64,000 nt of DNA from IMG/VR virus record IMGVR_UViG_3300032268_000986, positions 248,001 to 312,000 of that record. One strand, written 5' to 3'. Below are positions 1 through 64,000 of this stretch, piece after piece; positions within the stretch are counted from its first letter, which is position 1, and each line of letters starts with the position of its first letter. A program made the translations under genes and the position numbers. The notes beneath the pieces were generated by a model. The model did not search any database, was not told the DNA's origin, and saw only the letters and a list, made by a program, of their open reading frames with translations.

Positions 1-112
1 TGCCTCATCCTATGTGATTTACATCTACATGCCACGGAACCAGCGGGCCCGGGTTGTCGACTCACCCCGCCAGGTCCATTAGATAACACGATTTCCCCGA
101 TCATGCCATGTA

Positions 113-141
113 ATTATACACACAGATCAGTGAAGTGTCAA
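113..141 (-). promoter_or_regulatory. sigma70-type promoter TTGACA-N17-TATAAT driving a transcript that runs off the left edge
   Basis: Minus strand reads TTGACA cttcactgatctgtgtg TATAAT; perfect consensus with 17-nt spacer. Confidence 0.8.
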
Positions 142-157
142 TTGATTTGGAAACTTA

Positions 158-619
158 TTAAGTTTTAGAGTTCTTGCGTGTCATTTCACACACCAGCAAG
201 AATTTGTTGTAGGCTTCTTGCACAGCTGGGTGAGTCATGAGTTTGGCAGCTTCTTTTTGAAGCGCCGTTACACCTGCTTCCACAACGTCATGAGTGCTTG
301 CACCGTTCAAAGTGCAAAGTTCATCGCCAAACTCTTTGGCCAGTTGGTGCCATGCACGTTGTTGACCCAGTGTGAGCGGAGTTCTCTGTGGGCGCAGTTC
401 GCTGGCCTTGCGCATGGCTTCACACATGGCATCTTCGGCCACACGTCCAGCCGCAATCATGGCAGCATAATTGGGATCAATATGGTAACGACGACTCTGT
501 CCGCCGGGGTAGCACATCACAAGATGTGTACCTTGAGAGAAACTGTCCAAGTACTCACTGTCGTACTCACTCACAGGCACATACCTGCGGCCACGTTTTT
601 CATAATAGATCTTTTTCAT
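158..619 (-). CDS. hypothetical phage protein (153 aa)
   Basis: ORF in a tightly overlapping minus-strand run; no motif recognised. Confidence 0.75.
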   Translation of the reverse strand: MKKIYYEKRGRRYVPVSEYDSEYLDSFSQGTHLVMCYPGGQSRRYHIDPNYAAMIAAGRVAEDAMCEAMRKASELRPQRTPLTLGQQRAWHQLAKEFGDELCTLNGASTHDVVEAGVTALQKEAAKLMTHPAVQEAYNKFLLVCEMTRKNSKT

Positions 620-1062
620 CGATATTCTTTATCCAATTTAACATTGGTCAACCCTGCTAGAGTTTGAAATTGATCCCAGGCCGCTTTCACAGCGGGTCGA
701 GTTTCAAGTTCAGAATCCGGCAACACCGTTTCCAACCAGATTTCGCGTCGACGGCTTGGATGCGCACCAAACTTGCGAGGCTGATGTAGCTTGCCAGTTT
801 CCCACAGCTCAATGCTGACACTACGAAATCGATCTTCGTCTTCAAAACCGTAGCTTTCCCATTCAGGATTACTACCGCTGAAAAATCCACGCATGCTCTG
901 CATGCCAGAGCCGCCGCCGTAACCTTGCCAAATTCCTTGCCACTGCTCGTCATCACGTGGGTCAAAATCTGTACGAGTAATCAACACCAACACATCAGAG
1001 ATGTCTACCTTGCCGTCCACAATATCGCGCACACACCGACTGTAACTGAGACCAATTTTCAT
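616..1062 (-). CDS. hypothetical phage protein (148 aa)
   Basis: ORF with 4-nt overlap to the next gene. Confidence 0.75.
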   Translation of the reverse strand: MKIGLSYSRCVRDIVDGKVDISDVLVLITRTDFDPRDDEQWQGIWQGYGGGSGMQSMRGFFSGSNPEWESYGFEDEDRFRSVSIELWETGKLHQPRKFGAHPSRRREIWLETVLPDSELETRPAVKAAWDQFQTLAGLTNVKLDKEYR

Positions 1063-1065
1063 TTT

Positions 1066-1296
1066 TTATCCGCCAAAGTACTTGATCACAGCGTCCAGAT
1101 GGTGAACCATGATTTCGTTATCAACTACATCTTCAGGGTGTAGCCAGTATCCGTCGGGATTGGCTTCTGTGCGAGGATTTTTCTTCCACATCCGAAGTTC
1201 TTCTTTAAGATAGTTTCGTTGTTCTTTCAGTGTGAGCACAGTGATTCGATCCGCGGCTTCACCGTCTAGTGTGATGGGGCCAACACGTTTGCTCAT
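1066..1296 (-). CDS. hypothetical phage protein (76 aa)
   Basis: ORF coupled to the ligase stop (ATGA overlap). Confidence 0.7.
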   Translation of the reverse strand: MSKRVGPITLDGEAADRITVLTLKEQRNYLKEELRMWKKNPRTEANPDGYWLHPEDVVDNEIMVHHLDAVIKYFGG

Positions 1297-2666
1297 ACTT
1301 TTTCTCCTGCGTCAAAATCACGGAATCTCAAGAACCTGGGGAATCGGAGACTGTACGATCCGTCTTGGTTTTGAGTAACTGCGTCCGCTTGGACTTCAAC
1401 CAAGTGACCAAGTAAGTCATCCCTATTGGCCCAATACTCATCACGAAGAGCATCACTAAAGCCAGTACCAACATTAACACGAATTCTACGGTCATTGTCT
1501 TCTCCTTCACAAATTATAGCACCAAGACGATTTAAATTCCTACCGGTGCCAGGTTCAAATCCCACAATGGTCAAATCAACACTAATAGTGGGTTTCCATT
1601 TCATCCACGAATCACTGCGTTTGCAGATGTAGGGTGCATCCATGCTTTTAATCATGATGCCTTCAAAACCTTCGGCCACTGCATCTTCGGCAAAACGTTG
1701 CATGATATCATGTCCCTGGGCAGTGTCCAGGTCCACGTCCAGGCCCGTCATGGCACGTAGACAATCAGTTTCCAACAACCGATCTCGAGCAGATTCAATC
1801 CACTCAACACGCTTGTATTGTTGCATGTTGCAGTGACCTTCTTTGAAAGCATCCAAGGGCAATACATCAAAAATATGATATACCATGTTGTCGGTCTTGG
1901 CATCCGATTTGCGATGTGCCTGCTTCATGAGTTTCTGGAAGCTCTCGCCCACAATCTCACCGTCCAGTACAAAATGACCACCGGTGCCACGGCCGTATTG
2001 AAAGGCCCGGCGGTTGTCTAAAATGGCCTGTGCAATCTGCGGAAAGTTTTCAAACTCTTTACCATTGCGACTGTACAGTGTGCAAGTATTACCAGAAACC
2101 ACGGCCAGCACACGCACACCATCCAGCTTGACTTCCAGCCGCTTGATACCCCGGAGTTTTTTGGGTTGATCAGCAGAGTCCTGGGCCAGCTGGCAAGTAA
2201 ACACCGGAATCTTCCAGGTGGTGTTGCCCAGTACTTTGTTCAAGGTCTTTTCTGAGATGCCACAGCGCAGGTCCTTGATCAGCACACGACGAGCCAACAT
2301 GTTCCACTCTTCGGAGTCAAACTGCTGGCTCATTTGCTCAATGGCTTCTCTAGCACGATTGCCTGTGATTGATCTGGTGCGCAGGCCTTCTAACATGGCC
2401 CAGAACTGCGTCCAAGGATTGTCACGGCCAGTCAGGTTCTCAGTCTCTGGCACTTGCCTGATGCCAAACACATAGAATGGATTGTAGGCTTGATAACAGT
2501 TGAACAAGAAACACTGTGCATCGGCACTGCCCAACTTTGCGGCCATGAGTGCTTTTTCAATCACTTTCTCTTTGTGAATGCGACTGTCTGAACTTTCGAG
2601 ATCGCGTATCCATCCTGCGGCCATTATGGCATCAAACCTTGAGTGGCTGTAATCAGTTTCATTCAT
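1293..2666 (-). CDS. lig: ATP-dependent DNA ligase
   Basis: Motif I EVKLDGVR, motif III VLDGEI, motif IV FEGIMIK, WMKWK, OB domain with VGTGFSD and SLRFPRF. Confidence 0.95.
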   Translation of the reverse strand: MNETDYSHSRFDAIMAAGWIRDLESSDSRIHKEKVIEKALMAAKLGSADAQCFLFNCYQAYNPFYVFGIRQVPETENLTGRDNPWTQFWAMLEGLRTRSITGNRAREAIEQMSQQFDSEEWNMLARRVLIKDLRCGISEKTLNKVLGNTTWKIPVFTCQLAQDSADQPKKLRGIKRLEVKLDGVRVLAVVSGNTCTLYSRNGKEFENFPQIAQAILDNRRAFQYGRGTGGHFVLDGEIVGESFQKLMKQAHRKSDAKTDNMVYHIFDVLPLDAFKEGHCNMQQYKRVEWIESARDRLLETDCLRAMTGLDVDLDTAQGHDIMQRFAEDAVAEGFEGIMIKSMDAPYICKRSDSWMKWKPTISVDLTIVGFEPGTGRNLNRLGAIICEGEDNDRRIRVNVGTGFSDALRDEYWANRDDLLGHLVEVQADAVTQNQDGSYSLRFPRFLRFRDFDAGEKV

Positions 2667-2678
2667 ATACTTAATGCC

Positions 2679-3104
2679 TTACCACGATGAGTTATAGAAT
2701 ACTTTCAAGCCCAGGAACATTTCTGCACGAGCTTCTTGAATGAACTTCAAGTCATTTTTGTAGTAGTGCTGGTCAGAATTGTCGCCAAAGAAGAATCCCG
2801 ACGTTGCTGGCAGTTGACGTTTTTTTACTGCGTACTCTAGCGCATCCAAGTCCTCGGCGGTGAGCTCGAATTCAATGCCGTTGAAGTTGTTCACATCACG
2901 TAGTTCATTGCCTTCACGAGCCAACCATAATCGGGCCATCCAGCCGTGCAGGTTGGGATGTTTACGCCAGTAGGCAATCTCACGTGGCCGGTTCACGTTG
3001 GGATTACGATGCTCTTTGAGATTCTCGTCCCACTCTGCACCTTCATAAAATTCATCTTGTTGGCCTGCCTTGGCGGCCACGTATGCGTACATGTCAAGTC
3101 CCAT
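2679..3104 (-). CDS. conserved hypothetical phage protein (MGLDMY.../YWRKHPNLHGW type)
   Basis: ORF with AAGGT Shine-Dalgarno; N-terminal MGLD and YWRK motifs recur in phage proteins. Confidence 0.75.
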   Translation of the reverse strand: MGLDMYAYVAAKAGQQDEFYEGAEWDENLKEHRNPNVNRPREIAYWRKHPNLHGWMARLWLAREGNELRDVNNFNGIEFELTAEDLDALEYAVKKRQLPATSGFFFGDNSDQHYYKNDLKFIQEARAEMFLGLKVFYNSSW

Positions 3105-3115
3105 GTTCTTACCTT

Positions 3116-3253
3116 TTAGAAATGTAAAGGATTGCGTTTACGAAGGTGTGCCAGTGCGGCCTCTTTGCTGTCAAATCGACCCGAGATGGGTGTTTGATGT
3201 GCGCCACGCACAATGTACCAACCACCCAACACGGCATTGTATACCACTTTCAT
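3116..3253 (-). CDS. small hypothetical protein (45 aa, MKVVYNAVLGGWYIVRGAHQTPISGRF...), below the ORF-track cutoff
   Basis: Read manually; ATG overlaps the stop of 3253..3528 (TAATG) and the ORF fills the gap exactly. Confidence 0.65.
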   Translation of the reverse strand: MKVVYNAVLGGWYIVRGAHQTPISGRFDSKEAALAHLRKRNPLHF

Positions 3254-3528
3254 TATACTGCCTCCAACATGTTAGCAGGCACACGCCACAACATGCCACC
3301 GTCTTTGACTGTGACATACTTGATGGCCACTTTGGTCACAGTACCAGTCACAGCCAGGCCACGTTTGATGCTGTAAAACTTCACAGCATCGCCTGCTTTG
3401 AAAGTTCGAATTTTGGTTTTGCGAAGTTGCTCGCGAGCATACTGTACCGCATTGGTGATACTGGTGAGTTCATCGTTGGTAAAGTTACCAAACATGATTG
3501 CAGAGTTAATGTCTTTGATGTTCATCAC
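3253..3528 (-). CDS. hypothetical early protein, possible SH3-like C-terminus
   Basis: AAGGAG RBS and own sigma70-type promoter upstream. Confidence 0.75.
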   Translation of the reverse strand: MMNIKDINSAIMFGNFTNDELTSITNAVQYAREQLRKTKIRTFKAGDAVKFYSIKRGLAVTGTVTKVAIKYVTVKDGGMLWRVPANMLEAV

Positions 3529-3556
3529 AGGCTCCTTTTTGTTACACTATGCCTAT

Positions 3557-3585
3557 ATTATAGCAAATTGTGAATAATTGGTCAA
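3557..3585 (-). promoter_or_regulatory. early promoter TTGACC-N17-TATAAT
   Basis: TTGACC aattattcacaatttgc TATAAT. Confidence 0.85.
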
Positions 3586-3591
3586 CCGTTT

Positions 3592-3981
3592 TTATACAGG
3601 TTGGCCTGCTACCAGTTTACGGATACGGTGGCCCATATCCTCTGGCGTGTCGCCTTTGCCTGTTAACATGTAGGCACCGTACTCGACCATGTCGGCACTT
3701 TTGAACTCTAGGTCGATGCCCAGGTTCTTGAACACAAGGTTCACTTGCTTTAGTGTTTCTTCCACAGTGCGATGAACAATTTCTTCATGGCCGGGGTCAA
3801 CTTCGTCATCGTCGTAGCCGACTGTATCTGTCAGCACGTTACGAAAAGCCATTTGGTCGTCCATGATACAGAACTTGCCAAAGGCCTTGTTCAGGGTTTC
3901 GTCGCCAAAGTCCTCAATGTACTCACCAATTTCGTTAGTGTCAATGTCGTTAAGGTTTTCTTGTTTTGTGTATGTACGCAT
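3592..3981 (-). CDS. hypothetical acidic early protein (129 aa)
   Basis: AAGGAG RBS and own promoter. Confidence 0.75.
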   Translation of the reverse strand: MRTYTKQENLNDIDTNEIGEYIEDFGDETLNKAFGKFCIMDDQMAFRNVLTDTVGYDDDEVDPGHEEIVHRTVEETLKQVNLVFKNLGIDLEFKSADMVEYGAYMLTGKGDTPEDMGHRIRKLVAGQPV

Positions 3982-4012
3982 TTCTGGGCTCCTTTTTGTT
4001 AAACTATGCTAT

Positions 4013-4041
4013 ATTATAGCAAATTGGCAATTATTGGTCAA
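4013..4041 (-). promoter_or_regulatory. early promoter TTGACC-N17-TATAAT
   Basis: TTGACC aataattgccaatttgc TATAAT. Confidence 0.85.
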
Positions 4042-4057
4042 CCAGCATTTTGTACTA

Positions 4058-4462
4058 CTAAAGTAGTACAGCATTCAGCAGTTGATCTGTGGGCACACCA
4101 TGCACTTGGTATCCTTCCATGACAGTGTCATAGTAGTGCTGGCTGGGCAAGGCCGGATCATTGCCGGGTTGCATGCGATACACCCAGGCCAGCATTTGTC
4201 GGTCTTGTAGACAAATTGTGGCCTGCACACGATCGTAGTACCATGGATAGCCTTCCAGTCTGTCCAGGGCCTGCAGATGATACTGATCAATTCGCCAGGC
4301 CACGCCCTCAACATGGCTGTGCTCACAAGGTACCACGTCGGCATGATGTGCAAACCTAAACGAGTGCCCCAGTAACTGTGCTGGTCCCAGACTCAATGCA
4401 CCACGGCAACGGTGATGCATTTCCTCTCTATTGGTGTTCATTCCATATGCAAAATATATCAT
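4058..4462 (-). CDS. gamma-glutamylcyclotransferase (GGCT/AIG2-like) family protein; start probably 4462 rather than 4501
   Basis: YFAYGMN, LDRLEGYP.YY.R and AWVYRM motifs; the 4501 start lies upstream of the promoter. Confidence 0.85.
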   Translation of the reverse strand: MIYFAYGMNTNREEMHHRCRGALSLGPAQLLGHSFRFAHHADVVPCEHSHVEGVAWRIDQYHLQALDRLEGYPWYYDRVQATICLQDRQMLAWVYRMQPGNDPALPSQHYYDTVMEGYQVHGVPTDQLLNAVLL

Positions 4463-4468
4463 ACAAGT

Positions 4469-4497
4469 ATTATAAGATAAAATGAATATTTGGTCAA
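4469..4497 (-). promoter_or_regulatory. early promoter TTGACC-N17-TATAAT, 6 nt before ATG (leaderless)
   Basis: TTGACC aaatattcattttatct TATAAT acttgt ATG. Confidence 0.8.
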
Positions 4498-4504
4498 CCA
4501 TGAG

Positions 4505-4527
4505 AAACCCTGCACAGGGCAGGGTTT
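4505..4527 (-). terminator. stem-loop terminator after the outer-membrane protein gene
   Basis: AAACCCTGC-ACAGG-GCAGGGTTT inverted repeat. Confidence 0.7.
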
Positions 4528-4561
4528 TGTTGTGAAATTACAACAGTATTAGAACTTGTGT

Positions 4562-5113
4562 TTAGAAACTACGTGTGTAAAATAATCCAACAATGTTTTG
4601 ATCGCTGTCGCCACGCTGTCTGTCAAATCTCATGCCAACTGCATCCTGCTTTGTTAGTGCATAGCTTGCACTTACGCGAGCGGTGTGTGTTTGATCGTTA
4701 TTTGTTTCTGGATCAAAGGATGAACGATAGCGATATCCAACTCGGGTATTGAATGGGCCAATTGGCATGGTTATGCCAGGTTCAACTACCCAGTAACTGG
4801 TGTTGCCTTTGGTACTGAATCTTTCACCAACTGCGCCACGAACATATCCTTTTACACTGCCAAAGAGTGGAGCACTATAGGCCAGGCCGCTTTCGACGCG
4901 GGTGGTTATTGTCATAGCAGCGGTGTCGGCTTGTGTTTGACCGATGACAACATCGCCAGCAAGACTTTTGCTAAAGTCATGTTTGTAAGCCATTCGGTAC
5001 ACAGTAGCGTCAGACGAGTTAATGCCTTGAACGTTTCGTGTCTCTAAAGAAATACTGTCAGCCGCAGCCACAGTGGAAATGGCCAAGGCCAAGATTGCAA
5101 AGATTTTCTTCAT
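4562..5113 (-). CDS. exported outer-membrane beta-barrel-like protein (porin-like); start MKKIF at 5113
   Basis: Sec signal peptide MKKIFAILALAISTVAAA, alternating beta-strand pattern, C-terminal aromatic signature (GLFYTRSF), AAGGAG RBS. Confidence 0.75.
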   Translation of the reverse strand: MKKIFAILALAISTVAAADSISLETRNVQGINSSDATVYRMAYKHDFSKSLAGDVVIGQTQADTAAMTITTRVESGLAYSAPLFGSVKGYVRGAVGERFSTKGNTSYWVVEPGITMPIGPFNTRVGYRYRSSFDPETNNDQTHTARVSASYALTKQDAVGMRFDRQRGDSDQNIVGLFYTRSF

Positions 5114-5143
5114 GTAATTCTCCTTTGATAATGAAGTGTGTCT

Positions 5144-5172
5144 AGTATACAAGATTTGTACACAAGAGTCAA
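5144..5172 (-). promoter_or_regulatory. sigma70-type promoter TTGACT-N17-TATACT for the OMP gene
   Basis: TTGACT cttgtgtacaaatcttg TATACT. Confidence 0.8.
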
Positions 5173-5195
5173 GCTGAGTTGATATTATATCAACA

Positions 5196-7205
5196 TCAAC
5201 ATTGAACCAGGTTTACCGCACTGGGCGGTGTTATTTCGGCATCTGACGGAATTGCCAGAGCCGCAGTGCCAATGCCGGCAGCATCAAGCCGAACTTGATT
5301 CTGTGCCTGGCGTAATGACCCTACCAGAGCTTGTCCAGCCAAGATTGTGGTATCAGCAATTTCAGACAAGAACTGGTTTGGGCCACCGGCAACAGTCTGT
5401 GGACCGTATGTAGCTAGGTTTTGCACCAGGGCCAACACACTGGTTTTTTCACCAGATTGTAGATTGAAGTAATCAATTGAGGCCTGTGTTTGATATGCTT
5501 TTTCAGAACTCAATCTAGCAGCCATGTCATTAAAACAGGTGTTAAGGCTTGCCACTTGTGTGGGATAGCTTGAGACTACTGTGGCAATTTGACCAGTAGC
5601 AGTGGCAATAAGTGATTGCATGGCAGCATCGGATGCCGCGGTCTGCATGCTGTTGTAGGTGGCAGTGAGTGCAGTCAATGCTCCAGCTGTGATAAGACTT
5701 TGCATCACCGCAGTGGCACTGACCAAACACTCGGTATGCGTAAGTCCCAGTGCAGTGCCCAGCACATCGTTGTTGTTGATGGTGCCGTTGGCACCTGATC
5801 CAGTGGCCACCGAGTTGGCAAAATAACTGGTAACTGATGCATCCACCGGTGTGGTTTGTGCTTCAATCAAGGGCAGGTCACACATGGTGTTCAAGCCTCC
5901 CAGGGTAGCAGGTGCCCAGTAACTGGTGTTGGTAATGTCCGTGCCTGGCGGAACATCTTGTTGAGCACGATAGTTAGTGGGTGTTGTTCCAGACACAGCA
6001 ACCACACTGTTGGCTAGATACTCGTTGACTGAGTTCCAGGTCTGCGGTGTGTTTCCCAGTATGGTCTCGGCCAGTTCGGGCAACGTGGTGTTGTTGATGT
6101 TGCCAATTTGTTGCAGGCTGACCTGTATTGCTTTGTTGGCAGTGGCTGTGGATTGTGGGATTATTTTACCAAGTGCATCACAGGCATTGTTGACCGGCAA
6201 GTTGACTTCCACTGCCGGGGCCACTGCCGATGATACTGATTCAGGACCATTGTAGATTGGTATGGGCCCGTTGATGGTGGGTGTTTGCAAGGACTGGTAA
6301 CTCAAGGGAAATACCTTGACTGGATCCAGCAGATCTGCCATGCTGGCAATATTGGGAGTGGTCACATCAAGAATATCCAGCACTTGTGACAAAGCAGTGT
6401 CTTTGACACTGACCATGGCGTTGTAGGCCAGACGCTGAAGTTGATCAAACTCGTTTTGCGTTAGTCCATTGGGATTGAGCAGGCCATAACGGTTGTCATT
6501 GACTAGGTCTGCAATGTTGCTGTCAGTTAGTCCAGTTGCCAGCAATGCAGGTTTGACCAGGGGCAAGGTGTCTCCACGTATTTTTCCCTGTTGTGAAATT
6601 TGTTGCAACAGTCCAGCCGGAGTTCCATACAATTCAAGATTGCTTAGATCCACTAGATTGCCCTGACGTGCTAGATCAATGCCAAAGTTTTCAAGATCAG
6701 GATTCACACTGTAAATGTTGTTGGTCACAAGATCATTCATGTTGGTAAAGAATGGTCCAAGATAGCTGTTGGCATTCACTGCTGACTCAATGAAACTGTT
6801 GGTGGTTCCAAGATAGCCTTGCACTGCCATGAAGCCCTGTGCAAATTTTCCTATATCACCGTCACCAAGGTAGGCATTGCCAGTTTGTTCAATCAGGCCA
6901 GTGAAGCCGGCTGGATCAACCACAGGTGTCAGTGTGGTGTAGGCAGCAGGGATACTGTCGCCCAGGGCAGGGCAGTTGGTGGCGCCCAGACTCTGCAATG
7001 ACAGCAGGGTGGCAGCAGTGGCGTCGGTGGCATAGGTCTTGGCTGCAAAATTGTCAATTGCGGTGCGCAGGTATTGAATAGGTGTTAGACTGTTGAAAGC
7101 CAACAATGCCGCTGTCAAGTCAGCAGGAAGTCCGCCAATGCCGGTGTTGTTGAGAAGTCCAGCGGCTGCTGTGAGTTGAAGTGGTGATGTAACTGATGTT
7201 GTCAT
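5196..7205 (-). CDS. large putative virion/baseplate-associated protein (669 aa)
   Basis: Directly downstream of PAAR gene; Ala/Thr/Asn-rich; small W...Y.A...VP.G......YW module. Confidence 0.5.
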   Translation of the reverse strand: MTTSVTSPLQLTAAAGLLNNTGIGGLPADLTAALLAFNSLTPIQYLRTAIDNFAAKTYATDATAATLLSLQSLGATNCPALGDSIPAAYTTLTPVVDPAGFTGLIEQTGNAYLGDGDIGKFAQGFMAVQGYLGTTNSFIESAVNANSYLGPFFTNMNDLVTNNIYSVNPDLENFGIDLARQGNLVDLSNLELYGTPAGLLQQISQQGKIRGDTLPLVKPALLATGLTDSNIADLVNDNRYGLLNPNGLTQNEFDQLQRLAYNAMVSVKDTALSQVLDILDVTTPNIASMADLLDPVKVFPLSYQSLQTPTINGPIPIYNGPESVSSAVAPAVEVNLPVNNACDALGKIIPQSTATANKAIQVSLQQIGNINNTTLPELAETILGNTPQTWNSVNEYLANSVVAVSGTTPTNYRAQQDVPPGTDITNTSYWAPATLGGLNTMCDLPLIEAQTTPVDASVTSYFANSVATGSGANGTINNNDVLGTALGLTHTECLVSATAVMQSLITAGALTALTATYNSMQTAASDAAMQSLIATATGQIATVVSSYPTQVASLNTCFNDMAARLSSEKAYQTQASIDYFNLQSGEKTSVLALVQNLATYGPQTVAGGPNQFLSEIADTTILAGQALVGSLRQAQNQVRLDAAGIGTAALAIPSDAEITPPSAVNLVQC

Positions 7206-7206
7206 G

Positions 7207-7494
7207 TTAGCCTACGTTTACTGTGCCACTGCCAGATGATCTGGCATGACCACATGTGTCTGAATTGCCGTCCACATTGATGGCAATACCTCCGGCCTTG
7301 ACTGACCCAACACCACCAGAGGTCACTGCACTGCAATGCACTGGTGGACACCCACGACGTCCACAGCAGGGATGCGGTGTCACTGAAGTACCGTCCACAA
7401 CGACTGGGCGATTGTTGACTCTAACCGAGCCAACTCCGCCGCTGGCCACGCCGCCAGCACCGTTGGGATCACCTTGTCGTTGTGCCGCTGGCAT
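7207..7494 (-). CDS. PAAR-motif baseplate spike tip protein (T4 gp5.4-like)
   Basis: N-terminal PAAQRQGD, His/Cys metal-binding residues, DTCGH...GS.TV.VG tail. Confidence 0.85.
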   Translation of the reverse strand: MPAAQRQGDPNGAGGVASGGVGSVRVNNRPVVVDGTSVTPHPCCGRRGCPPVHCSAVTSGGVGSVKAGGIAINVDGNSDTCGHARSSGSGTVNVG

Positions 7495-7495
7495 G

Positions 7496-7804
7496 TTAAC
7501 CCAGTATCAACTTTTTCTCAGGCACCTTGATGCCGGTCACAGCTTCAATGTATTTCATGCGAACTGAATCATCAGTACGAGCATACAGAGCAACACTGTT
7601 GCTGTTCAGTGTGATGGTTTCCTGCGGGTCAGAAGTAAACATCGTGGGCACCAGACCCAGCCCCTGCGGCCCCGGAGCCACGCTGACCGGATCTTCCAGG
7701 GTGGCTGTGCTGCCAACGCACGATGTCACCTTGGCCACTAATTCTTCACCAGAGTTTAATTTAAAGGTATAAACTTTACCTGTTTCAAGTACAAGTTGCA
7801 TCAT
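7496..7804 (-). CDS. Sm-like fold phage protein
   Basis: VYTFKLNSGEELVAKV....L..P pattern typical of T4-like phage Sm-like proteins. Confidence 0.55.
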   Translation of the reverse strand: MMQLVLETGKVYTFKLNSGEELVAKVTSCVGSTATLEDPVSVAPGPQGLGLVPTMFTSDPQETITLNSNSVALYARTDDSVRMKYIEAVTGIKVPEKKLILG

Positions 7805-8022
7805 GTTAATTTCACTTTCAGTTCGTTAAATCCGCCCACTAACTCTTCGTCAATAAAGATCTGTGGCACTGTTCTAGCTGTGGGCACAGCTTCCAACAGT
7901 TGTTCTCGAGTCCAGTCACGACTCATGTTGCGTTCTTCAAATTCAATACCTTTTTGTTTGAGCAGGGCCTTGGCCTGGTCGCAGTAAGGACATTGATCTT
8001 TTGACCATACAATTGCTTTCAT
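7801..8022 (-). CDS. grx: glutaredoxin
   Basis: CPYC active site, TVPQIFID, GGF. Confidence 0.95.
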   Translation of the reverse strand: MKAIVWSKDQCPYCDQAKALLKQKGIEFEERNMSRDWTREQLLEAVPTARTVPQIFIDEELVGGFNELKVKLT

Positions 8023-8042
8023 TTAGTTTCCTCGGTTGTTAA

Positions 8043-9128
8043 TTATTGAAACGGTACTCTTGGGATAGTAATAATACTTGGAAGTGTGTGACTCTTATGG
8101 TCGTGTGGCTTGTGCGGCTTGTGCGGTGCGCCGTGAGGTTTGTTGTGTGCTCTCAAATCAGCTGACCCCAGGGCTTGGTCATAGTTGACTGCGCCTCTAA
8201 AACACCCAACAGCGTATGGAAATTCACGGTTCAAGTGATAGTGATAGATATTCTGCATCTTGCCGTCCCACATCACTGGATGAGTGTGTCCATGACATTC
8301 GTCCAGTTGGGCATTAGTGACCATTTTGCCATCATCGCCTCTGGGACCATAGATGCCAAAGCCGTCTAGGGCATAACCAAATAAAGGTGAATGACCTTCT
8401 GTGCCTTGATTGGGGAAACACTTCCATGAATAACCATGCAAGTGATATTGTTGAGCATAAGGATGACCCCAGCATTGGTCAACTGGCAACACTGAAGCTG
8501 GTGGGTACCATGCTGTGTTGCTGGCGTTTGCAATCTCAGCATGCCACACTGTGCCTGTGAGTGTGACACCAATTGGCAATGCGGCAATGGGATTTGGTTT
8601 GGCACTGACCTTGGGATATTTAGGTAGTTGAATATTTAAAACATAGGGACTAACGCCAATGGCTGCGGCACTGGAATAGTCTGAACCAGGAATGCCTGTT
8701 CTAAAATCGTGTCCACCGGGTGCCACACTGTAATATTTGTAAGCAGGGGTGCCGGGCTGTACTGGAAAGTCGCCCATTGGGGTATTTGGCAATCCATTGC
8801 CCACAAAATAACGATAGTTGGCATCTTCGGTAATGGCAAACACACTGCCTTCCTTGGCATAGTCCGTGGCATATTTGGTACCACTCACATATGGCATCTT
8901 TGCGATGACCACAGTGTTGTTTGTAGTATCCATCCAAGGCTGTGTGCTTAGTTTAAATCTTGTGTTGGCCGGAACTGCCGCAAGAAAATCTGCAGCCATG
9001 AACAGTCCATTGCGTTGGGCCTGGTAAGGACTTATGGTTCCGGCGCTTAACAATGTTGTCGGTGCATCTTGGGCCGCAACCACATGGCTACATAGAGCCA
9101 ATGCAAATGCTAATAAGATTTTTTTCAT
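8043..9128 (-). CDS. exported YHYH-domain protein
   Basis: Signal peptide MKKILLAFALALCSHVVAA; YHLHG, GYALDGFGIYGP, LDECHGH, YHYH motifs; His-rich tail. Confidence 0.85.
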   Translation of the reverse strand: MKKILLAFALALCSHVVAAQDAPTTLLSAGTISPYQAQRNGLFMAADFLAAVPANTRFKLSTQPWMDTTNNTVVIAKMPYVSGTKYATDYAKEGSVFAITEDANYRYFVGNGLPNTPMGDFPVQPGTPAYKYYSVAPGGHDFRTGIPGSDYSSAAAIGVSPYVLNIQLPKYPKVSAKPNPIAALPIGVTLTGTVWHAEIANASNTAWYPPASVLPVDQCWGHPYAQQYHLHGYSWKCFPNQGTEGHSPLFGYALDGFGIYGPRGDDGKMVTNAQLDECHGHTHPVMWDGKMQNIYHYHLNREFPYAVGCFRGAVNYDQALGSADLRAHNKPHGAPHKPHKPHDHKSHTLPSIITIPRVPFQ

Positions 9129-9539
9129 TTAGTTTCCTTTTGTTGGTATGTGGTATGTTTTGGCAAAGATGTCTGTTTTAACAACACCGTAATCACCTGG
9201 GCCATGACGAACAATATAGTCATTGCCTTTGGTGTATTCTAAGTTGCCCCAGCTGGCTTTTACCACACCGTCATGGTCAGCCAGTCGAGCTGTTTTCATG
9301 ATCTTCTTGGGAGTAGCTGTGCCATCACCGTTGTCGTCGTAGTACGCAGAGAACTTGATGGGACTCACAGGATACCGCTCGCCCTTGGGGCCTGTGATGA
9401 TCTTGTGACCCACAGTGTAGTTCACAGGACCTTCTAGGGTGTCTACTGTGCCGTTGTCTGTGGCAGTTTCATAGCTAATGGGCGTTGGATGCTTGTAGGT
9501 TGTAAATCCACCTTGCTTGAACCAGTTGTCGTCAATCAT
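9129..9539 (-). CDS. PGDYG-family protein
   Basis: Internal duplication with GERYPV...F and PGDYGVV...IFAKTY motifs. Confidence 0.7.
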   Translation of the reverse strand: MIDDNWFKQGGFTTYKHPTPISYETATDNGTVDTLEGPVNYTVGHKIITGPKGERYPVSPIKFSAYYDDNGDGTATPKKIMKTARLADHDGVVKASWGNLEYTKGNDYIVRHGPGDYGVVKTDIFAKTYHIPTKGN

Positions 9540-10636
9540 AAATTAGGCAATTCCTCGTAGTCAATGGCATCTCCCATGACACCAATAACATAGTTAGTTG
9601 ATTCGTTTTCCTGGAGCGCAGTTTGTTTCTTGCTGGTGTCCACATGCTTGTTGAACCACGGTATGGGTGTGCTTCTGGGTGCTGGTTCTAAATACTTGAT
9701 ACCAATTTCCTTGAGAGCATTGGCTGCTGTATAATCCACAAAGTCACGCAAGATGTTGGCATTGAGACCAATCACTGGACCATACTTGAACAAGTGGTTG
9801 GCCCAGTCTTTTTCTTCACGAATTACATCCAAGTATAACTGATACACTTCTCGCTCACACTCGGCTTTGGCTGCGGCAAAGCGTGGATCTTCTTTTACAA
9901 CTTGATTGATCAACCACCCTGTCCAGTCCCGGTGCAGGATTTCGTCTTGTAAAATCAACTGAATGATGTTGCCATTGCCAATAAAGATACGGTTCTCTAC
10001 CATGGCCAAGCTGGTGGCAAACGATACCATGAAACGGAATGCTTCCAATGCATAGCTGGCATTGAGTGCCAACCAAATTGCTCGGATGTGTTCACTCTCT
10101 GTGATTAGTTCGCCTGCTTCTTTACGACAGTTGATCACATGCAATGCATCGTAGTAGTTGCCCACACTGCTTGCCATGTCCACAATCTCTTGTGTGTCGT
10201 GAATGGTGTTGAACACATCCTTGGGCACGTTGTAGATGTTACGGATAATATGACTGTAGCTGCGACTATGAATATTGGTTTCAAAGAAGCTCCAGTTGAA
10301 CATCAAGGCTTCCAGTTCAGGAATGCCCACCACAGGAGTAAACACCTGTGCTGGTCCACGACCTTGCAAACTATCTAGAGCTGTTTGACGCAACAGGTTT
10401 GATGTAAAGATGTGTTTCACAGTGTCTGACGCTTCCTTGAAGTCATTGGCATCTTTGGTCAACGATACTTCTTCTGGCACCCAAAAGAACCCCCGGGCCT
10501 CTTGTTCAAATTTCACAAGTTTGTTGTACTTGACTTCTTCAAATCGTTGAATGGTCACGGGACCGGCAGGGTCCAAGAACATTTTACGATTGAGATAATC
10601 TGTTTTTGTTGATAAATTATATTGTTCTTTGCTCAT
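9536..10636 (-). CDS. nrdB: ribonucleotide reductase class Ia beta subunit
   Basis: FFWVPEEV, E-IHSRSY (radical Tyr), LEAFRF, DEILH diiron ligands. Confidence 0.95.
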   Translation of the reverse strand: MSKEQYNLSTKTDYLNRKMFLDPAGPVTIQRFEEVKYNKLVKFEQEARGFFWVPEEVSLTKDANDFKEASDTVKHIFTSNLLRQTALDSLQGRGPAQVFTPVVGIPELEALMFNWSFFETNIHSRSYSHIIRNIYNVPKDVFNTIHDTQEIVDMASSVGNYYDALHVINCRKEAGELITESEHIRAIWLALNASYALEAFRFMVSFATSLAMVENRIFIGNGNIIQLILQDEILHRDWTGWLINQVVKEDPRFAAAKAECEREVYQLYLDVIREEKDWANHLFKYGPVIGLNANILRDFVDYTAANALKEIGIKYLEPAPRSTPIPWFNKHVDTSKKQTALQENESTNYVIGVMGDAIDYEELPNL

Positions 10637-11578
10637 TTATGTTTCCAGTGAATACTTAATTATGCCGCTGCGAACACTGTGTTCAACAACCAAGTTGTGC
10701 TGTGGCTTGACCAAGATAACAGGGTTTTCCCCAGGTCCCCAGTGTCCGGTGTCCAGGTAAAGTTTGTCTGAATCTTGTTGCATGCCCATGCGAGGCACAA
10801 CCAACACTGTTTTATCACGCCAGTTGTCAGTGGGTATTTCAAGCACCAACGAACGTGTGTCTTTGTTCCAGGTCATGACACAGTAACTGGCCACACAGGT
10901 GCCTGCTTGTACTGCTCGCATGTATGGAATCCAATTCCAAATAGTGGAAACTTCTCGATCAAATTGCATAATGCCATTGGTTAGTTCTATTGGCGGTGTG
11001 GGCAAGAACGTACAATCGTATGTTTTACATAATAATTCATTTACTGTGCGCACAAACTCCGAATCAATATCTACTCCTGGATTGAATATCCTGTTGACTT
11101 CTTCTTGTTGTTGTATGCCACATGCAAAACTATCTGGAACTTCTACTGCCCACATTTCTAAAAAATACTTGCCGGGTAAAAACGTAGATTTTTCATCACG
11201 TGGCAAACTATTCCACAATCCTTCCCACCACAAGTTGCCATTCACAGTCTCTGTAAATGTAATAGGCGTGGGCTGATAGTTGTGATCATAACGTTCATTG
11301 ATCAACTCAATTCGATCTGCCAGTTTTAATTGTTTAATAATTTCGCAACCAAGTTGATAACGATCATGGTCAATTTCGAATGCACGAATATGTCTGGCAC
11401 CATGTTTTAGTGCCAACATTGATAACAATCCTGTGCCAAACCCAATGTCGGTACAGTGTTGATTGGCCACATAACGAGAGAGAATTCTCTCGTAAAATTG
11501 ATTGCGAACAAAGTCATTGATCATGTTGAGGTTAACACCATCGTGTTGATACCAATCAATCTTGTTTAAAAAATCCAT
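10637..11578 (-). CDS. SAM-dependent methyltransferase, PRMT-like; start probably MDFL at 11578
   Basis: MIND..RN..Y, DIGFGTGLLS.LA..HGA, E-x8-E loop (ETVNGNLWWE), late TGHW motif; TAATG coupling to the upstream ORF. Confidence 0.75.
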   Translation of the reverse strand: MDFLNKIDWYQHDGVNLNMINDFVRNQFYERILSRYVANQHCTDIGFGTGLLSMLALKHGARHIRAFEIDHDRYQLGCEIIKQLKLADRIELINERYDHNYQPTPITFTETVNGNLWWEGLWNSLPRDEKSTFLPGKYFLEMWAVEVPDSFACGIQQQEEVNRIFNPGVDIDSEFVRTVNELLCKTYDCTFLPTPPIELTNGIMQFDREVSTIWNWIPYMRAVQAGTCVASYCVMTWNKDTRSLVLEIPTDNWRDKTVLVVPRMGMQQDSDKLYLDTGHWGPGENPVILVKPQHNLVVEHSVRSGIIKYSLET

Positions 11579-11769
11579 TACCAGTGCCTTATTGTGTTTG
11601 CCATGATAAACAAACATGTGATCACATGCAGTATCACCCAGAATGTTTTTAAAAACAATGCTATTCGGGCTTCGCGTAGTGTCAAGATAGGCACATCGGG
11701 CCTATCACTGTCAGACTTGCCCATCAAATGACCAGTGGCTCTGGCCCAGATTCGTTCAATACTGTTCAT
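11578..11769 (-). CDS. small membrane protein (63 aa); start probably MNSIE at 11769
   Basis: Hydrophobic C-terminal helix; stop overlaps the next ATG. Confidence 0.65.
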   Translation of the reverse strand: MNSIERIWARATGHLMGKSDSDRPDVPILTLREARIALFLKTFWVILHVITCLFIMANTIRHW

Positions 11770-11773
11770 GTGT

Positions 11774-12094
11774 TTATATTCTAAAACTTTCGCCGCAACC
11801 ACATCGGTCGCGTTCATTGGGATTGACAAATTCAAATCCTTCGTTTAAACCATTGCGCACATAGTCCACTTGCATGCCGTCAAGATACACATGGCTTTTG
11901 GGATCCACAAACAGTTTACACTGTGCGGAATCAATACAGATGTCATCGGGGGCAGGAGTATCTACATATTCTAACACATAAGCCAGGCCCGAGCAACCAG
12001 TGGTTCTAACGCCCAGACGTATGCCAAGCCCGCGACCTCGTTTGCTCAGTACTCGTGTGACCTGAGATTCAGCTGCGGGAGTCAGCGTTATCAT
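11774..12094 (-). CDS. iscA: A-type Fe-S carrier protein IscA
   Basis: [16 protein letters not shown] and C-terminal RCGCGESF. Confidence 0.92.
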
Positions 12095-12402
12095 ACGCCA
12101 AAACTGCTGCCGCAGCCACAGGTGGTAGTGGCGTTGGGATTGTTGATAACAAACTGACTGCCATTTAGGTCGTCTTTGAAATCTACCATGGCCCCGGCCA
12201 GGTACTGCATGCTCATGGCATCGGCTAGAACACCATCAATTTCAAAGTCGTCTTCGTTTTTGACTTCATCAAATGTGAATCCATACTGGAATCCTGAACA
12301 TCCACCGCCCTGCACAAACACTCGGACTTTTAGATTGGGATTGTTTTCTTCAACCAAGAGGTCAGAGATTTTTGATTTTGCTGATTCAGTTATGGTTATC
12401 AT
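12091..12402 (-). CDS. erpA: A-type Fe-S carrier protein ErpA/HesB-like
   Basis: [20 protein letters not shown] and TCGCGSSF. Confidence 0.9.
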
Positions 12403-12778
12403 GTTTTTCTCGGTAATCTTTTACAGCCGCCTTTATGGCATCTTCGGCCAGTATTGAGCAGTGTATCTTCACTGGCGGTAATGCTAGTTCTTCGGCGATT
12501 TGGGAGTTTTTGATGGCGCCTGCTTGGTCAAGTGTTTTTCCTTTGACCCATTCTGTAACAAGGCTGCTTGACGCAATCGCCGATCCGCAGCCATACGTTT
12601 TGAAGCGAGCATCTGTAATAATACCTGTATCATCATCTACCTTTATTTGTAGTTTCATAACATCGCCACAGGCTGGAGCACCCACCATGCCGGTGCCTAT
12701 GTCTGTGTCGTCCTTGCCAAACGATCCCACATTGCGTGGATTCTCATAGTGATCAATAACTTTGTTAGAATAAGCCAT
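12386..12778 (-). CDS. iscU: Fe-S scaffold protein IscU
   Basis: [43 protein letters not shown]. Confidence 0.96.
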
Positions 12779-12804
12779 GTGATATTTCCTTGTTGATTAT
12801 AACA

Positions 12805-12810
12805 TATTTA
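12805..12810 (-). promoter_or_regulatory. TAAATA late-promoter-like motif upstream of iscU
   Basis: Motif in the short gap before iscU; same motif precedes virion genes. Confidence 0.5.
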
Positions 12811-12823
12811 CTGGGCCAATACA

Positions 12824-13525
12824 TTATTTGGTTATCCAGTCGCACAGTGTTTGTGCAATTAATTCATGGCCTAGCTCGTTTGGGTGGCCACAGGTCCGCA
12901 AATATGGGTTTGATGGACTGTCTAGATCATCCAAATAGTCTGTCATGTCTTTGTATCCAAATAGTTGCACACAAGATTTGTGGTATATCCTATCAGTGTT
13001 AACACCTGGTAAATTTAGATCAATATCACTCCATCCAACAATGTAATAATCTTGTATTTTGTACTGTTGACATATTGCCTGCATGCTCAATACGTTTTTG
13101 TGTAGATTAAAATCTACCCCAGAAATTGAACTAAAATATTTTGTATAACTCCGAGACGCTTCATCAGTTTGGCCAGACCTCAAATCAACCACCTTGAACC
13201 CAGCAAGGTCCTTGGAAACAGTGATGTGTTTATTTACATCAGGAATGGGACTGTATAAATCCAATAGCACACAGTCTCTTGCCGGAGTAGTAATTAAAAA
13301 AACTGCCATTGAATTTTCCACATCTACATCGGTGCGCCGAACATAGTCCAGCAGTTGCAATACTGATCTGCTGTTGCTGGATCCGTTTATACCCAAATTG
13401 GTAAAATTGGTAGTGGATAATTTAACAGCCAGGCGTGCTCCAAATGTATCTGTTGGCAGAACTCCGGCACCTGCGGTCCAGCTGCATCCAAACACTGCCA
13501 ATGCAGGCATGGTCACAACTTGCAA
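12824..13525 (-). CDS. SGNH/GDSL-like hydrolase or acyltransferase
   Basis: VFGCSWTAG, N.GINGSSN, GHPNELGH blocks. Confidence 0.75.
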   Translation of the reverse strand: MQVVTMPALAVFGCSWTAGAGVLPTDTFGARLAVKLSTTNFTNLGINGSSNSRSVLQLLDYVRRTDVDVENSMAVFLITTPARDCVLLDLYSPIPDVNKHITVSKDLAGFKVVDLRSGQTDEASRSYTKYFSSISGVDFNLHKNVLSMQAICQQYKIQDYYIVGWSDIDLNLPGVNTDRIYHKSCVQLFGYKDMTDYLDDLDSPSNPYLRTCGHPNELGHELIAQTLCDWITK

Positions 13526-15834
13526 GCCTCGCAGTCCTCGACATCATCAAAATCAATTTGTTCCAATGATGCGGCTACTTCTTCGGGTTTCATTTTACTG
13601 CCTGCTTTGTTGATCAAGCTGTAGTAGAATGTTTTCAGTCCCCAGTAGTGGGCTTGCATTAAATTTTTAGCAATCAGAGTTGTGGGCACTTTGCGATCAG
13701 CCCAGTGTGCTGGGTTGTAAAATGTATTGGTTGATATGCTTTGATCCACATACGCTGCCAACACGGCTGCTGTTTTCAAGTAGCCGTCACAGTCTTTCTG
13801 TGCCCACATCAGTTGATATCGATTCTTGAGTCTTTGATAATCTGGCACCACTTGTGTGAGTGATCCAGCCTTGCTTTCTTTTACAGAGATTAGACTCATG
13901 GGCATTTCAATGCCATTGGTAGAATTGATCACAACTGAACTGGATTCCACCGGTGCAATGGCCATTTGGGTGGCATTGCGAACACCATGTTCTTTCATTT
14001 GTGCTCTCAACGGTTCCCAATCCAGTTCAGGAGCAAAGTCTGCTAGATCGTTTACACCCTGAGCTCTTAATTCCCAGGGGAATACACCTTGTCCATATCG
14101 TGTTTGGTCACTGCCTTCACAACGGCCACGTTCCCGGGCCAGCTCAACACTGGCTTCGGTCAAATAGTATGCCTGGTGTTCGGTCCATGTTTTGACATCT
14201 TGCAGGGCATCCTTTTCACCGTACTTGAACCCACGTTTGGCATGCCAGTATGACAAATTGGTAACCCCAATACCCAAGGGACGAATTTCATCATTGCTTA
14301 ATTTGGACTGAATGCTTAAAAAGTCTTGATAGTCCAATATATTATTGAGACTACGGTGTAGGATGCGACAAGCACGGCGCATGTCTTCAGGATTACGAAA
14401 TGCGCCCCAGTTGATTGAGCCCAAGGTGCAAAGTGCAATACGGCCAGACTCGTCATCCAAACGTTTAAAAGACTTGGTAGGAAGTAGAATTTCACAGCAG
14501 AGGTTACTCTGGTAAATGGTGTGGTACTCAGGATCAAACGGACCTTGCTTCATGACATTGTCAATGAACACTAGATAGATACGTCCTGTATCTGTTCTCT
14601 CTTTTAATATGCCACCCTTGAACACTTCTTCCGCAGCCATTACTTTCTTTCGAAGTCCACCCTGCTTTTCGTATTTGACATACAGTTCTTCAAACAGTGC
14701 AGTGTTTGTGTAGAACGCTTCGTACAAATCAGGAACTTCGTTGGGGTCAAAGAAACTTATGTTTTCTCGGTTTTTAAATCGTCTCCAGAAGAAAGCACTA
14801 AGCACAACCCCATAATCCATATGACGGACTCGGGTTTCTTCGGTTCCTTGGTTGTTTTTAAGTACAATAAGATCATCAAACTGATGATGCCAAATAGGAT
14901 AGAATACAGTAGCACTTGCATTACGAATACCTCCCTGTGAACATGATCGTAAATCTCCGAACCATTTTTTCAGGAAAGGTATCATACCTGTGTGCATAAT
15001 CTCACCACCACGGATGGGACTACCCAATGGTCGTAGTCGACCAATCTCCAACCCAATGCCGGCTCGCTTGCTGGCATACTTGGCCATCATTTCCCCGGAC
15101 GCAAAAATACTGTCCAGATCATCATCCGAGCGAATAAGAACGCAACTACTAAATTGCTTAGTAGGTGTACCAAGTCCTGCCAGCACCGGCGTGGCCAATG
15201 TAAATAATCCGTCACTGGCTGCTGTGTAGTACTCTTTGATGTAGCGCATTCTCGCTGTGTTCGGTTCTTCTGAGTGAAATACAGTAGCGGCCGCGACCAT
15301 GTATCTAACTTGTGGAGTTTCATATATTTCCTTTGTGGCACGATTGCGTACCAGATATTTTTCAATCAACTGCTCAATGGCTGCATAACTGTATTGTTCA
15401 TCTTTGTCATGATCAATCATGGCCTCCATCTTGTTCCAGTCTTCTGGTGTGTACCACTCCAACAACTCGGGAGTGTAAAGACCAATTTCTACATTGCGTT
15501 TGACAATCTCGTAAAGATGCGGGGGCTGGTATGAACCATACACATCTTTGCGCAACATGCTCAAGCGTTGTTTGCCGGCCACATACTGATAGTTGACATG
15601 TCCAACATCAGGATTGGCTTCCACATCAATCAAGTCCACGATGGCACGTAAGGTAATGCCATCAATTTCACGAGTAGAGATTCCATCGTAAAAATGCATC
15701 TGAGCTTTGATTTCGATCATGCTCTGACTCACATCTGCTGTGCCCTTGCACACCTTGGCCACTTGATTTTGCCACTTTTCAATATGCAGCAGTTCTCGGC
15801 TGCCGTTGCGCTTTTGTACAGAGATTGTTTTCAT
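13513..15834 (-). CDS. nrdA: ribonucleotide reductase class Ia alpha subunit with ATP cone
   Basis: VQKRNG ATP cone, QFSSC, QSNLCCEI, LCTLG, APVESSS, C-terminal CEACKL. Confidence 0.97.
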   Translation of the reverse strand: MKTISVQKRNGSRELLHIEKWQNQVAKVCKGTADVSQSMIEIKAQMHFYDGISTREIDGITLRAIVDLIDVEANPDVGHVNYQYVAGKQRLSMLRKDVYGSYQPPHLYEIVKRNVEIGLYTPELLEWYTPEDWNKMEAMIDHDKDEQYSYAAIEQLIEKYLVRNRATKEIYETPQVRYMVAAATVFHSEEPNTARMRYIKEYYTAASDGLFTLATPVLAGLGTPTKQFSSCVLIRSDDDLDSIFASGEMMAKYASKRAGIGLEIGRLRPLGSPIRGGEIMHTGMIPFLKKWFGDLRSCSQGGIRNASATVFYPIWHHQFDDLIVLKNNQGTEETRVRHMDYGVVLSAFFWRRFKNRENISFFDPNEVPDLYEAFYTNTALFEELYVKYEKQGGLRKKVMAAEEVFKGGILKERTDTGRIYLVFIDNVMKQGPFDPEYHTIYQSNLCCEILLPTKSFKRLDDESGRIALCTLGSINWGAFRNPEDMRRACRILHRSLNNILDYQDFLSIQSKLSNDEIRPLGIGVTNLSYWHAKRGFKYGEKDALQDVKTWTEHQAYYLTEASVELARERGRCEGSDQTRYGQGVFPWELRAQGVNDLADFAPELDWEPLRAQMKEHGVRNATQMAIAPVESSSVVINSTNGIEMPMSLISVKESKAGSLTQVVPDYQRLKNRYQLMWAQKDCDGYLKTAAVLAAYVDQSISTNTFYNPAHWADRKVPTTLIAKNLMQAHYWGLKTFYYSLINKAGSKMKPEEVAASLEQIDFDDVEDCEACKL

Positions 15835-15835
15835 G

Positions 15836-16267
15836 TCAGGTAATTTGCTTTTTTATTATTTGTTGTGTCAATCGACACTTGGACCGTTTTGGTTTTAACT
15901 TTGAGTTGATATTTACAATCTCGTCTTTATCCCAATTCAGTATATATTTCCCCCCAGACACTTGGACTAAATTGTCCGATCCTACTTCGATAAGTTCAGC
16001 ATCTTGAATGTCTGGTTGGTCTAATATACTAATAGTATACATGATTCCCAAGCCACGAGCAATATCACAATAGATGTTGTCGCTCAAAAGTTGCCAGGGA
16101 TCTGGCCAGGTGGACTGGTCATCCCAGTGCAGATGATACGGAACCCAGGGAGTTTGGAACCACCAGGCGTTGATGCGCTGCAAAGCAGTTTCAACATCCA
16201 CGGTGGCGACTTGTTGTCGTAGTTGGACCCAAGAGTCCAACCTCTGTTCAAATGTTCGAGGCCACAT
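15836..16267 (-). CDS. hypothetical protein, possibly transglutaminase-like Cys-protease fold
   Basis: WPDPWQLL....YCDIA..IMYTI resembles the W.TP.E.L...G.CEDYA..KY pattern. Confidence 0.45.
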   Translation of the reverse strand: MWPRTFEQRLDSWVQLRQQVATVDVETALQRINAWWFQTPWVPYHLHWDDQSTWPDPWQLLSDNIYCDIARGLGIMYTISILDQPDIQDAELIEVGSDNLVQVSGGKYILNWDKDEIVNINSKLKPKRSKCRLTQQIIKKQIT

Positions 16268-18099
16268 CAGGCAAGGTGTGTAACGCTGAAATGTATAGTG
16301 CCATTGACACCAGTTGAAGAAGCCGTGTAACTCACTGTGATATCACCACCAGCCGAGGCTTCAGCTGGTGTAAGTGTAATGCCAGTGCTGTCATTTTCTT
16401 GATAGTCGTCGGTGTAGCTAAACCCACCTGATGCATCGCTTTTGCCGCGCACCACAATCAGCGTACCAGTTCGAACATCTACATCACGCAAGATGGTGTA
16501 GTCCATTTTGAATGCTTGGACCTGTGCAGCAGTTGATGTGTCAACCACAAACAAACTGGCAGTGCTGTTGTCAGTCAATGCGTCTCGCAGGCCAGCTTCA
16601 CGCACATAGGTTCCCAGACTCATTTGATTGGCAATGGTCAAACTGCTGACACCACCTGGAGTGTAGGTCACAGCCGGAGTGTTGTTCATGCCCAGAGCAA
16701 TTGCTGTGGTATTGTTGGTCTCCACACGAGGATAGTATGAGCCACCGCGTAGACACTGTGCTGTGGTACGTGCAAACAGGTCACCAATGCTGGCACAGGT
16801 GTCACTGTTGATATCAATCACTGGAGTATAGGCCAATGTGTTGCCGTTGAAATGGTTGCCCACATCATAAAACGCATTATATGCCGACATGTTCATGCCT
16901 GCGGTGTCAAACACAATGCCCTCGTTGTACACATTGTCAAATGTACAGTGCATGACACGAACGCCAGTGGGTCCACCATTGACCAAGGTAGAGTCGCCCA
17001 GTACCACACCTTGATACAGAGTGTCAAAATAACTGCTGGAAATCACACAGCCCACAATTTGTTCGTCAGTGTCAACTGCATAAGTTGCTCCGCCAAACCA
17101 GCAGTTGTCAAAATTGATCTGTGTGCAAGGCAGTGACACACTGCCTGAAAAACGAATACAGCTTAGATCTTCTGTCTGTGTGTTGCCATCACTGACCGCA
17201 AATGGACCTTCAAATCGTGCAGAACTAAATTTGACTTGGCTGGCTTTTTCAATCAAGCCCACGTTGTGGGACACTGCCGAGTCAGTACCTGATTCAGTGG
17301 TGGCAAATGCCATGTTGACAATTTCAATGTCTCTTGGCGGTGTGGCCCCATTGGTGGCAATGTTGGCTCCAGTTTGTTGCAAACTGTCAGCGGTGTTAAA
17401 CACATAGTTGGGCAGGGCTTCTTCAGTCCAGTATGGTTGACTGCTGGGAGATATATCACCAATGTTGGTATTGGGCGGCACAGCAATGTTGGCTCGATAA
17501 TATTCACCAGTAGCAGTGTAGTACACTAGAGTACCAGCCGGCCAAGCCGCGGCAAAATTCCAATCAGCCACTGTGAACAGTATCTTGGTGCTGTCGGCAC
17601 CTTCGCCGTATAAAAATGCAAATGGAGGAATATTGATTGTGTCTGTGACAATGTATGTGCCAGCTGGAAAGAACAAGCCACGTCGAATTTGCGGGTTGAT
17701 TTCTCGGCAGTACAGTTGATAAAGTGCGCGGTTAATGGCCGCAGTCACATCGGTCACACCGTCACCGGTGGCACCAAAGTCTGTGATCACTGCAAAGCTG
17801 TCTAGGCGTTGCTGTATGCTTTGAGTAACAGGAACACCAACTGATGCACCGGTTTGAACACTGTAGCCTGCGGCAGCACCTTGATAGGTATAGCCCGTGG
17901 TGAAATTTAAGATGTCTGAATATTCAGTGAGAATTTCAGTGTTGCCAACCACTGGCGAACCCTCTTCCAGGGTACCGTTGCCAATGAACAGTCTGCGTTC
18001 GTCCACGGCCCAGCCCATTTCAGCTGGTGCCAGTGGTTGTGGCAAGTCGGTGTAAAGACCCTTGCGCTGGGTGATTCTAGAAATTTGTACTATTGCCAC
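16267..18099 (-). CDS. tail spike/fibre with pectate-lyase-like beta-helix
   Basis: N-terminal LAPAEMGWAVDERRLFIGNG anchor, DFGATGDGVTD..AIN.A, FFPAGTY, beta-helix repeats. Confidence 0.8.
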   Translation of the reverse strand: MAIVQISRITQRKGLYTDLPQPLAPAEMGWAVDERRLFIGNGTLEEGSPVVGNTEILTEYSDILNFTTGYTYQGAAAGYSVQTGASVGVPVTQSIQQRLDSFAVITDFGATGDGVTDVTAAINRALYQLYCREINPQIRRGLFFPAGTYIVTDTINIPPFAFLYGEGADSTKILFTVADWNFAAAWPAGTLVYYTATGEYYRANIAVPPNTNIGDISPSSQPYWTEEALPNYVFNTADSLQQTGANIATNGATPPRDIEIVNMAFATTESGTDSAVSHNVGLIEKASQVKFSSARFEGPFAVSDGNTQTEDLSCIRFSGSVSLPCTQINFDNCWFGGATYAVDTDEQIVGCVISSSYFDTLYQGVVLGDSTLVNGGPTGVRVMHCTFDNVYNEGIVFDTAGMNMSAYNAFYDVGNHFNGNTLAYTPVIDINSDTCASIGDLFARTTAQCLRGGSYYPRVETNNTTAIALGMNNTPAVTYTPGGVSSLTIANQMSLGTYVREAGLRDALTDNSTASLFVVDTSTAAQVQAFKMDYTILRDVDVRTGTLIVVRGKSDASGGFSYTDDYQENDSTGITLTPAEASAGGDITVSYTASSTGVNGTIHFSVTHLA

Positions 18100-18123
18100 A
18101 GTTGTAATCCTTGAGTGATCACA

Positions 18124-18129
18124 TATTTA
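18124..18129 (-). promoter_or_regulatory. TAAATA late-promoter-like motif before the tail spike gene
   Basis: Motif at the start of the intergenic gap upstream of a virion gene. Confidence 0.55.
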
Positions 18130-18888
18130 GCGTGTGAGATAGTACAGCTCGACTCGTTTCAACCACTCATTGTTCCAGTACGCAAACTCGTCGCCTTGGA
18201 TCACGAATTCCAAGTACTGTGGTGTGCTGTAGCTGCCATCATCCTGTAATTTGGGCTGTACAGCCATTAATATCACGCCAGTGTTGATTTCGGTGCCGTG
18301 CATCTCGTTGTGGGCCGCGGCATAGGCTGCTAACTGAATAAAATAGTCATCAATGTACTCACGCTTTTTGACCTTGTTGCTCTGCTTGAAATCCATGATA
18401 GCAGGCTGGCCTTTCCACAGCCCAACACAGTCTGTGGTACCTGCATATAACCCACTGTAATATACAGGAACTTCTGTGCCCCAGAATTCATCCACATGAC
18501 ACAGCCCTTTGAGAATGATTTCTGCTGCCATGAACCATGATGGATGTGCAAATGGGTTGCCGGGCAAGGGTTTCATGTCTTCTTGAAGAATGTAATGCTC
18601 AAGATAGGCATGCATGCGAGTGCCACGATTGGCAGCTTCTGTGGTGATTTCTTGTGCTCGCTGTTCGCCCACGGCCTTTCTCCAATTGGCCAGGGCTTCG
18701 CGAGCTTCACGAGGTTTTGTTTTGTCCAGTATGGTAGTGACACTGGGAACATTGCTGCCATTGGGCAAACAGTAATGACGTTTACCCTCAATTGTGGTTC
18801 TGGTCAGTGGCTGGTAGTCATAGCGTGGAGTAATCATTGTGTTAGTTTTCGATCTTGTAGATAGTTTATTGGGTTGAGGTTTCTCCAC
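18127..18888 (-). CDS. PD-(D/E)XK exonuclease (start may be 18834)
   Basis: PSVTTIL, RGT.MH..LE, YAGTTDC, IMDFKQS, QLAAYA.A. Confidence 0.88.
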   Translation of the reverse strand: MEKPQPNKLSTRSKTNTMITPRYDYQPLTRTTIEGKRHYCLPNGSNVPSVTTILDKTKPREAREALANWRKAVGEQRAQEITTEAANRGTRMHAYLEHYILQEDMKPLPGNPFAHPSWFMAAEIILKGLCHVDEFWGTEVPVYYSGLYAGTTDCVGLWKGQPAIMDFKQSNKVKKREYIDDYFIQLAAYAAAHNEMHGTEINTGVILMAVQPKLQDDGSYSTPQYLEFVIQGDEFAYWNNEWLKRVELYYLTR

Positions 18889-18903
18889 AATGGATAATTC
18901 AAC

Positions 18904-18932
18904 AGTTTAACACAAAATTGTCAGTGTGTCAA
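18904..18932 (-). promoter_or_regulatory. sigma70-type promoter TTGACA-N17-TAAACT
   Basis: TTGACA cactgacaattttgtgt TAAACT. Confidence 0.7.
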
Positions 18933-20215
18933 CCGCGAACTTGGTAATATGATTCTTGGTCAGATTCGGACAACAGATCCCACAACCTTGAATTGTAATC
19001 TTTCATTTCAATTCGAGTACGGTTGTCAAAATCTGCTGCCATGGTGAGATATTCATTCCACAAACGGTTATTGTCCGGACTATCACCCAAGCAAAATGCA
19101 TGCAGTCCTTCGATAAAAGTTCTAAATGTGTTCCATCCTGGATTGTCTGACGCCTGTGCAATTTGCAATGCACGATTGCATCTTTGGGCTAGTTCAAGTC
19201 GACATCGTTTTGGCATGACTTCCACGGCTGCATATTCGGGCCAGTGCAAATACATGATGCTAAAGTCTGGTTGTTGGTTGTGAGTTTTACCCCATTGATC
19301 CCAGTATTCAGCAATGCTGTCAATGTAAAACACATTACTCACGCTGATAACCAAATTGATGTTGAAATCAAATTGACCCGGATTGGCCTTTTTCAGATCC
19401 AGAGCTTGTTGTACAGTGCGTTCTATTCTTTCAAAACGTGCTGGCCAACGCACATAGTGATAGTTTTCCCCAACACTGTCAATGCTGAAGTTCAAGAACA
19501 CTCGACGAAATTTAGGAATAGCATCCACAAACATTTGATTGATACTGGTGCCATTGGTCGTGGCACTGAGGATCACTCGTTGTGAAAAGTCTTCGCCTAG
19601 ACTGTCCAAGAACTCCATTAGTCGATCCAGTCCAGGCTGTATCATGGATTCTCCGCCAGTCAAATTGATTTCAACAAATCGGTACGTGTTCAACACATCC
19701 ACTAGATACTGTTTAACAGTTGACCATATCACAGGATCATCGGTGATGTCCTGAACAAAATGATCCAGTGCTGGCTGTTTTAATACATCGGCTAGTAGGC
19801 TGCTGAATTCTGGTTGGCAACTTCGGCAAGCAAGATTACAAAGATTACTGAATTTGATAGTGACTCTGTTGGAGTCAGTTTGAGGAGAAAATTCTAAATT
19901 ACTGCTGAGTGTATTAACTGAATCTCGCATGCGCTCTGACACACTGTTGTGCTGTTCGCTGTGAACACATACATGACACTGACTGTTGGTTTTTTGATCC
20001 AGTACATCTTGCTTGATCTCTTGAAACAATTCTGAGAAAGGGCGACCAAATTCCAAATCATTTTCGCGCCAATTGCAACAGGGAATTGCTCGCATGCCAC
20101 GACTGCCTTGCAGTAAGAAAAGATTCTGAAATGGCTTTGCGCAGGCGCTGGGATTCTGCTTGAGCCAAACTATTTTTTGGTCGTATAAGGATGCGGGGTC
20201 GTTGTTGATTGCCAT
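18929..20215 (-). CDS. radical SAM enzyme with N-terminal twitch/SPASM-like Cys cluster
   Basis: C.KPF...PCC and C..C at N-terminus; CNLACRSC; TGGE; TTNGT; SIDSVG..Y.YVRW. Confidence 0.88.
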   Translation of the reverse strand: MAINNDPASLYDQKIVWLKQNPSACAKPFQNLFLLQGSRGMRAIPCCNWRENDLEFGRPFSELFQEIKQDVLDQKTNSQCHVCVHSEQHNSVSERMRDSVNTLSSNLEFSPQTDSNRVTIKFSNLCNLACRSCQPEFSSLLADVLKQPALDHFVQDITDDPVIWSTVKQYLVDVLNTYRFVEINLTGGESMIQPGLDRLMEFLDSLGEDFSQRVILSATTNGTSINQMFVDAIPKFRRVFLNFSIDSVGENYHYVRWPARFERIERTVQQALDLKKANPGQFDFNINLVISVSNVFYIDSIAEYWDQWGKTHNQQPDFSIMYLHWPEYAAVEVMPKRCRLELAQRCNRALQIAQASDNPGWNTFRTFIEGLHAFCLGDSPDNNRLWNEYLTMAADFDNRTRIEMKDYNSRLWDLLSESDQESYYQVRG

Positions 20216-20230
20216 GCCATGATTTATGTG

Positions 20231-20593
20231 TTAACCGGGACTGCGGTCTTTTTTCATGGCCGATTTGGCAGCTGTGGCCACAATGTCTTGTGCTTTGTTA
20301 ACTGGCATTTCTGTAGGAGCTGGTTCGCCCGAAGACTTAAATGTGATTGTGGTTGCACCAGGTTCCATGGGATTCAGCACCTGACTCAAGGGAGGTTGTC
20401 CCACTAGATCAGCCACGTTGTCCTGGCTGACATCTATGTCCAGGCTCTGTGCTAGATTGATAAAAGCGGCAACACTGATTTGTTTTTTGGCGCCGGTATC
20501 TTCGGCACGCCCATCAAGAAACTGCACCAGGCCCAACAATTGCTCAGGATCAGGTGTGGCCCCTGGAAAGTCTGCAACTTCAAATATTTTCAT
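20231..20593 (-). CDS. hypothetical late/virion protein (MKIFE...)
   Basis: Within late cluster; coupled to upstream gene. Confidence 0.7.
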   Translation of the reverse strand: MKIFEVADFPGATPDPEQLLGLVQFLDGRAEDTGAKKQISVAAFINLAQSLDIDVSQDNVADLVGQPPLSQVLNPMEPGATTITFKSSGEPAPTEMPVNKAQDIVATAAKSAMKKDRSPG

Positions 20594-21513
20594 CAGCGAC
20601 GAGCGCGACCTAGGCCTGCGCCACCTGCAGGTTCTTCAGCGTCCATGTCTGCGCCAGCATCGGCAGCAGCAGCGTCAAGATCATCCATGCCAGGTTCAGC
20701 ACCGGCTTCGGCACCAGCAACACCGGCAGCAGCCATGTCACCGGCAGCAGCGTCAACACCAGCGGCAGCAGCCGCCATGTCACCAGCCATGGCACCTGCA
20801 GGTGCTTGCCCAGTAACTACGCCTAGAGCAGCATCAAGTTGTTGCTTGGCACCTTGAATATTTTGCAACATTCCAGTGAGAGCCGCAGTGGCGTCAGAGT
20901 TGAATTGTGCTGCTTGATCAACACCAATTTGGTTCTTGATCGAGTCGACTAGGGCAGGCAGTTCTTTGAACTGTAATTCACTGACATCTTCCAGCATGCC
21001 TTGCATTTTGTCCACCATGTCTTGAGCAGCCAAGACAACTTGAGCTTGTTGAACTTCACTTTCTTTCAGCATGCGGTATGCATTGCGCAAACGACTTTCA
21101 GCTTTCATGAGAGCAGCACCGGCTACCATTTTTTGTTCATCAGGATTCAGTGTTTGGCCAGCAGCTGATTTTTTAAGAGCAGCAGCCAATTTGGGGTCTT
21201 TGACCTTGGCCACGGCCTGTGCAGGATCTGTTTGCTGTGCTTGTTGTCCAGGTGGGATTGGCAGGTCTTCTGATAACCTAGTTATCAATGCTTGTTCCAT
21301 CATGACCAATTGCAGATATTGAGGATTTTGTTCGCTGGTGTGGCGAGCACTGCTCTTGCGAGCTTCGCCAAGAATACCACGTACCTTGGTCAACATGGCA
21401 CGAGTTTGACCAGTGGTGAGACGGTCAAACTTGATGTTGTTACCAAAGTAACTTTCAAATACTTTAGCTATTTGCTTTGCTGGCTTGGGAGCCGAGAGTT
21501 CTTGCAGTTTCAT
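20593..21513 (-). CDS. putative head-internal/scaffold-like protein (MKLQE...), Ala-rich acidic tail
   Basis: GAGG RBS, TAAATA upstream, helical with several (L/M)xE sites. Confidence 0.6.
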   Translation of the reverse strand: MKLQELSAPKPAKQIAKVFESYFGNNIKFDRLTTGQTRAMLTKVRGILGEARKSSARHTSEQNPQYLQLVMMEQALITRLSEDLPIPPGQQAQQTDPAQAVAKVKDPKLAAALKKSAAGQTLNPDEQKMVAGAALMKAESRLRNAYRMLKESEVQQAQVVLAAQDMVDKMQGMLEDVSELQFKELPALVDSIKNQIGVDQAAQFNSDATAALTGMLQNIQGAKQQLDAALGVVTGQAPAGAMAGDMAAAAAGVDAAAGDMAAAGVAGAEAGAEPGMDDLDAAAADAGADMDAEEPAGGAGLGRARR

Positions 21514-21961
21514 TATTGAATCCTCTAATTTGCAGGTATTTAGCCTGATTTATACATTTTTCCAATTCAGTATTTACATAACGTAGTCGCTGAATCTTGG
21601 GCTCTAGCTTGGTTGTCACTGTTTCTTTAAACTCAGTGTCACGGCTGCGATCACGCAGAGTCATGCGACAGTGCAGGTCATTGACCAATCCTTGACGTCG
21701 CTGATCCAATTGTTGTATTTCTCGAGCTAGATTGTATTTTTTAAACTTGTCAGCTGTACACCAACTCATTGCAGTGCGTTGATTACTGAATTTGCCATGA
21801 TCTTGATCTGGTGTAGAAACTGTGACAGATTCACGAGTTTGATGTATTACATAAACACCAAATGCCACTACAGTACCGTTGCCATTGTCAACCACCATGT
21901 GCTGTATGTTTCGACGCAGTTCACGGTCAGCAAATCGTTCTAGCTTTTCTGTTGGGGTCAT
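21464..21961 (-). CDS. hypothetical protein (165 aa)
   Basis: ORF coupled by ATGA overlap. Confidence 0.7.
   Translation of the reverse strand: MTPTEKLERFADRELRRNIQHMVVDNGNGTVVAFGVYVIHQTRESVTVSTPDQDHGKFSNQRTAMSWCTADKFKKYNLAREIQQLDQRRQGLVNDLHCRMTLRDRSRDTEFKETVTTKLEPKIQRLRYVNTELEKCINQAKYLQIRGFNNETARTLGSQASKANS
21537..21542 (-). promoter_or_regulatory. TAAATA late-promoter-like motif
   Basis: 23 nt upstream of the 20593..21513 start. Confidence 0.5.
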
Positions 21962-22221
21962 TTCAAAACATATTGTTGCAGCATCCAGGCCACGGCAGCA
22001 AGCAAACTACCAATGATAGCTACTCCCCAGCCAATGATCTGATCATTGCGTTTGCTGGACATTGAGTCTATTTTTGTGCCAATGCCGTCGAGATTTTCTT
22101 TGACTTCGTTTACTGAGAACTCCACAACTCCCAGTTTGTGCTCCAGCATTTTATAACGTTCGGCGCACAGCTCAACATGAGCCTCCAAACTGTGTTTTTC
22201 AATTTCTGTGGTTTCAGACAT
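21958..22221 (-). CDS. small coiled-coil protein with C-terminal transmembrane helix
   Basis: SLEAHVELCAERY coiled coil; IIGWGVAIIGSLLAAVAWML. Confidence 0.7.
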   Translation of the reverse strand: MSETTEIEKHSLEAHVELCAERYKMLEHKLGVVEFSVNEVKENLDGIGTKIDSMSSKRNDQIIGWGVAIIGSLLAAVAWMLQQYVLK

Positions 22222-22657
22222 GAGAATTCTCCATTGCTGTATTTACCAATTCAAACCAAATGTTTTGTGTTTGTCCCTGGATAATCAAGCAAGGGTCAAT
22301 GCCGTATTCTTCATCTAGATTGATGATCATGGGCACACGGTCACAATCATGTTTGAGACCAGCCAAGGGATCATCACTGTCTGACAATCCGTAAACACCT
22401 TCAGATTCTGTGATAAAAGTAAATTCCCAGGTTCCGGCGTCACACACAGGATTGGATAACTCAAACGGTTGTGTTCTCAAACCAATGATTTGCAATAGTG
22501 TTTCCCAGTTGCGTTGTTGATTGCGACTCTTGTTCCAGTCATGTTGATTGCGCACCCACTGTCCAGCATGATCTTGAAACGGCATGGCTGTGGCTTTGAA
22601 ATGTCCAGTGACACCGGTGCGGCTGCAATCAAAAAGGGTACGACACAATATTTTCAT
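22214..22657 (-). CDS. hypothetical late protein (147 aa)
   Basis: TAAATA 8 nt upstream of ATG. Confidence 0.7.
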   Translation of the reverse strand: MKILCRTLFDCSRTGVTGHFKATAMPFQDHAGQWVRNQHDWNKSRNQQRNWETLLQIIGLRTQPFELSNPVCDAGTWEFTFITESEGVYGLSDSDDPLAGLKHDCDRVPMIINLDEEYGIDPCLIIQGQTQNIWFELVNTAMENSHV

Positions 22658-22665
22658 TCTGCCAG

Positions 22666-22671
22666 TATTTA
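22666..22671 (-). promoter_or_regulatory. TAAATA late-promoter-like motif, 8 nt before ATG
   Basis: TAAATA ctggcaga ATG. Confidence 0.5.
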
Positions 22672-22677
22672 ACGGTC

Positions 22678-22706
22678 AAAGAAAAGCCCTGGAATATTCC
22701 AGGGCT
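22678..22706 (-). terminator. Rho-independent terminator
   Basis: Perfect palindrome AGCCCTGGAATATTCCAGGGCT followed by TTTTCTTT on the minus strand. Confidence 0.85.
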
Positions 22707-22724
22707 GTTCGGTACTAGCGCGGA

Positions 22725-23123
22725 TTAAACGTTAGTGAAAGTAGCTGAGCCAGCAACGTTGGCAGTTGGGATACCAATAGCAGCGTTGGCTGTTTGAGCA
22801 GCAGCAACTAGAGTAGCTGTGGTGTATGCGCCTGTTGGGAACAGAGCGATATTCAACACAGTAGGAGCACTGGGAGTAACTTGATACATTGCCACAGTAG
22901 CAGTTTGTTGAACTGCTTGGATAACGTTGGCGATATAGCCGTTAACACCACCTTGAGCAATCAGAGTAGCGTTGGCGGTCAAGCTGAAAAATTCCAGCTT
23001 TGGACCAGCTGGTTGTACTGGACCGTTGGCAGCAATGTTGCTGGTTGGAGCCAAGGGACCGTTTTGTACGTCCAATGCAAATACTGGTTGTGCATCACCA
23101 TTAACACGAGTAAAATAAGCCAT
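22725..23123 (-). CDS. putative abundant virion protein (capsid decoration-like, 132 aa)
   Basis: Own TAAATA motif, AAAGGAAA RBS, strong terminator, Ala/Thr/Val-rich composition. Confidence 0.55.
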   Translation of the reverse strand: MAYFTRVNGDAQPVFALDVQNGPLAPTSNIAANGPVQPAGPKLEFFSLTANATLIAQGGVNGYIANVIQAVQQTATVAMYQVTPSAPTVLNIALFPTGAYTTATLVAAAQTANAAIGIPTANVAGSATFTNV

Positions 23124-23166
23124 GATAAAATTTCCTTTAAGTTTATAGGCGTTTAAGCCCTACACT

Positions 23167-23172
23167 TATTTA
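23167..23172 (-). promoter_or_regulatory. TAAATA late-promoter-like motif
   Basis: Intergenic, upstream of 22725..23123. Confidence 0.55.
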
Positions 23173-23193
23173 GTCATTTGGTAAAAATCATGC

Positions 23194-25119
23194 CTATTGA
23201 GGGTTGTTTCGGGCACGATTTCTAGCTGTGAAATCAAAGCGGTTCACAGCCTTGGCATAGCCGCTGGGGGTGGCCATGACCCAACCTTCATTGCCCGGAC
23301 TCTGTCGATCCAGCTGTTGTAGCACATCCATTTTGAGATCATGCAACAACAAGAACAGTGTAAACGCCGCTGCCATGCCTTCGGTGTTGGAACTGGGGCT
23401 CTTGAGATATTCAATAATATTGGCGAATTTTCTAGGGCTGACCTTGCTCTGCAGCCACTTGCCAAACTCGCCCAGGAGATTTTCAAAGTGTCCAGTTCCA
23501 ATTCTGTAGTTGATATAGTCCACACACAACTTGGCCAAGTCAGTGATCTGCTGTGATCGTAATTCTGCAGGATTAAACAAGGTGTCAATTGCAGCACCTT
23601 GAGTGCTCAACAGTGATTTGATTTCTTTGATCAACGGTTTGTCGGGCGTGATTTCATTGCCGTATATGGGTTCAATCAACAACAGGCCTGGAACATCCGC
23701 AAACTTCACACCACTGAGTGGTTGTCGAGCATCACCTTGATCTGCATACATGCTGTGCATGGCAATGCCCACTGTGCTGGCTCCAATGCGCTGACCCAAG
23801 GAACTTTGAGCTGGAATTCTGTACTCAACAGTGTTGGGTTGGAACACATAGTTGCCCGACACTTCGGGTGGGGTGTCCATGTACAACAGGTCGCCTTTGG
23901 CATAGCCCCGGAAGTTGGCAGGAGTTGCTGCTTCCAGCATGGGCCACAGTGTGGCATACAGCTGAATCAATTCCCGACGATCACCTGATCTCATGTTCAT
24001 GAATTGTGCCAGTTGATCTACGCTGGTGGCAAGTCCGTCATAGCCCTTGGCTTCAAATCCTGATCCGTCAGTGAGCACAAACTCGCCTGTGCTGGGTTTG
24101 CGCCCAAATATGATAGCAGGCTTGCCGTCCCACTTCACTGTGGTGGTGCCGCCGGGGTTGGCAGCCGCTGCATCAATGATGGACAGAGCTTCGCGCACAC
24201 CCTGTGACCCTTTACGGAACACCAAATCTTCCAAGTGTTCAATGCCCTTGGCTCTGCCGCCTACACCGGCAGCTTCTGCTTCGTACAAACGATAGGGATC
24301 AGCAGAAACCGGAGCTTCGACTATGGCCTGCATGCCTTGATTCACAATGCGGTCACGCAAGCGGGCCAGGAAATTCACATCATTCTCTTTGACCACTTCA
24401 GGTTCGCTGGCACCCTCTCTCTGAAGGTATTCACGAAAATCTGCCAGCTTGGCATCACGCTGGGGATCAGCCGACAGAGCATTGTAAATGGTTTCTACGT
24501 TTTTTAAACTTTTACGGTCATGCCCTTTGCCCAACAGCACTGATGCCACATAGTCGGGATCCAGACCATGGTTGACCAGTTGATTGGTTGCACGACTAAA
24601 CATGCCATTGGCGCCGACCTTGAGTCCCAGACTCTTGGCCACGGAACTTACAAGTACATTGCGCATGACACCCTTGTAGGCAGAATCTGTGCCACCGCCA
24701 TAGTAGTATGTGCCCCAGTCCACGTTGGGGAAAAACATAAAGTCTGTTTGCACAAAGCCTTGATCAGGGTCACCGTTGATGGGAGTTTTGAAATGTACTT
24801 CGCCGGCTTTTTTCACCCACTCACGCGGATCCTGTCCCTGACTGGTGACAAACTGTGTTAGCTTGGCGGCAACGGCTTCCTTGGAGGCTTCGTTGGTGTC
24901 AATGGCAATGTCAAGATCGCCCGACGATTCTTTTTTGCCGGTGCTGCCCAACCAGCGGCTGGGATATCCTGTGTCAGTGTCCTCTGGCCCCGACAGGTCC
25001 ATGTTCAACACTGATTCCAACCACTGAATGGTTCCAGGAATGTCGGCCTGGTTGATTCTCTGGGTCAGTGGTAGGCCCATTTTGTCTTTGAATACGTTGC
25101 CACCTTCAAATACGTTCAT
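23194..25119 (-). CDS. two-domain protein: Pol beta/Pol X-like nucleotidyltransferase fused to ligase-like KxDG domain (DUF6267-like)
   Basis: LGSTGKKESSGDLD (G58,S59,D68,D70) plus VQTD126; second domain IEHLED, TVK329WDG, KGDLLY. Confidence 0.7.
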   Translation of the reverse strand: MNVFEGGNVFKDKMGLPLTQRINQADIPGTIQWLESVLNMDLSGPEDTDTGYPSRWLGSTGKKESSGDLDIAIDTNEASKEAVAAKLTQFVTSQGQDPREWVKKAGEVHFKTPINGDPDQGFVQTDFMFFPNVDWGTYYYGGGTDSAYKGVMRNVLVSSVAKSLGLKVGANGMFSRATNQLVNHGLDPDYVASVLLGKGHDRKSLKNVETIYNALSADPQRDAKLADFREYLQREGASEPEVVKENDVNFLARLRDRIVNQGMQAIVEAPVSADPYRLYEAEAAGVGGRAKGIEHLEDLVFRKGSQGVREALSIIDAAAANPGGTTTVKWDGKPAIIFGRKPSTGEFVLTDGSGFEAKGYDGLATSVDQLAQFMNMRSGDRRELIQLYATLWPMLEAATPANFRGYAKGDLLYMDTPPEVSGNYVFQPNTVEYRIPAQSSLGQRIGASTVGIAMHSMYADQGDARQPLSGVKFADVPGLLLIEPIYGNEITPDKPLIKEIKSLLSTQGAAIDTLFNPAELRSQQITDLAKLCVDYINYRIGTGHFENLLGEFGKWLQSKVSPRKFANIIEYLKSPSSNTEGMAAAFTLFLLLHDLKMDVLQQLDRQSPGNEGWVMATPSGYAKAVNRFDFTARNRARNNPQ

Positions 25120-25967
25120 AGTAACTTTGCTGCTTTCAAAAGACTGTCCACCATGGGAGAACCTGTGCTGGTGATATTTAATTTTTGTCCTGACTGTTTT
25201 ACCTCGGCATTGAGCTTCATGAGTCCGGCAGCATCAACTCCCATGGCCTGCATGGCAGCATTGAGTTGAGGATCTGCGGCTGGGTTGGTTGCGGCGGCTC
25301 TAGTAGAAGCATCACGCTGAAACTGTGCCATGCTTGTGGCTGTGTGCATCAGCCCGGCTAATTCCTGCCAGGACTTTTGATTTAAATCTTTCAAGGTCTT
25401 GGCGGTGTTGCCAGGATCCTTTGCCGTGTTGATCAGCTTGGTAATTGCATTGTCAATTCGTTGCACAATGTCTCGGGCCATTTGTTGGCCTTTTCCGCCC
25501 ATGCTGGCAGGATCAACGCTGGCTGCTAGCTTTTTATAATCATTTCCCAGAGCTTTTAGATCATTGTTGACCATTTTTGTTGCAATGGCAGTTAAATTAT
25601 TGCCGTCTAATTGACTTATGTCAGTAGTTTTTTCATTGTTCATGGCAGCGGCCAAGGTCTGATCCCACAGCTGGGCTTTTTCCTGGGCCATTTGCTTGAT
25701 CAAGGGTGCTGTTGCGCCAGTGGCTGCTTGTTGAGCATAGCCTGGAGCCACAGTGGCACCAGCTGTGGCACCACCAATATTGGTGCCTAAATTTTGATTC
25801 ATGCTCTGCGCTAGAGCCGATGCAACTGGATTCTGCGCTATGCGATCGCCAATCTTACCGGCAGCTGATTTCACTTGATTGCCAATCTTGCCAGCAGCTG
25901 ATTTTATGTTGCTCAAAGATATTGCTTCATTGGTTTGTCGGGGGCGAGTTAGTTCATGAATCTGCAT
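25116..25967 (-). CDS. putative head-internal protein (MQIHE...); start probably 25967
   Basis: GGAG RBS before MQIHEL; Ala/Gln-rich helical; short internal repeat KSAAGKIG x2. Confidence 0.6.
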   Translation of the reverse strand: MQIHELTRPRQTNEAISLSNIKSAAGKIGNQVKSAAGKIGDRIAQNPVASALAQSMNQNLGTNIGGATAGATVAPGYAQQAATGATAPLIKQMAQEKAQLWDQTLAAAMNNEKTTDISQLDGNNLTAIATKMVNNDLKALGNDYKKLAASVDPASMGGKGQQMARDIVQRIDNAITKLINTAKDPGNTAKTLKDLNQKSWQELAGLMHTATSMAQFQRDASTRAAATNPAADPQLNAAMQAMGVDAAGLMKLNAEVKQSGQKLNITSTGSPMVDSLLKAAKLL

Positions 25968-26202
25968 GTGTTCTCCGTACTGATCTAGCAAACTTGCCGG
26001 TGTCTCGAGTGCGTATTGCATTCAACAATTTACGAGTGAGATTTTCTGCTTGCTCAGGTGTGTACTCTGCATCAATTTGTTCCAGCAAACGTATAGCAGT
26101 CTCGATGAGGGTGCTGGCACGATTTTCGATGATCAATCTACGATCACGCTCAACGTACATGCTATCAAGTTCTTCAAGAATGCTGCGGGTTCTTTTTTGC
26201 AT
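25954..26202 (-). CDS. small helical late protein (MQKRTRSILEE...); start probably 26202
   Basis: TAAATA at 26220..26225 upstream. Confidence 0.65.
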   Translation of the reverse strand: MQKRTRSILEELDSMYVERDRRLIIENRASTLIETAIRLLEQIDAEYTPEQAENLTRKLLNAIRTRDTGKFARSVRRTHADS

Positions 26203-26219
26203 TATATCAGCCTTTTGAT

Positions 26220-26249
26220 TATTTAGCGCATTGGGGCTAACGATAAATA
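26220..26249. promoter_or_regulatory. divergent pair of TAAATA motifs (minus 26220..26225, plus 26244..26249)
   Basis: Back-to-back motifs in the 68-nt gap between divergent late genes. Confidence 0.6.
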
Positions 26250-26270
26250 TCTGCAACACAAGGATCTCAA

Positions 26271-27203
26271 ATGACCAGCGCAATCAACCCCAACAACATC
26301 GACGGTGCTTATCCCATTGCCGGGCAGCCCAACAACACCCAAGGCATGCGGGACAACTTCACCGCCACAAAAACCAATTTTCAGTATGCAGCCGACGAAA
26401 TCACTGACTTGCAGAGCAAGGTTGTGGTTAAATCTGCTCTAACCGGCGGTACTATAGACAACAACATGAATGACAACCTCATTTATGCTGTCAAACTCAA
26501 TGATGTCAGTTACACTTATTTGCAAAATACAGCCACTGCGGGCACAGTCACAATAGACTATTCTGCAGGACAATATCAATTCCTTACAACTACAGGCAGC
26601 GTTTCCCTGAGTTTTGCCAACTGGCCCGTGGCCGGTGATACTGGCAGCGTGGACATTGCTGTGAACATCACCAACACTGCTTACACATTGACCCTGCCCT
26701 CGGCAGTCAGCCTGGGCACCGCCGGAGTTCAAGGCTACAGCGCAAATGTGATCACATTTGCTGCCACTGGCACCTATCAGTTCCGTTTCTCCACAGCCGA
26801 CAGCGGCACCACCATAACCATATTTGATTTGAATCGTCCTTTGTTAGCAGCCGAAGGGCAAACAATTGGATATCAGGGAGCAGCTGGTACAGGCGGCACA
26901 GTAACACAAGCAACCAACAAAGCCACAGGTGTAACGTTAAACAAACCTGTTGGACAAATTACCCTAAACAATGCATCGCTAGCGGCTGCCACTACAGTGA
27001 ATTTTACCTTGACCAATTCCTACATTGGCAACACTGACCTGCTGATAATCAATCAAACCAGCACAGCCAACGCAGGCGGTTACTATTTTAATGCAATATG
27101 TAATGCGGGCAATGCACAAGTGTCTGTGCGCAATATCATGGCAGCATCAGCAAGTGATGCTGTGGTGGTACGTTATGCTGTGGTCAAGGGCGAAATAGCT
27201 TAA
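26271..27203 (+). CDS. putative tail/fibre structural protein
   Basis: N-terminal NN.QG.RDNF..TK.N..YA..EI..LQ; C-terminal GG.VTQAT.K.TGVTLNK.VGQITLNNA.LAA module; Thr/Asn/Gly-rich. Confidence 0.65.
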   Translation: MTSAINPNNIDGAYPIAGQPNNTQGMRDNFTATKTNFQYAADEITDLQSKVVVKSALTGGTIDNNMNDNLIYAVKLNDVSYTYLQNTATAGTVTIDYSAGQYQFLTTTGSVSLSFANWPVAGDTGSVDIAVNITNTAYTLTLPSAVSLGTAGVQGYSANVITFAATGTYQFRFSTADSGTTITIFDLNRPLLAAEGQTIGYQGAAGTGGTVTQATNKATGVTLNKPVGQITLNNASLAAATTVNFTLTNSYIGNTDLLIINQTSTANAGGYYFNAICNAGNAQVSVRNIMAASASDAVVVRYAVVKGEIA

Positions 27204-28642
27204 TTTGATTTGATCTGTCCCAGCAGTTGTTTGAGCTTGGCGCTTTGAACATCTGCTGTTACTTTAGACCCCTGCTCCCATGCAGGGGTTCCTGTGGCAC
27301 GTTCCCAAGGCTGGTTGGCGGTTTCTCCCTCAGTAGCACTGCCTTGGGCAGGTTTTGCACTACTACGTGCCTTGATTGAATCCATGATTGAACTTTGTGG
27401 GCGGTTGGCTTCTTCTCCGCCTTCGTCAGTAATGCGCATTGTTTCAACATTGTACTCCAGATCAATTTTTTGACCAACGCCGGTCGAGCTTCGAGATTTC
27501 ATGCACTGTATCTGATACTTGCCACGTTCACGCATGGCGCGACTTGTAAAGATACCAAACACATTGTCAGCTGTGTTGATTTTACTGATACCACCCGAAA
27601 TGTGCGAGTGATCAAATTCAATCTCTTCCACAGCCGATCGATTCAACTGTGACGCTGTGACCATCAAGATACCCAGCTCTTTGGCCAAGTTACGCAATTC
27701 TTCCGATACATACTTGTCTTTGACAAACAAGTCGTTGGGACTGACCTTGGCACTCACAGGCATCAACAAGTCCAGGTAGTCAATCATCATGAAGTCCACT
27801 CGATGCCCAGTCTTGATCTGATATTCTTTCAAGAAACTGCGAATGTCGTTGATGTTGCTCTGCGCCGGCAAGGCCTTGACTTGATAGCTGCCGGCCTTTT
27901 TGCCCACCAGCTTGATCTTGAGTGCTGCTGTTTCTTTTTCTTTGCGAATGTCCTTGGTTGACATATTGGTCAACATGGCTGCTGTTCTCAAACCTGTGAG
28001 CTCTTCACTCAGTTCCAGAGTGATGTATACACCATGCAAGCCCAGTTGTACCCAGTTCAGGGCAATGTTCATCATCACAAGTGATTTGCCCGAGCCTGAT
28101 CCGCCGGCAAAGATATTGAGTTCACCACGGCTGAATCCGCCGTACAACAGTCGATCCATTTGTGGCCATCCTGTTGATACTTGGCCGCCTGCATCAAAGT
28201 ACCGGGCAAACATGGCTTCAGGATCAAGCCAAAAATCAGTGCCTAGATCCTTGGTCAAACTGATCTGTACAGCATCCTTTATGAGCTTTTCCACTGGATC
28301 AAACTCGCCCTTTTCCAGCAAGTCTGCGGCCTTGAGGATTGCACGTTCAAGCTCTTGGCGCTTGGTAAAGTTTTCAAATTCTTGCAAGAACCACTCGTAG
28401 TGTCCTTCATTCAAGTCTGGCACAGCTTCTAGTTTGACCCCGGTGGCCGCCGAGATCTGTGTGCGTTCAGGCAAGGTCTTGAACTTGTCTGAGTGCTCAA
28501 GAATGAACTTGGCGGCTGGACGTAGGCTGCGATCAAAGTTTTCTGGATTGTAGATGTTTTGAACACGCACATAGCTCTGTGCATCTTCTAGCATCATTTC
28601 TAGAAACAGTTTTTGTACTTCAATTCCGAATTCTTTTAACAA
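27200..28642 (-). CDS. gp41: replicative DnaB-like helicase (T4 gp41-like)
   Basis: Walker A GGSGSGKS, YITLELSE, IDYLDL, TASQLNR, SGGISKINTAD. Confidence 0.93.
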   Translation of the reverse strand: MLKEFGIEVQKLFLEMMLEDAQSYVRVQNIYNPENFDRSLRPAAKFILEHSDKFKTLPERTQISAATGVKLEAVPDLNEGHYEWFLQEFENFTKRQELERAILKAADLLEKGEFDPVEKLIKDAVQISLTKDLGTDFWLDPEAMFARYFDAGGQVSTGWPQMDRLLYGGFSRGELNIFAGGSGSGKSLVMMNIALNWVQLGLHGVYITLELSEELTGLRTAAMLTNMSTKDIRKEKETAALKIKLVGKKAGSYQVKALPAQSNINDIRSFLKEYQIKTGHRVDFMMIDYLDLLMPVSAKVSPNDLFVKDKYVSEELRNLAKELGILMVTASQLNRSAVEEIEFDHSHISGGISKINTADNVFGIFTSRAMRERGKYQIQCMKSRSSTGVGQKIDLEYNVETMRITDEGGEEANRPQSSIMDSIKARSSAKPAQGSATEGETANQPWERATGTPAWEQGSKVTADVQSAKLKQLLGQIKSN

Positions 28643-29349
28643 AGTCTATCCTTTATACTGGTTTCAAAAAAATAACTGTTTCCAGCAGGTCCGTGATGAC
28701 CCATCCATCCGTATTGTTTAAAATCTGCAGGCTCGTGCTTGTTTAAGTTTGTGCTATAGTATGTATTTTCAAACAGTATGCATCGTTTATGTTCTTGGCA
28801 ATATGGCAACACAAAATCGCTTGGTCCCCATTTGTTTTCAGGATCAAATGGTTTTGACAGATTGACAATGAGATAGTTGGCATTTTTTGAATCTAACCAG
28901 GTTGTTAATAAAAACAAAGTTCTCAATGTTTGTGTCTCTAGCCAGGAGCGATCGCTGTGAATAACTAACTGTTTGTCATTTCCGTAATTGTGCTCAGATA
29001 CCAGTCCATGATGACTAGTTATTTTAAATTTATGGTCATCCCATGTATCAGTGTCAAACTTGTAACCAGTGTATTCAGTGTCTTTGAAATTGTCAAATAT
29101 AGTAATTCTTTCCAAAGGAGGAATACCAATCAAGAATACATCTTTGTCCCAGTTATATTGATCTTGCATGCTGATTAACATATGACATACACTGTCAAGA
29201 CTGTTGCCATCTCTTGAGCAATTCTTAATAGCTGGTATCCCAAGATATTGTGCAGCCAATCCCCAGAAACTTTCTTGTGGGGTTACACAGCGATGTGGAG
29301 TGGTGTAACTATCACCAAAAACCCAAAGATTATTGTATTCTTTTGACAA
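28636..29349 (-). CDS. SGNH/GDSL-like hydrolase or acyltransferase
   Basis: VFGDSYT, NCSRDGNS, GHHGPAGN. Confidence 0.7.
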   Translation of the reverse strand: MSKEYNNLWVFGDSYTTPHRCVTPQESFWGLAAQYLGIPAIKNCSRDGNSLDSVCHMLISMQDQYNWDKDVFLIGIPPLERITIFDNFKDTEYTGYKFDTDTWDDHKFKITSHHGLVSEHNYGNDKQLVIHSDRSWLETQTLRTLFLLTTWLDSKNANYLIVNLSKPFDPENKWGPSDFVLPYCQEHKRCILFENTYYSTNLNKHEPADFKQYGWMGHHGPAGNSYFFETSIKDRLC

Positions 29350-30316
29350 GTTGACGTTTCCTTAACTCAATTTTGATACGGCTGGTTTCCCGAGCCTGCA
29401 TGATAGTTAGCAGTGTGGCCAGGCCACCATATTTCTTCACAGCATCGTTGACATCTTTGACATCATTGCCCCAGTCGGGTATGCTCACAGCCCAACCTAG
29501 ATCCAAGGCACGATCAATCAGTGCAACGCCAGCAGCGTCCTGATCTGGTACCACTGTGACTGTGCGGCCCAGACTGCGAATCAATCTGGCCTGTTGATCA
29601 CTGATGTCATTGTGCATCACAGCCAGGCCCTGTATACTGAGTGCATCAAAGATGCCTTCCATGACCAAGACATGTTGCCAGTTGTCCGGCTGTTGGTCTA
29701 TGCCAAACACATATCCGGGCTGAGTGTTGGATATAAATTTAGGCGCCCTCTGATCCAGCATGCGAGCAGTCCAGCCCACTATCTTTCCATCATGAGTGAA
29801 TGGTATGATCACCTGGGGGCGAATCCAATGTATGCCATCATTCTCTTTCACAGTCAATACTGGAAAGTCGTCAGGCACATGTCGGCTGCGTAGATAATTC
29901 CATTCATAAGTGTGTGCCGGAGTAACTGTTTCGGCTCGTGGAGGGAATTCATCAACTTCATCAAACTCAATACCCTGTAGCGAATTTGACACACGCATGC
30001 GATCATCCAAGATACCGTTGATGTTACGATGTCGCATGCTTTCAAGATTTAGCATGTCAATTTCTCGCTCTGGCACACCCATCCAGCCCAAGAGCCTACG
30101 GGCCTTGAAGCTCAACAAGCGGCCAAGGATAAAGCTGGCAGTGTACCCACAATTGAAGCAGTGATAGCTCCAGTTTTGATCAGTTGTTTTGAGTCCGCCA
30201 CGTTGTCGGGCGTCTCGTGAATTACCATTGTGTTCGCAACACACAGCATCAAAGCTGATCCAGCCCGAAGGAGTGGTCTTTTTTCGGGCAGGCAGATATT
30301 CAAGGATGTCTAGCAT
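29330..30316 (-). CDS. gp61: DNA primase (T4 gp61-like)
   Basis: Zn ribbon (CC...HCFNCG), Toprim VMEGIFDA, PDQD, KDVND. Confidence 0.9.
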   Translation of the reverse strand: MLDILEYLPARKKTTPSGWISFDAVCCEHNGNSRDARQRGGLKTTDQNWSYHCFNCGYTASFILGRLLSFKARRLLGWMGVPEREIDMLNLESMRHRNINGILDDRMRVSNSLQGIEFDEVDEFPPRAETVTPAHTYEWNYLRSRHVPDDFPVLTVKENDGIHWIRPQVIIPFTHDGKIVGWTARMLDQRAPKFISNTQPGYVFGIDQQPDNWQHVLVMEGIFDALSIQGLAVMHNDISDQQARLIRSLGRTVTVVPDQDAAGVALIDRALDLGWAVSIPDWGNDVKDVNDAVKKYGGLATLLTIMQARETSRIKIELRKRQLVKRIQ

Positions 30317-30322
30317 CTAAAC

Positions 30323-30351
30323 ATTGTAACACTGTTGCATGGCAAATGCAA
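30323..30351 (-). promoter_or_regulatory. sigma70-type promoter TTGCAT-N17-TACAAT, 6 nt before primase ATG
   Basis: TTGCAT ttgccatgcaacagtgt TACAAT gtttag ATG. Confidence 0.7.
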
Positions 30352-30353
30352 CG

Positions 30354-31427
30354 TTATCGGTATTGTGCGTTGAGTATTAGGCCGTTTGATATTACCACAG
30401 TGGCTGCTGTACCATTGTTGGCAAACTGCAAGGGCAAGTAGCCTGAGCCACCACGAGTCACCGTGATGCCGCTCACTGTACCACCGGCATTGATAGTGGC
30501 CACTGCTTCGGCACCCACACCATTGCCCAGAATTTGAACATAAGGTGGTGCCACATAGTAATTGCCCAAGTTGTTGAGAGAGATGCCAGTGACCACTCCA
30601 TCACTCACAGTGGCACTGGCTGTGGCACCATAGCCAATGGAGTTGTTGAGAGCCAGTCTCAACAGTGGATAATAGCCCGTGATGTTGATGTAATCACTTT
30701 GTGAAGCATCAAGATATTCCTTGAGTTCACTGACATCTGTCCAAACTGCTTCGTAATTTTCAGCGCCTTGCACCTTGACTGTGCCGGTGTAGTGTACCAG
30801 ATCATACTTGACTGTGGTGAAACTGGATTCGTTGCTTTCCATGAAGCTGGAATAAAATTCAGTCATCTGAATTGAGTTAATGGGCTGTGGGTTCAAGGCC
30901 CAGTCTGGCCAACCAGTGGGTGCTGTGCCCACGTACTGATTTTTACCATATAAGTCTGGAATGGTAACTACTTGGCTGGGGACGAATTCAGGCATGATGG
31001 AATCAACAATGTTGACGTCAGCGCGAGCTCCCGAGTTGGCGTCAACATAGGCAGCTTGAACATAGTTGCCGGCTGTGCGTTCAATGCTGTAACTGGCAGG
31101 TTGTGCAGTGATATTGATGGTGTCAGAGGTATCCAAAACTACCTTGACTCGACCAAGACCGGCGCTAAGTATATCCATGGGCTTGGACACAAGAACTTTG
31201 TCTCCAGCTTGACTGATCACTCGAAACACAAAGGTGCTTCCGGTGATGTTGACGGGCTTTTGATCTTGATTGATAAATTCAAACAACAATACGTTGTCAA
31301 CGCCTTTGTTGATGGTGAGTGTTTTTGCGTACACAGGGTCATACCTCGCAGTGAAATAGCCACCACTGGTGTCAATCAATAAAATTCGGGCAATTTGCTG
31401 ATATAAGTATGCAGTGGTAGAATACAT
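30354..31427 (-). CDS. putative baseplate/tail structural protein (BppU-like N-terminus)
   Basis: F.FINQDQKPVNITG; C-terminal A.A.V..G.V..I.......GY repeats; TAAATA at 31446..31451. Confidence 0.6.
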   Translation of the reverse strand: MYSTTAYLYQQIARILLIDTSGGYFTARYDPVYAKTLTINKGVDNVLLFEFINQDQKPVNITGSTFVFRVISQAGDKVLVSKPMDILSAGLGRVKVVLDTSDTINITAQPASYSIERTAGNYVQAAYVDANSGARADVNIVDSIMPEFVPSQVVTIPDLYGKNQYVGTAPTGWPDWALNPQPINSIQMTEFYSSFMESNESSFTTVKYDLVHYTGTVKVQGAENYEAVWTDVSELKEYLDASQSDYINITGYYPLLRLALNNSIGYGATASATVSDGVVTGISLNNLGNYYVAPPYVQILGNGVGAEAVATINAGGTVSGITVTRGGSGYLPLQFANNGTAATVVISNGLILNAQYR

Positions 31428-31450
31428 GGGATCCTCGATAACAACTATTT

Positions 31451-31825
31451 ATGGGCAGTAGCATCTTTGAAACACTAACGGAAAAATATCCGTTTATAAC
31501 CCTGTGCGTGTACGCCAGTGTGGAATACGTGGGCGTGATACAGAACAGAGACGATGCTGTAACCACCATCTACGACTTTGGCACGGTGGTCACACCTGAA
31601 GATAAACTGCTGTTTCTGGAACTGGCTGCTGTTTGGTGGTGGGAGAGCAATCGCAGCATTCCCATCAACATATTCTTGCGTCAGGACTGGGAACCATTTC
31701 GTTACACTTTGCGCACATTTGTCAACAAGGATCTTGACATACTGCACGGACCCATTTGCAGTCTTAGCGACATTGTGCGCAAGAAAAGCAAACGTAAATC
31801 AATCACCCTGGTGCGCAAGCTCTAA
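31451..31825 (+). CDS. conserved hypothetical protein (WWWESNRSIPINIFL motif)
   Basis: Plus-strand ORF filling the gap between converging/diverging genes. Confidence 0.7.
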   Translation: MGSSIFETLTEKYPFITLCVYASVEYVGVIQNRDDAVTTIYDFGTVVTPEDKLLFLELAAVWWWESNRSIPINIFLRQDWEPFRYTLRTFVNKDLDILHGPICSLSDIVRKKSKRKSITLVRKL

Positions 31826-32382
31826 TCCAGAAGATTCATGTGCAGAGCCACCAAGGCAGCATAACTCACTGCATGTGATTTTTTAAACACAAATCCACGG
31901 CTGGCGTCGCCGTCCCACACCGAATCAAACACTTGATCCCAGGGTCGTCCCTGCAGGTGTGCCTTGCCCGGTCTAATAATTGAAATAAAAGCAGCCATTC
32001 TAGGCACAGAATCTGGTCGCATCTGTTTCAACAAATCTGTGTAGTTGCCCACATGCACCAGTTGTTGTGCCCAGGTGGTGTCAGTCCACAATCGTTTCCA
32101 GTCTGGCGATTGACTCAACAGTTGTTCATAGTGATCAACGTCACGTATCTGCTGGTACACACTCATGTTCAACAGATCAATTTTGAAATATCCACGCTGG
32201 TCAGCCGTCTCATAATCCAAGGCCGCACACTCATTAACAGGATCCCAGGGTATGTCAGTGACGTATATGCCCGAGTTGTGTCGTCGTATTGTGCCGTTGG
32301 ATTCCTGGCTGGCCGCGGTGTGGCGAATCAGTGCCAACACACGACTTCGATCAGGAACGTCGATGTCAATATCTGCGCTCAT
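31822..32382 (-). CDS. dnaE: minimal DNA polymerase III alpha (DnaE, family C)-like catalytic core, 186 aa
   Basis: ADIDID (PDxDxD), RHNSGIY (H..G..I), GYFKIDLL (G..KxD.L), FKKSHAVSY (F.KSH..Y). Confidence 0.8.
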   Translation of the reverse strand: MSADIDIDVPDRSRVLALIRHTAASQESNGTIRRHNSGIYVTDIPWDPVNECAALDYETADQRGYFKIDLLNMSVYQQIRDVDHYEQLLSQSPDWKRLWTDTTWAQQLVHVGNYTDLLKQMRPDSVPRMAAFISIIRPGKAHLQGRPWDQVFDSVWDGDASRGFVFKKSHAVSYAALVALHMNLLD

Positions 32383-32726
32383 TTTACATCACACAATGCC
32401 ACAGCAATACGCACAGCATCCTCTGCACGATCTCTAGCCAGCAAGGCATCTGCCACAGTGGGATGTTTTTTTGCCAACTCATTCATCTTCTTTTCTTCTT
32501 CCATTTTCTGTCGTACCCACTGAATGGCTTCTTGAGTTACACCGTCAAGTTCAATCTGTGGTATACTTGCACTCAACATCAACCATGAACTGCCGTCATA
32601 CACTTCCATGCTTGATCCATTGCATCGAACCATACCTGCACTAGGGCGGCTCATGTCAACATAAGGTGTACTGTAACTGTTGCCGGCAATGTGTATGCCC
32701 AGACCTTGTGTGATGTTTCTAATCAT
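32379..32726 (-). CDS. hypothetical protein (115 aa)
   Basis: ORF coupled to the mini-DnaE start. Confidence 0.7.
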   Translation of the reverse strand: MIRNITQGLGIHIAGNSYSTPYVDMSRPSAGMVRCNGSSMEVYDGSSWLMLSASIPQIELDGVTQEAIQWVRQKMEEEKKMNELAKKHPTVADALLARDRAEDAVRIAVALCDVK

Positions 32727-32727
32727 G

Positions 32728-33402
32728 TCACCATCCTGCTTTCTTTAAAAGATCCTTGGTCCATTCCTGGTCGGCCATGTAGTTGCGAAACTTGGTTTGC
32801 CAGCGATCTGAGTCAATGTAAGGCCAGATCATGGCAATTTGTTCTGAATTGAGTTGGCTTAGAAACTCTTGGCCGGACTCTGAATTGTAAATGCACCAAG
32901 CACTGAGTCTACCAGCCACTATGTCATGACACAGGGCATTGTGGTTGCCATATCTCAACATGTCGTGACTGGGATGTGTGGTGTGTTCTTGCCAGGCCAA
33001 GCTGAGGTTCAGAGCACGTTCCAATGCATCTTGTGGTGCTTCCAGCAACAGATAATCCAACAAGTATTCAGTGTACAACTTGTCACTGCACCAGTTGTCA
33101 ATTTTTTTCTGTGCTCGCAACAACCATATCAAAAATTGCGAGGGATTGATCACTCGGGTGTTAACACAGTATCTTCCCCATTTCACAAATGCTCGATAGT
33201 AGGGCGAGTCCGCAAAGTCTTCAAACGTTTTGTTACGAGCCGATCCCTGCATGGTTTCATAAAACTTTACATAGGCCTGGAACCCCAAGCGAACACCTGC
33301 TTCGTGCTGTTCCAGTCGGCGTCGTTTGGGTTCACACATGTGAACAGCAACCGAACTTTCTTTAAAAAATTCTTTTTTGCAAAACTCACACGTATAATTC
33401 AT
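32728..33402 (-). CDS. hypothetical protein with N-terminal zinc finger
   Basis: YTCEFCKKEF......VHMC. Confidence 0.7.
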   Translation of the reverse strand: MNYTCEFCKKEFFKESSVAVHMCEPKRRRLEQHEAGVRLGFQAYVKFYETMQGSARNKTFEDFADSPYYRAFVKWGRYCVNTRVINPSQFLIWLLRAQKKIDNWCSDKLYTEYLLDYLLLEAPQDALERALNLSLAWQEHTTHPSHDMLRYGNHNALCHDIVAGRLSAWCIYNSESGQEFLSQLNSEQIAMIWPYIDSDRWQTKFRNYMADQEWTKDLLKKAGW

Positions 33403-34121
33403 TCTAGTATTGTATTACGTTTGATATAGTCTGTCAAGTATTCATTGACCCGGCCATGATGTCCAGGTCTACGATGGCGAAACTCCGGTGGGGGAGGAGG
33501 ATCATTGCGTATGGCCGATTGTGGTACGCCTTGTTGATGTTGCCAGTGAACAGCCGGCCAACGATACCGATCAACAAACAGCACGGGGTCACCAAAAATG
33601 TCCAATCGAGGATCTTCCAGATGCTGCAACATTTCTTGTTCGGGTTGATCGCTTATCTGCCGAAACACCAACAATCGATGTCCGTACGGTTCTAACAACA
33701 GCCTCAACGACAACAATTGATAACTCAAATGTTCCAGCATGTCCAACATACCATACACATGAGCGTCAAAATTTAGATCCGCCCATTCATGAGTTTTTTC
33801 CTGCGTCCAAGGACCTAGATATTTTTCTTGATGTCTTGATTGTGGATTGATCCAGGTGCCTTCAAATTTATCATCAGACGGGGACACTGGTATTTCCCAA
33901 CGATTCATAAAGCTCATGCCCAGCAAGTAAAACGACGGTCGGCGATTGTTCTGATGTGCATGCTTGGCAGTGGTTCTTATGATTCTTGAATTGCAACTAC
34001 CCCCCAGGGCCAGATTTTCACATGATTGCATGCCCAGACGATCAACTAGGTCATGAGCCCCGCCACCACTGGCATACACATCCATGTAACTGCATCCATT
34101 GACTACCAAATGCTTTATCAT
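33399..34121 (-). CDS. SGNH/GDSL-like protein
   Basis: VNGCSYM, NLALGGSCN.RI, C-terminal His motif HRRPGHH. Confidence 0.65.
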   Translation of the reverse strand: MIKHLVVNGCSYMDVYASGGGAHDLVDRLGMQSCENLALGGSCNSRIIRTTAKHAHQNNRRPSFYLLGMSFMNRWEIPVSPSDDKFEGTWINPQSRHQEKYLGPWTQEKTHEWADLNFDAHVYGMLDMLEHLSYQLLSLRLLLEPYGHRLLVFRQISDQPEQEMLQHLEDPRLDIFGDPVLFVDRYRWPAVHWQHQQGVPQSAIRNDPPPPPEFRHRRPGHHGRVNEYLTDYIKRNTILE

Positions 34122-34561
34122 TTGACATCTCGTCCCAATTGTCGATCGTGATCGTCCAGGTCTTTGGTAGAAACCACAGTCATCATGACATCCAGTTCGT
34201 CATCTCGATAAGTGGGATACAACTCCTGTAGACGCTTTCGTTTGGCACCGGCTCCGGCTTCTTTTTTCTTGGGCGCAACCCAGTTGTGCTTCATTGCCCC
34301 CAAGCCCGGGCTCACGGCAGTGGCACACAACCACTGCAATTTGGGGTGCCGGCCAATTGTGAAGAAGTGTTTGTTCAAGTAGTGGTTACAACTTTGCACA
34401 TAGTACTCTTGCAACTCCTGAGCACCGTCCACACAACTACCCCAACGGATCATGAGAAAAGTACTGAACTTCTTGAGCTCTTCTGTGGTAAGACTGTTGT
34501 AGAACTCTCGGTTCTTGACGTCCAGTTGACGCATCTCGTTGTGTATTGATAGCTTATCCAT
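34118..34561 (-). CDS. probable clamp-loader small subunit (T4 gp62-like); start probably MDKLS at 34561
   Basis: Size, position in the replication module, F.MIRW.S...N..LN.H...HPKLQW...W.APKK pattern. Confidence 0.55.
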   Translation of the reverse strand: MDKLSIHNEMRQLDVKNREFYNSLTTEELKKFSTFLMIRWGSCVDGAQELQEYYVQSCNHYLNKHFFTIGRHPKLQWLCATAVSPGLGAMKHNWVAPKKKEAGAGAKRKRLQELYPTYRDDELDVMMTVVSTKDLDDHDRQLGRDVK

Positions 34562-35612
34562 ACTTGAAAATTTTCCTATAGACCTGTTGTTGGACTGGCA
34601 AATGTTGAAACCATCCCTCACCCCGGGTGTGATCCATCATGAGCTGGCGTGCTGTGAACTTCCACCAGGCCTGAGTATTGTCCACTGTGCGCAGTACATC
34701 AATAGCTCGATCAATGTTGACATGCCGATGTGGTGCTGTTTCCAACTTGGCAATCAAATTGTCTCGAAATTCCCAGGGAATCAAGCCCAGTCCCTCTGCA
34801 CCATCAGGATTGGCCAATACTGGTTGGAACGCATGTTCCGTGACCTGTTGCTGTGAAAGATAGTCAAACAATTGATCTATCCACCAAACATTAATGGCAC
34901 TGATCACTGGTGCATAGGATAATTGTACATAAGATTGTGATTTACACCAAGCAATATTTTCTTCAATTTGACTCCATTTGGTGCCACTGCGAACTATTTC
35001 GGCAATCTCTCCCACGGCATCAATGCTGGCATTGACATTGATATACTTGAACTTGGACCAGTAGTCTTTCACGTGTTTGTTCTTGTAGCCCAACACAGTC
35101 ATATTGGTGCTGTACATCACACGAGGTTGCACCCGAGCTGCAATCAATTTTTCCAACAGCTGATAGTGCTGTGGATTCAGCAGTGGTTCACCGCCGGCAA
35201 AATACACCTGTTGACAATGACTCAAGTCAATGTCGCCCAATTCAACTTCTTCGTGTAAATGAATCACCTGTTGACCCAGTTCACTGGCCCAGCTGGTGCT
35301 GAATCCTGGACCACAACTGCGACATTTCAAATTGCAGAGATTGTTGTTTCTAAAATCCAAGAAGTGAACCTGCAAGTTGGTCAAGTCAGTGGGATAGTGC
35401 TGAAACATCTTACGCCAGCCTTCTCGCTCAGGTGGGCATGAGTTCATGCACTCCTGAGGAATTTCACCTCGCAAAAAAGCACCGCCTACTACGTCACGAA
35501 CCTGTTCAGGACTGTCAAAGTGATCGCCGCCCCAGCTGCAACAGGGTGTGAACTTGCCGCCAGGCATGTAGGTGACTGCGGTCCATGGAGCCTTGCAATA
35601 GATTTCACTCAT
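34554..35612 (-). CDS. radical SAM enzyme with N-terminal twitch-like Cys cluster
   Basis: CKAPW...PCC, CNLKCRSC, AGGEPL, YSTN.T, ASIDAVG..AEIVRSG. Confidence 0.9.
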   Translation of the reverse strand: MSEIYCKAPWTAVTYMPGGKFTPCCSWGGDHFDSPEQVRDVVGGAFLRGEIPQECMNSCPPEREGWRKMFQHYPTDLTNLQVHFLDFRNNNLCNLKCRSCGPGFSTSWASELGQQVIHLHEEVELGDIDLSHCQQVYFAGGEPLLNPQHYQLLEKLIAARVQPRVMYSTNMTVLGYKNKHVKDYWSKFKYINVNASIDAVGEIAEIVRSGTKWSQIEENIAWCKSQSYVQLSYAPVISAINVWWIDQLFDYLSQQQVTEHAFQPVLANPDGAEGLGLIPWEFRDNLIAKLETAPHRHVNIDRAIDVLRTVDNTQAWWKFTARQLMMDHTRGEGWFQHLPVQQQVYRKIFKYG

Positions 35613-35856
35613 GTGTTTTCCTCAAATTATACAGCACAAACAACTTGTCCAGCAACTCTTTCATGTCGGGATGTTGTTCACACATGACCAAGACATCATT
35701 GATTTGATTCATCATGCGTCTGGTGGGTTCACTCACCGTGGATGAGTTCTGCTCAATGCCAATTAATCTGCGTTTGGTCTGACCAAATTCACGTGCATAG
35801 ATTCTGTTGTCCACACGTTCATAAATGTAAGTGGCTCCGGGGGTCAAGGTTCCCAT
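35605..35856 (-). CDS. hypothetical protein (83 aa)
   Basis: L.PGATYIYER....IYARE motif; coupled ORF. Confidence 0.7.
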   Translation of the reverse strand: MGTLTPGATYIYERVDNRIYAREFGQTKRRLIGIEQNSSTVSEPTRRMMNQINDVLVMCEQHPDMKELLDKLFVLYNLRKTHE

Positions 35857-35857
35857 G

Positions 35858-36358
35858 TCACCAGGCCTTGTTGTAATCCACTATCTCACAGTTACGACTT
35901 ACGTCCTTGGCAAAATAAATGCAGTCAGGATCAGGATCATCAGTGAGGGGTACGGCCAACAATTGTCCGTTCTTGAGCTTGGGTGCATACCATACCACTT
36001 CATGATATACATCCAAGATTTCAATGTCGGGAAAACTGGGTCTAAAACTGCTGAGTGGGTTGAATTGAAACACTCGGAATCCACGATCGTTGATTGATGT
36101 CAAGGGCAGCATTTCCAGGTCGCCAATTTCGGGCTCCCCAATCAAGATTTGCCAGTCCATAGGCATTTTGATCACATTGTCTCCAATGCGCAGTACTAGA
36201 GCAGGACTGTTAAAACTCTCTAGAAATATCAAAGGAATGTAAAAATAATCTGGGTTGTTGGGATCTGAGTTGTCTAGTATTGCAAACCTCATGTCATCGA
36301 TTTCATCCGGAAGATGGTCTAGATCAAAGTGCGTGTTTTCTAATGTTAATATTCTCAT
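35858..36358 (-). CDS. conserved hypothetical protein, possibly degenerate Hint fold
   Basis: Beta-rich; segments resembling intein blocks B and F but no catalytic termini. Confidence 0.4.
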   Translation of the reverse strand: MRILTLENTHFDLDHLPDEIDDMRFAILDNSDPNNPDYFYIPLIFLESFNSPALVLRIGDNVIKMPMDWQILIGEPEIGDLEMLPLTSINDRGFRVFQFNPLSSFRPSFPDIEILDVYHEVVWYAPKLKNGQLLAVPLTDDPDPDCIYFAKDVSRNCEIVDYNKAW

Positions 36359-36364
36359 GGTTCT

Positions 36365-37834
36365 TTACTTGATGATCATCCATTCCAGTTTTTCCTGGGT
36401 GAATGGATAATTTGCTTCGCGATAAAACTGCTTGCGCTTGGTAAGATGTCGCTTGGCAAATTTGCATGTAGAGGTGATGTCCCAGATCTCCACATGGTCT
36501 TTGTCTTCGGCCTTTCTAATGCCTCGTCCAATACTTTGTATAACTCTAACAAAACTCTTGCCAGGTTCTACCAGTACTAGATTAAAGATACGGGGTATAT
36601 TGATGCCCACAGCAGCCACGCCGTATGTGGCCACAATGATTTTGTCTGTTGCATCGGCCACTGCATCGTATTCGGCCTGGCGCTTGGTTCCCTTGGTGGC
36701 GCCTGACACAAACACCGCCCGGTCGCCCAGCCGCTCGACCAGTTGACGACCGCATTCAGTTCGATCAACCAAGACCAGGGTGTTGCCAGTTTCATTCACT
36801 CGAGTGACCAAGGCCGCCATGGTGTCCAAGCGCCCGGACTCTTCCAACAAGTATTTGAGTTCGCTTTGATAGTCTTTGTACTCCACATGGTCAACCAACT
36901 GTACAATGTTCACATGACAGTTGGCCAGTACACCACGATCCTGTAGCTCACTTGCAGCCAGGCGGCTCACCACTGGTCCTAAACTTACCAACAATGCCTG
37001 ACTTTCAAACTTTTCCTTGGGCACAGTTCCAGTCAACCCCCAACGAATCGGCACTCTTGACAACACCCCGGCCAACAAGGTCTTGAGCGCATCAGCCTTG
37101 GCCATGTGTACTTCGTCTACAATTACACAGCAAACATCCTCAATAAAGTCATGTATGGTAAAGTTGGCTAAACCGCTTTGTGTGGTTTTCATCAAGTTGT
37201 TGAGACTCTGCCAGGTACAGATGGTGTGCTTTTTGCCCAGGTCTTTGCGGTCGCCAAAGTAAACACCCACGTCTAGCCCCAAGTTCACGTAGTCTTTCTC
37301 AGTCTGTGTCACAAGGCTTTTGTTGGGCACAATCACAAGACTGCGGCCATAGGGCTCAATGCTGGCACTCATGGCCGCTGTCATTAGGGTTTTGCCGGCG
37401 CCTGTGGCCACTTCCTGAATGCACTGTGGGTTCTCTAAGAAGTTGTTGATGATTTCAATTTGATAATCACGCAACATCACAGGCTCACCGGCTGCTGGGT
37501 GTCCTGGGGGCCAGGTCTTGTGTGAGAACGAGTGTTCCTCAAACGGAGAGAACTCAAATTGTATGGAATAATCTCTCTGATCATCCAGCTCAATGTCATA
37601 ACCATAGTGTTCTAGAATAGGCACAACCTCGGGCAGTAAGTTCACATAGGTTGATCCGCCCAATTGAAAATATGCTACCTTGCCATCCCAGCGGCCTAGC
37701 CTCACAGCCGGCAGATATCGTGCAGCCGGATTCTCATACTTGAATGTGTTCACTAGCTTTTTGCGAACGTCAAGGTCAAGTCCTTCGACTTTGATATTGA
37801 CTTCGTCTCGAATAATTATGGTTGCAGTTTTCAT
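36365..37834 (-). CDS. uvsW: UvsW-like SF2 DNA helicase
   Basis: LRDYQ, ATGAGKT, IVDEVH, GLTGT, ATYGVAAVGINIP, QSIGRGIR. Confidence 0.93.
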   Translation of the reverse strand: MKTATIIIRDEVNIKVEGLDLDVRKKLVNTFKYENPAARYLPAVRLGRWDGKVAYFQLGGSTYVNLLPEVVPILEHYGYDIELDDQRDYSIQFEFSPFEEHSFSHKTWPPGHPAAGEPVMLRDYQIEIINNFLENPQCIQEVATGAGKTLMTAAMSASIEPYGRSLVIVPNKSLVTQTEKDYVNLGLDVGVYFGDRKDLGKKHTICTWQSLNNLMKTTQSGLANFTIHDFIEDVCCVIVDEVHMAKADALKTLLAGVLSRVPIRWGLTGTVPKEKFESQALLVSLGPVVSRLAASELQDRGVLANCHVNIVQLVDHVEYKDYQSELKYLLEESGRLDTMAALVTRVNETGNTLVLVDRTECGRQLVERLGDRAVFVSGATKGTKRQAEYDAVADATDKIIVATYGVAAVGINIPRIFNLVLVEPGKSFVRVIQSIGRGIRKAEDKDHVEIWDITSTCKFAKRHLTKRKQFYREANYPFTQEKLEWMIIK

Positions 37835-37841
37835 TACTGCA

Positions 37842-37870
37842 ATTATATATTAGTCAATTGCAAAAGTCAA
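37842..37870 (-). promoter_or_regulatory. sigma70-type promoter TTGACT-N17-TATAAT, 7 nt before uvsW ATG
   Basis: TTGACT tttgcaattgactaata TATAAT tgcagta ATG. Confidence 0.8.
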
Positions 37871-37880
37871 ATTATCTGAC

Positions 37881-37911
37881 AAAAAAACAGGCACCTTTTT
37901 AGGGGTGCCTG
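37881..37911 (-). terminator. Rho-independent terminator
   Basis: CAGGCACC/GGTGCCTG stem followed by a T7 run on the minus strand. Confidence 0.85.
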
Positions 37912-37964
37912 CTGTAAAGCCTGGGCCGGAGCCAACCGTTTTTGCCCAGGAAAACTTTAAAGTC

Positions 37965-38189
37965 TCATTCTTTTGTGCTGACTGTGGTCTTGAACAAAAA
38001 GCCACACAATATTGTCAAGCCCCAGGCCTGCAACCAGCTGACTTCGCCAACACCTGCCACAGCACCCACCAAGCACCCGTTCCACAACATGTACACAGGC
38101 CAACTCAGCAAGAAACTGATCAATACCAAGGTTGCTAGACCCAACACAACTGCACCAACAATCACTGCAATTTTTTCCATTTTAGGCAC
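37965..38189 (-). CDS. small membrane protein with two TM helices
   Basis: Two hydrophobic stretches. Confidence 0.7.
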   Translation of the reverse strand: MPKMEKIAVIVGAVVLGLATLVLISFLLSWPVYMLWNGCLVGAVAGVGEVSWLQAWGLTILCGFLFKTTVSTKE

Positions 38190-39204
38190 TCTTCATAACA
38201 GTGGTTTCTGCCATGCGTTTCCAGTTGCCTGGAAAGCTCTTGCGCAAGTCTGCAATCTTCAGCGCCATGCGCAGGCTCATCTCACGCAACCGAGCTTGGT
38301 TGGTGTTCATGAACTCAATGATGTCGTCCTGTACGCACTCTTCAAAGTCGTAGTCAGCAAACAACACACCGTCCTTGGCAATCTGCTTGATACGCAGGAT
38401 CTTGTCACGCATGGTGTCCAAGGTCAAGTCTAGGTAGTGACAGCGTGACTGCAATGCATCCAAGTGATCACGAAGTTTCTGGCTCTTCATGCTGTCAAAC
38501 TTCAAGTTAGTGATAAAGATCACCGAACCCTTGAACTCAAAACTGTCTGGAATGCCTTCGCGACGCAGAGTGCTGGACTCTGACAACCAGGAAATCTTGC
38601 GCTTCTTGCCGGAGTCAAGAGCGCCCTTGAGCAAGTTCAAGCTGACATCGTCAAGCAAGATTGAGTCACAGTCATCAAACACCACCACACAATTGGTGTC
38701 AGAATATTTGTACAAGGTCTGGTACAGGCCAATTGGGGTTGCCGAGCCTTTAACAACTTCGGCACGGAGTCGCTTGCCAGCCAGCTTGTCCAGCAATGTG
38801 GCTTTTTCAATTTCTTGTTCCACACCAAAGCTCTTGCCCACGCCGGGAGGACCTGACACAATCATAGCACGGATGTCGCCGTTGACACAGGCCTTGCTCA
38901 TCTCATGCAAGATGTCAAAACGCTCGCGAATGCGATCCATTGCTTCGTCTTCAGTTTCCGCTGTTACCACGGGCTTTTTTAATTGTACGGTGTTGTCTTG
39001 TATCATGCCGTTAGTATACTCTAGATCTCGAATGCTGTCAACCCGCACTCTTACCACATCAAACTCGGCACCAAAATAGCCGTTGCTCTTGACAGTGACG
39101 TAGCCGCCTTTGGCTCCAGTTTGGAACCCTTTGACAAGTTCAAAAGTGGCACCTTTTACAGGCTGGTTGCGATAAACACCGTTTAAAATACGAATTGCGC
39201 TCAT
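38182..39204 (-). CDS. AAA+ ATPase
   Basis: Walker A GPPGVGKS, Walker B VVFDDCD, sensor FITN, ALQSRC. Confidence 0.88.
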   Translation of the reverse strand: MSAIRILNGVYRNQPVKGATFELVKGFQTGAKGGYVTVKSNGYFGAEFDVVRVRVDSIRDLEYTNGMIQDNTVQLKKPVVTAETEDEAMDRIRERFDILHEMSKACVNGDIRAMIVSGPPGVGKSFGVEQEIEKATLLDKLAGKRLRAEVVKGSATPIGLYQTLYKYSDTNCVVVFDDCDSILLDDVSLNLLKGALDSGKKRKISWLSESSTLRREGIPDSFEFKGSVIFITNLKFDSMKSQKLRDHLDALQSRCHYLDLTLDTMRDKILRIKQIAKDGVLFADYDFEECVQDDIIEFMNTNQARLREMSLRMALKIADLRKSFPGNWKRMAETTVMKSA

Positions 39205-39249
39205 TTGTTGGCTCCTTGTGAGTGCGGGTTATTTACTTACTAAGCTTCT

Positions 39250-39278
39250 ATTATAACAAATCTGGGTTTATTGGTCAA
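39250..39278 (-). promoter_or_regulatory. early promoter TTGACC-N17-TATAAT
   Basis: TTGACC aataaacccagatttgt TATAAT. Confidence 0.85.
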
Positions 39279-39450
39279 CCGGAGCAAACATTTTTTGCCC
39301 GTGTTGCATAAAAACAACAAACGCTGCCATGGTTTTTTCACTGTAGACCATGCTACCATGTCGCTGAATGTCTTGCAAGAGTTCCAAAAATCCCATGCCC
39401 AAAAACTCTTGTTCTTTGTTGAGTTGGGCAATTGCTGTGGCTATTTGCAT
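39268..39450 (-). CDS. small early hypothetical protein (60 aa)
   Basis: GGAG RBS and own promoter. Confidence 0.7.
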   Translation of the reverse strand: MQIATAIAQLNKEQEFLGMGFLELLQDIQRHGSMVYSEKTMAAFVVFMQHGQKMFAPVDQ

Positions 39451-39479
39451 ACTGGCTCCGTTTTGTTAATCTATGCTAT

Positions 39480-39508
39480 ATTATAGCAAAATGGCGAATT
39501 TTGGTCAA
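39480..39508 (-). promoter_or_regulatory. early promoter TTGACC-N17-TATAAT
   Basis: TTGACC aaaattcgccattttgc TATAAT. Confidence 0.85.
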
Positions 39509-39544
39509 CCACTCTAATTGTGGCTTTTTTACAACAAAAATTGC

Positions 39545-39754
39545 TTATTTTTTAAGCACTTCGTAGAATTGCAGGTTGATAGCATCCATTTCCTCTTGGG
39601 AAACGTAGAAATCTGTGGTGGGATCGTAGTAGGCGCCCTCTTTGTTGTCATAATACAACACTCTGCCCGAGAAGTTAAACGGGCCTTCAAGGCCTTTACG
39701 CGGTTCATATTTGGTACGCATCATGTCCACTGTGTCAACGACCTTGTAACCCAT
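39545..39754 (-). CDS. small early hypothetical protein (MGYKV..., LYYD.KEG.YYDP motif); start probably 39754
   Basis: AAGGAG RBS; the 39826 start lies upstream of the promoter. Confidence 0.75.
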   Translation of the reverse strand: MGYKVVDTVDMMRTKYEPRKGLEGPFNFSGRVLYYDNKEGAYYDPTTDFYVSQEEMDAINLQFYEVLKK

Positions 39755-39784
39755 TGCTGGCTCCTTGTTGCTGTCTATGTGTAT

Positions 39785-39813
39785 ATTATAGCAAAATGGC
39801 GAATTTTGGTCAA
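39785..39813 (-). promoter_or_regulatory. early promoter TTGACC-N17-TATAAT
   Basis: Identical to the 39480 promoter. Confidence 0.85.
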
Positions 39814-39816
39814 CCA

Positions 39817-40554
39817 CTATTTCCACAAGTTTTTTATCAGCGGGTCACTGACTTGATGTGGCTTGGGAGTTCCGTGAAACACAATGACCGAAGCTTCAGG
39901 GTCAATCACAGCACCTGCACCGGGTTTGCTGAATGTGCGTGACGGAAATTGCATGCCACCGTCCTGTACCTGCCAGCGATAACTTTGCACATGTTTTTCA
40001 GGATAGAAGCGGCGTTTGTTGTGATCAATTACTGCACCAATGTAGTCTTGGTCCCCGGCATGTCGACGCATGACATCTTCAAGGTTCTCGCCGCGAAACT
40101 TTTGCCACACCCAGTCAAACTGAACTGTGTTCCAGTACATGAGACTGCTGTTCATGCCCGAATACCCAGTGCGTTGTAGATATCTAAAATCACGCAAGGT
40201 CCAAAAATAATCAGTATGGCCAGCTGTGGCCCAGGTCATGTCATTGAATACCACAACATCTAGGTCTAAATACAACAGAGGTCCTTGCCAGTGCTCACTG
40301 TTGAACAACTGCATCTTGTACCACCAGGACTTTTTGGGACCAGACACGCCGGCCCAGTCTTCTAATATGTGTTTGATCATGTGTGGTGGTACTGATCGGT
40401 CATGTTCAGTGTACACATGCATGCGGGCACCACCTGGCAGCTGTCGGTTCAACATGCTGTGCAGTCGTTCCACATACTGCCAGTCGTATCCTGACCCGTG
40501 TATCACACAGGCACACTCGGTTACTCTAGGGCTGGTGCCAATCTTTTTAGCCAT
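39817..40554 (-). CDS. GT-A glycosyltransferase (GT8-like)
   Basis: WWYKMQLF, YLDLDVV (DxD), NSSLM, GDQDYI, IVFHG.PKP. Confidence 0.8.
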   Translation of the reverse strand: MAKKIGTSPRVTECACVIHGSGYDWQYVERLHSMLNRQLPGGARMHVYTEHDRSVPPHMIKHILEDWAGVSGPKKSWWYKMQLFNSEHWQGPLLYLDLDVVVFNDMTWATAGHTDYFWTLRDFRYLQRTGYSGMNSSLMYWNTVQFDWVWQKFRGENLEDVMRRHAGDQDYIGAVIDHNKRRFYPEKHVQSYRWQVQDGGMQFPSRTFSKPGAGAVIDPEASVIVFHGTPKPHQVSDPLIKNLWK

Positions 40555-41369
40555 AAACCTTGGGCAATTTCTTCAATGGTGTATTCAGTGTGTGCAATTT
40601 CAATCAACCAACGGTCACGATCAACTGTGTAGGGCTGGTTGATGTCTTGAATGGCCACGCTGACTGGATGTGCAAGACTGGACACATCCACCATGGGTCT
40701 TGCACCTGCCATGGCTGCTTGAACGCCTGGTCCTGAATTGTAGTTCAACACAGCATGATAACCATAGTCAATGTTGAAACTGTCGTAGCTGCCGGGGATC
40801 TGTCGTGGATACTCAATCTCAGCACCACCGGGCAATAGAGTGATATCCAGGGGGCATCTGGGGTGTGGTCTTATCACAATGGGTCGGTCTGACACAGCAC
40901 GTATTTCACGCACACGTTCGGCAATCCAGCGTTCTTGACAAGGAACATTGGCCAATTGCAGACTTTTTTTGTGTTGTGCGGCCACCAGTATGGCTGGTCG
41001 CAAATTGGGGTTGCGTTGCAGTTGCATGCCCAGTTGTCCGGGGCGGTCTGGATCTAGATCCTGCTGATGCCCGTAGTAGCCTTCGGCATTGATGTTGTTT
41101 ACTGCTATTTTCCAAGTTGTGCCCCGTGATATTGCACCAACGTCAACTACTATGACAGGCCGTCCAGACTCACGATAGTGCTGATAAATGGCTTGATTTC
41201 CTGCCATGCGCCCGTTCCACAGCACACTCCAAACAATCACAGCATCAGCACTCATGCCACGTTCTTGTGCATGAATACCAGAGGATTTTAAACCAGCCAG
41301 TACAGCATCCATGACCGGGCGTGAATTTAATGCACAGTAAGAAGGAAAGTAGGCTACGGAACGGATCAC
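40521..41369 (-). CDS. capsule polysaccharide biosynthesis (KpsS/KpsC-like) GT-B protein
   Basis: IVIRPHP, H..LNYNSG.GVQA.MAG.P, W...IA..EYT..EI..G. Confidence 0.6.
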   Translation of the reverse strand: MIRSVAYFPSYCALNSRPVMDAVLAGLKSSGIHAQERGMSADAVIVWSVLWNGRMAGNQAIYQHYRESGRPVIVVDVGAISRGTTWKIAVNNINAEGYYGHQQDLDPDRPGQLGMQLQRNPNLRPAILVAAQHKKSLQLANVPCQERWIAERVREIRAVSDRPIVIRPHPRCPLDITLLPGGAEIEYPRQIPGSYDSFNIDYGYHAVLNYNSGPGVQAAMAGARPMVDVSSLAHPVSVAIQDINQPYTVDRDRWLIEIAHTEYTIEEIAQGLWLKRLAPALE

Positions 41370-41375
41370 TAAATA
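41370..41375 (+). promoter_or_regulatory. TAAATA late-promoter-like motif, 5 nt before ATG of the plus-strand glycosyltransferase operon
   Basis: TAAATA tccct ATG. Confidence 0.55.
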
Positions 41376-41380
41376 TCCCT

Positions 41381-42181
41381 ATGAAATATAGTGTAGTTAC
41401 CACTTTCAACGCAGAAGGTTATGAGAAATACGGGCGCAGAATGATTGAAACATTCATTCAAAACTGGCCTGCCACTGTGCAGTTGACCGTTTATGCCGAA
41501 GGCTGCAGAGTAAATGAAACGGCCGCCAACCTTGAAGTCTGTGACATTGCAGTGGTCACTGAACTCACTGCATTCAAGCAACAGTGGCAGGGCGTGGCCC
41601 GAGCCAACGGCGATGTCAGTGCTGATCCTGTTAGATCAAAACGTCGGGATGCCGGCAAAGGATTCAAGTGGGACGCTGTGAGATTTTCACACAAAGTCTA
41701 CAGTATTTTTCACTGTGCAAAAAATACACACACTGACTGGTTAATTTGGATGGACGCAGACACTGTGTGTCACAGTCCCGTGACTGAACAGGATCTAACA
41801 AGACTATGTCCCGACAATCGAGATCTTTGTTTTCTTGGGCGCCGGGGCAAGTTCAGTGAGTGCGGACTGTATGCAATGAATCTTGGCAGACCCAATACGA
41901 GAGATTTTTTAACTAAATTTCAAAAGTATTATGACGACGCTGAACAAGGAATTTTTACTCTAGACGAATGGCATGACAGTTTTGTTTTTGATGCTGTTCG
42001 TCGGCAGACTAGTTTATACGAACTAGACTGGAGCAGTCATTTGATCACCGGAGAAGGTCATCCCTTGATCAATTCAGACTGGGGTGCATATCTAGATCAT
42101 CTCAAAGGCAAGCGCAAGACCACAGGACGCAGTCCTGCCACAGACTTAAAAGTTCAACGAACCGAGGCATACTGGCAATGA
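41381..42181 (+). CDS. GT-A glycosyltransferase; start probably MKYSV at 41381
   Basis: RFSHKVYSI, WLIWMDADT (DxD), ECG, EWHDSFVFD, HLKG. Confidence 0.75.
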   Translation: MKYSVVTTFNAEGYEKYGRRMIETFIQNWPATVQLTVYAEGCRVNETAANLEVCDIAVVTELTAFKQQWQGVARANGDVSADPVRSKRRDAGKGFKWDAVRFSHKVYSIFHCAKNTHTDWLIWMDADTVCHSPVTEQDLTRLCPDNRDLCFLGRRGKFSECGLYAMNLGRPNTRDFLTKFQKYYDDAEQGIFTLDEWHDSFVFDAVRRQTSLYELDWSSHLITGEGHPLINSDWGAYLDHLKGKRKTTGRSPATDLKVQRTEAYWQ

Positions 42182-42978
42182 CCTGGATATTTCTCAACAA
42201 GAAAAACAGTGACGAGTACATAGAAATGTTTGCTCGTGGATGCAGTGCAGTGCCCACTGAGTTAGAAACCTGGCAGTACCAAGACAGTGATGCGCCCTTG
42301 GTGATCCGAGGCATCATGAAACACAAGATTATCAAACAGTGCTGGGCAGACAACCGACCATTCTGGTACATGGATTCCGGCTATGTTGGCAATAGACCCA
42401 GTACTCAAAATCCTCATGGTTGGAAACAGTGGCATAGGATAGTGCCCAACAACCTGCAACATGGTGCAGTGATCCCAAGGCCTGCTGATCGTTGGCAGCG
42501 GCATGACATTGCCATGCCTCGACGTCGGCATGGCAGCAAAATATTACTAGCAGCACCAGACGAAAAACCCTGTGTGTTTTATGACATCACTCTGTCTGAC
42601 TGGATTGCACAAACCGTTGCCACAATCAAACAATACACTGACCGAGAAATTGTCATACGTGAGCGCAACCCCAATCGCCAGGCACGTGTGGCCAGTGACT
42701 TGCAATCAGCACTGATGGATGTGCATGCCGTGGTCACATTTAATTCTATTGCAGCCACCGAAAGTGTGCTGGCTGGTGTGCCGGCATTTGCTCTGGCACC
42801 GTCAAATGCTGCCATTCCAGTGTCCAACACTGACTTATCCAAAATCAACAACCCATGGTACCCTGATCGAGATCAAATTCATGATTGGGCGTGCCATTTG
42901 GCCTATGGGCAGTTTCACAATTCTGAACTGCAGAATGGCACAGCGCACCGAATACTACAGGAGACTCTCAATGCGTGA
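42178..42978 (+). CDS. KpsS/KpsC-like GT-B protein
   Basis: YMDSGY, IVIRER, HAVVTFNSIAATESVLAGVP, WACHLAYGQF. Confidence 0.6.
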   Translation: MTWIFLNKKNSDEYIEMFARGCSAVPTELETWQYQDSDAPLVIRGIMKHKIIKQCWADNRPFWYMDSGYVGNRPSTQNPHGWKQWHRIVPNNLQHGAVIPRPADRWQRHDIAMPRRRHGSKILLAAPDEKPCVFYDITLSDWIAQTVATIKQYTDREIVIRERNPNRQARVASDLQSALMDVHAVVTFNSIAATESVLAGVPAFALAPSNAAIPVSNTDLSKINNPWYPDRDQIHDWACHLAYGQFHNSELQNGTAHRILQETLNA

Positions 42979-43621
42979 ACACTATGGCTGGTATTTCCCA
43001 GATGTTGACACACACTTTCCACAAATGCTAAAGAAAAGTGTTGATCGCGGTGGCCCCGCAGAATATCAATTACCTGTGCGCCGTCGCAGTATTGAATTGT
43101 GTGCTGGACATGGCACTGCCTTGGACATTGGAGCCAATGTGGGCCTGTGGAGTCGTGACCTAGTGGACAACTTTTCCCAGGTGATTGCGTTTGAGCCCGT
43201 GGCCATCTTTAGAGAATGTCTGGAACGCAATGTGTCTGGCTCTAACTTTTCTATCAGCCCCTTGGCTCTGGGAAATCAAGAAACTCAGGCCACCATGATC
43301 ATCACTCCAGGCAATACTGGACACAGTCACCTGGATCCTGCCAGCATGGGCACCGGTGATGTGAAAGTGGTGACTCTTGACAGCTTGAACATACCCAATG
43401 TTGACTATGTCAAGATTGACTGCGAAGGGTACGAGTATCGTGTGTTGCAAGGTGCAGAACAAACCATTAAAACCTGTCGTCCTGTTGTGGTAGTGGAACA
43501 AAAACCGCATGCAGCCTACAGTGATCAATACGCACAGCATGCAGCCGTCGAGTTGCTGAAATCCTGGGGCATGACCCGGCTGGACCAAGTCAAGGATGAC
43601 TGGATCATGGGATGGAACTGA
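42971..43621 (+). CDS. FkbM-family SAM methyltransferase; start probably MREHY at 42971
   Basis: ALDIGANVGLW, FEPV, ALG, VKIDCEGYE..VLQGA. Confidence 0.88.
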   Translation: MREHYGWYFPDVDTHFPQMLKKSVDRGGPAEYQLPVRRRSIELCAGHGTALDIGANVGLWSRDLVDNFSQVIAFEPVAIFRECLERNVSGSNFSISPLALGNQETQATMIITPGNTGHSHLDPASMGTGDVKVVTLDSLNIPNVDYVKIDCEGYEYRVLQGAEQTIKTCRPVVVVEQKPHAAYSDQYAQHAAVELLKSWGMTRLDQVKDDWIMGWN

Positions 43622-43648
43622 TAATAAAATTTTAAAATAGGAAATAGC

Positions 43649-44179
43649 ATGCCATCAAGTAATAAAGAAGGTAAGTCAGTGATAAGAGAATGGGTTACAG
43701 AATTTGGTCCTGACGTAAAAACTGTACTAGATCTTGGAGTCGGGAACGGAACTTATCATAGGCTGTATACCAGGAAGTCGCCAGCTCTTAAAGAAGCATA
43801 CTGGATTGGCGTCGAGGCATGGGAGCCCTATATTCGTGAATTTGATTTGTTAACAAGATATAATAAGATTGTCAATGAAGATATTAGAACAGTAGATTTC
43901 AACACCTTGGGTCCAATCGATTTAGTGTTTGCAGGTGATGTATTGGAACATATAACCAAAGAAGAAGCAATTAAAGTAGTTGACAATCTATTAAAGGTTG
44001 CTAAGAAAATTATTGTTAGTATTCCTATTGTGCATTTTCCACAAGGCAAAGAAGAAGGAAATCCCTACGAAGCACATGTAAAGGATGATTGGTCACACAC
44101 AGAAATGTTGGAAACTTTCCCTCAAATTAAACGATCATGGACCGGTAACATCATTGGAGTGTACCTATTAGAGTTATGA
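43649..44179 (+). CDS. class I SAM-dependent methyltransferase
   Basis: VLDLGVGNG.Y, GVEAWE, GDVLEH. Confidence 0.85.
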   Translation: MPSSNKEGKSVIREWVTEFGPDVKTVLDLGVGNGTYHRLYTRKSPALKEAYWIGVEAWEPYIREFDLLTRYNKIVNEDIRTVDFNTLGPIDLVFAGDVLEHITKEEAIKVVDNLLKVAKKIIVSIPIVHFPQGKEEGNPYEAHVKDDWSHTEMLETFPQIKRSWTGNIIGVYLLEL

Positions 44180-44877
44180 AAGCATACATAATTAGACTGA
44201 AAAACAACGCCATGTCTGAGAAATACGCAGACCTTGGTGTTGCCCAGGCTCGCAAGTTTGGCATTGATGTTGAATACTTTGACGGCATCAACGGATTGGA
44301 ATATCAACAGCATGTGACTGAATTGGGCATTGCGCCAAGATACAAATTCAAAAAAGGTCGAGCCGGGGTTTTTGGTTGCTTTCTAAGTCATTACTACCTA
44401 TGGCAACAGTGTGCAGCAGGTGATCAGCCTTTTTTGATTCTTGAACACGACGGATATTTTGTCAAGACCTTGCCCAACAACATACTTGACACATTTACAG
44501 ATGTGCTCAAACTTGATGATCAGGATCCTTATTCCAAGCACTACGACACCACAGTCACGTCTCAACTCAATCAACCCGTAGTTGTAAACAAATATCACAA
44601 CCCGCAAGCCAAGACTGTGAATGACGGATCAGATTTTGTTGACAAAATTGGCACAGGCAACTACATTCGCGGCGCCTACAGTTACATCATCAAACCACAT
44701 GCAGCACAACGGCTGATTGGCTGGATCAAACAAAATGGATTTGTTCCTGCCGATCAACAGATCGGCGATGCCGTGGTCGATATACAAGTAACCGTGCCCA
44801 CCATAGCAAGGTTGCACCCTGACTATCACAACCGAATCAAAGAAATGTCTTTGACCGGGAATCCCGACCTGTTGTGA
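44176..44877 (+). CDS. GT25-family (LPS biosynthesis-type) glycosyltransferase
   Basis: AYII.L, F.GING, GCFLSHY.LW, ILEHD, GAY.YII.P.AA..L, PAD. Confidence 0.82.
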   Translation: MKAYIIRLKNNAMSEKYADLGVAQARKFGIDVEYFDGINGLEYQQHVTELGIAPRYKFKKGRAGVFGCFLSHYYLWQQCAAGDQPFLILEHDGYFVKTLPNNILDTFTDVLKLDDQDPYSKHYDTTVTSQLNQPVVVNKYHNPQAKTVNDGSDFVDKIGTGNYIRGAYSYIIKPHAAQRLIGWIKQNGFVPADQQIGDAVVDIQVTVPTIARLHPDYHNRIKEMSLTGNPDLL

Positions 44878-44878
44878 T

Positions 44879-45823
44879 TTATTTTGTGCGATTTATTGTT
44901 TTGAGAAAAGGCAAAAACTTCTGATAGATGCTGCCATTACGAGCATCCTCATCGCTCCAATGTGCAGCCGCTAGATCATACACCCATTGAGTTCGATCAA
45001 ACACCACCGGAGTGTTGATCTGAGAGATGTCATGGTTGGCCACTGCCCAGCTCACACAACTGCTGTCATCCGCAAACACTGGAACTCCGGCCAACACAGC
45101 AGCCACACTGGCCGAACTATTGAATACCACCGCGGCATGAGCATGAGAAAGATTGTCTTTTAGTGTTGCGGACAATGGGTCAAGTACATGCACGTTGAGC
45201 TGTCGACGATAATGCCGATTCCTAAAAATTGAAAAATCATCACTGGCATAGGTTCCTGGATGCGGTCGTATCATAATGGGTAGATCACTGTGTTGCCTTA
45301 TCTCAGTGATCTTTTGATTGATCCAGGCTGTTGGATCCAGGGACTTCATTGCAAACCCACCATCTCGTTGCACACACAACAGTATGTAATTGCCAGACAA
45401 CTTGGGAGGTGCCATGACAATGTTTAAATCACTGCTGATTCGTTGCCATTGGTCAGGACTGCTGTTGTGATTGGCATATTCGGCTTTGTCGTAGAACGGG
45501 CCTCCTAGACTGTAGCGCAAGTAACTGCCATGATCATCTAGATACTTGAAACAACTGGCATCAATACACATGGTATGCCGACCGGTTCGCCGTTGTTCAG
45601 CAATGATTTGTTTGCGTAGTTCAATGTTTCGGCCGCCAGTGTTGGTGGTAGCCCAGCCCAAGATCACAGCCAAGTGACTGGGGGTATACCGATTTTCCCA
45701 CTCTATTGCAACTGACGCTCCTTGGGCCCGTGCTCCTTCAGCAAAGGCTTCCAGGCATGCAATCTTGCGAGTGTGTTTGCGCGGGTTTGCCACCGAGCTG
45801 ACATAAACAACAACATCAGCCAC
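44879..45823 (-). CDS. KpsS/KpsC-like GT-B protein; start probably GTG at 45823
   Basis: IMIRPHP, HAAVVFNSSASVAAVLAGVP, W...LAAAHW; GGAG RBS. Confidence 0.6.
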   Translation of the reverse strand: MADVVVYVSSVANPRKHTRKIACLEAFAEGARAQGASVAIEWENRYTPSHLAVILGWATTNTGGRNIELRKQIIAEQRRTGRHTMCIDASCFKYLDDHGSYLRYSLGGPFYDKAEYANHNSSPDQWQRISSDLNIVMAPPKLSGNYILLCVQRDGGFAMKSLDPTAWINQKITEIRQHSDLPIMIRPHPGTYASDDFSIFRNRHYRRQLNVHVLDPLSATLKDNLSHAHAAVVFNSSASVAAVLAGVPVFADDSSCVSWAVANHDISQINTPVVFDRTQWVYDLAAAHWSDEDARNGSIYQKFLPFLKTINRTK

Positions 45824-46802
45824 CGTTGAGAATTCTCCAAGCAGTTCCGTCTCGCATTTCTGGTTCAGTAAATTGACAATAAGACAAGTGTGCAGCCCAG
45901 GCCACAACTTCATCCAACGTGGGAATCTTGGGGGTTTCAATTTCACTCAGTGATTGGCTGCACAAGGCTGCGGCAGCATTAGGACCCAGTGTGATTGCTG
46001 GTTTGCCCAGTAACAATGCTTCCCCGGCTGCAATACTGGAAAATGTAACCAAGCAATGTACATCTCGGTCTAGTGCCATTTCCATAGTATCGTCGTTTAC
46101 TCGTGTTGATCTACCTTGTTTAGTACGTATTACAATTTCTCGGTCAGTGTGTTGCTTGATTTCATTGATGGTGGAATCCAACCAAGATTCAAGATTGATG
46201 TTATACAGATTCAAGAGTTTTTGACTGGGAGGAGCCAACAACACCTTGGACCCGGGTCTGAATTTTGTCAACTGTATTCCGGTGCGTTCCAGTCTGTCAT
46301 GGGGCCTGTCTATGACTGGACCAAACTTTTGTACATCATTCAGTGTAACGCGATGAAACGTCTTCTTTTTGCCGTTGCCAAAATATCCAGTGTCAACGTA
46401 ATAAAAATCACGATTGGCTGCTCGGCAGGCTGCCATTTCTTTCCTTTTGCTAATACCACGCAACACACACGGTATCATGGAGTTAGCGTCCCGCTCCCAG
46501 CTACTGATTTGTCCGCCAGCTCCTTGCACAAAGCTCTGTAAAATAGGATCGTACATGTGCCCCTTTTCCTTGTATTTGACTTCGCCTGGATCTGACGCAA
46601 TTGCCACCACTGTTTGCAATGCAACGGCGTTGCAGGACTGATGTATCTTGGCCGCGGTTATTCCATAGTATGCGCCCGACGGATCCACACGGAACTTGAG
46701 GATATCTTCAAACAGTTGTCGCACATCTGGTGGCACCATGTCAAATGGCGACCTTGGCAATGGAGCCGGTTCTTGTTCTTGATCTTGATCTTGATCACTC
46801 AT
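45816..46802 (-). CDS. KpsS/KpsC-like GT-B protein with N-terminal extension
   Basis: YVDTGY, IVIRTK, HCLVTFSSIAAGEALLLGKP, WAAHLSYCQF. Confidence 0.6.
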   Translation of the reverse strand: MSDQDQDQEQEPAPLPRSPFDMVPPDVRQLFEDILKFRVDPSGAYYGITAAKIHQSCNAVALQTVVAIASDPGEVKYKEKGHMYDPILQSFVQGAGGQISSWERDANSMIPCVLRGISKRKEMAACRAANRDFYYVDTGYFGNGKKKTFHRVTLNDVQKFGPVIDRPHDRLERTGIQLTKFRPGSKVLLAPPSQKLLNLYNINLESWLDSTINEIKQHTDREIVIRTKQGRSTRVNDDTMEMALDRDVHCLVTFSSIAAGEALLLGKPAITLGPNAAAALCSQSLSEIETPKIPTLDEVVAWAAHLSYCQFTEPEMRDGTAWRILNGG

Positions 46803-47484
46803 GAGTTATTTGCTGACAATGCAGTGTGAGTTTGTGTTCTTGATGCCAGGCTTCATTCTGAGGAGTGTTGGCAAACTCATCAAAGCAGGGCGTTCCCAAG
46901 GTGTAGTGCAACAACTTGGCATTGGCATTGGGTCCAAACTCATCAGGTAACCAATTCCATTCTATTGGCAGTTCACCGATGCGTGAATCATCGATCCAAG
47001 AAAATCTGTGCAGTTCTGCTCCGGTGGCCTTCTGCACGTATTCAGGAGTTAGTTTTCGATTTGGAAAACTGTTGCAGTTCCAGAGAATTACACTGCTCCA
47101 ATTCTTGCGTGGGTAATCTTCGTTTTTGGCACCCAGGTACTTTGTTGGCATGCGTGTTTTATAGTTGTGTTTGACCACTTGCACATCCATGTAAGGATTT
47201 CTCATGTCCCAAAGTTCAGCAATGTCGCCACGCACAATCATGTCACCGTCGATAAAAATAGCCGAACCAGTAAATCCCATCAGGTAAGGTACTAGGAAAC
47301 GTGTGTAGATAAAGTGGTTGCTACCGTCGGTGTGTGTTTCGTCGTAATCTTTAAATAGATTAAGTGCCACTGGCACAATACTCACAGGACGACTTGCATT
47401 TCTAATAATACTGTTAACGCAGGTATGATATGCTATGGCCTCACGTGGATCATAGCCAATAAAAATTGGTATGATCTCTTTCAT
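46795..47484 (-). CDS. GT-A glycosyltransferase (GT8-related phage family)
   Basis: IFIGYDPRE, FIYTRFLVP, FIDGDM (DxD), YPRKNWSS, WNWL, LHYTLG.P. Confidence 0.8.
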   Translation of the reverse strand: MKEIIPIFIGYDPREAIAYHTCVNSIIRNASRPVSIVPVALNLFKDYDETHTDGSNHFIYTRFLVPYLMGFTGSAIFIDGDMIVRGDIAELWDMRNPYMDVQVVKHNYKTRMPTKYLGAKNEDYPRKNWSSVILWNCNSFPNRKLTPEYVQKATGAELHRFSWIDDSRIGELPIEWNWLPDEFGPNANAKLLHYTLGTPCFDEFANTPQNEAWHQEHKLTLHCQQITHE

Positions 47485-48245
47485 CGACGCTCAATGTCCT
47501 CTTCAACACAATCTTCACCGTATTGAATTTCAATTAGTCGCAAGGGCTTGTCAGTTTCGTTGCACAACTGGTGCCACTCGTTAAGTTTGATCCAAGTACT
47601 CTGATGACGGGCAGGACTGGCCATTAGATCACGATCAGTTGAGTGTGGATCCACGGTGTACACTGTGGCTTCACCTTCGGCCACAAACCAAAACTCAGCA
47701 CGTTTTTCATGCCGTTGCATGCTCAAGCATGTCTTGGGACTCACAGTGAGTTCTTTGAGTTTGACATGATTTCCAACTTCGTGCAACACACGATAATAGC
47801 CCCAGGCACGACTGGTACGGGGTTTTTTCCAGTCTTCAAGTATCCAGCTAGAACTATTTTTCTTGTCCGCACCGCCAACACCAAACGCAAATGTCAATTG
47901 ATCATCGACAACATCCATTTCTGGAATGTTCAGGTGTGTGCGATCACCACCATTGGCAAACACCAAGGTTGCGTCAGGGTAGTGTGCTCTGACTTGACGT
48001 ATGAACTCCTTGGCCGAACCATCAGCATCGTCAAATGTGTACACTTCGTCCACCATGGCAAGATTGTTTATCACACACAATCTTTCTGTCCAGGGCATGA
48101 ATGGGCGACCTTTTTTGCGTGTGAGCCATTCGTCTGAATTGAGTCCCACAATCAGCATGTCGCCTAGAGCGCGGGCAGCTTTGAAATACGCAATATGCCC
48201 AGAATGCAGCGGATCAAAGCCGCCAGTTACAAGTACAATTTTCAT
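47481..48245 (-). CDS. cytidylyltransferase (HxGH) fused to mannose-6-phosphate-isomerase-type cupin; start probably MKIVL at 48245
   Basis: TGGFDPLHSGH, GLNSD, FANGGDR; RAWGYY, LSMQRH..RAE.W.V, WHQL.N, IEIQ.G..C.E.DI.R. Confidence 0.88.
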   Translation of the reverse strand: MKIVLVTGGFDPLHSGHIAYFKAARALGDMLIVGLNSDEWLTRKKGRPFMPWTERLCVINNLAMVDEVYTFDDADGSAKEFIRQVRAHYPDATLVFANGGDRTHLNIPEMDVVDDQLTFAFGVGGADKKNSSSWILEDWKKPRTSRAWGYYRVLHEVGNHVKLKELTVSPKTCLSMQRHEKRAEFWFVAEGEATVYTVDPHSTDRDLMASPARHQSTWIKLNEWHQLCNETDKPLRLIEIQYGEDCVEEDIERR

Positions 48246-48250
48246 ACAGG

Positions 48251-48256
48251 TATTTA
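48251..48256 (-). promoter_or_regulatory. TAAATA late-promoter-like motif, 5 nt before ATG of the cytidylyltransferase operon
   Basis: TAAATA cctgt ATG. Confidence 0.55.
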
Positions 48257-48706
48257 CACCTGTATATCTTCCATGCCAGCAGTTCTTAGACGAACCACAT
48301 GGCCCATTTGCCACTGTTTGGTGTCCAGGCCTTTGAGGATGCCCAACCAGCGGTTGCGCAGATATGCCACTTCGTTGATTATGGTTTCATAGTCAATTAC
48401 TTCGTCTTCACCGTCCACGTACTTTTCAGCATCCCTGGATGTCAGTGCGCGAGCATATCCTTCAAGATACTTTTGAAAGTGTTTTCTGCGTATCTTACGC
48501 AACTGGATGTTAAGGTAATTGAGCACAGCTTCGATCTCTTGCAACTGATTGAATCTCTGCTCTGTGATACCTGGCAAGGCCGTGATGTTTTTCTCTACCA
48601 AGCCGCCAATCTTGCAGTCTTTTTTAGCTGACTCAAGTTCGTTCTCGTAGTGAGATATGAAATCAGGAATGAGTCCTAGATCAGCTACTACGCGACTGTA
48701 CCACAT
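48254..48706 (-). CDS. uvsY: recombination mediator UvsY-like
   Basis: Helical ~150 aa, ALTSRDAEKYVDGE..V; downstream of uvsX. Confidence 0.75.
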   Translation of the reverse strand: MWYSRVVADLGLIPDFISHYENELESAKKDCKIGGLVEKNITALPGITEQRFNQLQEIEAVLNYLNIQLRKIRRKHFQKYLEGYARALTSRDAEKYVDGEDEVIDYETIINEVAYLRNRWLGILKGLDTKQWQMGHVVRLRTAGMEDIQV

Positions 48707-48960
48707 CAGTTTTCCCAGTCATGGTCGTCTTCTTCTTCAACGTCGTCTTCTTCTTCGCTGCCTTCGTCATGCCCTTGATCCATGTAGTCAGTAAGAGCAC
48801 GTTTGATATCCGAATCTCCCTTGAAGGCATCACGGATGTCTTCTACAGAACAATCATTGTCAACCATGACTGATACCACAATGTCAGCAGCTTCGCTACG
48901 ATCCACTGAGTTTATGTATCGCTTGAGCTCACTCCAAATTTCACTTACGATATGTTCCAT
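48706..48960 (-). CDS. small acidic hypothetical protein
   Basis: Coupled between uvsX and uvsY; acidic tail. Confidence 0.7.
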   Translation of the reverse strand: MEHIVSEIWSELKRYINSVDRSEAADIVVSVMVDNDCSVEDIRDAFKGDSDIKRALTDYMDQGHDEGSEEEDDVEEEDDHDWEN

Positions 48961-50015
48961 TATTCTTCCTCAACGTCAACAACAGGTGTGGCATCCTTTT
49001 GATTGCCAAAATCTTTCATCACAGTGTCAAGACAGCCGTCAGTATTGGCTTCCCATGCCTTGCGAAACTTCTTGATGATCTCGCCATCGCTTGTGGTAAA
49101 CACTAGACTGTTGCCTTCGCGTTTGAGCAGGCCTTTTTTCTCAATCAAGTCCACAAGACCTGAGTAAGGGCTCATGCCTGTTTCATAAGGAATCTTGACT
49201 TGCACTCCCTCGAACGGCTTGGCATAGCGTGTTTTCATTACTTTACAGCCAGCACGAATACCAGTTACATCTGAAATCTTGTTGCCGTCTTCGTCCTCTT
49301 TGAGTTTCATCTTCTTCATGGCCACCACAATTGAGCTGGCGTAAATGAAACCTTGACCACCTGAAATCTTGTCGTCTGGATCAAACATGTCTTGACTGGC
49401 GTATGTGTGATTGGTACAAACCAGGCCCACGTTGTAACTACCAAACATGTTGACACAGTTACGCACCAAGGCGGTAAGAGCTTTGGGCTTGCGACCTAGG
49501 TCACCTTTCATTTCGCCTGCATCAAATTGATTCACATCAGTGGGTGTCAGCAACATGCCCAGGCTGTCAATTACAAACATGACCTTGGGTCGCTCGGCAG
49601 GATCAAGAGCTTTGTAGTCGCTCATGAATGTAGAGATAGTTTTAGCTACATCGTCAATCATGGCCATTGACAATTTGAGTAACTTGCTGTCACTGGTATC
49701 AACTCCCAGGGCCTTGAGCCAGTCTTCGTCCAAGGCATTTTCGCTGTCAATCAACACTACAAAGATGCCTTGCTGTTGTGCATGTTTGATAATGTTGCCA
49801 CTACAGATGTAACTTTTACCTGCGCCCGAGTCACCGGCAAACACCGTGACCTTGCCCAAGGGGATACCTCGATCAAAGTCTCCTGAGATCAAGTAGTTCA
49901 AAGCATAGTTGCCTGTGGAGATCCAGTCTGTGGGATCATTGAATCCAATCGACAATCCGTCGATACTTTTTGTAATTTCCTTGCGGAATTTTGATACGTC
50001 AAATGGTTTAGCCAT
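48960..50015 (-). CDS. uvsX: RecA/UvsX recombinase
   Basis: STGNYALN, GDSGAGKS, IDSEN, VIDSLG, TNHTY, SGG.G..YASS. Confidence 0.95.
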   Translation of the reverse strand: MAKPFDVSKFRKEITKSIDGLSIGFNDPTDWISTGNYALNYLISGDFDRGIPLGKVTVFAGDSGAGKSYICSGNIIKHAQQQGIFVVLIDSENALDEDWLKALGVDTSDSKLLKLSMAMIDDVAKTISTFMSDYKALDPAERPKVMFVIDSLGMLLTPTDVNQFDAGEMKGDLGRKPKALTALVRNCVNMFGSYNVGLVCTNHTYASQDMFDPDDKISGGQGFIYASSIVVAMKKMKLKEDEDGNKISDVTGIRAGCKVMKTRYAKPFEGVQVKIPYETGMSPYSGLVDLIEKKGLLKREGNSLVFTTSDGEIIKKFRKAWEANTDGCLDTVMKDFGNQKDATPVVDVEEE

Positions 50016-51606
50016 GGTATTTTCCTTTGTAAATGATATCTGCTATTTCTGGATGTGTCTGATTAAATTTTTGATCTCTTATATTGTCTAATTTTAGCAT
50101 GAATTTTGATAGTTCGTCAATTAAATCTGGTGAATATTTGTTCTGTTTGAGTAAGGCAATGATAGGAAATACATTGTGTTTTATTAACTTGTCATGATCA
50201 ATTTGAGATAATTTGTCAATGACTTGAGTTGTTAATTCCGTATTCATTGCTGTTATGCTTAAAAATTTTGGGTGTTCTAATAAATTAAAATTTAATTTGT
50301 TAAATTTTTTTGTATCTACCCAGGTTATTAACTGATCAAGATAATAAACATTTTGAACATTAACTGTGGTAAAAATACTAAGGATCATGTTTGGTAGTTT
50401 GTTTTCTAAGAATTTATCTAAGTTAACATTGACCAAATCCCATTTCCCCCCGCGCTCTAATTCAAACCGTGTACCTATGTTATCTATGCTAAATGCAATG
50501 TCAACTTGTCGGAACAACTTCCATTTTTCAAACAAATGTGCTGGGTACACAGACCCGTTTGAATTGTAATGTAGTCTAATTTTGTGTGCCAGGTCATGCT
50601 CTATTAGATAATCTAAAAATGTCTCTTGTTGCTTGATGAGAAACGGCTCGCCACCATAAAAATCAATGTTAACCAGCTGATTTCCCAACGTGTTAAACAT
50701 TTTCCAAATTTGATCATTTTTGACCCACTGTCCTTTTCGATTGAGATTTTTGAGATCAATAATAGAGTCAAAGTGTCGTGCCTGTTCTTCTGCTATTTTT
50801 GAACTAGCGTCTGAATTGCATATTCTGCATGCAAAATTACAAAGATTTCCTAGTTTTAAATCTAGACTAACTAAATTTTCAAGTTGATCTTGCTCTATGT
50901 CTAAACATTGCGCATCAATCCCAAGACAATCACTGAACCACTGTCGATTTGATTGCCCTTTATGTTGTTCTTTCATCCAGCAGCTCGAACATCCGGCAGG
51001 ACGATCCCCGTCGAGAAATTGTGTTCTTAACCTTGTTAAATAGTCACTGTGGTAGACTTCTTCAATACTATTAGTATTGATATTGTAGGGAACATTGTTG
51101 GAATCCGTTATTGATTCTTTATACACACAACAAGGTCTAAATTCGCCTTGTGACGAAATTTCTAAATGTGCCCATGGACTAAAACAAAATGTGTCAGGCA
51201 AGGTAATTGCAGGATTCTTAACAACCTCAGGTGCGACGTCACTAAATTTTATGTCCAGTGTTGAAAAAATACAATCATCTGTTGAATAGTTGCGTCTAAC
51301 TAATTCAAGATGATCTTGATCAATGTCAGAACCAGAACTACAAATTAAAATAAAAAAGTTAGATATATCTAACAGCGTTGCGCTTTTTTGTATGTGTATT
51401 AAAGTTTCAACTGATATCAAATTTCTACTGTACAGAACTATTCGACTATGATCACTGTATTCTGGTTGGTACCATTGTTTAAATAATTTATACAGTGTTT
51501 TTCGAGGTTGACCAAGTAATTGATCTAGGTCGATTACACCAACTATTTGATAGTTGTAATGTTGTTCTAAATACTGTTTTAGGTCAGTTGAGGGTATCGG
51601 TGTCAT
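50008..51606 (-). CDS. radical SAM enzyme with twitch-like Cys cluster and extra N-terminal domain; AT-rich gene
   Basis: CFSPW.HL.I...G..RPCC, C.SCW, CNFACRIC, YGGEPF, YNSNG, FSIDNIG. Confidence 0.9.
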   Translation of the reverse strand: MTPIPSTDLKQYLEQHYNYQIVGVIDLDQLLGQPRKTLYKLFKQWYQPEYSDHSRIVLYSRNLISVETLIHIQKSATLLDISNFFILICSSGSDIDQDHLELVRRNYSTDDCIFSTLDIKFSDVAPEVVKNPAITLPDTFCFSPWAHLEISSQGEFRPCCVYKESITDSNNVPYNINTNSIEEVYHSDYLTRLRTQFLDGDRPAGCSSCWMKEQHKGQSNRQWFSDCLGIDAQCLDIEQDQLENLVSLDLKLGNLCNFACRICNSDASSKIAEEQARHFDSIIDLKNLNRKGQWVKNDQIWKMFNTLGNQLVNIDFYGGEPFLIKQQETFLDYLIEHDLAHKIRLHYNSNGSVYPAHLFEKWKLFRQVDIAFSIDNIGTRFELERGGKWDLVNVNLDKFLENKLPNMILSIFTTVNVQNVYYLDQLITWVDTKKFNKLNFNLLEHPKFLSITAMNTELTTQVIDKLSQIDHDKLIKHNVFPIIALLKQNKYSPDLIDELSKFMLKLDNIRDQKFNQTHPEIADIIYKGKYHG

Positions 51607-51627
51607 TTGAGTTTAATCAGAGAAATT

Positions 51628-51652
51628 ACAAGGGGCCTTAAAGGCCCCTTGT
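51628..51652 (-). terminator. stem-loop after gp32 (probable terminator)
   Basis: ACAAGGGGCCT-TAA-AGGCCCCTTGT 11-bp stem; U-tract short. Confidence 0.65.
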
Positions 51653-51665
51653 GTCTACTATCTGC

Positions 51666-52667
51666 TTATTGCTTCTGACGACTACGAATCATGGCCAAGA
51701 TGTCTTCGGCCTTTTGTGGTGGTTTGTTGGCTGCTACAGGTGCCGACGCTGCCGGAACATCATCCACATCAAATGGAGGATCTTCGTTGACCACGTCTGG
51801 CTTGGCTGCCACTGGTGCTGGACGGCTAGCAGGCTTTGCTGGCGCATCTTCGTCAGTGCTGGCTGCGGCACCACCAGGTGCTTGAACGCCAGCTGGACGG
51901 AAGTACTGGCCCCAACGTTCTGTGTCGTAAGGTTGTCCATCCACACTTGCTTCAAACATCTCTTTGATGACCTTGAGTTCGACCTCGCCGGGCTTCTTGG
52001 GCAGGAATGTGCTGAGATCAAACAGACCATGTTTTTCAACAGCGGCTGCTTCCTCTTCAGACAAGGCCGATTCCTTACGTGCCCACTTTGAGCCGTTGTA
52101 GTCGGCAAATCCACCCTTGGCACCTTTGCTGATGCGGAAGTCTAGACCACGCAGGTAGTCAGTTGGCAATTCTTCCAACTCAGGATCCATCAGCGCACCC
52201 TTGATGGTGGTAAAGATCTGCGGGCCAATGATGAATCTGCGGATTGGGTTTTCTGGTGTTTTGTCCTCACCAATGGGATTTTCGCGAACAAAGCCTTGGA
52301 AAATATAACTGCGTTTTTTCCAGTACTTGCGACCCATTTCTTCAAGGCTCTTGTCCTTGAACCAGGTGCGTACTTCGGCCAGGATGGGGCATGCCTCGCC
52401 CCACATTTCCACGCAGGGTACTTGTACCATGACCTGCTTGGATTCCATCTCTCCTTTGATGCCATTAAAGGGCAAACGAATCATGGCTCGTTCTTGCCAA
52501 AAGAAAGTGTTTTTAGAGTTACCATCAGGGAGGAAGCGTAGTGTGGCCGATTGGCCTTCTTCCATGTTCCAGTGCGGGTAGATAGAATTATCACCGCCTG
52601 TGCTTTGGCCGCCTTGTTTGTTGTCAGCTGCCTGTAGTCGTGCTCGAATTTCTGCTAGAGATGCCAT
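51666..52667 (-). CDS. gp32: single-stranded DNA-binding protein (T4 gp32-like)
   Basis: A.LRFLPD, C....GE.CP, YWKKRSY, G.DF.I.K...G.FADY..S.W; acidic/Pro-rich tail. Confidence 0.9.
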   Translation of the reverse strand: MASLAEIRARLQAADNKQGGQSTGGDNSIYPHWNMEEGQSATLRFLPDGNSKNTFFWQERAMIRLPFNGIKGEMESKQVMVQVPCVEMWGEACPILAEVRTWFKDKSLEEMGRKYWKKRSYIFQGFVRENPIGEDKTPENPIRRFIIGPQIFTTIKGALMDPELEELPTDYLRGLDFRISKGAKGGFADYNGSKWARKESALSEEEAAAVEKHGLFDLSTFLPKKPGEVELKVIKEMFEASVDGQPYDTERWGQYFRPAGVQAPGGAAASTDEDAPAKPASRPAPVAAKPDVVNEDPPFDVDDVPAASAPVAANKPPQKAEDILAMIRSRQKQ

Positions 52668-52685
52668 AGTATGTTTCCTTTATAA

Positions 52686-52736
52686 GTTGCCTATGTGTGT
52701 TGCCTATCTAAATTAATTAGATCAATTGTTGCCTGT
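52686..52736 (-). repeat. three AGGCAAC direct repeats in the gp32 5-prime leader
   Basis: Plus-strand GTTGCCT at 52686, 52699 and 52728. Confidence 0.8.
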
Positions 52737-52767
52737 GCCACAAAAGAAAAAGCGCAAACACAGTAGT

Positions 52768-52796
52768 AGTATATGCGCTTTTGTCCGCTGTGTCAA
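52768..52796 (-). promoter_or_regulatory. sigma70-type promoter TTGACA-N17-TATACT for gp32, overlapped by an AAAAGCGCA/TGCGCTTTT inverted repeat (52748..52782)
   Basis: TTGACA cagcggacaaaagcgca TATACT. Confidence 0.8.
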
Positions 52797-52807
52797 GTTT
52801 ATTTATA

Positions 52808-54568
52808 TCATTTGAGCAAAGCCAGTGATTTTATTCTTGCCAGTTCGTCTGACTCGTAGTAGCTGCCTGTGATTGCGGCATTGTAGTTCATGGGGTCGTC
52901 GTTGCCTTCGTCCATGACCGGAGCCATGCCGCCGGCCACTGTGCCCATTTCATACATGCCTCCACATTCGGCCAGGCCATGTTCGGGACAATAAGCACCT
53001 TCGGCAGTCATGTTGCAGGCGCTGCCTTCTGTAGTGACTGGCATGGCCATGGGAGAGATGAGATTTTCAGCTAAGCCGCGATCTTGAGCAAATCGATCTG
53101 ATATCCATTCATATGGATCACCATCACGTGCTTTCTTTGTGCCATATGGCATGTCATCAAAATAATAGTCATACAGGGCATGGTACAAATCATCACTCAT
53201 GTCCCCGGTGGCTTCAAAGTCACGCACCTCTTTGCCAAATCTGTTACAGATGTGATCCAAGGTGCTGCCAGTAGAATCAGTCAGCACACCTTCGTTTAGG
53301 TCATCGTACTCGCCTTCTTGCTCTTCGGGTGGTGTGTTGCCCTGTGGAACGTCAACACCTAGTTCATTCAACCGATCCATGATGGCAGGATTTTCCCAGA
53401 TGCTGACGTTGGGATCTTGTTCAGCTTGGTCGCCAATGAGATCAAACAGCTGATCATCGCCCACAAGGTCATACAACTGCTCAGTGGCATTGGTACCATC
53501 GGGGCCGGCTTCCAGCGGCTGACTCATCAGTTGTTTCAAACGATTCTGTTGTTCTGGAGTTTCGGGCAACGCCCAGGTTCCCTCGGCTAGATTATTGATC
53601 CAGTTTTCAAAGATTTGTGCTTCTTTCATGTCTTGTCCTTGTTGTTGTATTCTTGCCAGCAAGGGCAAGGCCTCTTCGATACGTGCATCCAGTGTTTGTT
53701 CCACAAACAAACTCTTGATGTCTTCAACCAAAGATTCATGATCGGCCACTTGCATGGGCGACCATGATTCAAAATATGCTGAGTAACCACGATGGGTGCC
53801 CATGTGTTTGAGATTTTCTCGCAGTTGTTGATAATAGGTATTGGCTTGCTCAATGACTGATTGTTTCACGCTTTCGGCCACGGCATCATGGCTGGCTCGA
53901 CGAAAACGACTCAAGACCTTGAGTTCAGTCACTGTTTCTGTGATATGACTGCCGCGAACATCGTAGGGTTTGCCGCCCTGACGCACATGCTCTAACATGG
54001 CTCTGCCGCCGGCCATGTTGACAAACGGCAACTTGAATCGCTCTTGATCAGCTGTTTCAATAAACAAACTTTCAACGTAGCGGAATCTTGCATCGTTTTC
54101 GCCCAGCACACGATTGTGACGGATCATGAGTCTGGCTTCAGTGGGTTCGCCTGCGTAGCTGACCTTGCGTGTGCCATAGTAGCCTTCAAACAGGCCTTCT
54201 TGTATGGCAGCAATACCAGCTTGTACTCGTTTGAGTTTGTTGAGATTTGTCAGTGTGCCGGTCCAGCGATTGCGGTTGGCCAACTGCATGAGTTGCTGTT
54301 GAAAATCAAAGAACTCATTGCGGTCCTGGGCATCTTCAATGGTTTTGCCCAGATTGTCACCGTACATGATCATCATTTCGTTGTCATTGCCCAGTACAAT
54401 CACCATGGTGCCATAGTTTTTACCCGAGCCAGATACATAGTCAAAGCTGAATGTCTTGGCATCTTCGGTGTCGCAGGGACGGCCGTCTCGACCCAGAGTT
54501 TCAGGATGAAAGTCCCGAGTATCCAGTAAATCACTTAGTTGTTGTTCAAAATTGAGGGTTTGTGCCAT
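52808..54568 (-). CDS. large putative head-internal/late protein (586 aa) with multiple xxE-G/S sites
   Basis: TAAATA 7 nt before ATG; LFE-G, LAE-G, LNE-G, MDE-G, YYE-S sites; C-terminal ELARIKSLA. Confidence 0.55.
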   Translation of the reverse strand: MAQTLNFEQQLSDLLDTRDFHPETLGRDGRPCDTEDAKTFSFDYVSGSGKNYGTMVIVLGNDNEMMIMYGDNLGKTIEDAQDRNEFFDFQQQLMQLANRNRWTGTLTNLNKLKRVQAGIAAIQEGLFEGYYGTRKVSYAGEPTEARLMIRHNRVLGENDARFRYVESLFIETADQERFKLPFVNMAGGRAMLEHVRQGGKPYDVRGSHITETVTELKVLSRFRRASHDAVAESVKQSVIEQANTYYQQLRENLKHMGTHRGYSAYFESWSPMQVADHESLVEDIKSLFVEQTLDARIEEALPLLARIQQQGQDMKEAQIFENWINNLAEGTWALPETPEQQNRLKQLMSQPLEAGPDGTNATEQLYDLVGDDQLFDLIGDQAEQDPNVSIWENPAIMDRLNELGVDVPQGNTPPEEQEGEYDDLNEGVLTDSTGSTLDHICNRFGKEVRDFEATGDMSDDLYHALYDYYFDDMPYGTKKARDGDPYEWISDRFAQDRGLAENLISPMAMPVTTEGSACNMTAEGAYCPEHGLAECGGMYEMGTVAGGMAPVMDEGNDDPMNYNAAITGSYYESDELARIKSLALLK

Positions 54569-54575
54569 GGTAGTA

Positions 54576-54581
54576 TATTTA
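54576..54581 (-). promoter_or_regulatory. TAAATA late-promoter-like motif, 7 nt before ATG
   Basis: TAAATA tactacc ATG. Confidence 0.55.
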
Positions 54582-56168
54582 GCGCATTATGGAAATAAAG
54601 GGCATGGGTTCAACTATGACATCGCCATGATCTTTGAGGTGACTGTCCAATTCAGAGTGATAGGTTTGCAACAACATCAACATGCGCACTGCCAACAAAC
54701 TGCTCATCACAAGATCATCAGTTTCCCCGGGTTTGGCAGAGTAACTGGTGCCAGCTGCCACAAAGGTCTTGAGCTCAGAAATCAAGGGCTTGCTGTACAG
54801 TTTCATGCGGCCCGATTCCACAAGGATTTTGAACTTGTTGCAGGCTGTGATCTTGGCCTTGTGTGTGGTGTTGAAACCTTTGCGGAATCTGCGACCTGTG
54901 GTGCCTGTCACAGAGTTGTCGCTGAGAAAGTACCCAGGAATATTTTCTTCACCGTATTCTGCAATAGAGATCAAGGCTGCTTCTCCCAGGGTGTTGTTTT
55001 CCACCGAGTAATACACGCTCTTGTCGTTCTTGGTCACTGCTTTTATTTCCTTGATGATGTCCACCAGTATGCGAACTTGACTGGGCACATCAGTTTTGTT
55101 GTGGCGCCACTCGGCTACTTGTTCTGTGGTGTCGGCCTCAAAAACCTGTATAGCTGCTGGATCACCTCCGGTGCCCAGGCTGGGATCCAAGGCAACAATG
55201 TACATTTTACCTGGGTTGATTGGCTTGTACCAGCGCACTTGACCGGTACGGTGTATGGGGTCAACTCCTTCTATCTCCAGCAGTTTGATAGGGGATATCA
55301 AAGTTTCATCGTTGATAACAAACTCACAGTCCATTTCTCTGCGGAAACGTTCTTCACCCAGCTGAGCTCGTTGTTCATTGGCCCAGGCATCATCACGATC
55401 TGGGTGTTCTCTCCAATAGGCGCGGTACGCACGGAAGCCATTGATGCCTAGACCGTCGGGTCTGGGATTGCCGTACTCGTCTTCAATCTTGTTGGCACCT
55501 TTCCAGATATAAGCAAATTGATCTTCGTCTGAGTTGGGAGTTGATGTGATAATGGCTTTACCACCAGTGCTCAATGTGGGAGTGATGGAAGTCCAAAACT
55601 CCTTGGCAATTGTGGGTCGCACAAACGCAAACTCATCAAGATACAGCAAGGTGATACTCATACCACGGCCGGTGTTTTCAGTTGTGGTCTGACTTACAAT
55701 ACGGCTACCGTTGTCAAACTCTAGGCTTCCTTTGTTGTAGCTGGTGGCGCCGGCACGAATGTGATTGGGGCACAACTCATAAGCATATCTTATGCGTTGC
55801 ATGATTTCCTGGGCGCCTAGATACTTGTGTGCAGCAATCAAGATTGTGCTGTCGGGAATAAACATGGCATACCACAGCAGGTATCCAGCTGCTGATGTTG
55901 ATTTGCCTGTTTGTCGAGGCATGAGACTGATACTAAATCTATTGGTGTGATAGTTGTCAATCAGCTTTTTTTGATAGTCATAAGCATGGTACAACATCTT
56001 GCCACGTGTGGGATGCTGAATGTGAAAAAAGTTGTCCATGAAGTATGCCGGGCCCGTGACAGGGTCGGCGCACAGTGCAAATTCTTGTAGTTCTTGATTG
56101 GTGTAGGTCTCTCGTCTGTGTGGCGATTTGACCAGTACAGTGTCCAGTGTTGGTTTCATTCCAATCAT
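54579..56168 (-). CDS. terL: terminase large subunit (T4 gp17-like)
   Basis: PRQTGKST, RGMSITLLYLDEFAFV, IITSTPN, ALDPSLG.G.D, DDLVM. Confidence 0.96.
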   Translation of the reverse strand: MIGMKPTLDTVLVKSPHRRETYTNQELQEFALCADPVTGPAYFMDNFFHIQHPTRGKMLYHAYDYQKKLIDNYHTNRFSISLMPRQTGKSTSAAGYLLWYAMFIPDSTILIAAHKYLGAQEIMQRIRYAYELCPNHIRAGATSYNKGSLEFDNGSRIVSQTTTENTGRGMSITLLYLDEFAFVRPTIAKEFWTSITPTLSTGGKAIITSTPNSDEDQFAYIWKGANKIEDEYGNPRPDGLGINGFRAYRAYWREHPDRDDAWANEQRAQLGEERFRREMDCEFVINDETLISPIKLLEIEGVDPIHRTGQVRWYKPINPGKMYIVALDPSLGTGGDPAAIQVFEADTTEQVAEWRHNKTDVPSQVRILVDIIKEIKAVTKNDKSVYYSVENNTLGEAALISIAEYGEENIPGYFLSDNSVTGTTGRRFRKGFNTTHKAKITACNKFKILVESGRMKLYSKPLISELKTFVAAGTSYSAKPGETDDLVMSSLLAVRMLMLLQTYHSELDSHLKDHGDVIVEPMPFISIMR

Positions 56169-56749
56169 GTGATATTGGGCTTTAATAATGTGTACGAGGT
56201 CAGTCTAAATGTGCCCACAGGCACAGGGTTGAGCATGCCATGAAACAAGCCAGTGGTTTCAGCATTGTTTAAAGGGTTGGTCATTATGTATCCTGTGTTG
56301 GCCTGAGATTCAAACTGTTTTCTCACTTGCTGGCCTTGACTGTCATGATAAAAACAGGTGCCCTGTTCAGAATGGCCTATCCAATACATCTGCATGGCGC
56401 CCGGCAACGCACCGTCGGTATGTATAGGGCAATCAAACCCTTCATGATCCAACCAAAACACAGTATGTCCATGATGATGACTGAGTAAAGGCATGTTGAT
56501 CATGGTGCTGATACGAAACCATATCTGTTGTTGATTGGTTGTCCATTGGTCTCCCCAGGACAGATCATGAAGTTCAATTCTGCGTCGAGGCCAGGTTTCT
56601 TGGCAAGGTTGAGTACTGTGTGGGACATTCAACCAGTCCGTGGCAAGTATTTGTTGCAAAAGATCTGAGGGCACCAGGTCAGTTACCTGGAACAGATTTG
56701 GAACACTGTCAACTGCGGTTATTTGCATAGGTGTGATAACTCTGGCCAT
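56165..56749 (-). CDS. 2OG-Fe(II) oxygenase-like protein
   Basis: HTD...FHG...R facial triad and 2OG-binding Arg pattern. Confidence 0.7.
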   Translation of the reverse strand: MARVITPMQITAVDSVPNLFQVTDLVPSDLLQQILATDWLNVPHSTQPCQETWPRRRIELHDLSWGDQWTTNQQQIWFRISTMINMPLLSHHHGHTVFWLDHEGFDCPIHTDGALPGAMQMYWIGHSEQGTCFYHDSQGQQVRKQFESQANTGYIMTNPLNNAETTGLFHGMLNPVPVGTFRLTSYTLLKPNIT

Positions 56750-57861
56750 AGCTTTTCAAACTCACCTGCTTTGTCAGGATGGAACACAGTTTCGTTGTCC
56801 ACTATGTGTTGTTTGAATTGTTTTTCAATTCCAGGTCGGGCCTGTTTTATGTCACGATACATATTTAATGAGTTATCAAAAAATGCACGTTCAGCCGGAG
56901 TGGAGATCCCTAGATTGTAAAAACGTTCTATCTCAGAAATTGCTGCGGCTGCAACTTCTGGACCATGCAGAAATGGATCAAGATACTCTGGTTGAAACAG
57001 GTTCTGCCACAACACTGTGGTACCAGTTTGCTCGGCAAATTCGCGCAGTTCACAAATGCGTGTGGCATTGTAGATGTTGTACACTGCATGTATGCCACCC
57101 CACTGTCCTTGCGTTTTCATCAAGTCCTTGATCAGTTGCAAGTTGTGTTGAATTGTGCTCCAGGTGGCACCATGTCGCACATATTCAAGGCGATCACCGG
57201 TGTTATCAAAGCTCATGCTCCAGCCCACTTTGTTTCTAGTTGATAACTTTTGAAATATCTTGTTTGATTCTAGATCAACATTCAAGTTTGTAATCAGTGT
57301 GACAATTGCGTCCTTGGGTATGACATCCAACAAACGATTGTTTTCTGGCAACAACAAGGGCTCGCCGCCTACCAGCGCAACTTCATGTATGTGTTCGTAG
57401 TGCTGTTCAATGAAGTCACACACTGAATCGTAGTAGGGTCTTGCACCACTCTTGAATGGAATACCTTTGATGCCGGCCCATTTTGAGCTGCATGATTCAC
57501 CGCAGTAGTTACAACTCAGGTTACAAGTGGTATTCCAACGCACATCCACAATCACAGGATAGTGATATTTGTCTCCTGCTGTGGCATAATCAAAGTTGGG
57601 ATTTACATTGTTGTGCCAGGCCCGTTCAGAATCAGCACCAAATCGTTCTGCTCGCACACAATTGCTGCAATACTCATGTGGGATTCCTTGTGCAAGACTA
57701 TTGCGTATCTTGCCCATGAGATCAGAGTTTAAAATCTCAACAATGCTCTGTGAGTTCAAGTTGCCCAGCATGTTGGGATTGCCGGCACAGCAGGTTTTTA
57801 CATCGCCCCTGGGATTGATATGTAGGCCGCGCCAGGGAGCGGCACAATAGAAATTTGTCAT
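56719..57861 (-). CDS. radical SAM enzyme with N-terminal twitch-like Cys cluster
   Basis: CAAPW.GLHI.P.G.V.TCC, CSNC, CNLSCNYC, VGGEPL, ITN, SFDN.G.R.EYVRHG. Confidence 0.92.
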   Translation of the reverse strand: MTNFYCAAPWRGLHINPRGDVKTCCAGNPNMLGNLNSQSIVEILNSDLMGKIRNSLAQGIPHEYCSNCVRAERFGADSERAWHNNVNPNFDYATAGDKYHYPVIVDVRWNTTCNLSCNYCGESCSSKWAGIKGIPFKSGARPYYDSVCDFIEQHYEHIHEVALVGGEPLLLPENNRLLDVIPKDAIVTLITNLNVDLESNKIFQKLSTRNKVGWSMSFDNTGDRLEYVRHGATWSTIQHNLQLIKDLMKTQGQWGGIHAVYNIYNATRICELREFAEQTGTTVLWQNLFQPEYLDPFLHGPEVAAAAISEIERFYNLGISTPAERAFFDNSLNMYRDIKQARPGIEKQFKQHIVDNETVFHPDKAGEFEKLWPELSHLCK

Positions 57862-57875
57862 CCCGTATTTACGGG
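57862..57875 (-). promoter_or_regulatory. TAAATA late-promoter-like motif in a CCCGT-AAAT-ACGGG inverted repeat, 4 nt before the radical SAM ATG
   Basis: cccg TAAATA cggg ATG. Confidence 0.55.
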
Positions 57876-57879
57876 TGTT

Positions 57880-58317
57880 TTAGTTGCACCAAGATGTTTT
57901 GGCTTCGCCGTAGTATTCGCGGGCAAACCCGTTGGCAATCAGTTGCTGACGTAGGCTAACACCGTTTAACAGCACATCTCCCAGCACACGGCCACCATAC
58001 TTGTCCCAGTCCATGAGCACAATCTGTCGCTTTTGACTGGCAGCAATCAGTTGCTTGGTAAATGCTGTGGCAGCTTCACCACGTTGAGCTTCACTGGCAC
58101 ATTGAGCACGATGGCCCTTTTCAGGAGTGTCAACTCCGAACACACGGATACTGAGTTCCTGTTTGAGTGGTGCAGGCAACCATGTGGCTTGTATGCCCAC
58201 TGTGTCACCGTCTATGACTCTGGTGATTACGGCGTCATATGTGACACCGGGTTTTTGTCGGGGTTGTGCTAATACTAACACAGGAACGACGAGTAAGAGT
58301 AGGATGAGTTTTTTCAT
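57880..58317 (-). CDS. thermonuclease (SNase) family protein with signal peptide
   Basis: RVIDGDT, IR..GVDTPE, DKYGGRVL, L...G.AR.Y; N-terminal MKKLILLLLVVPVLVLA. Confidence 0.9.
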   Translation of the reverse strand: MKKLILLLLVVPVLVLAQPRQKPGVTYDAVITRVIDGDTVGIQATWLPAPLKQELSIRVFGVDTPEKGHRAQCASEAQRGEAATAFTKQLIAASQKRQIVLMDWDKYGGRVLGDVLLNGVSLRQQLIANGFAREYYGEAKTSWCN

Positions 58318-58324
58318 ATGGTAT

Positions 58325-58933
58325 TTAAGCTACTTGATATGTGCCAGAAAGATCAAAATGTGCGCCCGATTGCCAGGCGCCTGTGGCCGGAGTGTTGAAT
58401 TTCCAAACTAGATCGGTAGTGCTACCAGAATAATACAGTTTCATAACTGTGGTGCTGTCAATGACATCTGTGATTCCGGCAATATGGTATAAGGCAGGAG
58501 AACCAGCACCGGCTGTTTGATGCAGGCTGCCTCCGGCCAGTCTAAATGTGTTTAGTGCGGGGGTGGGCAGTGTAATCTGATATCCTGTGCTGCCAAAGTT
58601 GGTAACTCCTGTAAAATCCACATACACATGTATATACATCAGCGGACCCATACGCACATAAGATGCTGTAGCAGTGCCGCCGGCAAATGTGCCCGATCCG
58701 TCAGTGAACTGTGGGTTGAATGTTGTGGTGCTGGTAACGCCAGATCCGTATGCTACTAAATTTAAATTTCCGTTGACGTTGCCCACATAGATATCTTGTG
58801 TGAGTTGGTTGACTACTAATTCACTTGGGCGAGCAACACCATTGTAATCGCCAATGGTTTCTTGTGCATTGTCTTTCATCACAGCACGGCTTATGCCTGT
58901 GATGTTGTCGTATGGTGGGGGTGGATTGGCCAT
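58325..58933 (-). CDS. putative virion fibre-like structural protein
   Basis: Tandem TAAATA upstream (58958, 58966); YNG.ARP.ELVV....IYVG anchor; beta-sandwich-like C-terminus. Confidence 0.55.
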   Translation of the reverse strand: MANPPPPYDNITGISRAVMKDNAQETIGDYNGVARPSELVVNQLTQDIYVGNVNGNLNLVAYGSGVTSTTTFNPQFTDGSGTFAGGTATASYVRMGPLMYIHVYVDFTGVTNFGSTGYQITLPTPALNTFRLAGGSLHQTAGAGSPALYHIAGITDVIDSTTVMKLYYSGSTTDLVWKFNTPATGAWQSGAHFDLSGTYQVA

Positions 58934-58973
58934 GATCTCTAACTTTCCTTGTTAGAGTATTTAGCTATTTATG

Positions 58974-59354
58974 TTAATAGCCATTAAAGGGTCGGACTGG
59001 ACTCTGTGTGTCCACAAACGTGGGTTCTGTGCTGTCAGGGGTTGATACTAGTTGTTTGCCGTCCGGAGTGTTGGTCATGGTCAGTGCAGTATCAATTATT
59101 TGTGCGATTCCTGCGTTCATGCCAGCAATGACCCCGTGTTCGCCAAATGCAGTTTCACCGCTCCATGCTGGCAGGTTGTCGGTTAATCCATCTGTGCCTG
59201 CATCACTTCTGGCTCGTGCCATGGCCACACTGAATCTATAGTTGTTGTAGGGATCAGCAGCACTGAGCCCGGGAATCACATAGGTATGACGCATGGGATT
59301 GGCCTGCTCAGGTGGCAGGGATTTATGCTCGGTTACAAATTCACGGGCTCGCAT
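58974..59354 (-). CDS. putative head-internal protein, MRAREFVTE paralog 2
   Basis: N-terminus resembles T4 capsid-targeting sequence; paralog of 59354..59719. Confidence 0.6.
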   Translation of the reverse strand: MRAREFVTEHKSLPPEQANPMRHTYVIPGLSAADPYNNYRFSVAMARARSDAGTDGLTDNLPAWSGETAFGEHGVIAGMNAGIAQIIDTALTMTNTPDGKQLVSTPDSTEPTFVDTQSPVRPFNGY

Positions 59355-59719
59355 CAGTAACCCCCAAACGCCTTGACTGGACTTTGTTTGCCAGTGCTTG
59401 CTAGTTCTTCTGAATCCATGTCACCTGAATTCAAATCAGTATACTCAGCACCAGCTGCCTTGAATGCTTGTTTCAGCATTTCGTGTTCAATTTCTGTGTA
59501 AGGATAGGCACCACGTTTTTTTCCTATCCAACTTTTTTCATCCATGTCCAACACATCGCCTGATCCGTCGGCCATGGCCACTGCCATCATCACACGATTG
59601 AGAGTGTAGTCACTGTTGGTGCGTTCGCCATCGCTAAACGTGGTCAAGCCCACCGTGGCGGCTTGACGACGGTTGCCTATAGTACCATCGCGCTCAGTGA
59701 TAAACTCTCGTGCTCGCAT
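59354..59719 (-). CDS. putative head-internal protein, MRAREFITE paralog 1
   Basis: Shares MRAREF.TE start and QSPV..F.GY end with neighbour. Confidence 0.6.
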   Translation of the reverse strand: MRAREFITERDGTIGNRRQAATVGLTTFSDGERTNSDYTLNRVMMAVAMADGSGDVLDMDEKSWIGKKRGAYPYTEIEHEMLKQAFKAAGAEYTDLNSGDMDSEELASTGKQSPVKAFGGY

Positions 59720-60000
59720 TACGGTGTGTACACGCTGGACAGTGCCGAACTTGCTGTGCCCAGTTCAGTTGCTGTCCAATTTGAACCAGTCACAGTGACT
59801 TTGTTGCCAGCACCTGAGTATATTTCAACTGTGCTGTTGGCAGGTACTTGCACAGCAACAGTGTATAAATTTCCCACGGCAGCAGCCGATCCCAAGGCAA
59901 CTGCATACACATTGTAAGTCACTGCGGTGTTGCCTGTGGCAATACTGAGCTTGTCAGTGTAAACTGTGGCATTGGACAGTGTGGTGTATACGTTGGCCAT
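59719..60000 (-). CDS. small beta-rich virion-type protein (93 aa)
   Basis: Thr/Ala/Val-rich, coupled in late cluster. Confidence 0.6.
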   Translation of the reverse strand: MANVYTTLSNATVYTDKLSIATGNTAVTYNVYAVALGSAAAVGNLYTVAVQVPANSTVEIYSGAGNKVTVTGSNWTATELGTASSALSSVYTP

Positions 60001-60185
60001 TATTTCTTGTCCTGTGGAGGAGTTTGTGGAGGGATAGCAACCACTGGTTGAAACAAGTTACGAGTCTGATCCAACACACCAGGAATGTTTACAGGCTGTT
60101 GCTTGTAACCCTGTGTTGCAGGGCTGTGTGGATTCAACACTGGTAGTGTTGTCAGTACTGATTCTTTAATAATTTTTTGTGTCAT
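60000..60185 (-). CDS. small late protein (MTQKIIKES...); start probably 60185
   Basis: GGAG RBS, 1 nt after the upstream stop. Confidence 0.6.
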   Translation of the reverse strand: MTQKIIKESVLTTLPVLNPHSPATQGYKQQPVNIPGVLDQTRNLFQPVVAIPPQTPPQDKK

Positions 60186-60186
60186 A

Positions 60187-62289
60187 TCAAACTCCGTGTT
60201 TGCCTTTGTACTCTTTCCAAAGACCAGCCACGCTCTCACGTACTTTTTCCATGTCGCCGTCGCCGTCTAGGTCAGCTTCTTTCTTGCCATCGGCACGGGC
60301 CTTGGCCAGATTGCCAGTGAACTTGTTGCCTTCTTCGGTCTTTTCTTCGTCAACTTCTTTTTTCTTGACGCCGGCCATTTCCATCATGCGCTTGATGGCA
60401 TCTTCTTCTTCGGCAGCATAGCTTTGCTGACGTTCTTCTTGACTGGCCAGCACAGGTACTGTGCTCTGACCAGTTGACTTGGGACCGTTCAAGCCACCTG
60501 AGTATTCAAAGTTGTTGTCAGCCTGTTCAGTCTTGGTGGGATAGTCAGGAGAATTTTCATCCACCATGTCTGAACAACCACATGGGGCTTGATTGCAAGT
60601 TGGACAGGCTTCTTCACCGTGATCATGACCATGATCTTGTCCGCCACCAATACCGGCCATTTTGAGGATTTCTGCCAACTTGGCTGCATCTTCTTCAGTG
60701 GCTGTGACTGTTAGAGAACTGCCACCTTCGGTTGAGCTGCTCATGTTGATGCTCATGCTTTCAGCAATCATGCTTTCTAGTTCACGATTCATTGAATCAT
60801 AGATGCCCTTGCCAAAACTCATGCTGCCCTTGCCACCAGCAGCTGGAGCCACGCTGCCTGCTGTGGTGCTGGATTCGTCAACTTCTTTTTCTTTCTTCTT
60901 GCCTTCGGATTTTTTCTTTTCAGGCAAGCCCTTGTGCTTGGTGCTGGCAAAATCTTCAGCATCTTTTTTCTTCATGGTCTTGGCAACTTTGGCAACTTCT
61001 TTGCTGGGGGCTTTTTCGCCCTTTTGTGTTGCATGTACCATGCCCATGAACTTCTGCTGCTTCTTGCTTACTGCTTTTTCATCAAGCTCTTGTTCACCGT
61101 CTTTGCTGATTTTGTAGCCGGCTTTTTTCAGCAACTTCATAGCTGCTTTAACGTCGTCACCTTCTTCTTTGAGATTGTATTCTGGTCCAGAAGCAGTACC
61201 GCCCACACGTTGTGCCATTGGTCGCATACCAGCTCTATTAATCATCTGAGTTTGCTTGAGTCTTTGTGGATTTTTTTGTGCAAAGGCTAGCAGTTGACGA
61301 GCTGTGTTTTCATCGTAAGTTTCGACACTACCTGCGTCAGGATCAACTTCGGCGCCATTCATAGCAGCAATCTGATCAATCAATGTGTCATCTAAGATAG
61401 CAAAAGTTTGTTTCATTCCGCCGCTTTCTTTAGTCATTAACTTTGATCGGCCGCTTGGTCCCTTGGCACCGGTGCGATTGCTTGTGCCTTTGGGTCGGCC
61501 ACGACTGCGTTTTTCTCCGGCTGCTGGAGTTTCATCACCTGTGTTGGTTTCACCAGTCTTGGCATCGTAGGCACGTGTGTGACGAATACCAGTTGCTGTT
61601 TTTTCAATTTCGCCCTTGCTGGTCTTGACACGATCGCCCACACGCATGCCGCTGTGGTCGCCGGCACGGCGCTTGACGTCGGCCATCATGTCGTCCCAAC
61701 CTTCGTCCATTTCTGAGTTACGACCTCGGCCGCCGCCCAGGGCTGACTTCATGGCTTCTGCAGCCACATCGCCCAGCATCTCGTCAACTTCTTTCTTGGC
61801 GCCGGCAATTTTGTCGGCAAAAGTGATCTTGTCTTTTGGTTCGGCTAGTGCAGCAAAGCTCTTGGCCTTGGCCGGTGACATTTTTTCTTTGACTACCTTG
61901 GGATTTGGTTCACGGCCAGGCTTCATGCCAGTTTGTGGTACGCCCATTCTTTTCTGCAGGTCACGCATCATGTCTGCATCGCTGCCATGTCCCAGTGTGT
62001 CCAGGGCCTTGGAGCCCAGCTTTTTGGCAGCACCACCCACTTTCTTGACAATGTTGCCCAGGCCTTCGTCAACTTCGGTGTTGTCATATTTGTCATATTT
62101 GGCACGTACTGGGTCAAGGTCTTTGCCTTCACGTCCGGCCTTGGCCAAGGCTTCCATGCCTTCTTTGCCGTATTTTTCATAGCCCTTGGCAGCACGGCTC
62201 ATGTCACGCTCATTGAGCTGACCATGTGTTTTGCTTGGTGTGGCGCGGATCTCGTCCAGCTTTTTGTTTAAGTCGTAAAAAAATGTCAT
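60187..62289 (-). CDS. highly charged polyprotein-like head-internal protein with DUF3008-like module
   Basis: About 12 (V/L/M)xE sites; AVSKKQQKFMGMV...DFASTKHKGLPE module. Confidence 0.65.
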   Translation of the reverse strand: MTFFYDLNKKLDEIRATPSKTHGQLNERDMSRAAKGYEKYGKEGMEALAKAGREGKDLDPVRAKYDKYDNTEVDEGLGNIVKKVGGAAKKLGSKALDTLGHGSDADMMRDLQKRMGVPQTGMKPGREPNPKVVKEKMSPAKAKSFAALAEPKDKITFADKIAGAKKEVDEMLGDVAAEAMKSALGGGRGRNSEMDEGWDDMMADVKRRAGDHSGMRVGDRVKTSKGEIEKTATGIRHTRAYDAKTGETNTGDETPAAGEKRSRGRPKGTSNRTGAKGPSGRSKLMTKESGGMKQTFAILDDTLIDQIAAMNGAEVDPDAGSVETYDENTARQLLAFAQKNPQRLKQTQMINRAGMRPMAQRVGGTASGPEYNLKEEGDDVKAAMKLLKKAGYKISKDGEQELDEKAVSKKQQKFMGMVHATQKGEKAPSKEVAKVAKTMKKKDAEDFASTKHKGLPEKKKSEGKKKEKEVDESSTTAGSVAPAAGGKGSMSFGKGIYDSMNRELESMIAESMSINMSSSTEGGSSLTVTATEEDAAKLAEILKMAGIGGGQDHGHDHGEEACPTCNQAPCGCSDMVDENSPDYPTKTEQADNNFEYSGGLNGPKSTGQSTVPVLASQEERQQSYAAEEEDAIKRMMEMAGVKKKEVDEEKTEEGNKFTGNLAKARADGKKEADLDGDGDMEKVRESVAGLWKEYKGKHGV

Positions 62290-62294
62290 TTGAT

Positions 62295-62903
62295 TTATCC
62301 TCTTGGGTGTGCGCCTGTAGTAGGCTTTGGCGGACGCTTGACCTTGCTGAACGGGCTGTTGTTGCCCATTGGCAGATCATTTGTGGTTTTTGCCGGAGGT
62401 GTCTTGCCGCCAGCCACTGTGAAATCACTACGGTATGCATTTTTCAGCACAACATGATTGTATGGATCAGCTGAGTAATCTTTCTTCAATGCACGTTGCT
62501 CGGCATCGTCGGCAGGATAATCAGTGTCTTTCAACAGATCTTTGTTTTGATCTGTGATCTTTTCACTTTCTTGACGTAGACTTTCATCATGAGCACGAGT
62601 GCCCATGACAATACGATTTGGATCCATGCCTAGAATCTGTGCCAACTGTTTGATCTGTGGCTCGATTGCAGGGTAACGGAAGTCTACGTCAATAATGGTA
62701 ACAGGCTCGTTTTCAAAGGCCGGAAACTCTGGAATGCTTTTACGCACCGGAGTTGTCTTGGGGTCAGTCATCTTGGCGATGTCAAACTGAGCCAGTCGGG
62801 CTTTGAGCTGACGTACAAAGTCAGCTGGAGCGTCACCAACAATTTTAATGCGATATGTGTATACACGTTCGCTTTCAGCAAGATATTGTGCAAATGGTCT
62901 CAT
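62295..62903 (-). CDS. putative head protein (MRPFAQYLAE-S...)
   Basis: Capsid-targeting-like N-terminus; TAAATA at 62921..62926. Confidence 0.6.
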   Translation of the reverse strand: MRPFAQYLAESERVYTYRIKIVGDAPADFVRQLKARLAQFDIAKMTDPKTTPVRKSIPEFPAFENEPVTIIDVDFRYPAIEPQIKQLAQILGMDPNRIVMGTRAHDESLRQESEKITDQNKDLLKDTDYPADDAEQRALKKDYSADPYNHVVLKNAYRSDFTVAGGKTPPAKTTNDLPMGNNSPFSKVKRPPKPTTGAHPRG

Positions 62904-62923
62904 GGCGATTTCCTATTGAGTAT

Positions 62924-63412
62924 TTATTCTTTTTTGTCGTTTTGATCCACAGGAGGGCGCAAACGTGCCAGTAGATCATTACGACTAAGCACCACACTGG
63001 TGCCAGTTTGTGACACAGTTGCTTCAGGCGGTGTGGCTTGGTCTAGACGTGCTTTTTTCAGCTGCAAATCAATCATTTTGAGTTTTTTGTCTAGCTTGGC
63101 TGTTTTGGCTGTGATTGCATGTCCCAGCATGTTCGAAGCCACACTGAAGATATCACTGGCAAATCTTGAATCAACTTGCATGCCAAGATCCATGAGATCT
63201 CGATAGCTTTCGGTTGCCAGGCCAGCAAGTTCGTCCATTTCAGTGTCGGTTGCATCAAGGCCATTGACCGCAGGCAGTGCATTGTCAATTTTGTCAATGG
63301 CTTGATCAATGGCCTGAATCTGTTCACGCTGTTCTTCCACAGCAACAGGCAGATCTGTGTCAGGTGCAGCACCTGGGGGTAAATTAAACAGTTCTTCGAG
63401 TTTGCGAGTCAT
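62924..63412 (-). CDS. probable terminase small subunit (gp16-like)
   Basis: Helical ~160 aa, SR..DIFSVA..ML......, C-terminal V.LSRNDLL; TAAATA 4 nt before ATG. Confidence 0.55.
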   Translation of the reverse strand: MTRKLEELFNLPPGAAPDTDLPVAVEEQREQIQAIDQAIDKIDNALPAVNGLDATDTEMDELAGLATESYRDLMDLGMQVDSRFASDIFSVASNMLGHAITAKTAKLDKKLKMIDLQLKKARLDQATPPEATVSQTGTSVVLSRNDLLARLRPPVDQNDKKE

Positions 63413-63427
63413 GCCATATTTATGGGC

Positions 63428-63859
63428 TTACTGACGGCCGTTGTGAAACATGTCGGTCTCGGTGATGACTCTAAACATCATGCCGTTGCGGCGTGCCCAC
63501 TTGGTGGCAGCATCCCATTTGGCATAGTTGATGGCTATCACAGCACGATCACGACTGCTCATCTTGCTCTCTATAACACTTTGTTTTTTGGGTTTGATTT
63601 CAATCAGCTCGGCTCGCACAGTGTTGTCTCTGGTGCGATATGTGATCAAAAAATCCGGGATGTAGTTGGCTGTTTTGCCTGTGAGTGGGTGGCGATAGGG
63701 TATGGCTATGCTTTCACTGGCCCACTGCAAGATATGATCATTGGTGTCACAAAATCGCATGAAGCTGTGTTCCCAGCCTGATCGATAGTGAGGTGCGCCG
63801 CGGCCCACATACTTGGCTGGATTGACAACTTGGTAGTCGCCTTGTGCCCACTTGGCCAT
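63428..63859 (-). CDS. head completion nuclease (T4 gp4-like, PD-(D/E)XK)
   Basis: YRSGWE..FM.FCD, WASE.I.IPY, YIPDF, IEIKP, NYAKW.AA. Confidence 0.88.
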   Translation of the reverse strand: MAKWAQGDYQVVNPAKYVGRGAPHYRSGWEHSFMRFCDTNDHILQWASESIAIPYRHPLTGKTANYIPDFLITYRTRDNTVRAELIEIKPKKQSVIESKMSSRDRAVIAINYAKWDAATKWARRNGMMFRVITETDMFHNGRQ

Positions 63860-64000
63860 TATTGAACCACTGCTCGTGCAGCATAATAGTTGGGGGCCAC
63901 TGGAGCACCCACTCCCAACAAGGTCTCACGACTTCGAATACTGTTGAGGTAGTAGGCCAGGTTTACATCTAGATCCATGCCTCGAGGGCCTTGCAGTTGT
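63859..64000 (-). CDS. 3-prime end of a gene truncated by the window edge (...LAYYLNSIRSRETLLGV...)
   Basis: Open frame ending TAA overlapping the gp4-like ATG (TAATG). Confidence 0.65.
   Translation of the reverse strand, partial: QLQGPRGMDLDVNLAYYLNSIRSRETLLGVGAPVAPNYYAARAVVQ

What the first reader, a model, noticed from the sequence alone, without database searches (positions are those of the whole stretch)
60187..62289. 700-aa polyprotein punctuated by about 12 prohead-protease-type sites
Recurring EVDE-G, VVKE-K, EVDE-M, EMDE-G, MTKE-S, NLKE-E, ELDE-K, EVDE-S, MIAE-S, MVDE-N, EVDE-E and KVRE-S divide the protein into short, basic or charged modules, including a DUF3008-like unit. Established: T4 gp21 protease cleaves after Glu in (I/L)xE motifs. 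Inference: one gene yields a cocktail of small injected peptides (DNA-binding or anti-defence) or core/scaffold fragments.
Basis: partly seen in the sequence, partly recalled or inferred. Interest (0 to 1): 0.6.

Follow-up and report, generated by a model that had tools for sequence, protein, structure and literature searches.

The report
Likely protease-cut phage head polyprotein
A 700-residue "beads-on-a-string" protein of an uncultured freshwater jumbo phage is probably loaded into the capsid and cut by the T4-type head protease at about ten conserved glutamate sites into small basic and acidic peptides; the indirect support is good, but no cleavage has been observed.

Summary
Seven of them form one recurrent motif, [E/M]-[V/L/M]-D-E. 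E[LIVM]DE occurs 6 times against 0.08 expected, and this protein is the strongest outlier among 325 ORFs of the genome. The other five sites are at chance level by count, though three are conserved.

The phage is a roughly 350-kb T4-related jumbo phage, nearest to Pseudomonas phage PA5oct. Its contig breaks just where the portal-protease-capsid block lies. All five long relatives that carry this gene encode a T4 gp21-type (Peptidase_S77) protease.

Several lines point to multi-site processing in the prohead:
- The sites lie in predicted disordered linkers.
- P3 and P1 are conserved while P2 varies.
- Modules move between proteins together with flanking h-x-E sites.
- The DUF3008 unit begins exactly at such a site, or at a start codon, in cultured cyanophages, one of which carries it in virions.
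- Neighbouring genes have T4-like capsid-targeting leaders.

Cleavage, packaging and injection are all untested. I rate it a new variant of a known kind, with moderate interest.

The parts
60187..62289 (-). Whole ORF, 700 aa (P0001), 75.4 kDa, rich in K/G/A/E/D. It is the candidate capsid-loaded polyprotein.
   Evidence: More than 3,371 metagenomic homologues of 512-959 aa.
62209..62289 (-). Residues 1-27: conserved leader MTFFYDLNKKL...QLNE|R. Probable propeptide or capsid-targeting leader, ending in an invariant L-N-E site.
   Evidence: QLNE is kept in 118 of 118 sequences. The leader is also kept on relatives with different downstream content, where it ends in QLTE, QITE or TILE. Helix 2-16 is followed by a low-pLDDT stretch at 22-26.
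62065..62208 (-). Residues 28-75: module M1 (MSRAAKGYEKYGK...KYDKYD), a helical hairpin ending at EVDE75|G.
   Evidence: pLDDT 72-88. M1 is found in unrelated proteins (P0230, P0239, P0241, P0205), always with h-x-E 3-8 residues before and usually after it.
61885..62064 (-). Residues 76-135: basic module (net +6) ending at V/I-K-E135|K.
   Evidence: Site kept in 107 of 118 sequences; charge.
61780..61884 (-). Residues 136-170: nearly invariant unstructured block KSFAALAEPKDKITFADKIAGAKKEVDE170|M.
   Evidence: Invariant columns 145-170; EVDE kept in 118 of 118.
61702..61779 (-). Residues 171-196: short helix module ending at EMDE196|G.
   Evidence: E196 is 93% conserved, 0.48 above its local background. 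It lies in the low-pLDDT linker 185-196.
61426..61701 (-). Residues 197-288: basic module (net +8) with a small beta-domain (220-248) and an AT-hook-like KRSRGRPKG (aa 259-267; window 61489-61515), ending at LMTKE288|S.
   Evidence: R263, G264, R265 and P266 are invariant. The beta strands have pLDDT 71-83.
61165..61425 (-). Residues 289-375: optional helical cassette (GGMKQTF...EYNLKE375|E), present in a minority of relatives. It is inserted exactly after the MT[KR]E site and brings its own L-K-E site.
   Evidence: Presence or absence does not track overall identity, and at least 4 alternative cassettes occupy this junction. No short stand-alone homologue was found.
61078..61164 (-). Residues 376-404: helix module (AAMKLLKKAGY) ending at ELDE404|K.
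   Evidence: [VLI]-[DNES]-E|K is kept in 117 of 118 sequences with P3 and P2 varying. It lies in the low-pLDDT linker 398-406.
60874..61077 (-). Residues 405-472: DUF3008-like three-helix unit plus Lys-rich tail (net +10), ending at EVDE472|S.
   Evidence: It stands alone as a 69-aa virion protein in cyanophage S-SCSM1. In cultured cyanophages the unit starts either at Met or right after LHE|K or INE|K.
60556..60873 (-). Residues 473-578: acidic region with a small alpha-beta-beta-alpha domain (501-544), a conserved I-x-E510|S site, a His/Cys-rich stretch and MVDE578|N.
   Evidence: The E578 site is only 56% conserved.
60346..60555 (-). Residues 579-648: conserved acidic, mostly disordered module with the helix EEDAIKRMMEMAGV, ending at EVDE648|E. 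This helix unit is tandemly multiplied in longer relatives.
60190..60345 (-). Residues 649-700: EEGNKFTG...DLDGDGD module with a Ca-loop-like DxDxDG. The V-x-E685|S site has an invariant P3 and P1 and a free P2, and is followed by a C-terminal amphipathic helix.
   Evidence: V116/E117 of 118, with P2 = R, D, Q or K. The EEGN.F.G module occurs at other positions in relatives.
62295..62903 (-). Upstream gene, 202 aa, 5 nt from the polyprotein start. Its leader MRPFAQYLAE|S resembles the T4 capsid-targeting sequence.
   Evidence: Homologue of PA5oct gp282, a virion protein by ESI-MS/MS.
59354..59719 (-). Downstream small gene, 121 aa, with the leader MRAREFITE|R (internal-protein-like).
   Evidence: The orthologue in relative G005 begins MRAREFIAE|.
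58974..59354 (-). Downstream small gene, 126 aa, with the leader MRAREFVTE|H (paralogous leader).
63428..63859 (-). T4 gp4-like head completion protein; a marker of the late structural operon.
   Evidence: phrog_218 at E = 7e-40, PF08722.
54579..56168 (-). Large terminase subunit (gp17-like); downstream anchor of the synteny block.
   Evidence: phrog_36964 at E = 1e-119; 52% identity to PA5oct TerL.

Best explanation
P0001 is a late, capsid-targeted cargo protein of a T4-related freshwater jumbo phage. It is made as one 75-kDa chain: a conserved 27-residue leader followed by about 12 small folded or helical units joined by disordered linkers.

Proposed mechanism, all inferred:
1. The leader, and perhaps the repeated amphipathic 'helix-AG[V/I]' elements, bring the chain into the prohead core.
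2. The phage's gp21-type serine protease (Peptidase_S77) then cuts after Glu in h-x-E motifs. The preferred form here is E-[V/L/M]-D-E.
3. About 9-11 conserved positions are cut (E27, 75, 135, 170, 196, 404, 510, 648, 685, plus 288, 375, 472 and 578 in this phage).
4. This releases peptides of 2-10 kDa.
5. The strongly basic products stay with the packaged DNA, as T4 internal proteins do, and are candidates for co-injection. These are residues 76-135, the AT-hook module 197-288 and the DUF3008 unit 405-472.
6. The acidic pieces may leave the head or act as charge-neutralising pro-segments.

Shown here: the motif and its enrichment, its conservation pattern, its linker location, module mobility, a protease in the lineage, and the virion residence of analogues.

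Inferred: packaging, cleavage and the fate of the fragments.
For: 1. Motif enrichment. E[LIVM]DE occurs 6 times against 0.08 expected, and the protein is the top outlier in the genome.
2. Conservation. P3 hydrophobic and P1 Glu are conserved while P2 and P4 vary, for example 404: V60/L43/I14 - D/N/E/S - E117, and 685: V116 - R/D/Q/K - E117. Glu at h-x-E is more conserved than other Glu (0.74 against 0.58, p = 0.011). It also exceeds its local background (p = 0.035).
3. Linker location. 6 of 7 E[VLM]DE sites lie in pLDDT<50 linkers of a beads-on-string model.
4. Protease in the lineage. All 5 long relatives carrying a homologue encode Peptidase_S77 above Pfam's cut-off (E = 1e-23 to 1e-25). The gene sits in a portal - acidic core protein - protease - scaffold - MCP block. 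That core protein itself has EELDE|SEEELDE|A. The MCP has YLKE|NASAG where PA5oct has FLVE|NASAG.
5. Synteny with PA5oct. The order gp4-like, 16x-aa gene, 200-aa protein, long acidic/charged protein, TerL is shared. PA5oct gp282 (homologous to the upstream gene) and gp281 (the positional counterpart of P0001) are virion proteins by ESI-MS/MS.
6. Leaders on neighbouring genes. Three neighbours and one distant gene start with leaders like the T4 capsid-targeting sequence, ending in [LIV]-x-E. The T4 rules are taken from PMC9026906.
7. DUF3008 unit. It stands alone as a 69-aa MS-detected virion protein in S-SCSM1. In S-PM2, S-RIM32 and S-CAM22 it is preceded directly by LHE|K or INE|K. In S-SSM7, P-RSM6 and S-SCSM1 it starts at Met.
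8. Module mobility. Module M1 moves between unrelated proteins with h-x-E on its flanks. An optional cassette sits exactly between two h-K-E sites, and at least 4 alternative cassettes occupy that junction.
Against: - There is no direct evidence of cleavage, packaging or injection for this protein or any homologue, and no cultured phage has a full-length homologue.
- The window's own record has no protease, portal or MCP gene. I attribute this to a contig break, but the protease of this very phage is unseen.
- The classical T4 motif has L or I at P3. Here Val dominates and P2 = Asp is unusual, so specificity is assumed, not known.
- Generic h-x-E is only marginally enriched.
- Some listed sites are not conserved (E375, E472, E540, E578), and LAE150|P has Pro at P1'.
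- Enrichment of h-x-E at insertion boundaries became marginal after removing the RMMEMAG repeats (p = 0.05 to 0.2).
- PA5oct gp281 is only a positional analogue; hhalign shows no significant similarity.
Confidence: 0.6

Rival explanations
1. The protein is a capsid-internal or ejection protein that loses at most its N-terminal leader and otherwise stays intact. In this reading it is a long, disordered 'beads-on-a-string' chain that can thread through the portal and tail. The E-[VLM]-D-E elements would be acidic linker or interaction motifs, for example binding the basic modules, the capsid inner surface or metal ions.
For: The model shows small domains joined by long disordered linkers, an architecture also suited to translocation as one chain. 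Acidic motifs alternate with very basic modules. A DxDxDG loop suggests metal binding. There is no evidence of fragments.
Against: This does not explain why P3 hydrophobic and P1 Glu are fixed while P2 and P4 drift. It does not explain why the DUF3008 unit begins at Met or directly after h-x-E in six cultured cyanophages. It does not explain why mobile module M1 carries such sites on both flanks in unrelated proteins.
Confidence: 0.2
2. The protein is an accessory prohead core or scaffold protein, functionally like T4 gp67/gp68/gp22. It is cut into many pieces that are expelled to make room for DNA. Its role would be assembly or head-size control, and nothing would be injected.
For: In T4 the core proteins, not the injected ones, are the substrates cut at many sites (PMC9026906). 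The acidic core protein beside the protease in relatives carries the same ELDE motif. The gene lies in the late structural operon.
Against: Relatives already have a dedicated gp22-like scaffold and an acidic core protein next to the protease. The module sequences are strongly conserved, including an invariant AT-hook RGRP and the DUF3008 unit, which is found in S-SCSM1 virions. That argues for products with a function of their own that remain in the virion. Length and cassette content vary widely (512-959 aa), which is unusual for a size-determining scaffold.
Confidence: 0.13
3. The protein is not a virion protein at all. The recurring motif would be a by-product of internal duplication or low-complexity composition in a charged, disordered protein of some other function.
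For: Two motif flavours (KKEVDE three times, N[TS]E[VM]DEG twice) could reflect short duplications. No Pfam domain other than the DUF3008 was found.
Against: Shuffles that keep composition never reach the observed counts. Flanks beyond about 7 residues are unrelated. The gene is 5 nt downstream of a homologue of a PA5oct virion protein, inside the gp4-TerL block that is conserved in the clade.
Confidence: 0.05

Closest known systems
Substrates of the T4 gp21 prohead protease: internal proteins IPI-III and Alt (capsid-targeting leader removed), and core proteins gp22/gp67/gp68 (cut into several fragments)
   Same: The lineage encodes a gp21-family (Peptidase_S77) protease. The putative sites end in Glu with an aliphatic P3. 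There is a conserved N-terminal leader ending in such a site. The gene is a late structural gene. Neighbouring small genes have leaders resembling MKTYQEFIAE-type sequences. The products are basic and potentially DNA-associated.
   Different: There is no sequence homology to any T4 substrate. A single chain combines a leader with about 12 modules, whereas T4 uses separate small genes. The preferred motif is E-[V/L/M]-D-E rather than L/I-x-E. The leader is 27 residues, not 10.
Inner-body and ejection proteins of phiKZ, 201phi2-1 and SPN3US, cleaved by gp175/gp245-type proteases at S/A-x-E
   Same: These are jumbo-phage head-internal proteins with several Glu-specific cleavage sites, some associated with DNA and ejected (PMC9026906).
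   Different: The phage clade is different (T4-like replication and terminase, PA5oct-related), P3 is aliphatic rather than S, A or G, and there is no homology. [AGS]-x-E is not enriched here: 18 observed against 18.6 expected.
Polyvalent proteins of phages and conjugative elements (Iyer et al. 2017, PMC5512222)
   Same: The concept is the same: one polypeptide carries many units, is delivered with the DNA and is released by proteolysis. Module content is combinatorial.
   Different: Polyvalent proteins are defined by enzymatic or anti-defence domains and usually an embedded MPTase peptidase. None is detectable here. Cutting would be in trans by the prohead protease, and the units are 3-10 kDa peptides.
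PA5oct gp281 (YP_010678933), a virion 'structural protein' between gp282 and TerL
   Same: It occupies the same position in a conserved gene order, was detected in virions by ESI-MS/MS, is charged, has repeated helix-'LAG[V/I]' elements followed by h-x-E, and shows a modest excess of [LIVM][DE]E (6 against 2.0 expected, p = 0.01).
   Different: Sequence and profile similarity are not significant. It is very acidic and lacks both the DUF3008 and AT-hook modules.
Cyanophage DUF3008-type small virion protein (S-SCSM1 gp279; S-PM2p146)
   Same: 65-76% identical to residues 405-456. It is carried in virions of a T4-like cyanophage. The same N-terminal boundary follows an h-x-E site.
   Different: It is a stand-alone gene of 69-91 aa, or an N-terminal unit of 540-990-aa proteins, rather than an internal module of a polyprotein.

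Membership tests
Substrate of a T4 gp21-type (Peptidase_S77) prohead protease | The phage encodes an S77 protease | tested here: inconclusive
   There is no PF03420 match in the window's own 342,865-bp record, and no tblastn match to the PA5oct or relatives' protease. The record breaks exactly where the portal-protease-MCP block lies in the syntenic relative G005. 5 of 5 long relatives carrying a P0001 homologue have PF03420 above the cut-off.
Substrate of a T4 gp21-type (Peptidase_S77) prohead protease | Cleavage motifs: aliphatic residue - x - Glu, cut after Glu | tested here: met
   There are 17 [LIVM]xE sites, of which 9-11 are conserved with a free P2. The specific E[VLM]DE form is massively enriched. 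This shows that the motif is present, not that it is cut.
Substrate of a T4 gp21-type (Peptidase_S77) prohead protease | The protein is present in proheads and processed there | not testable with these tools
   Support is indirect only: the positional analogue and the neighbour's homologue are in PA5oct virions, and the DUF3008 unit is in S-SCSM1 virions.
T4-type internal proteins with a capsid-targeting sequence | A short N-terminal leader that ends in the protease motif and is shared among cargo proteins | tested here: inconclusive
   P0001 has a conserved 27-residue leader ending in an invariant QLNE, but the leader is unique in the genome. The T4-like leader MRA[RQ]EF[VI]TE or M..FAQYLAE is on four other genes. 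Targeting itself is untested.
DUF3008 (Pfam PF11450) | A match at or above Pfam's gathering score (24 bits) | tested here: inconclusive
   P0001 scores 17.1 bits, E = 0.006, over the full-length profile 1-57, which is below the cut-off. Homologue P0118 reaches 24.6 bits. PHROG families containing the unit match at E = 2e-24 to 4e-19.
Polyvalent proteins (Iyer et al. 2017) | Several recognisable enzymatic or anti-defence domains, commonly with an embedded MPTase peptidase | tested here: not met
   Pfam finds only DUF3008 in P0001 and in ten longer homologues. The PDB profile search and fold searches found nothing.
T4 gp22/gp67/gp68 prohead core or scaffold proteins | Homology to, or positional equivalence with, the genes beside the protease gene | tested here: not met
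   Relatives have separate core (271-286 aa) and scaffold (362-364 aa) genes flanking the protease, about 36 kb from the P0001 homologue.
AT-hook DNA-binding motif | An R-G-R-P core flanked by basic residues | tested here: met
   KRSRGRPKG at residues 259-267, with R263, G264, R265 and P266 invariant in 83 sequences. DNA binding was not tested.

The most novel reading that the evidence does not exclude
A widespread lineage of freshwater jumbo phages packs a 'peptide cocktail' as one exchangeable-cassette polyprotein. The prohead protease dices it inside the capsid. The basic peptides (AT-hook, DUF3008 and others) travel with the DNA into the host, where they act as DNA-protecting or anti-defence factors. 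Cassettes bracketed by cleavage sites are swapped between phages as an arms-race mechanism. This would be a trans-cleaved, mini-domain counterpart of polyvalent proteins.
Probability: 0.25. Interest if true: 0.75.

Novelty: new variant of a known kind. Interest (0 to 1): 0.52.

Why it matters
Glu-specific prohead proteases and capsid-targeted cargo are textbook for T4 and phiKZ. In those phages the cargo is encoded as separate genes, or cleavage removes propeptides. Here one conserved gene, found in thousands of lake metagenome sequences, appears to encode about a dozen small units. Each unit is bracketed by protease motifs, and the cassette content is mobile.

If confirmed, this would show a compact way for large phages to load and diversify injected peptides. 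It would give a function and a mature N-terminus to the DUF3008 unit that is common in cyanophages. It would also provide a sequence rule (E-[VLM]-D-E in linkers) for predicting head cargo in uncultured T4-related jumbo phages. PA5oct and the T4-like cyanophages offer cultured systems in which to test it.

Tried and rejected
- **Protease-substrate complex.** I predicted a complex of the relative's protease with residues 150-205. The tool gave no verdict, so it is evidence neither for nor against.
- **Fold searches.** Foldseek of the whole model against the PDB found nothing at E <= 0.001. The viral library returned only uncharacterised uncultured-phage proteins. The model is poor (pLDDT 55, pTM 0.26).
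- **PDB sequence profile.** Nothing was found.
- **Homology to PA5oct gp281 and to S-SCSM1 gp280** (the charged virion protein beside the DUF3008 gene). Neither was significant.
- **h-x-E at insertion boundaries across the family.** The first test looked strong: 33 and 32 of 51 boundaries against 17 expected. It was driven by the RMMEMAG repeat, whose own 'MME' matches the pattern. After removing that repeat and de-duplicating, the result is marginal (p = 0.05 to 0.2).
- **Stand-alone origin of the optional cassette 289-375.** No short protein shares words with it.
- **Protease, portal and MCP in the own record.** All absent. A contig break explains this.
- **T4 late promoter TATAAATA and terminators near the gene.** Nothing above chance.
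- **PA5oct paper.** It has no data on processing, and its supplements are not held.
- **Literature on DUF3008.** None was found.
- **Atlas look-alikes.** These were leads only, with scores below 0.9.
- **Not run.** I did not run the large exhaustive protein search, because the word search already gave thousands of relatives.
- **Housekeeping.** Only genetic code 11 was used.
Full report
**What is at the coordinates.** Window 60187-62289 (minus strand) is a single ATG-initiated ORF of 700 codons (P0001). The protein is rich in K (12.6%), G, A, E and D, and has a mass of 75.4 kDa.

**Is the motif more than chance?**
- Shuffling the protein shows that the generic T4-style pattern [LIVM]-x-E is only weakly enriched: 17 against 10.9 expected, p about 0.03.
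- [LIVM]DE occurs 8 times against 0.8 expected.
- E[LIVM]DE occurs 6 times against 0.08 expected, and no shuffle in 20,000 reaches this. EVDE is the commonest tetrapeptide.
- Among 325 non-overlapping ORFs of the whole 342,865-bp record, this protein holds 6 of the 16 E[LIVM]DE occurrences: 8.6 per 1000 aa against 0.15 genome-wide.
- VVKE135, MTKE288, NLKE375, MIAE510 and KVRE685 are not above chance by count.

**The phage.** The window belongs to an IMG/VR virus record. It carries T4-type genes: a gp4-like head completion protein, TerL, gp32-like SSB, UvsX, gp41-like helicase and gp61-like primase. TerL is 52% identical to that of Pseudomonas jumbo phage PA5oct. The next nearest are Atu_ph07, Vibrio phage 2.275.O and the GAP32/PBECO4 group. 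Sequencing runs that hold the gene are mostly freshwater or lake metagenomes.

**The missing head block.**
- The record has no detectable portal, MCP or prohead protease.
- Synteny with a 341,990-bp relative (G005) explains this. There the order is an 1108-aa gene, portal, acidic core protein, protease, scaffold and MCP.
- The 1108-aa gene matches the first 2.4 kb of our contig, and the gene after the MCP matches its last 1.7 kb.
- The head block therefore falls in the gap between the contig's end and its start. The start itself begins in a tandem repeat.
- All five long relatives that carry a P0001 homologue encode Peptidase_S77, the T4 gp21 family, above Pfam's cut-off at E = 1e-23 to 1e-25.
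- The lineage thus has the protease. For this very phage that is an inference.

**Family.** The word search found more than 3,371 relatives at E <= 1e-3, with lengths of 512-959 aa. All are from metagenomes and unnamed. No cultured phage has a full-length homologue. Only residues about 400-456 match T4-like cyanophages.

**Conservation of the candidate sites.** I used an alignment of 118 sequences and the 83-sequence alignment A1.
- The leader MTFFY.LN.KL and the site QLNE27|R are essentially invariant (118 of 118).
- Other sites kept in at least 85% of sequences are V-[DE]-E75|G, [VI]-K-E135|K and EVDE170|M.
- Also kept are [VLI]-[DNES]-E404|K, I-[ASK]-E510|[SG], V-[DE]-E648|[ED] and V-[RDQK]-E685|[SG].
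- E196 is 97% conserved within a variable stretch.
- In each of these, P3 and P1 are fixed while P2 (and P4) drift.
- On a set thinned to 41 sequences, Glu at h-x-E is more conserved than the other 49 Glu (0.74 against 0.58, p = 0.011). It also stands above its local background (p = 0.035).
- Not conserved: E13, E375 (inside an optional cassette), E472, E540, and E578 (56%).
- LAE150 is followed by an invariant Pro and is unlikely to be a site.

**Structure.** An AlphaFold2 model built with the family alignment has low overall confidence (pLDDT 55). It is informative as an architecture: short helices or mini-domains separated by low-confidence linkers.
- The mini-domains are the helical hairpin 27-65, the beta unit 220-248, the three-helix DUF3008 unit 409-450 and the alpha-beta-beta-alpha unit 501-544.
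- Six of the seven E[VLM]DE sites, and QLNE27, fall in pLDDT<50 segments. The seventh (170) lies in coil.
- Cutting at the candidate sites would give 14 pieces of 15-92 aa.
- Strongly basic pieces: 76-135 (+6), 197-288 (+8, with an invariant AT-hook-like KRSRGRPKG) and 405-472 (+10).
- Acidic pieces: 511-578 (-10) and 579-648 (-6).

**Modules move with their sites.**
- Searching residues 28-196 alone recovered short proteins on long contigs.
- Module M1 (MSRAAKGYEKYGK...KYDKYD) occurs in otherwise unrelated proteins (P0230, P0239, P0241, P0205).
- Over 121 distinct contexts, M1 is almost always preceded by h-x-E 4-6 residues upstream (LNE|RDM, LEE|EGM, VAE|GEQRM, LKE|GEKKTM, MTE|GERNM, VVE|GERTM and others).
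- It is usually followed by V-[DENSTK]-E within 3-8 residues.
- The EEGN.F.G module is C-terminal in P0001 but lies in the N-terminal half in G005, P0199, P0202 and P0227.
- Residues 289-375 are an optional cassette whose presence does not track overall identity.
- The cassette lies exactly between LMT[KR]E| and its own NLKE|. At least four alternative cassettes occupy this junction.
- A global test of h-x-E at insertion boundaries was significant at first. It became marginal once the RMMEMAG repeats were excluded, so I do not lean on it.

**The DUF3008 unit.**
- In Pfam it scores below the gathering threshold (17.1 against 24 bits), but the match covers the whole profile. PHROGs match at E = 2e-24.
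- In S-SCSM1 it is a 69-aa gene annotated as a virion protein.
- The S-SCSM1 paper states that its virion proteins were identified by mass spectrometry of CsCl-purified particles (PMC9602691).
- Across cultured T4-like cyanophages the unit begins either at the start codon (MPAVSKKQQ in S-SCSM1, S-SSM7 and P-RSM6) or directly after an h-x-E site.
- The site forms are EEVLHE|KSVSKKQQ (S-PM2, S-RIM32) and GGINE|KAVSKKQQ (S-CAM22). P0001 has QELDE|KAVSKKQQ.
- This is the best single indication that the motif marks a real mature N-terminus.

**Neighbourhood.**
- The gene starts 5 nt after a 202-aa gene whose product is homologous to PA5oct gp282 (E = 5e-9) and begins MRPFAQYLAE|S.
- PA5oct has the same order: gp4-like, a 168-aa gene, gp282, gp281, TerL. 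Both gp282 and gp281 are marked ESI-MS/MS in the record.
- gp281 shows no significant similarity to P0001. It does share repeated helix-LAG[V/I] elements followed by h-x-E, and has a modest [LIVM][DE]E excess.
- Downstream of P0001 lie two small paralogous genes starting MRAREFITE| and MRAREFVTE|. A fourth gene elsewhere in the genome starts MRAQEFVTE|. Relative G005 has the same set plus MKTLKDYLTE|.
- These leaders resemble the 10-residue capsid-targeting sequences of the T4 internal proteins, which gp21 removes at L/I-x-E. T4 core proteins gp22, gp67 and gp68 are cut into several fragments, and the IPs and Alt are injected (review PMC9026906).
- In relatives, the acidic core protein beside the protease contains EELDE|SEEELDE|A. 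The MCP reads YLKE|NASAG where PA5oct reads FLVE|NASAG. From memory, this corresponds to the T4 gp23 maturation site; I did not test that here.

**Interpretation.**
- The most economical reading is a capsid-targeted cargo polyprotein that the S77 protease cuts at about 9-11 conserved Glu sites.
- Val, Leu, Ile and Met all appear to be accepted at P3. The paralogous leaders differ only by I or V at that position.
- I put multi-site cleavage at about 0.6, head-internal location higher, and injection with DNA-binding roles for the basic pieces lower.
- An anti-defence role is pure speculation.

**Rival readings.**
- An intact disordered ejection protein that loses only its leader.
- An accessory core protein whose fragments are expelled.
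- A non-virion protein with a duplicated linker motif.

**Comparison with what is known.**
- Mechanistically this is the T4 and phiKZ theme. It is not a member of any T4 substrate family by sequence.
- The phiKZ-type S/A/G-x-E motif is not enriched.
- It fails the domain definition of polyvalent proteins (PMC5512222).
- Packing a leader plus about a dozen conserved, exchangeable mini-modules in one chain, each bracketed by protease motifs, is to my knowledge undescribed. A literature search for polyprotein plus prohead protease returned only the polyvalent-protein paper and an unrelated taxonomy paper.

**Expression.** A lake metatranscriptome run holds contigs 97-99% identical over parts of 59.5-61.0 kb. 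DNA carry-over in that library cannot be excluded, so this does not count as proof of transcription.

Noticed in passing
window 59354-59719 (-), 58974-59354 (-), 62295-62903 (-); genome G000:C1:179021-179653 (-): Four genes begin with leaders that resemble the T4 internal-protein capsid-targeting sequence and end in [LIV]-x-E: MRAREFITE, MRAREFVTE, MRPFAQYLAE and MRAQEFVTE. They are likely a set of capsid-loaded internal proteins. The same leaders occur in relative G005.
   Followed up: partly
genome G000:C1 bases 1-2400 and 340371-342865 (outside the window): The record, rated 99% complete by CheckV, starts in a tandem repeat inside a truncated gene of about 1100 aa. It lacks portal, core protein, protease, scaffold and MCP. 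By synteny with G005 these lie in the gap between the contig's end and its start.
   Followed up: yes
genome G000:C1:162359-163918 (-), locus L096: A 519-aa protein has a cytidylyltransferase/NMNAT-like N-terminus (PF01467), the second-highest density of [LIVM]DE motifs in the genome, and a C-terminal WSQKYKSSINC...GFSQRAHC element. That element is also seen at the start of P0241, a DUF6321 protein that carries module M1. Cyanophage S-SCSM1 has a virion NMNAT two genes upstream of its DUF3008 gene. This may be another protease-processed cargo protein.
   Followed up: partly
window 50008-51606 (-), 56719-57861 (-), 34554-35612 (-): Three radical-SAM domain proteins lie in one 64-kb window. One of them is inserted between the internal-protein-like genes and TerL.
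   Followed up: no
window 62924-63412 (-): A 162-aa gene lies between the gp4-like gene and the leader-bearing 202-aa gene (phrog_16202, function unknown). Its position and size suggest a gp16-like small terminase. If so, the cargo genes sit between TerS and TerL, as in PA5oct (gp283-gp280).
   Followed up: no
P0001 residues 44-55, 382-394, 536-549, 631-643 (window about 60361-62160): An amphipathic helix ending in AG[R/Y/I/V] recurs (EALAKAGR, LLKKAGY, ILKMAGI, MMEMAGV). The RMMEMAG unit is tandemly multiplied in longer relatives, and similar LRLAGV, SKLAGI and LKNAGL elements occur in PA5oct gp281. It may be a core- or capsid-binding element.
   Followed up: partly
loci L099, L100, L101 (cyanophages S-SSM7, S-CAM22, P-RSM6): In these cultured cyanophages the DUF3008 unit is the N-terminal module of 540-990-aa proteins rather than a stand-alone gene. 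The S-SSM7 gene just upstream begins MKNFQEFQEA, which is very like the T4 capsid-targeting sequence.
   Followed up: partly
window 57880-58317 (-): A 145-aa protein with a signal-peptide-like N-terminus and a nuclease match (phrog_452) lies between the cargo genes and TerL. It is 90% identical in relative G005.
   Followed up: no
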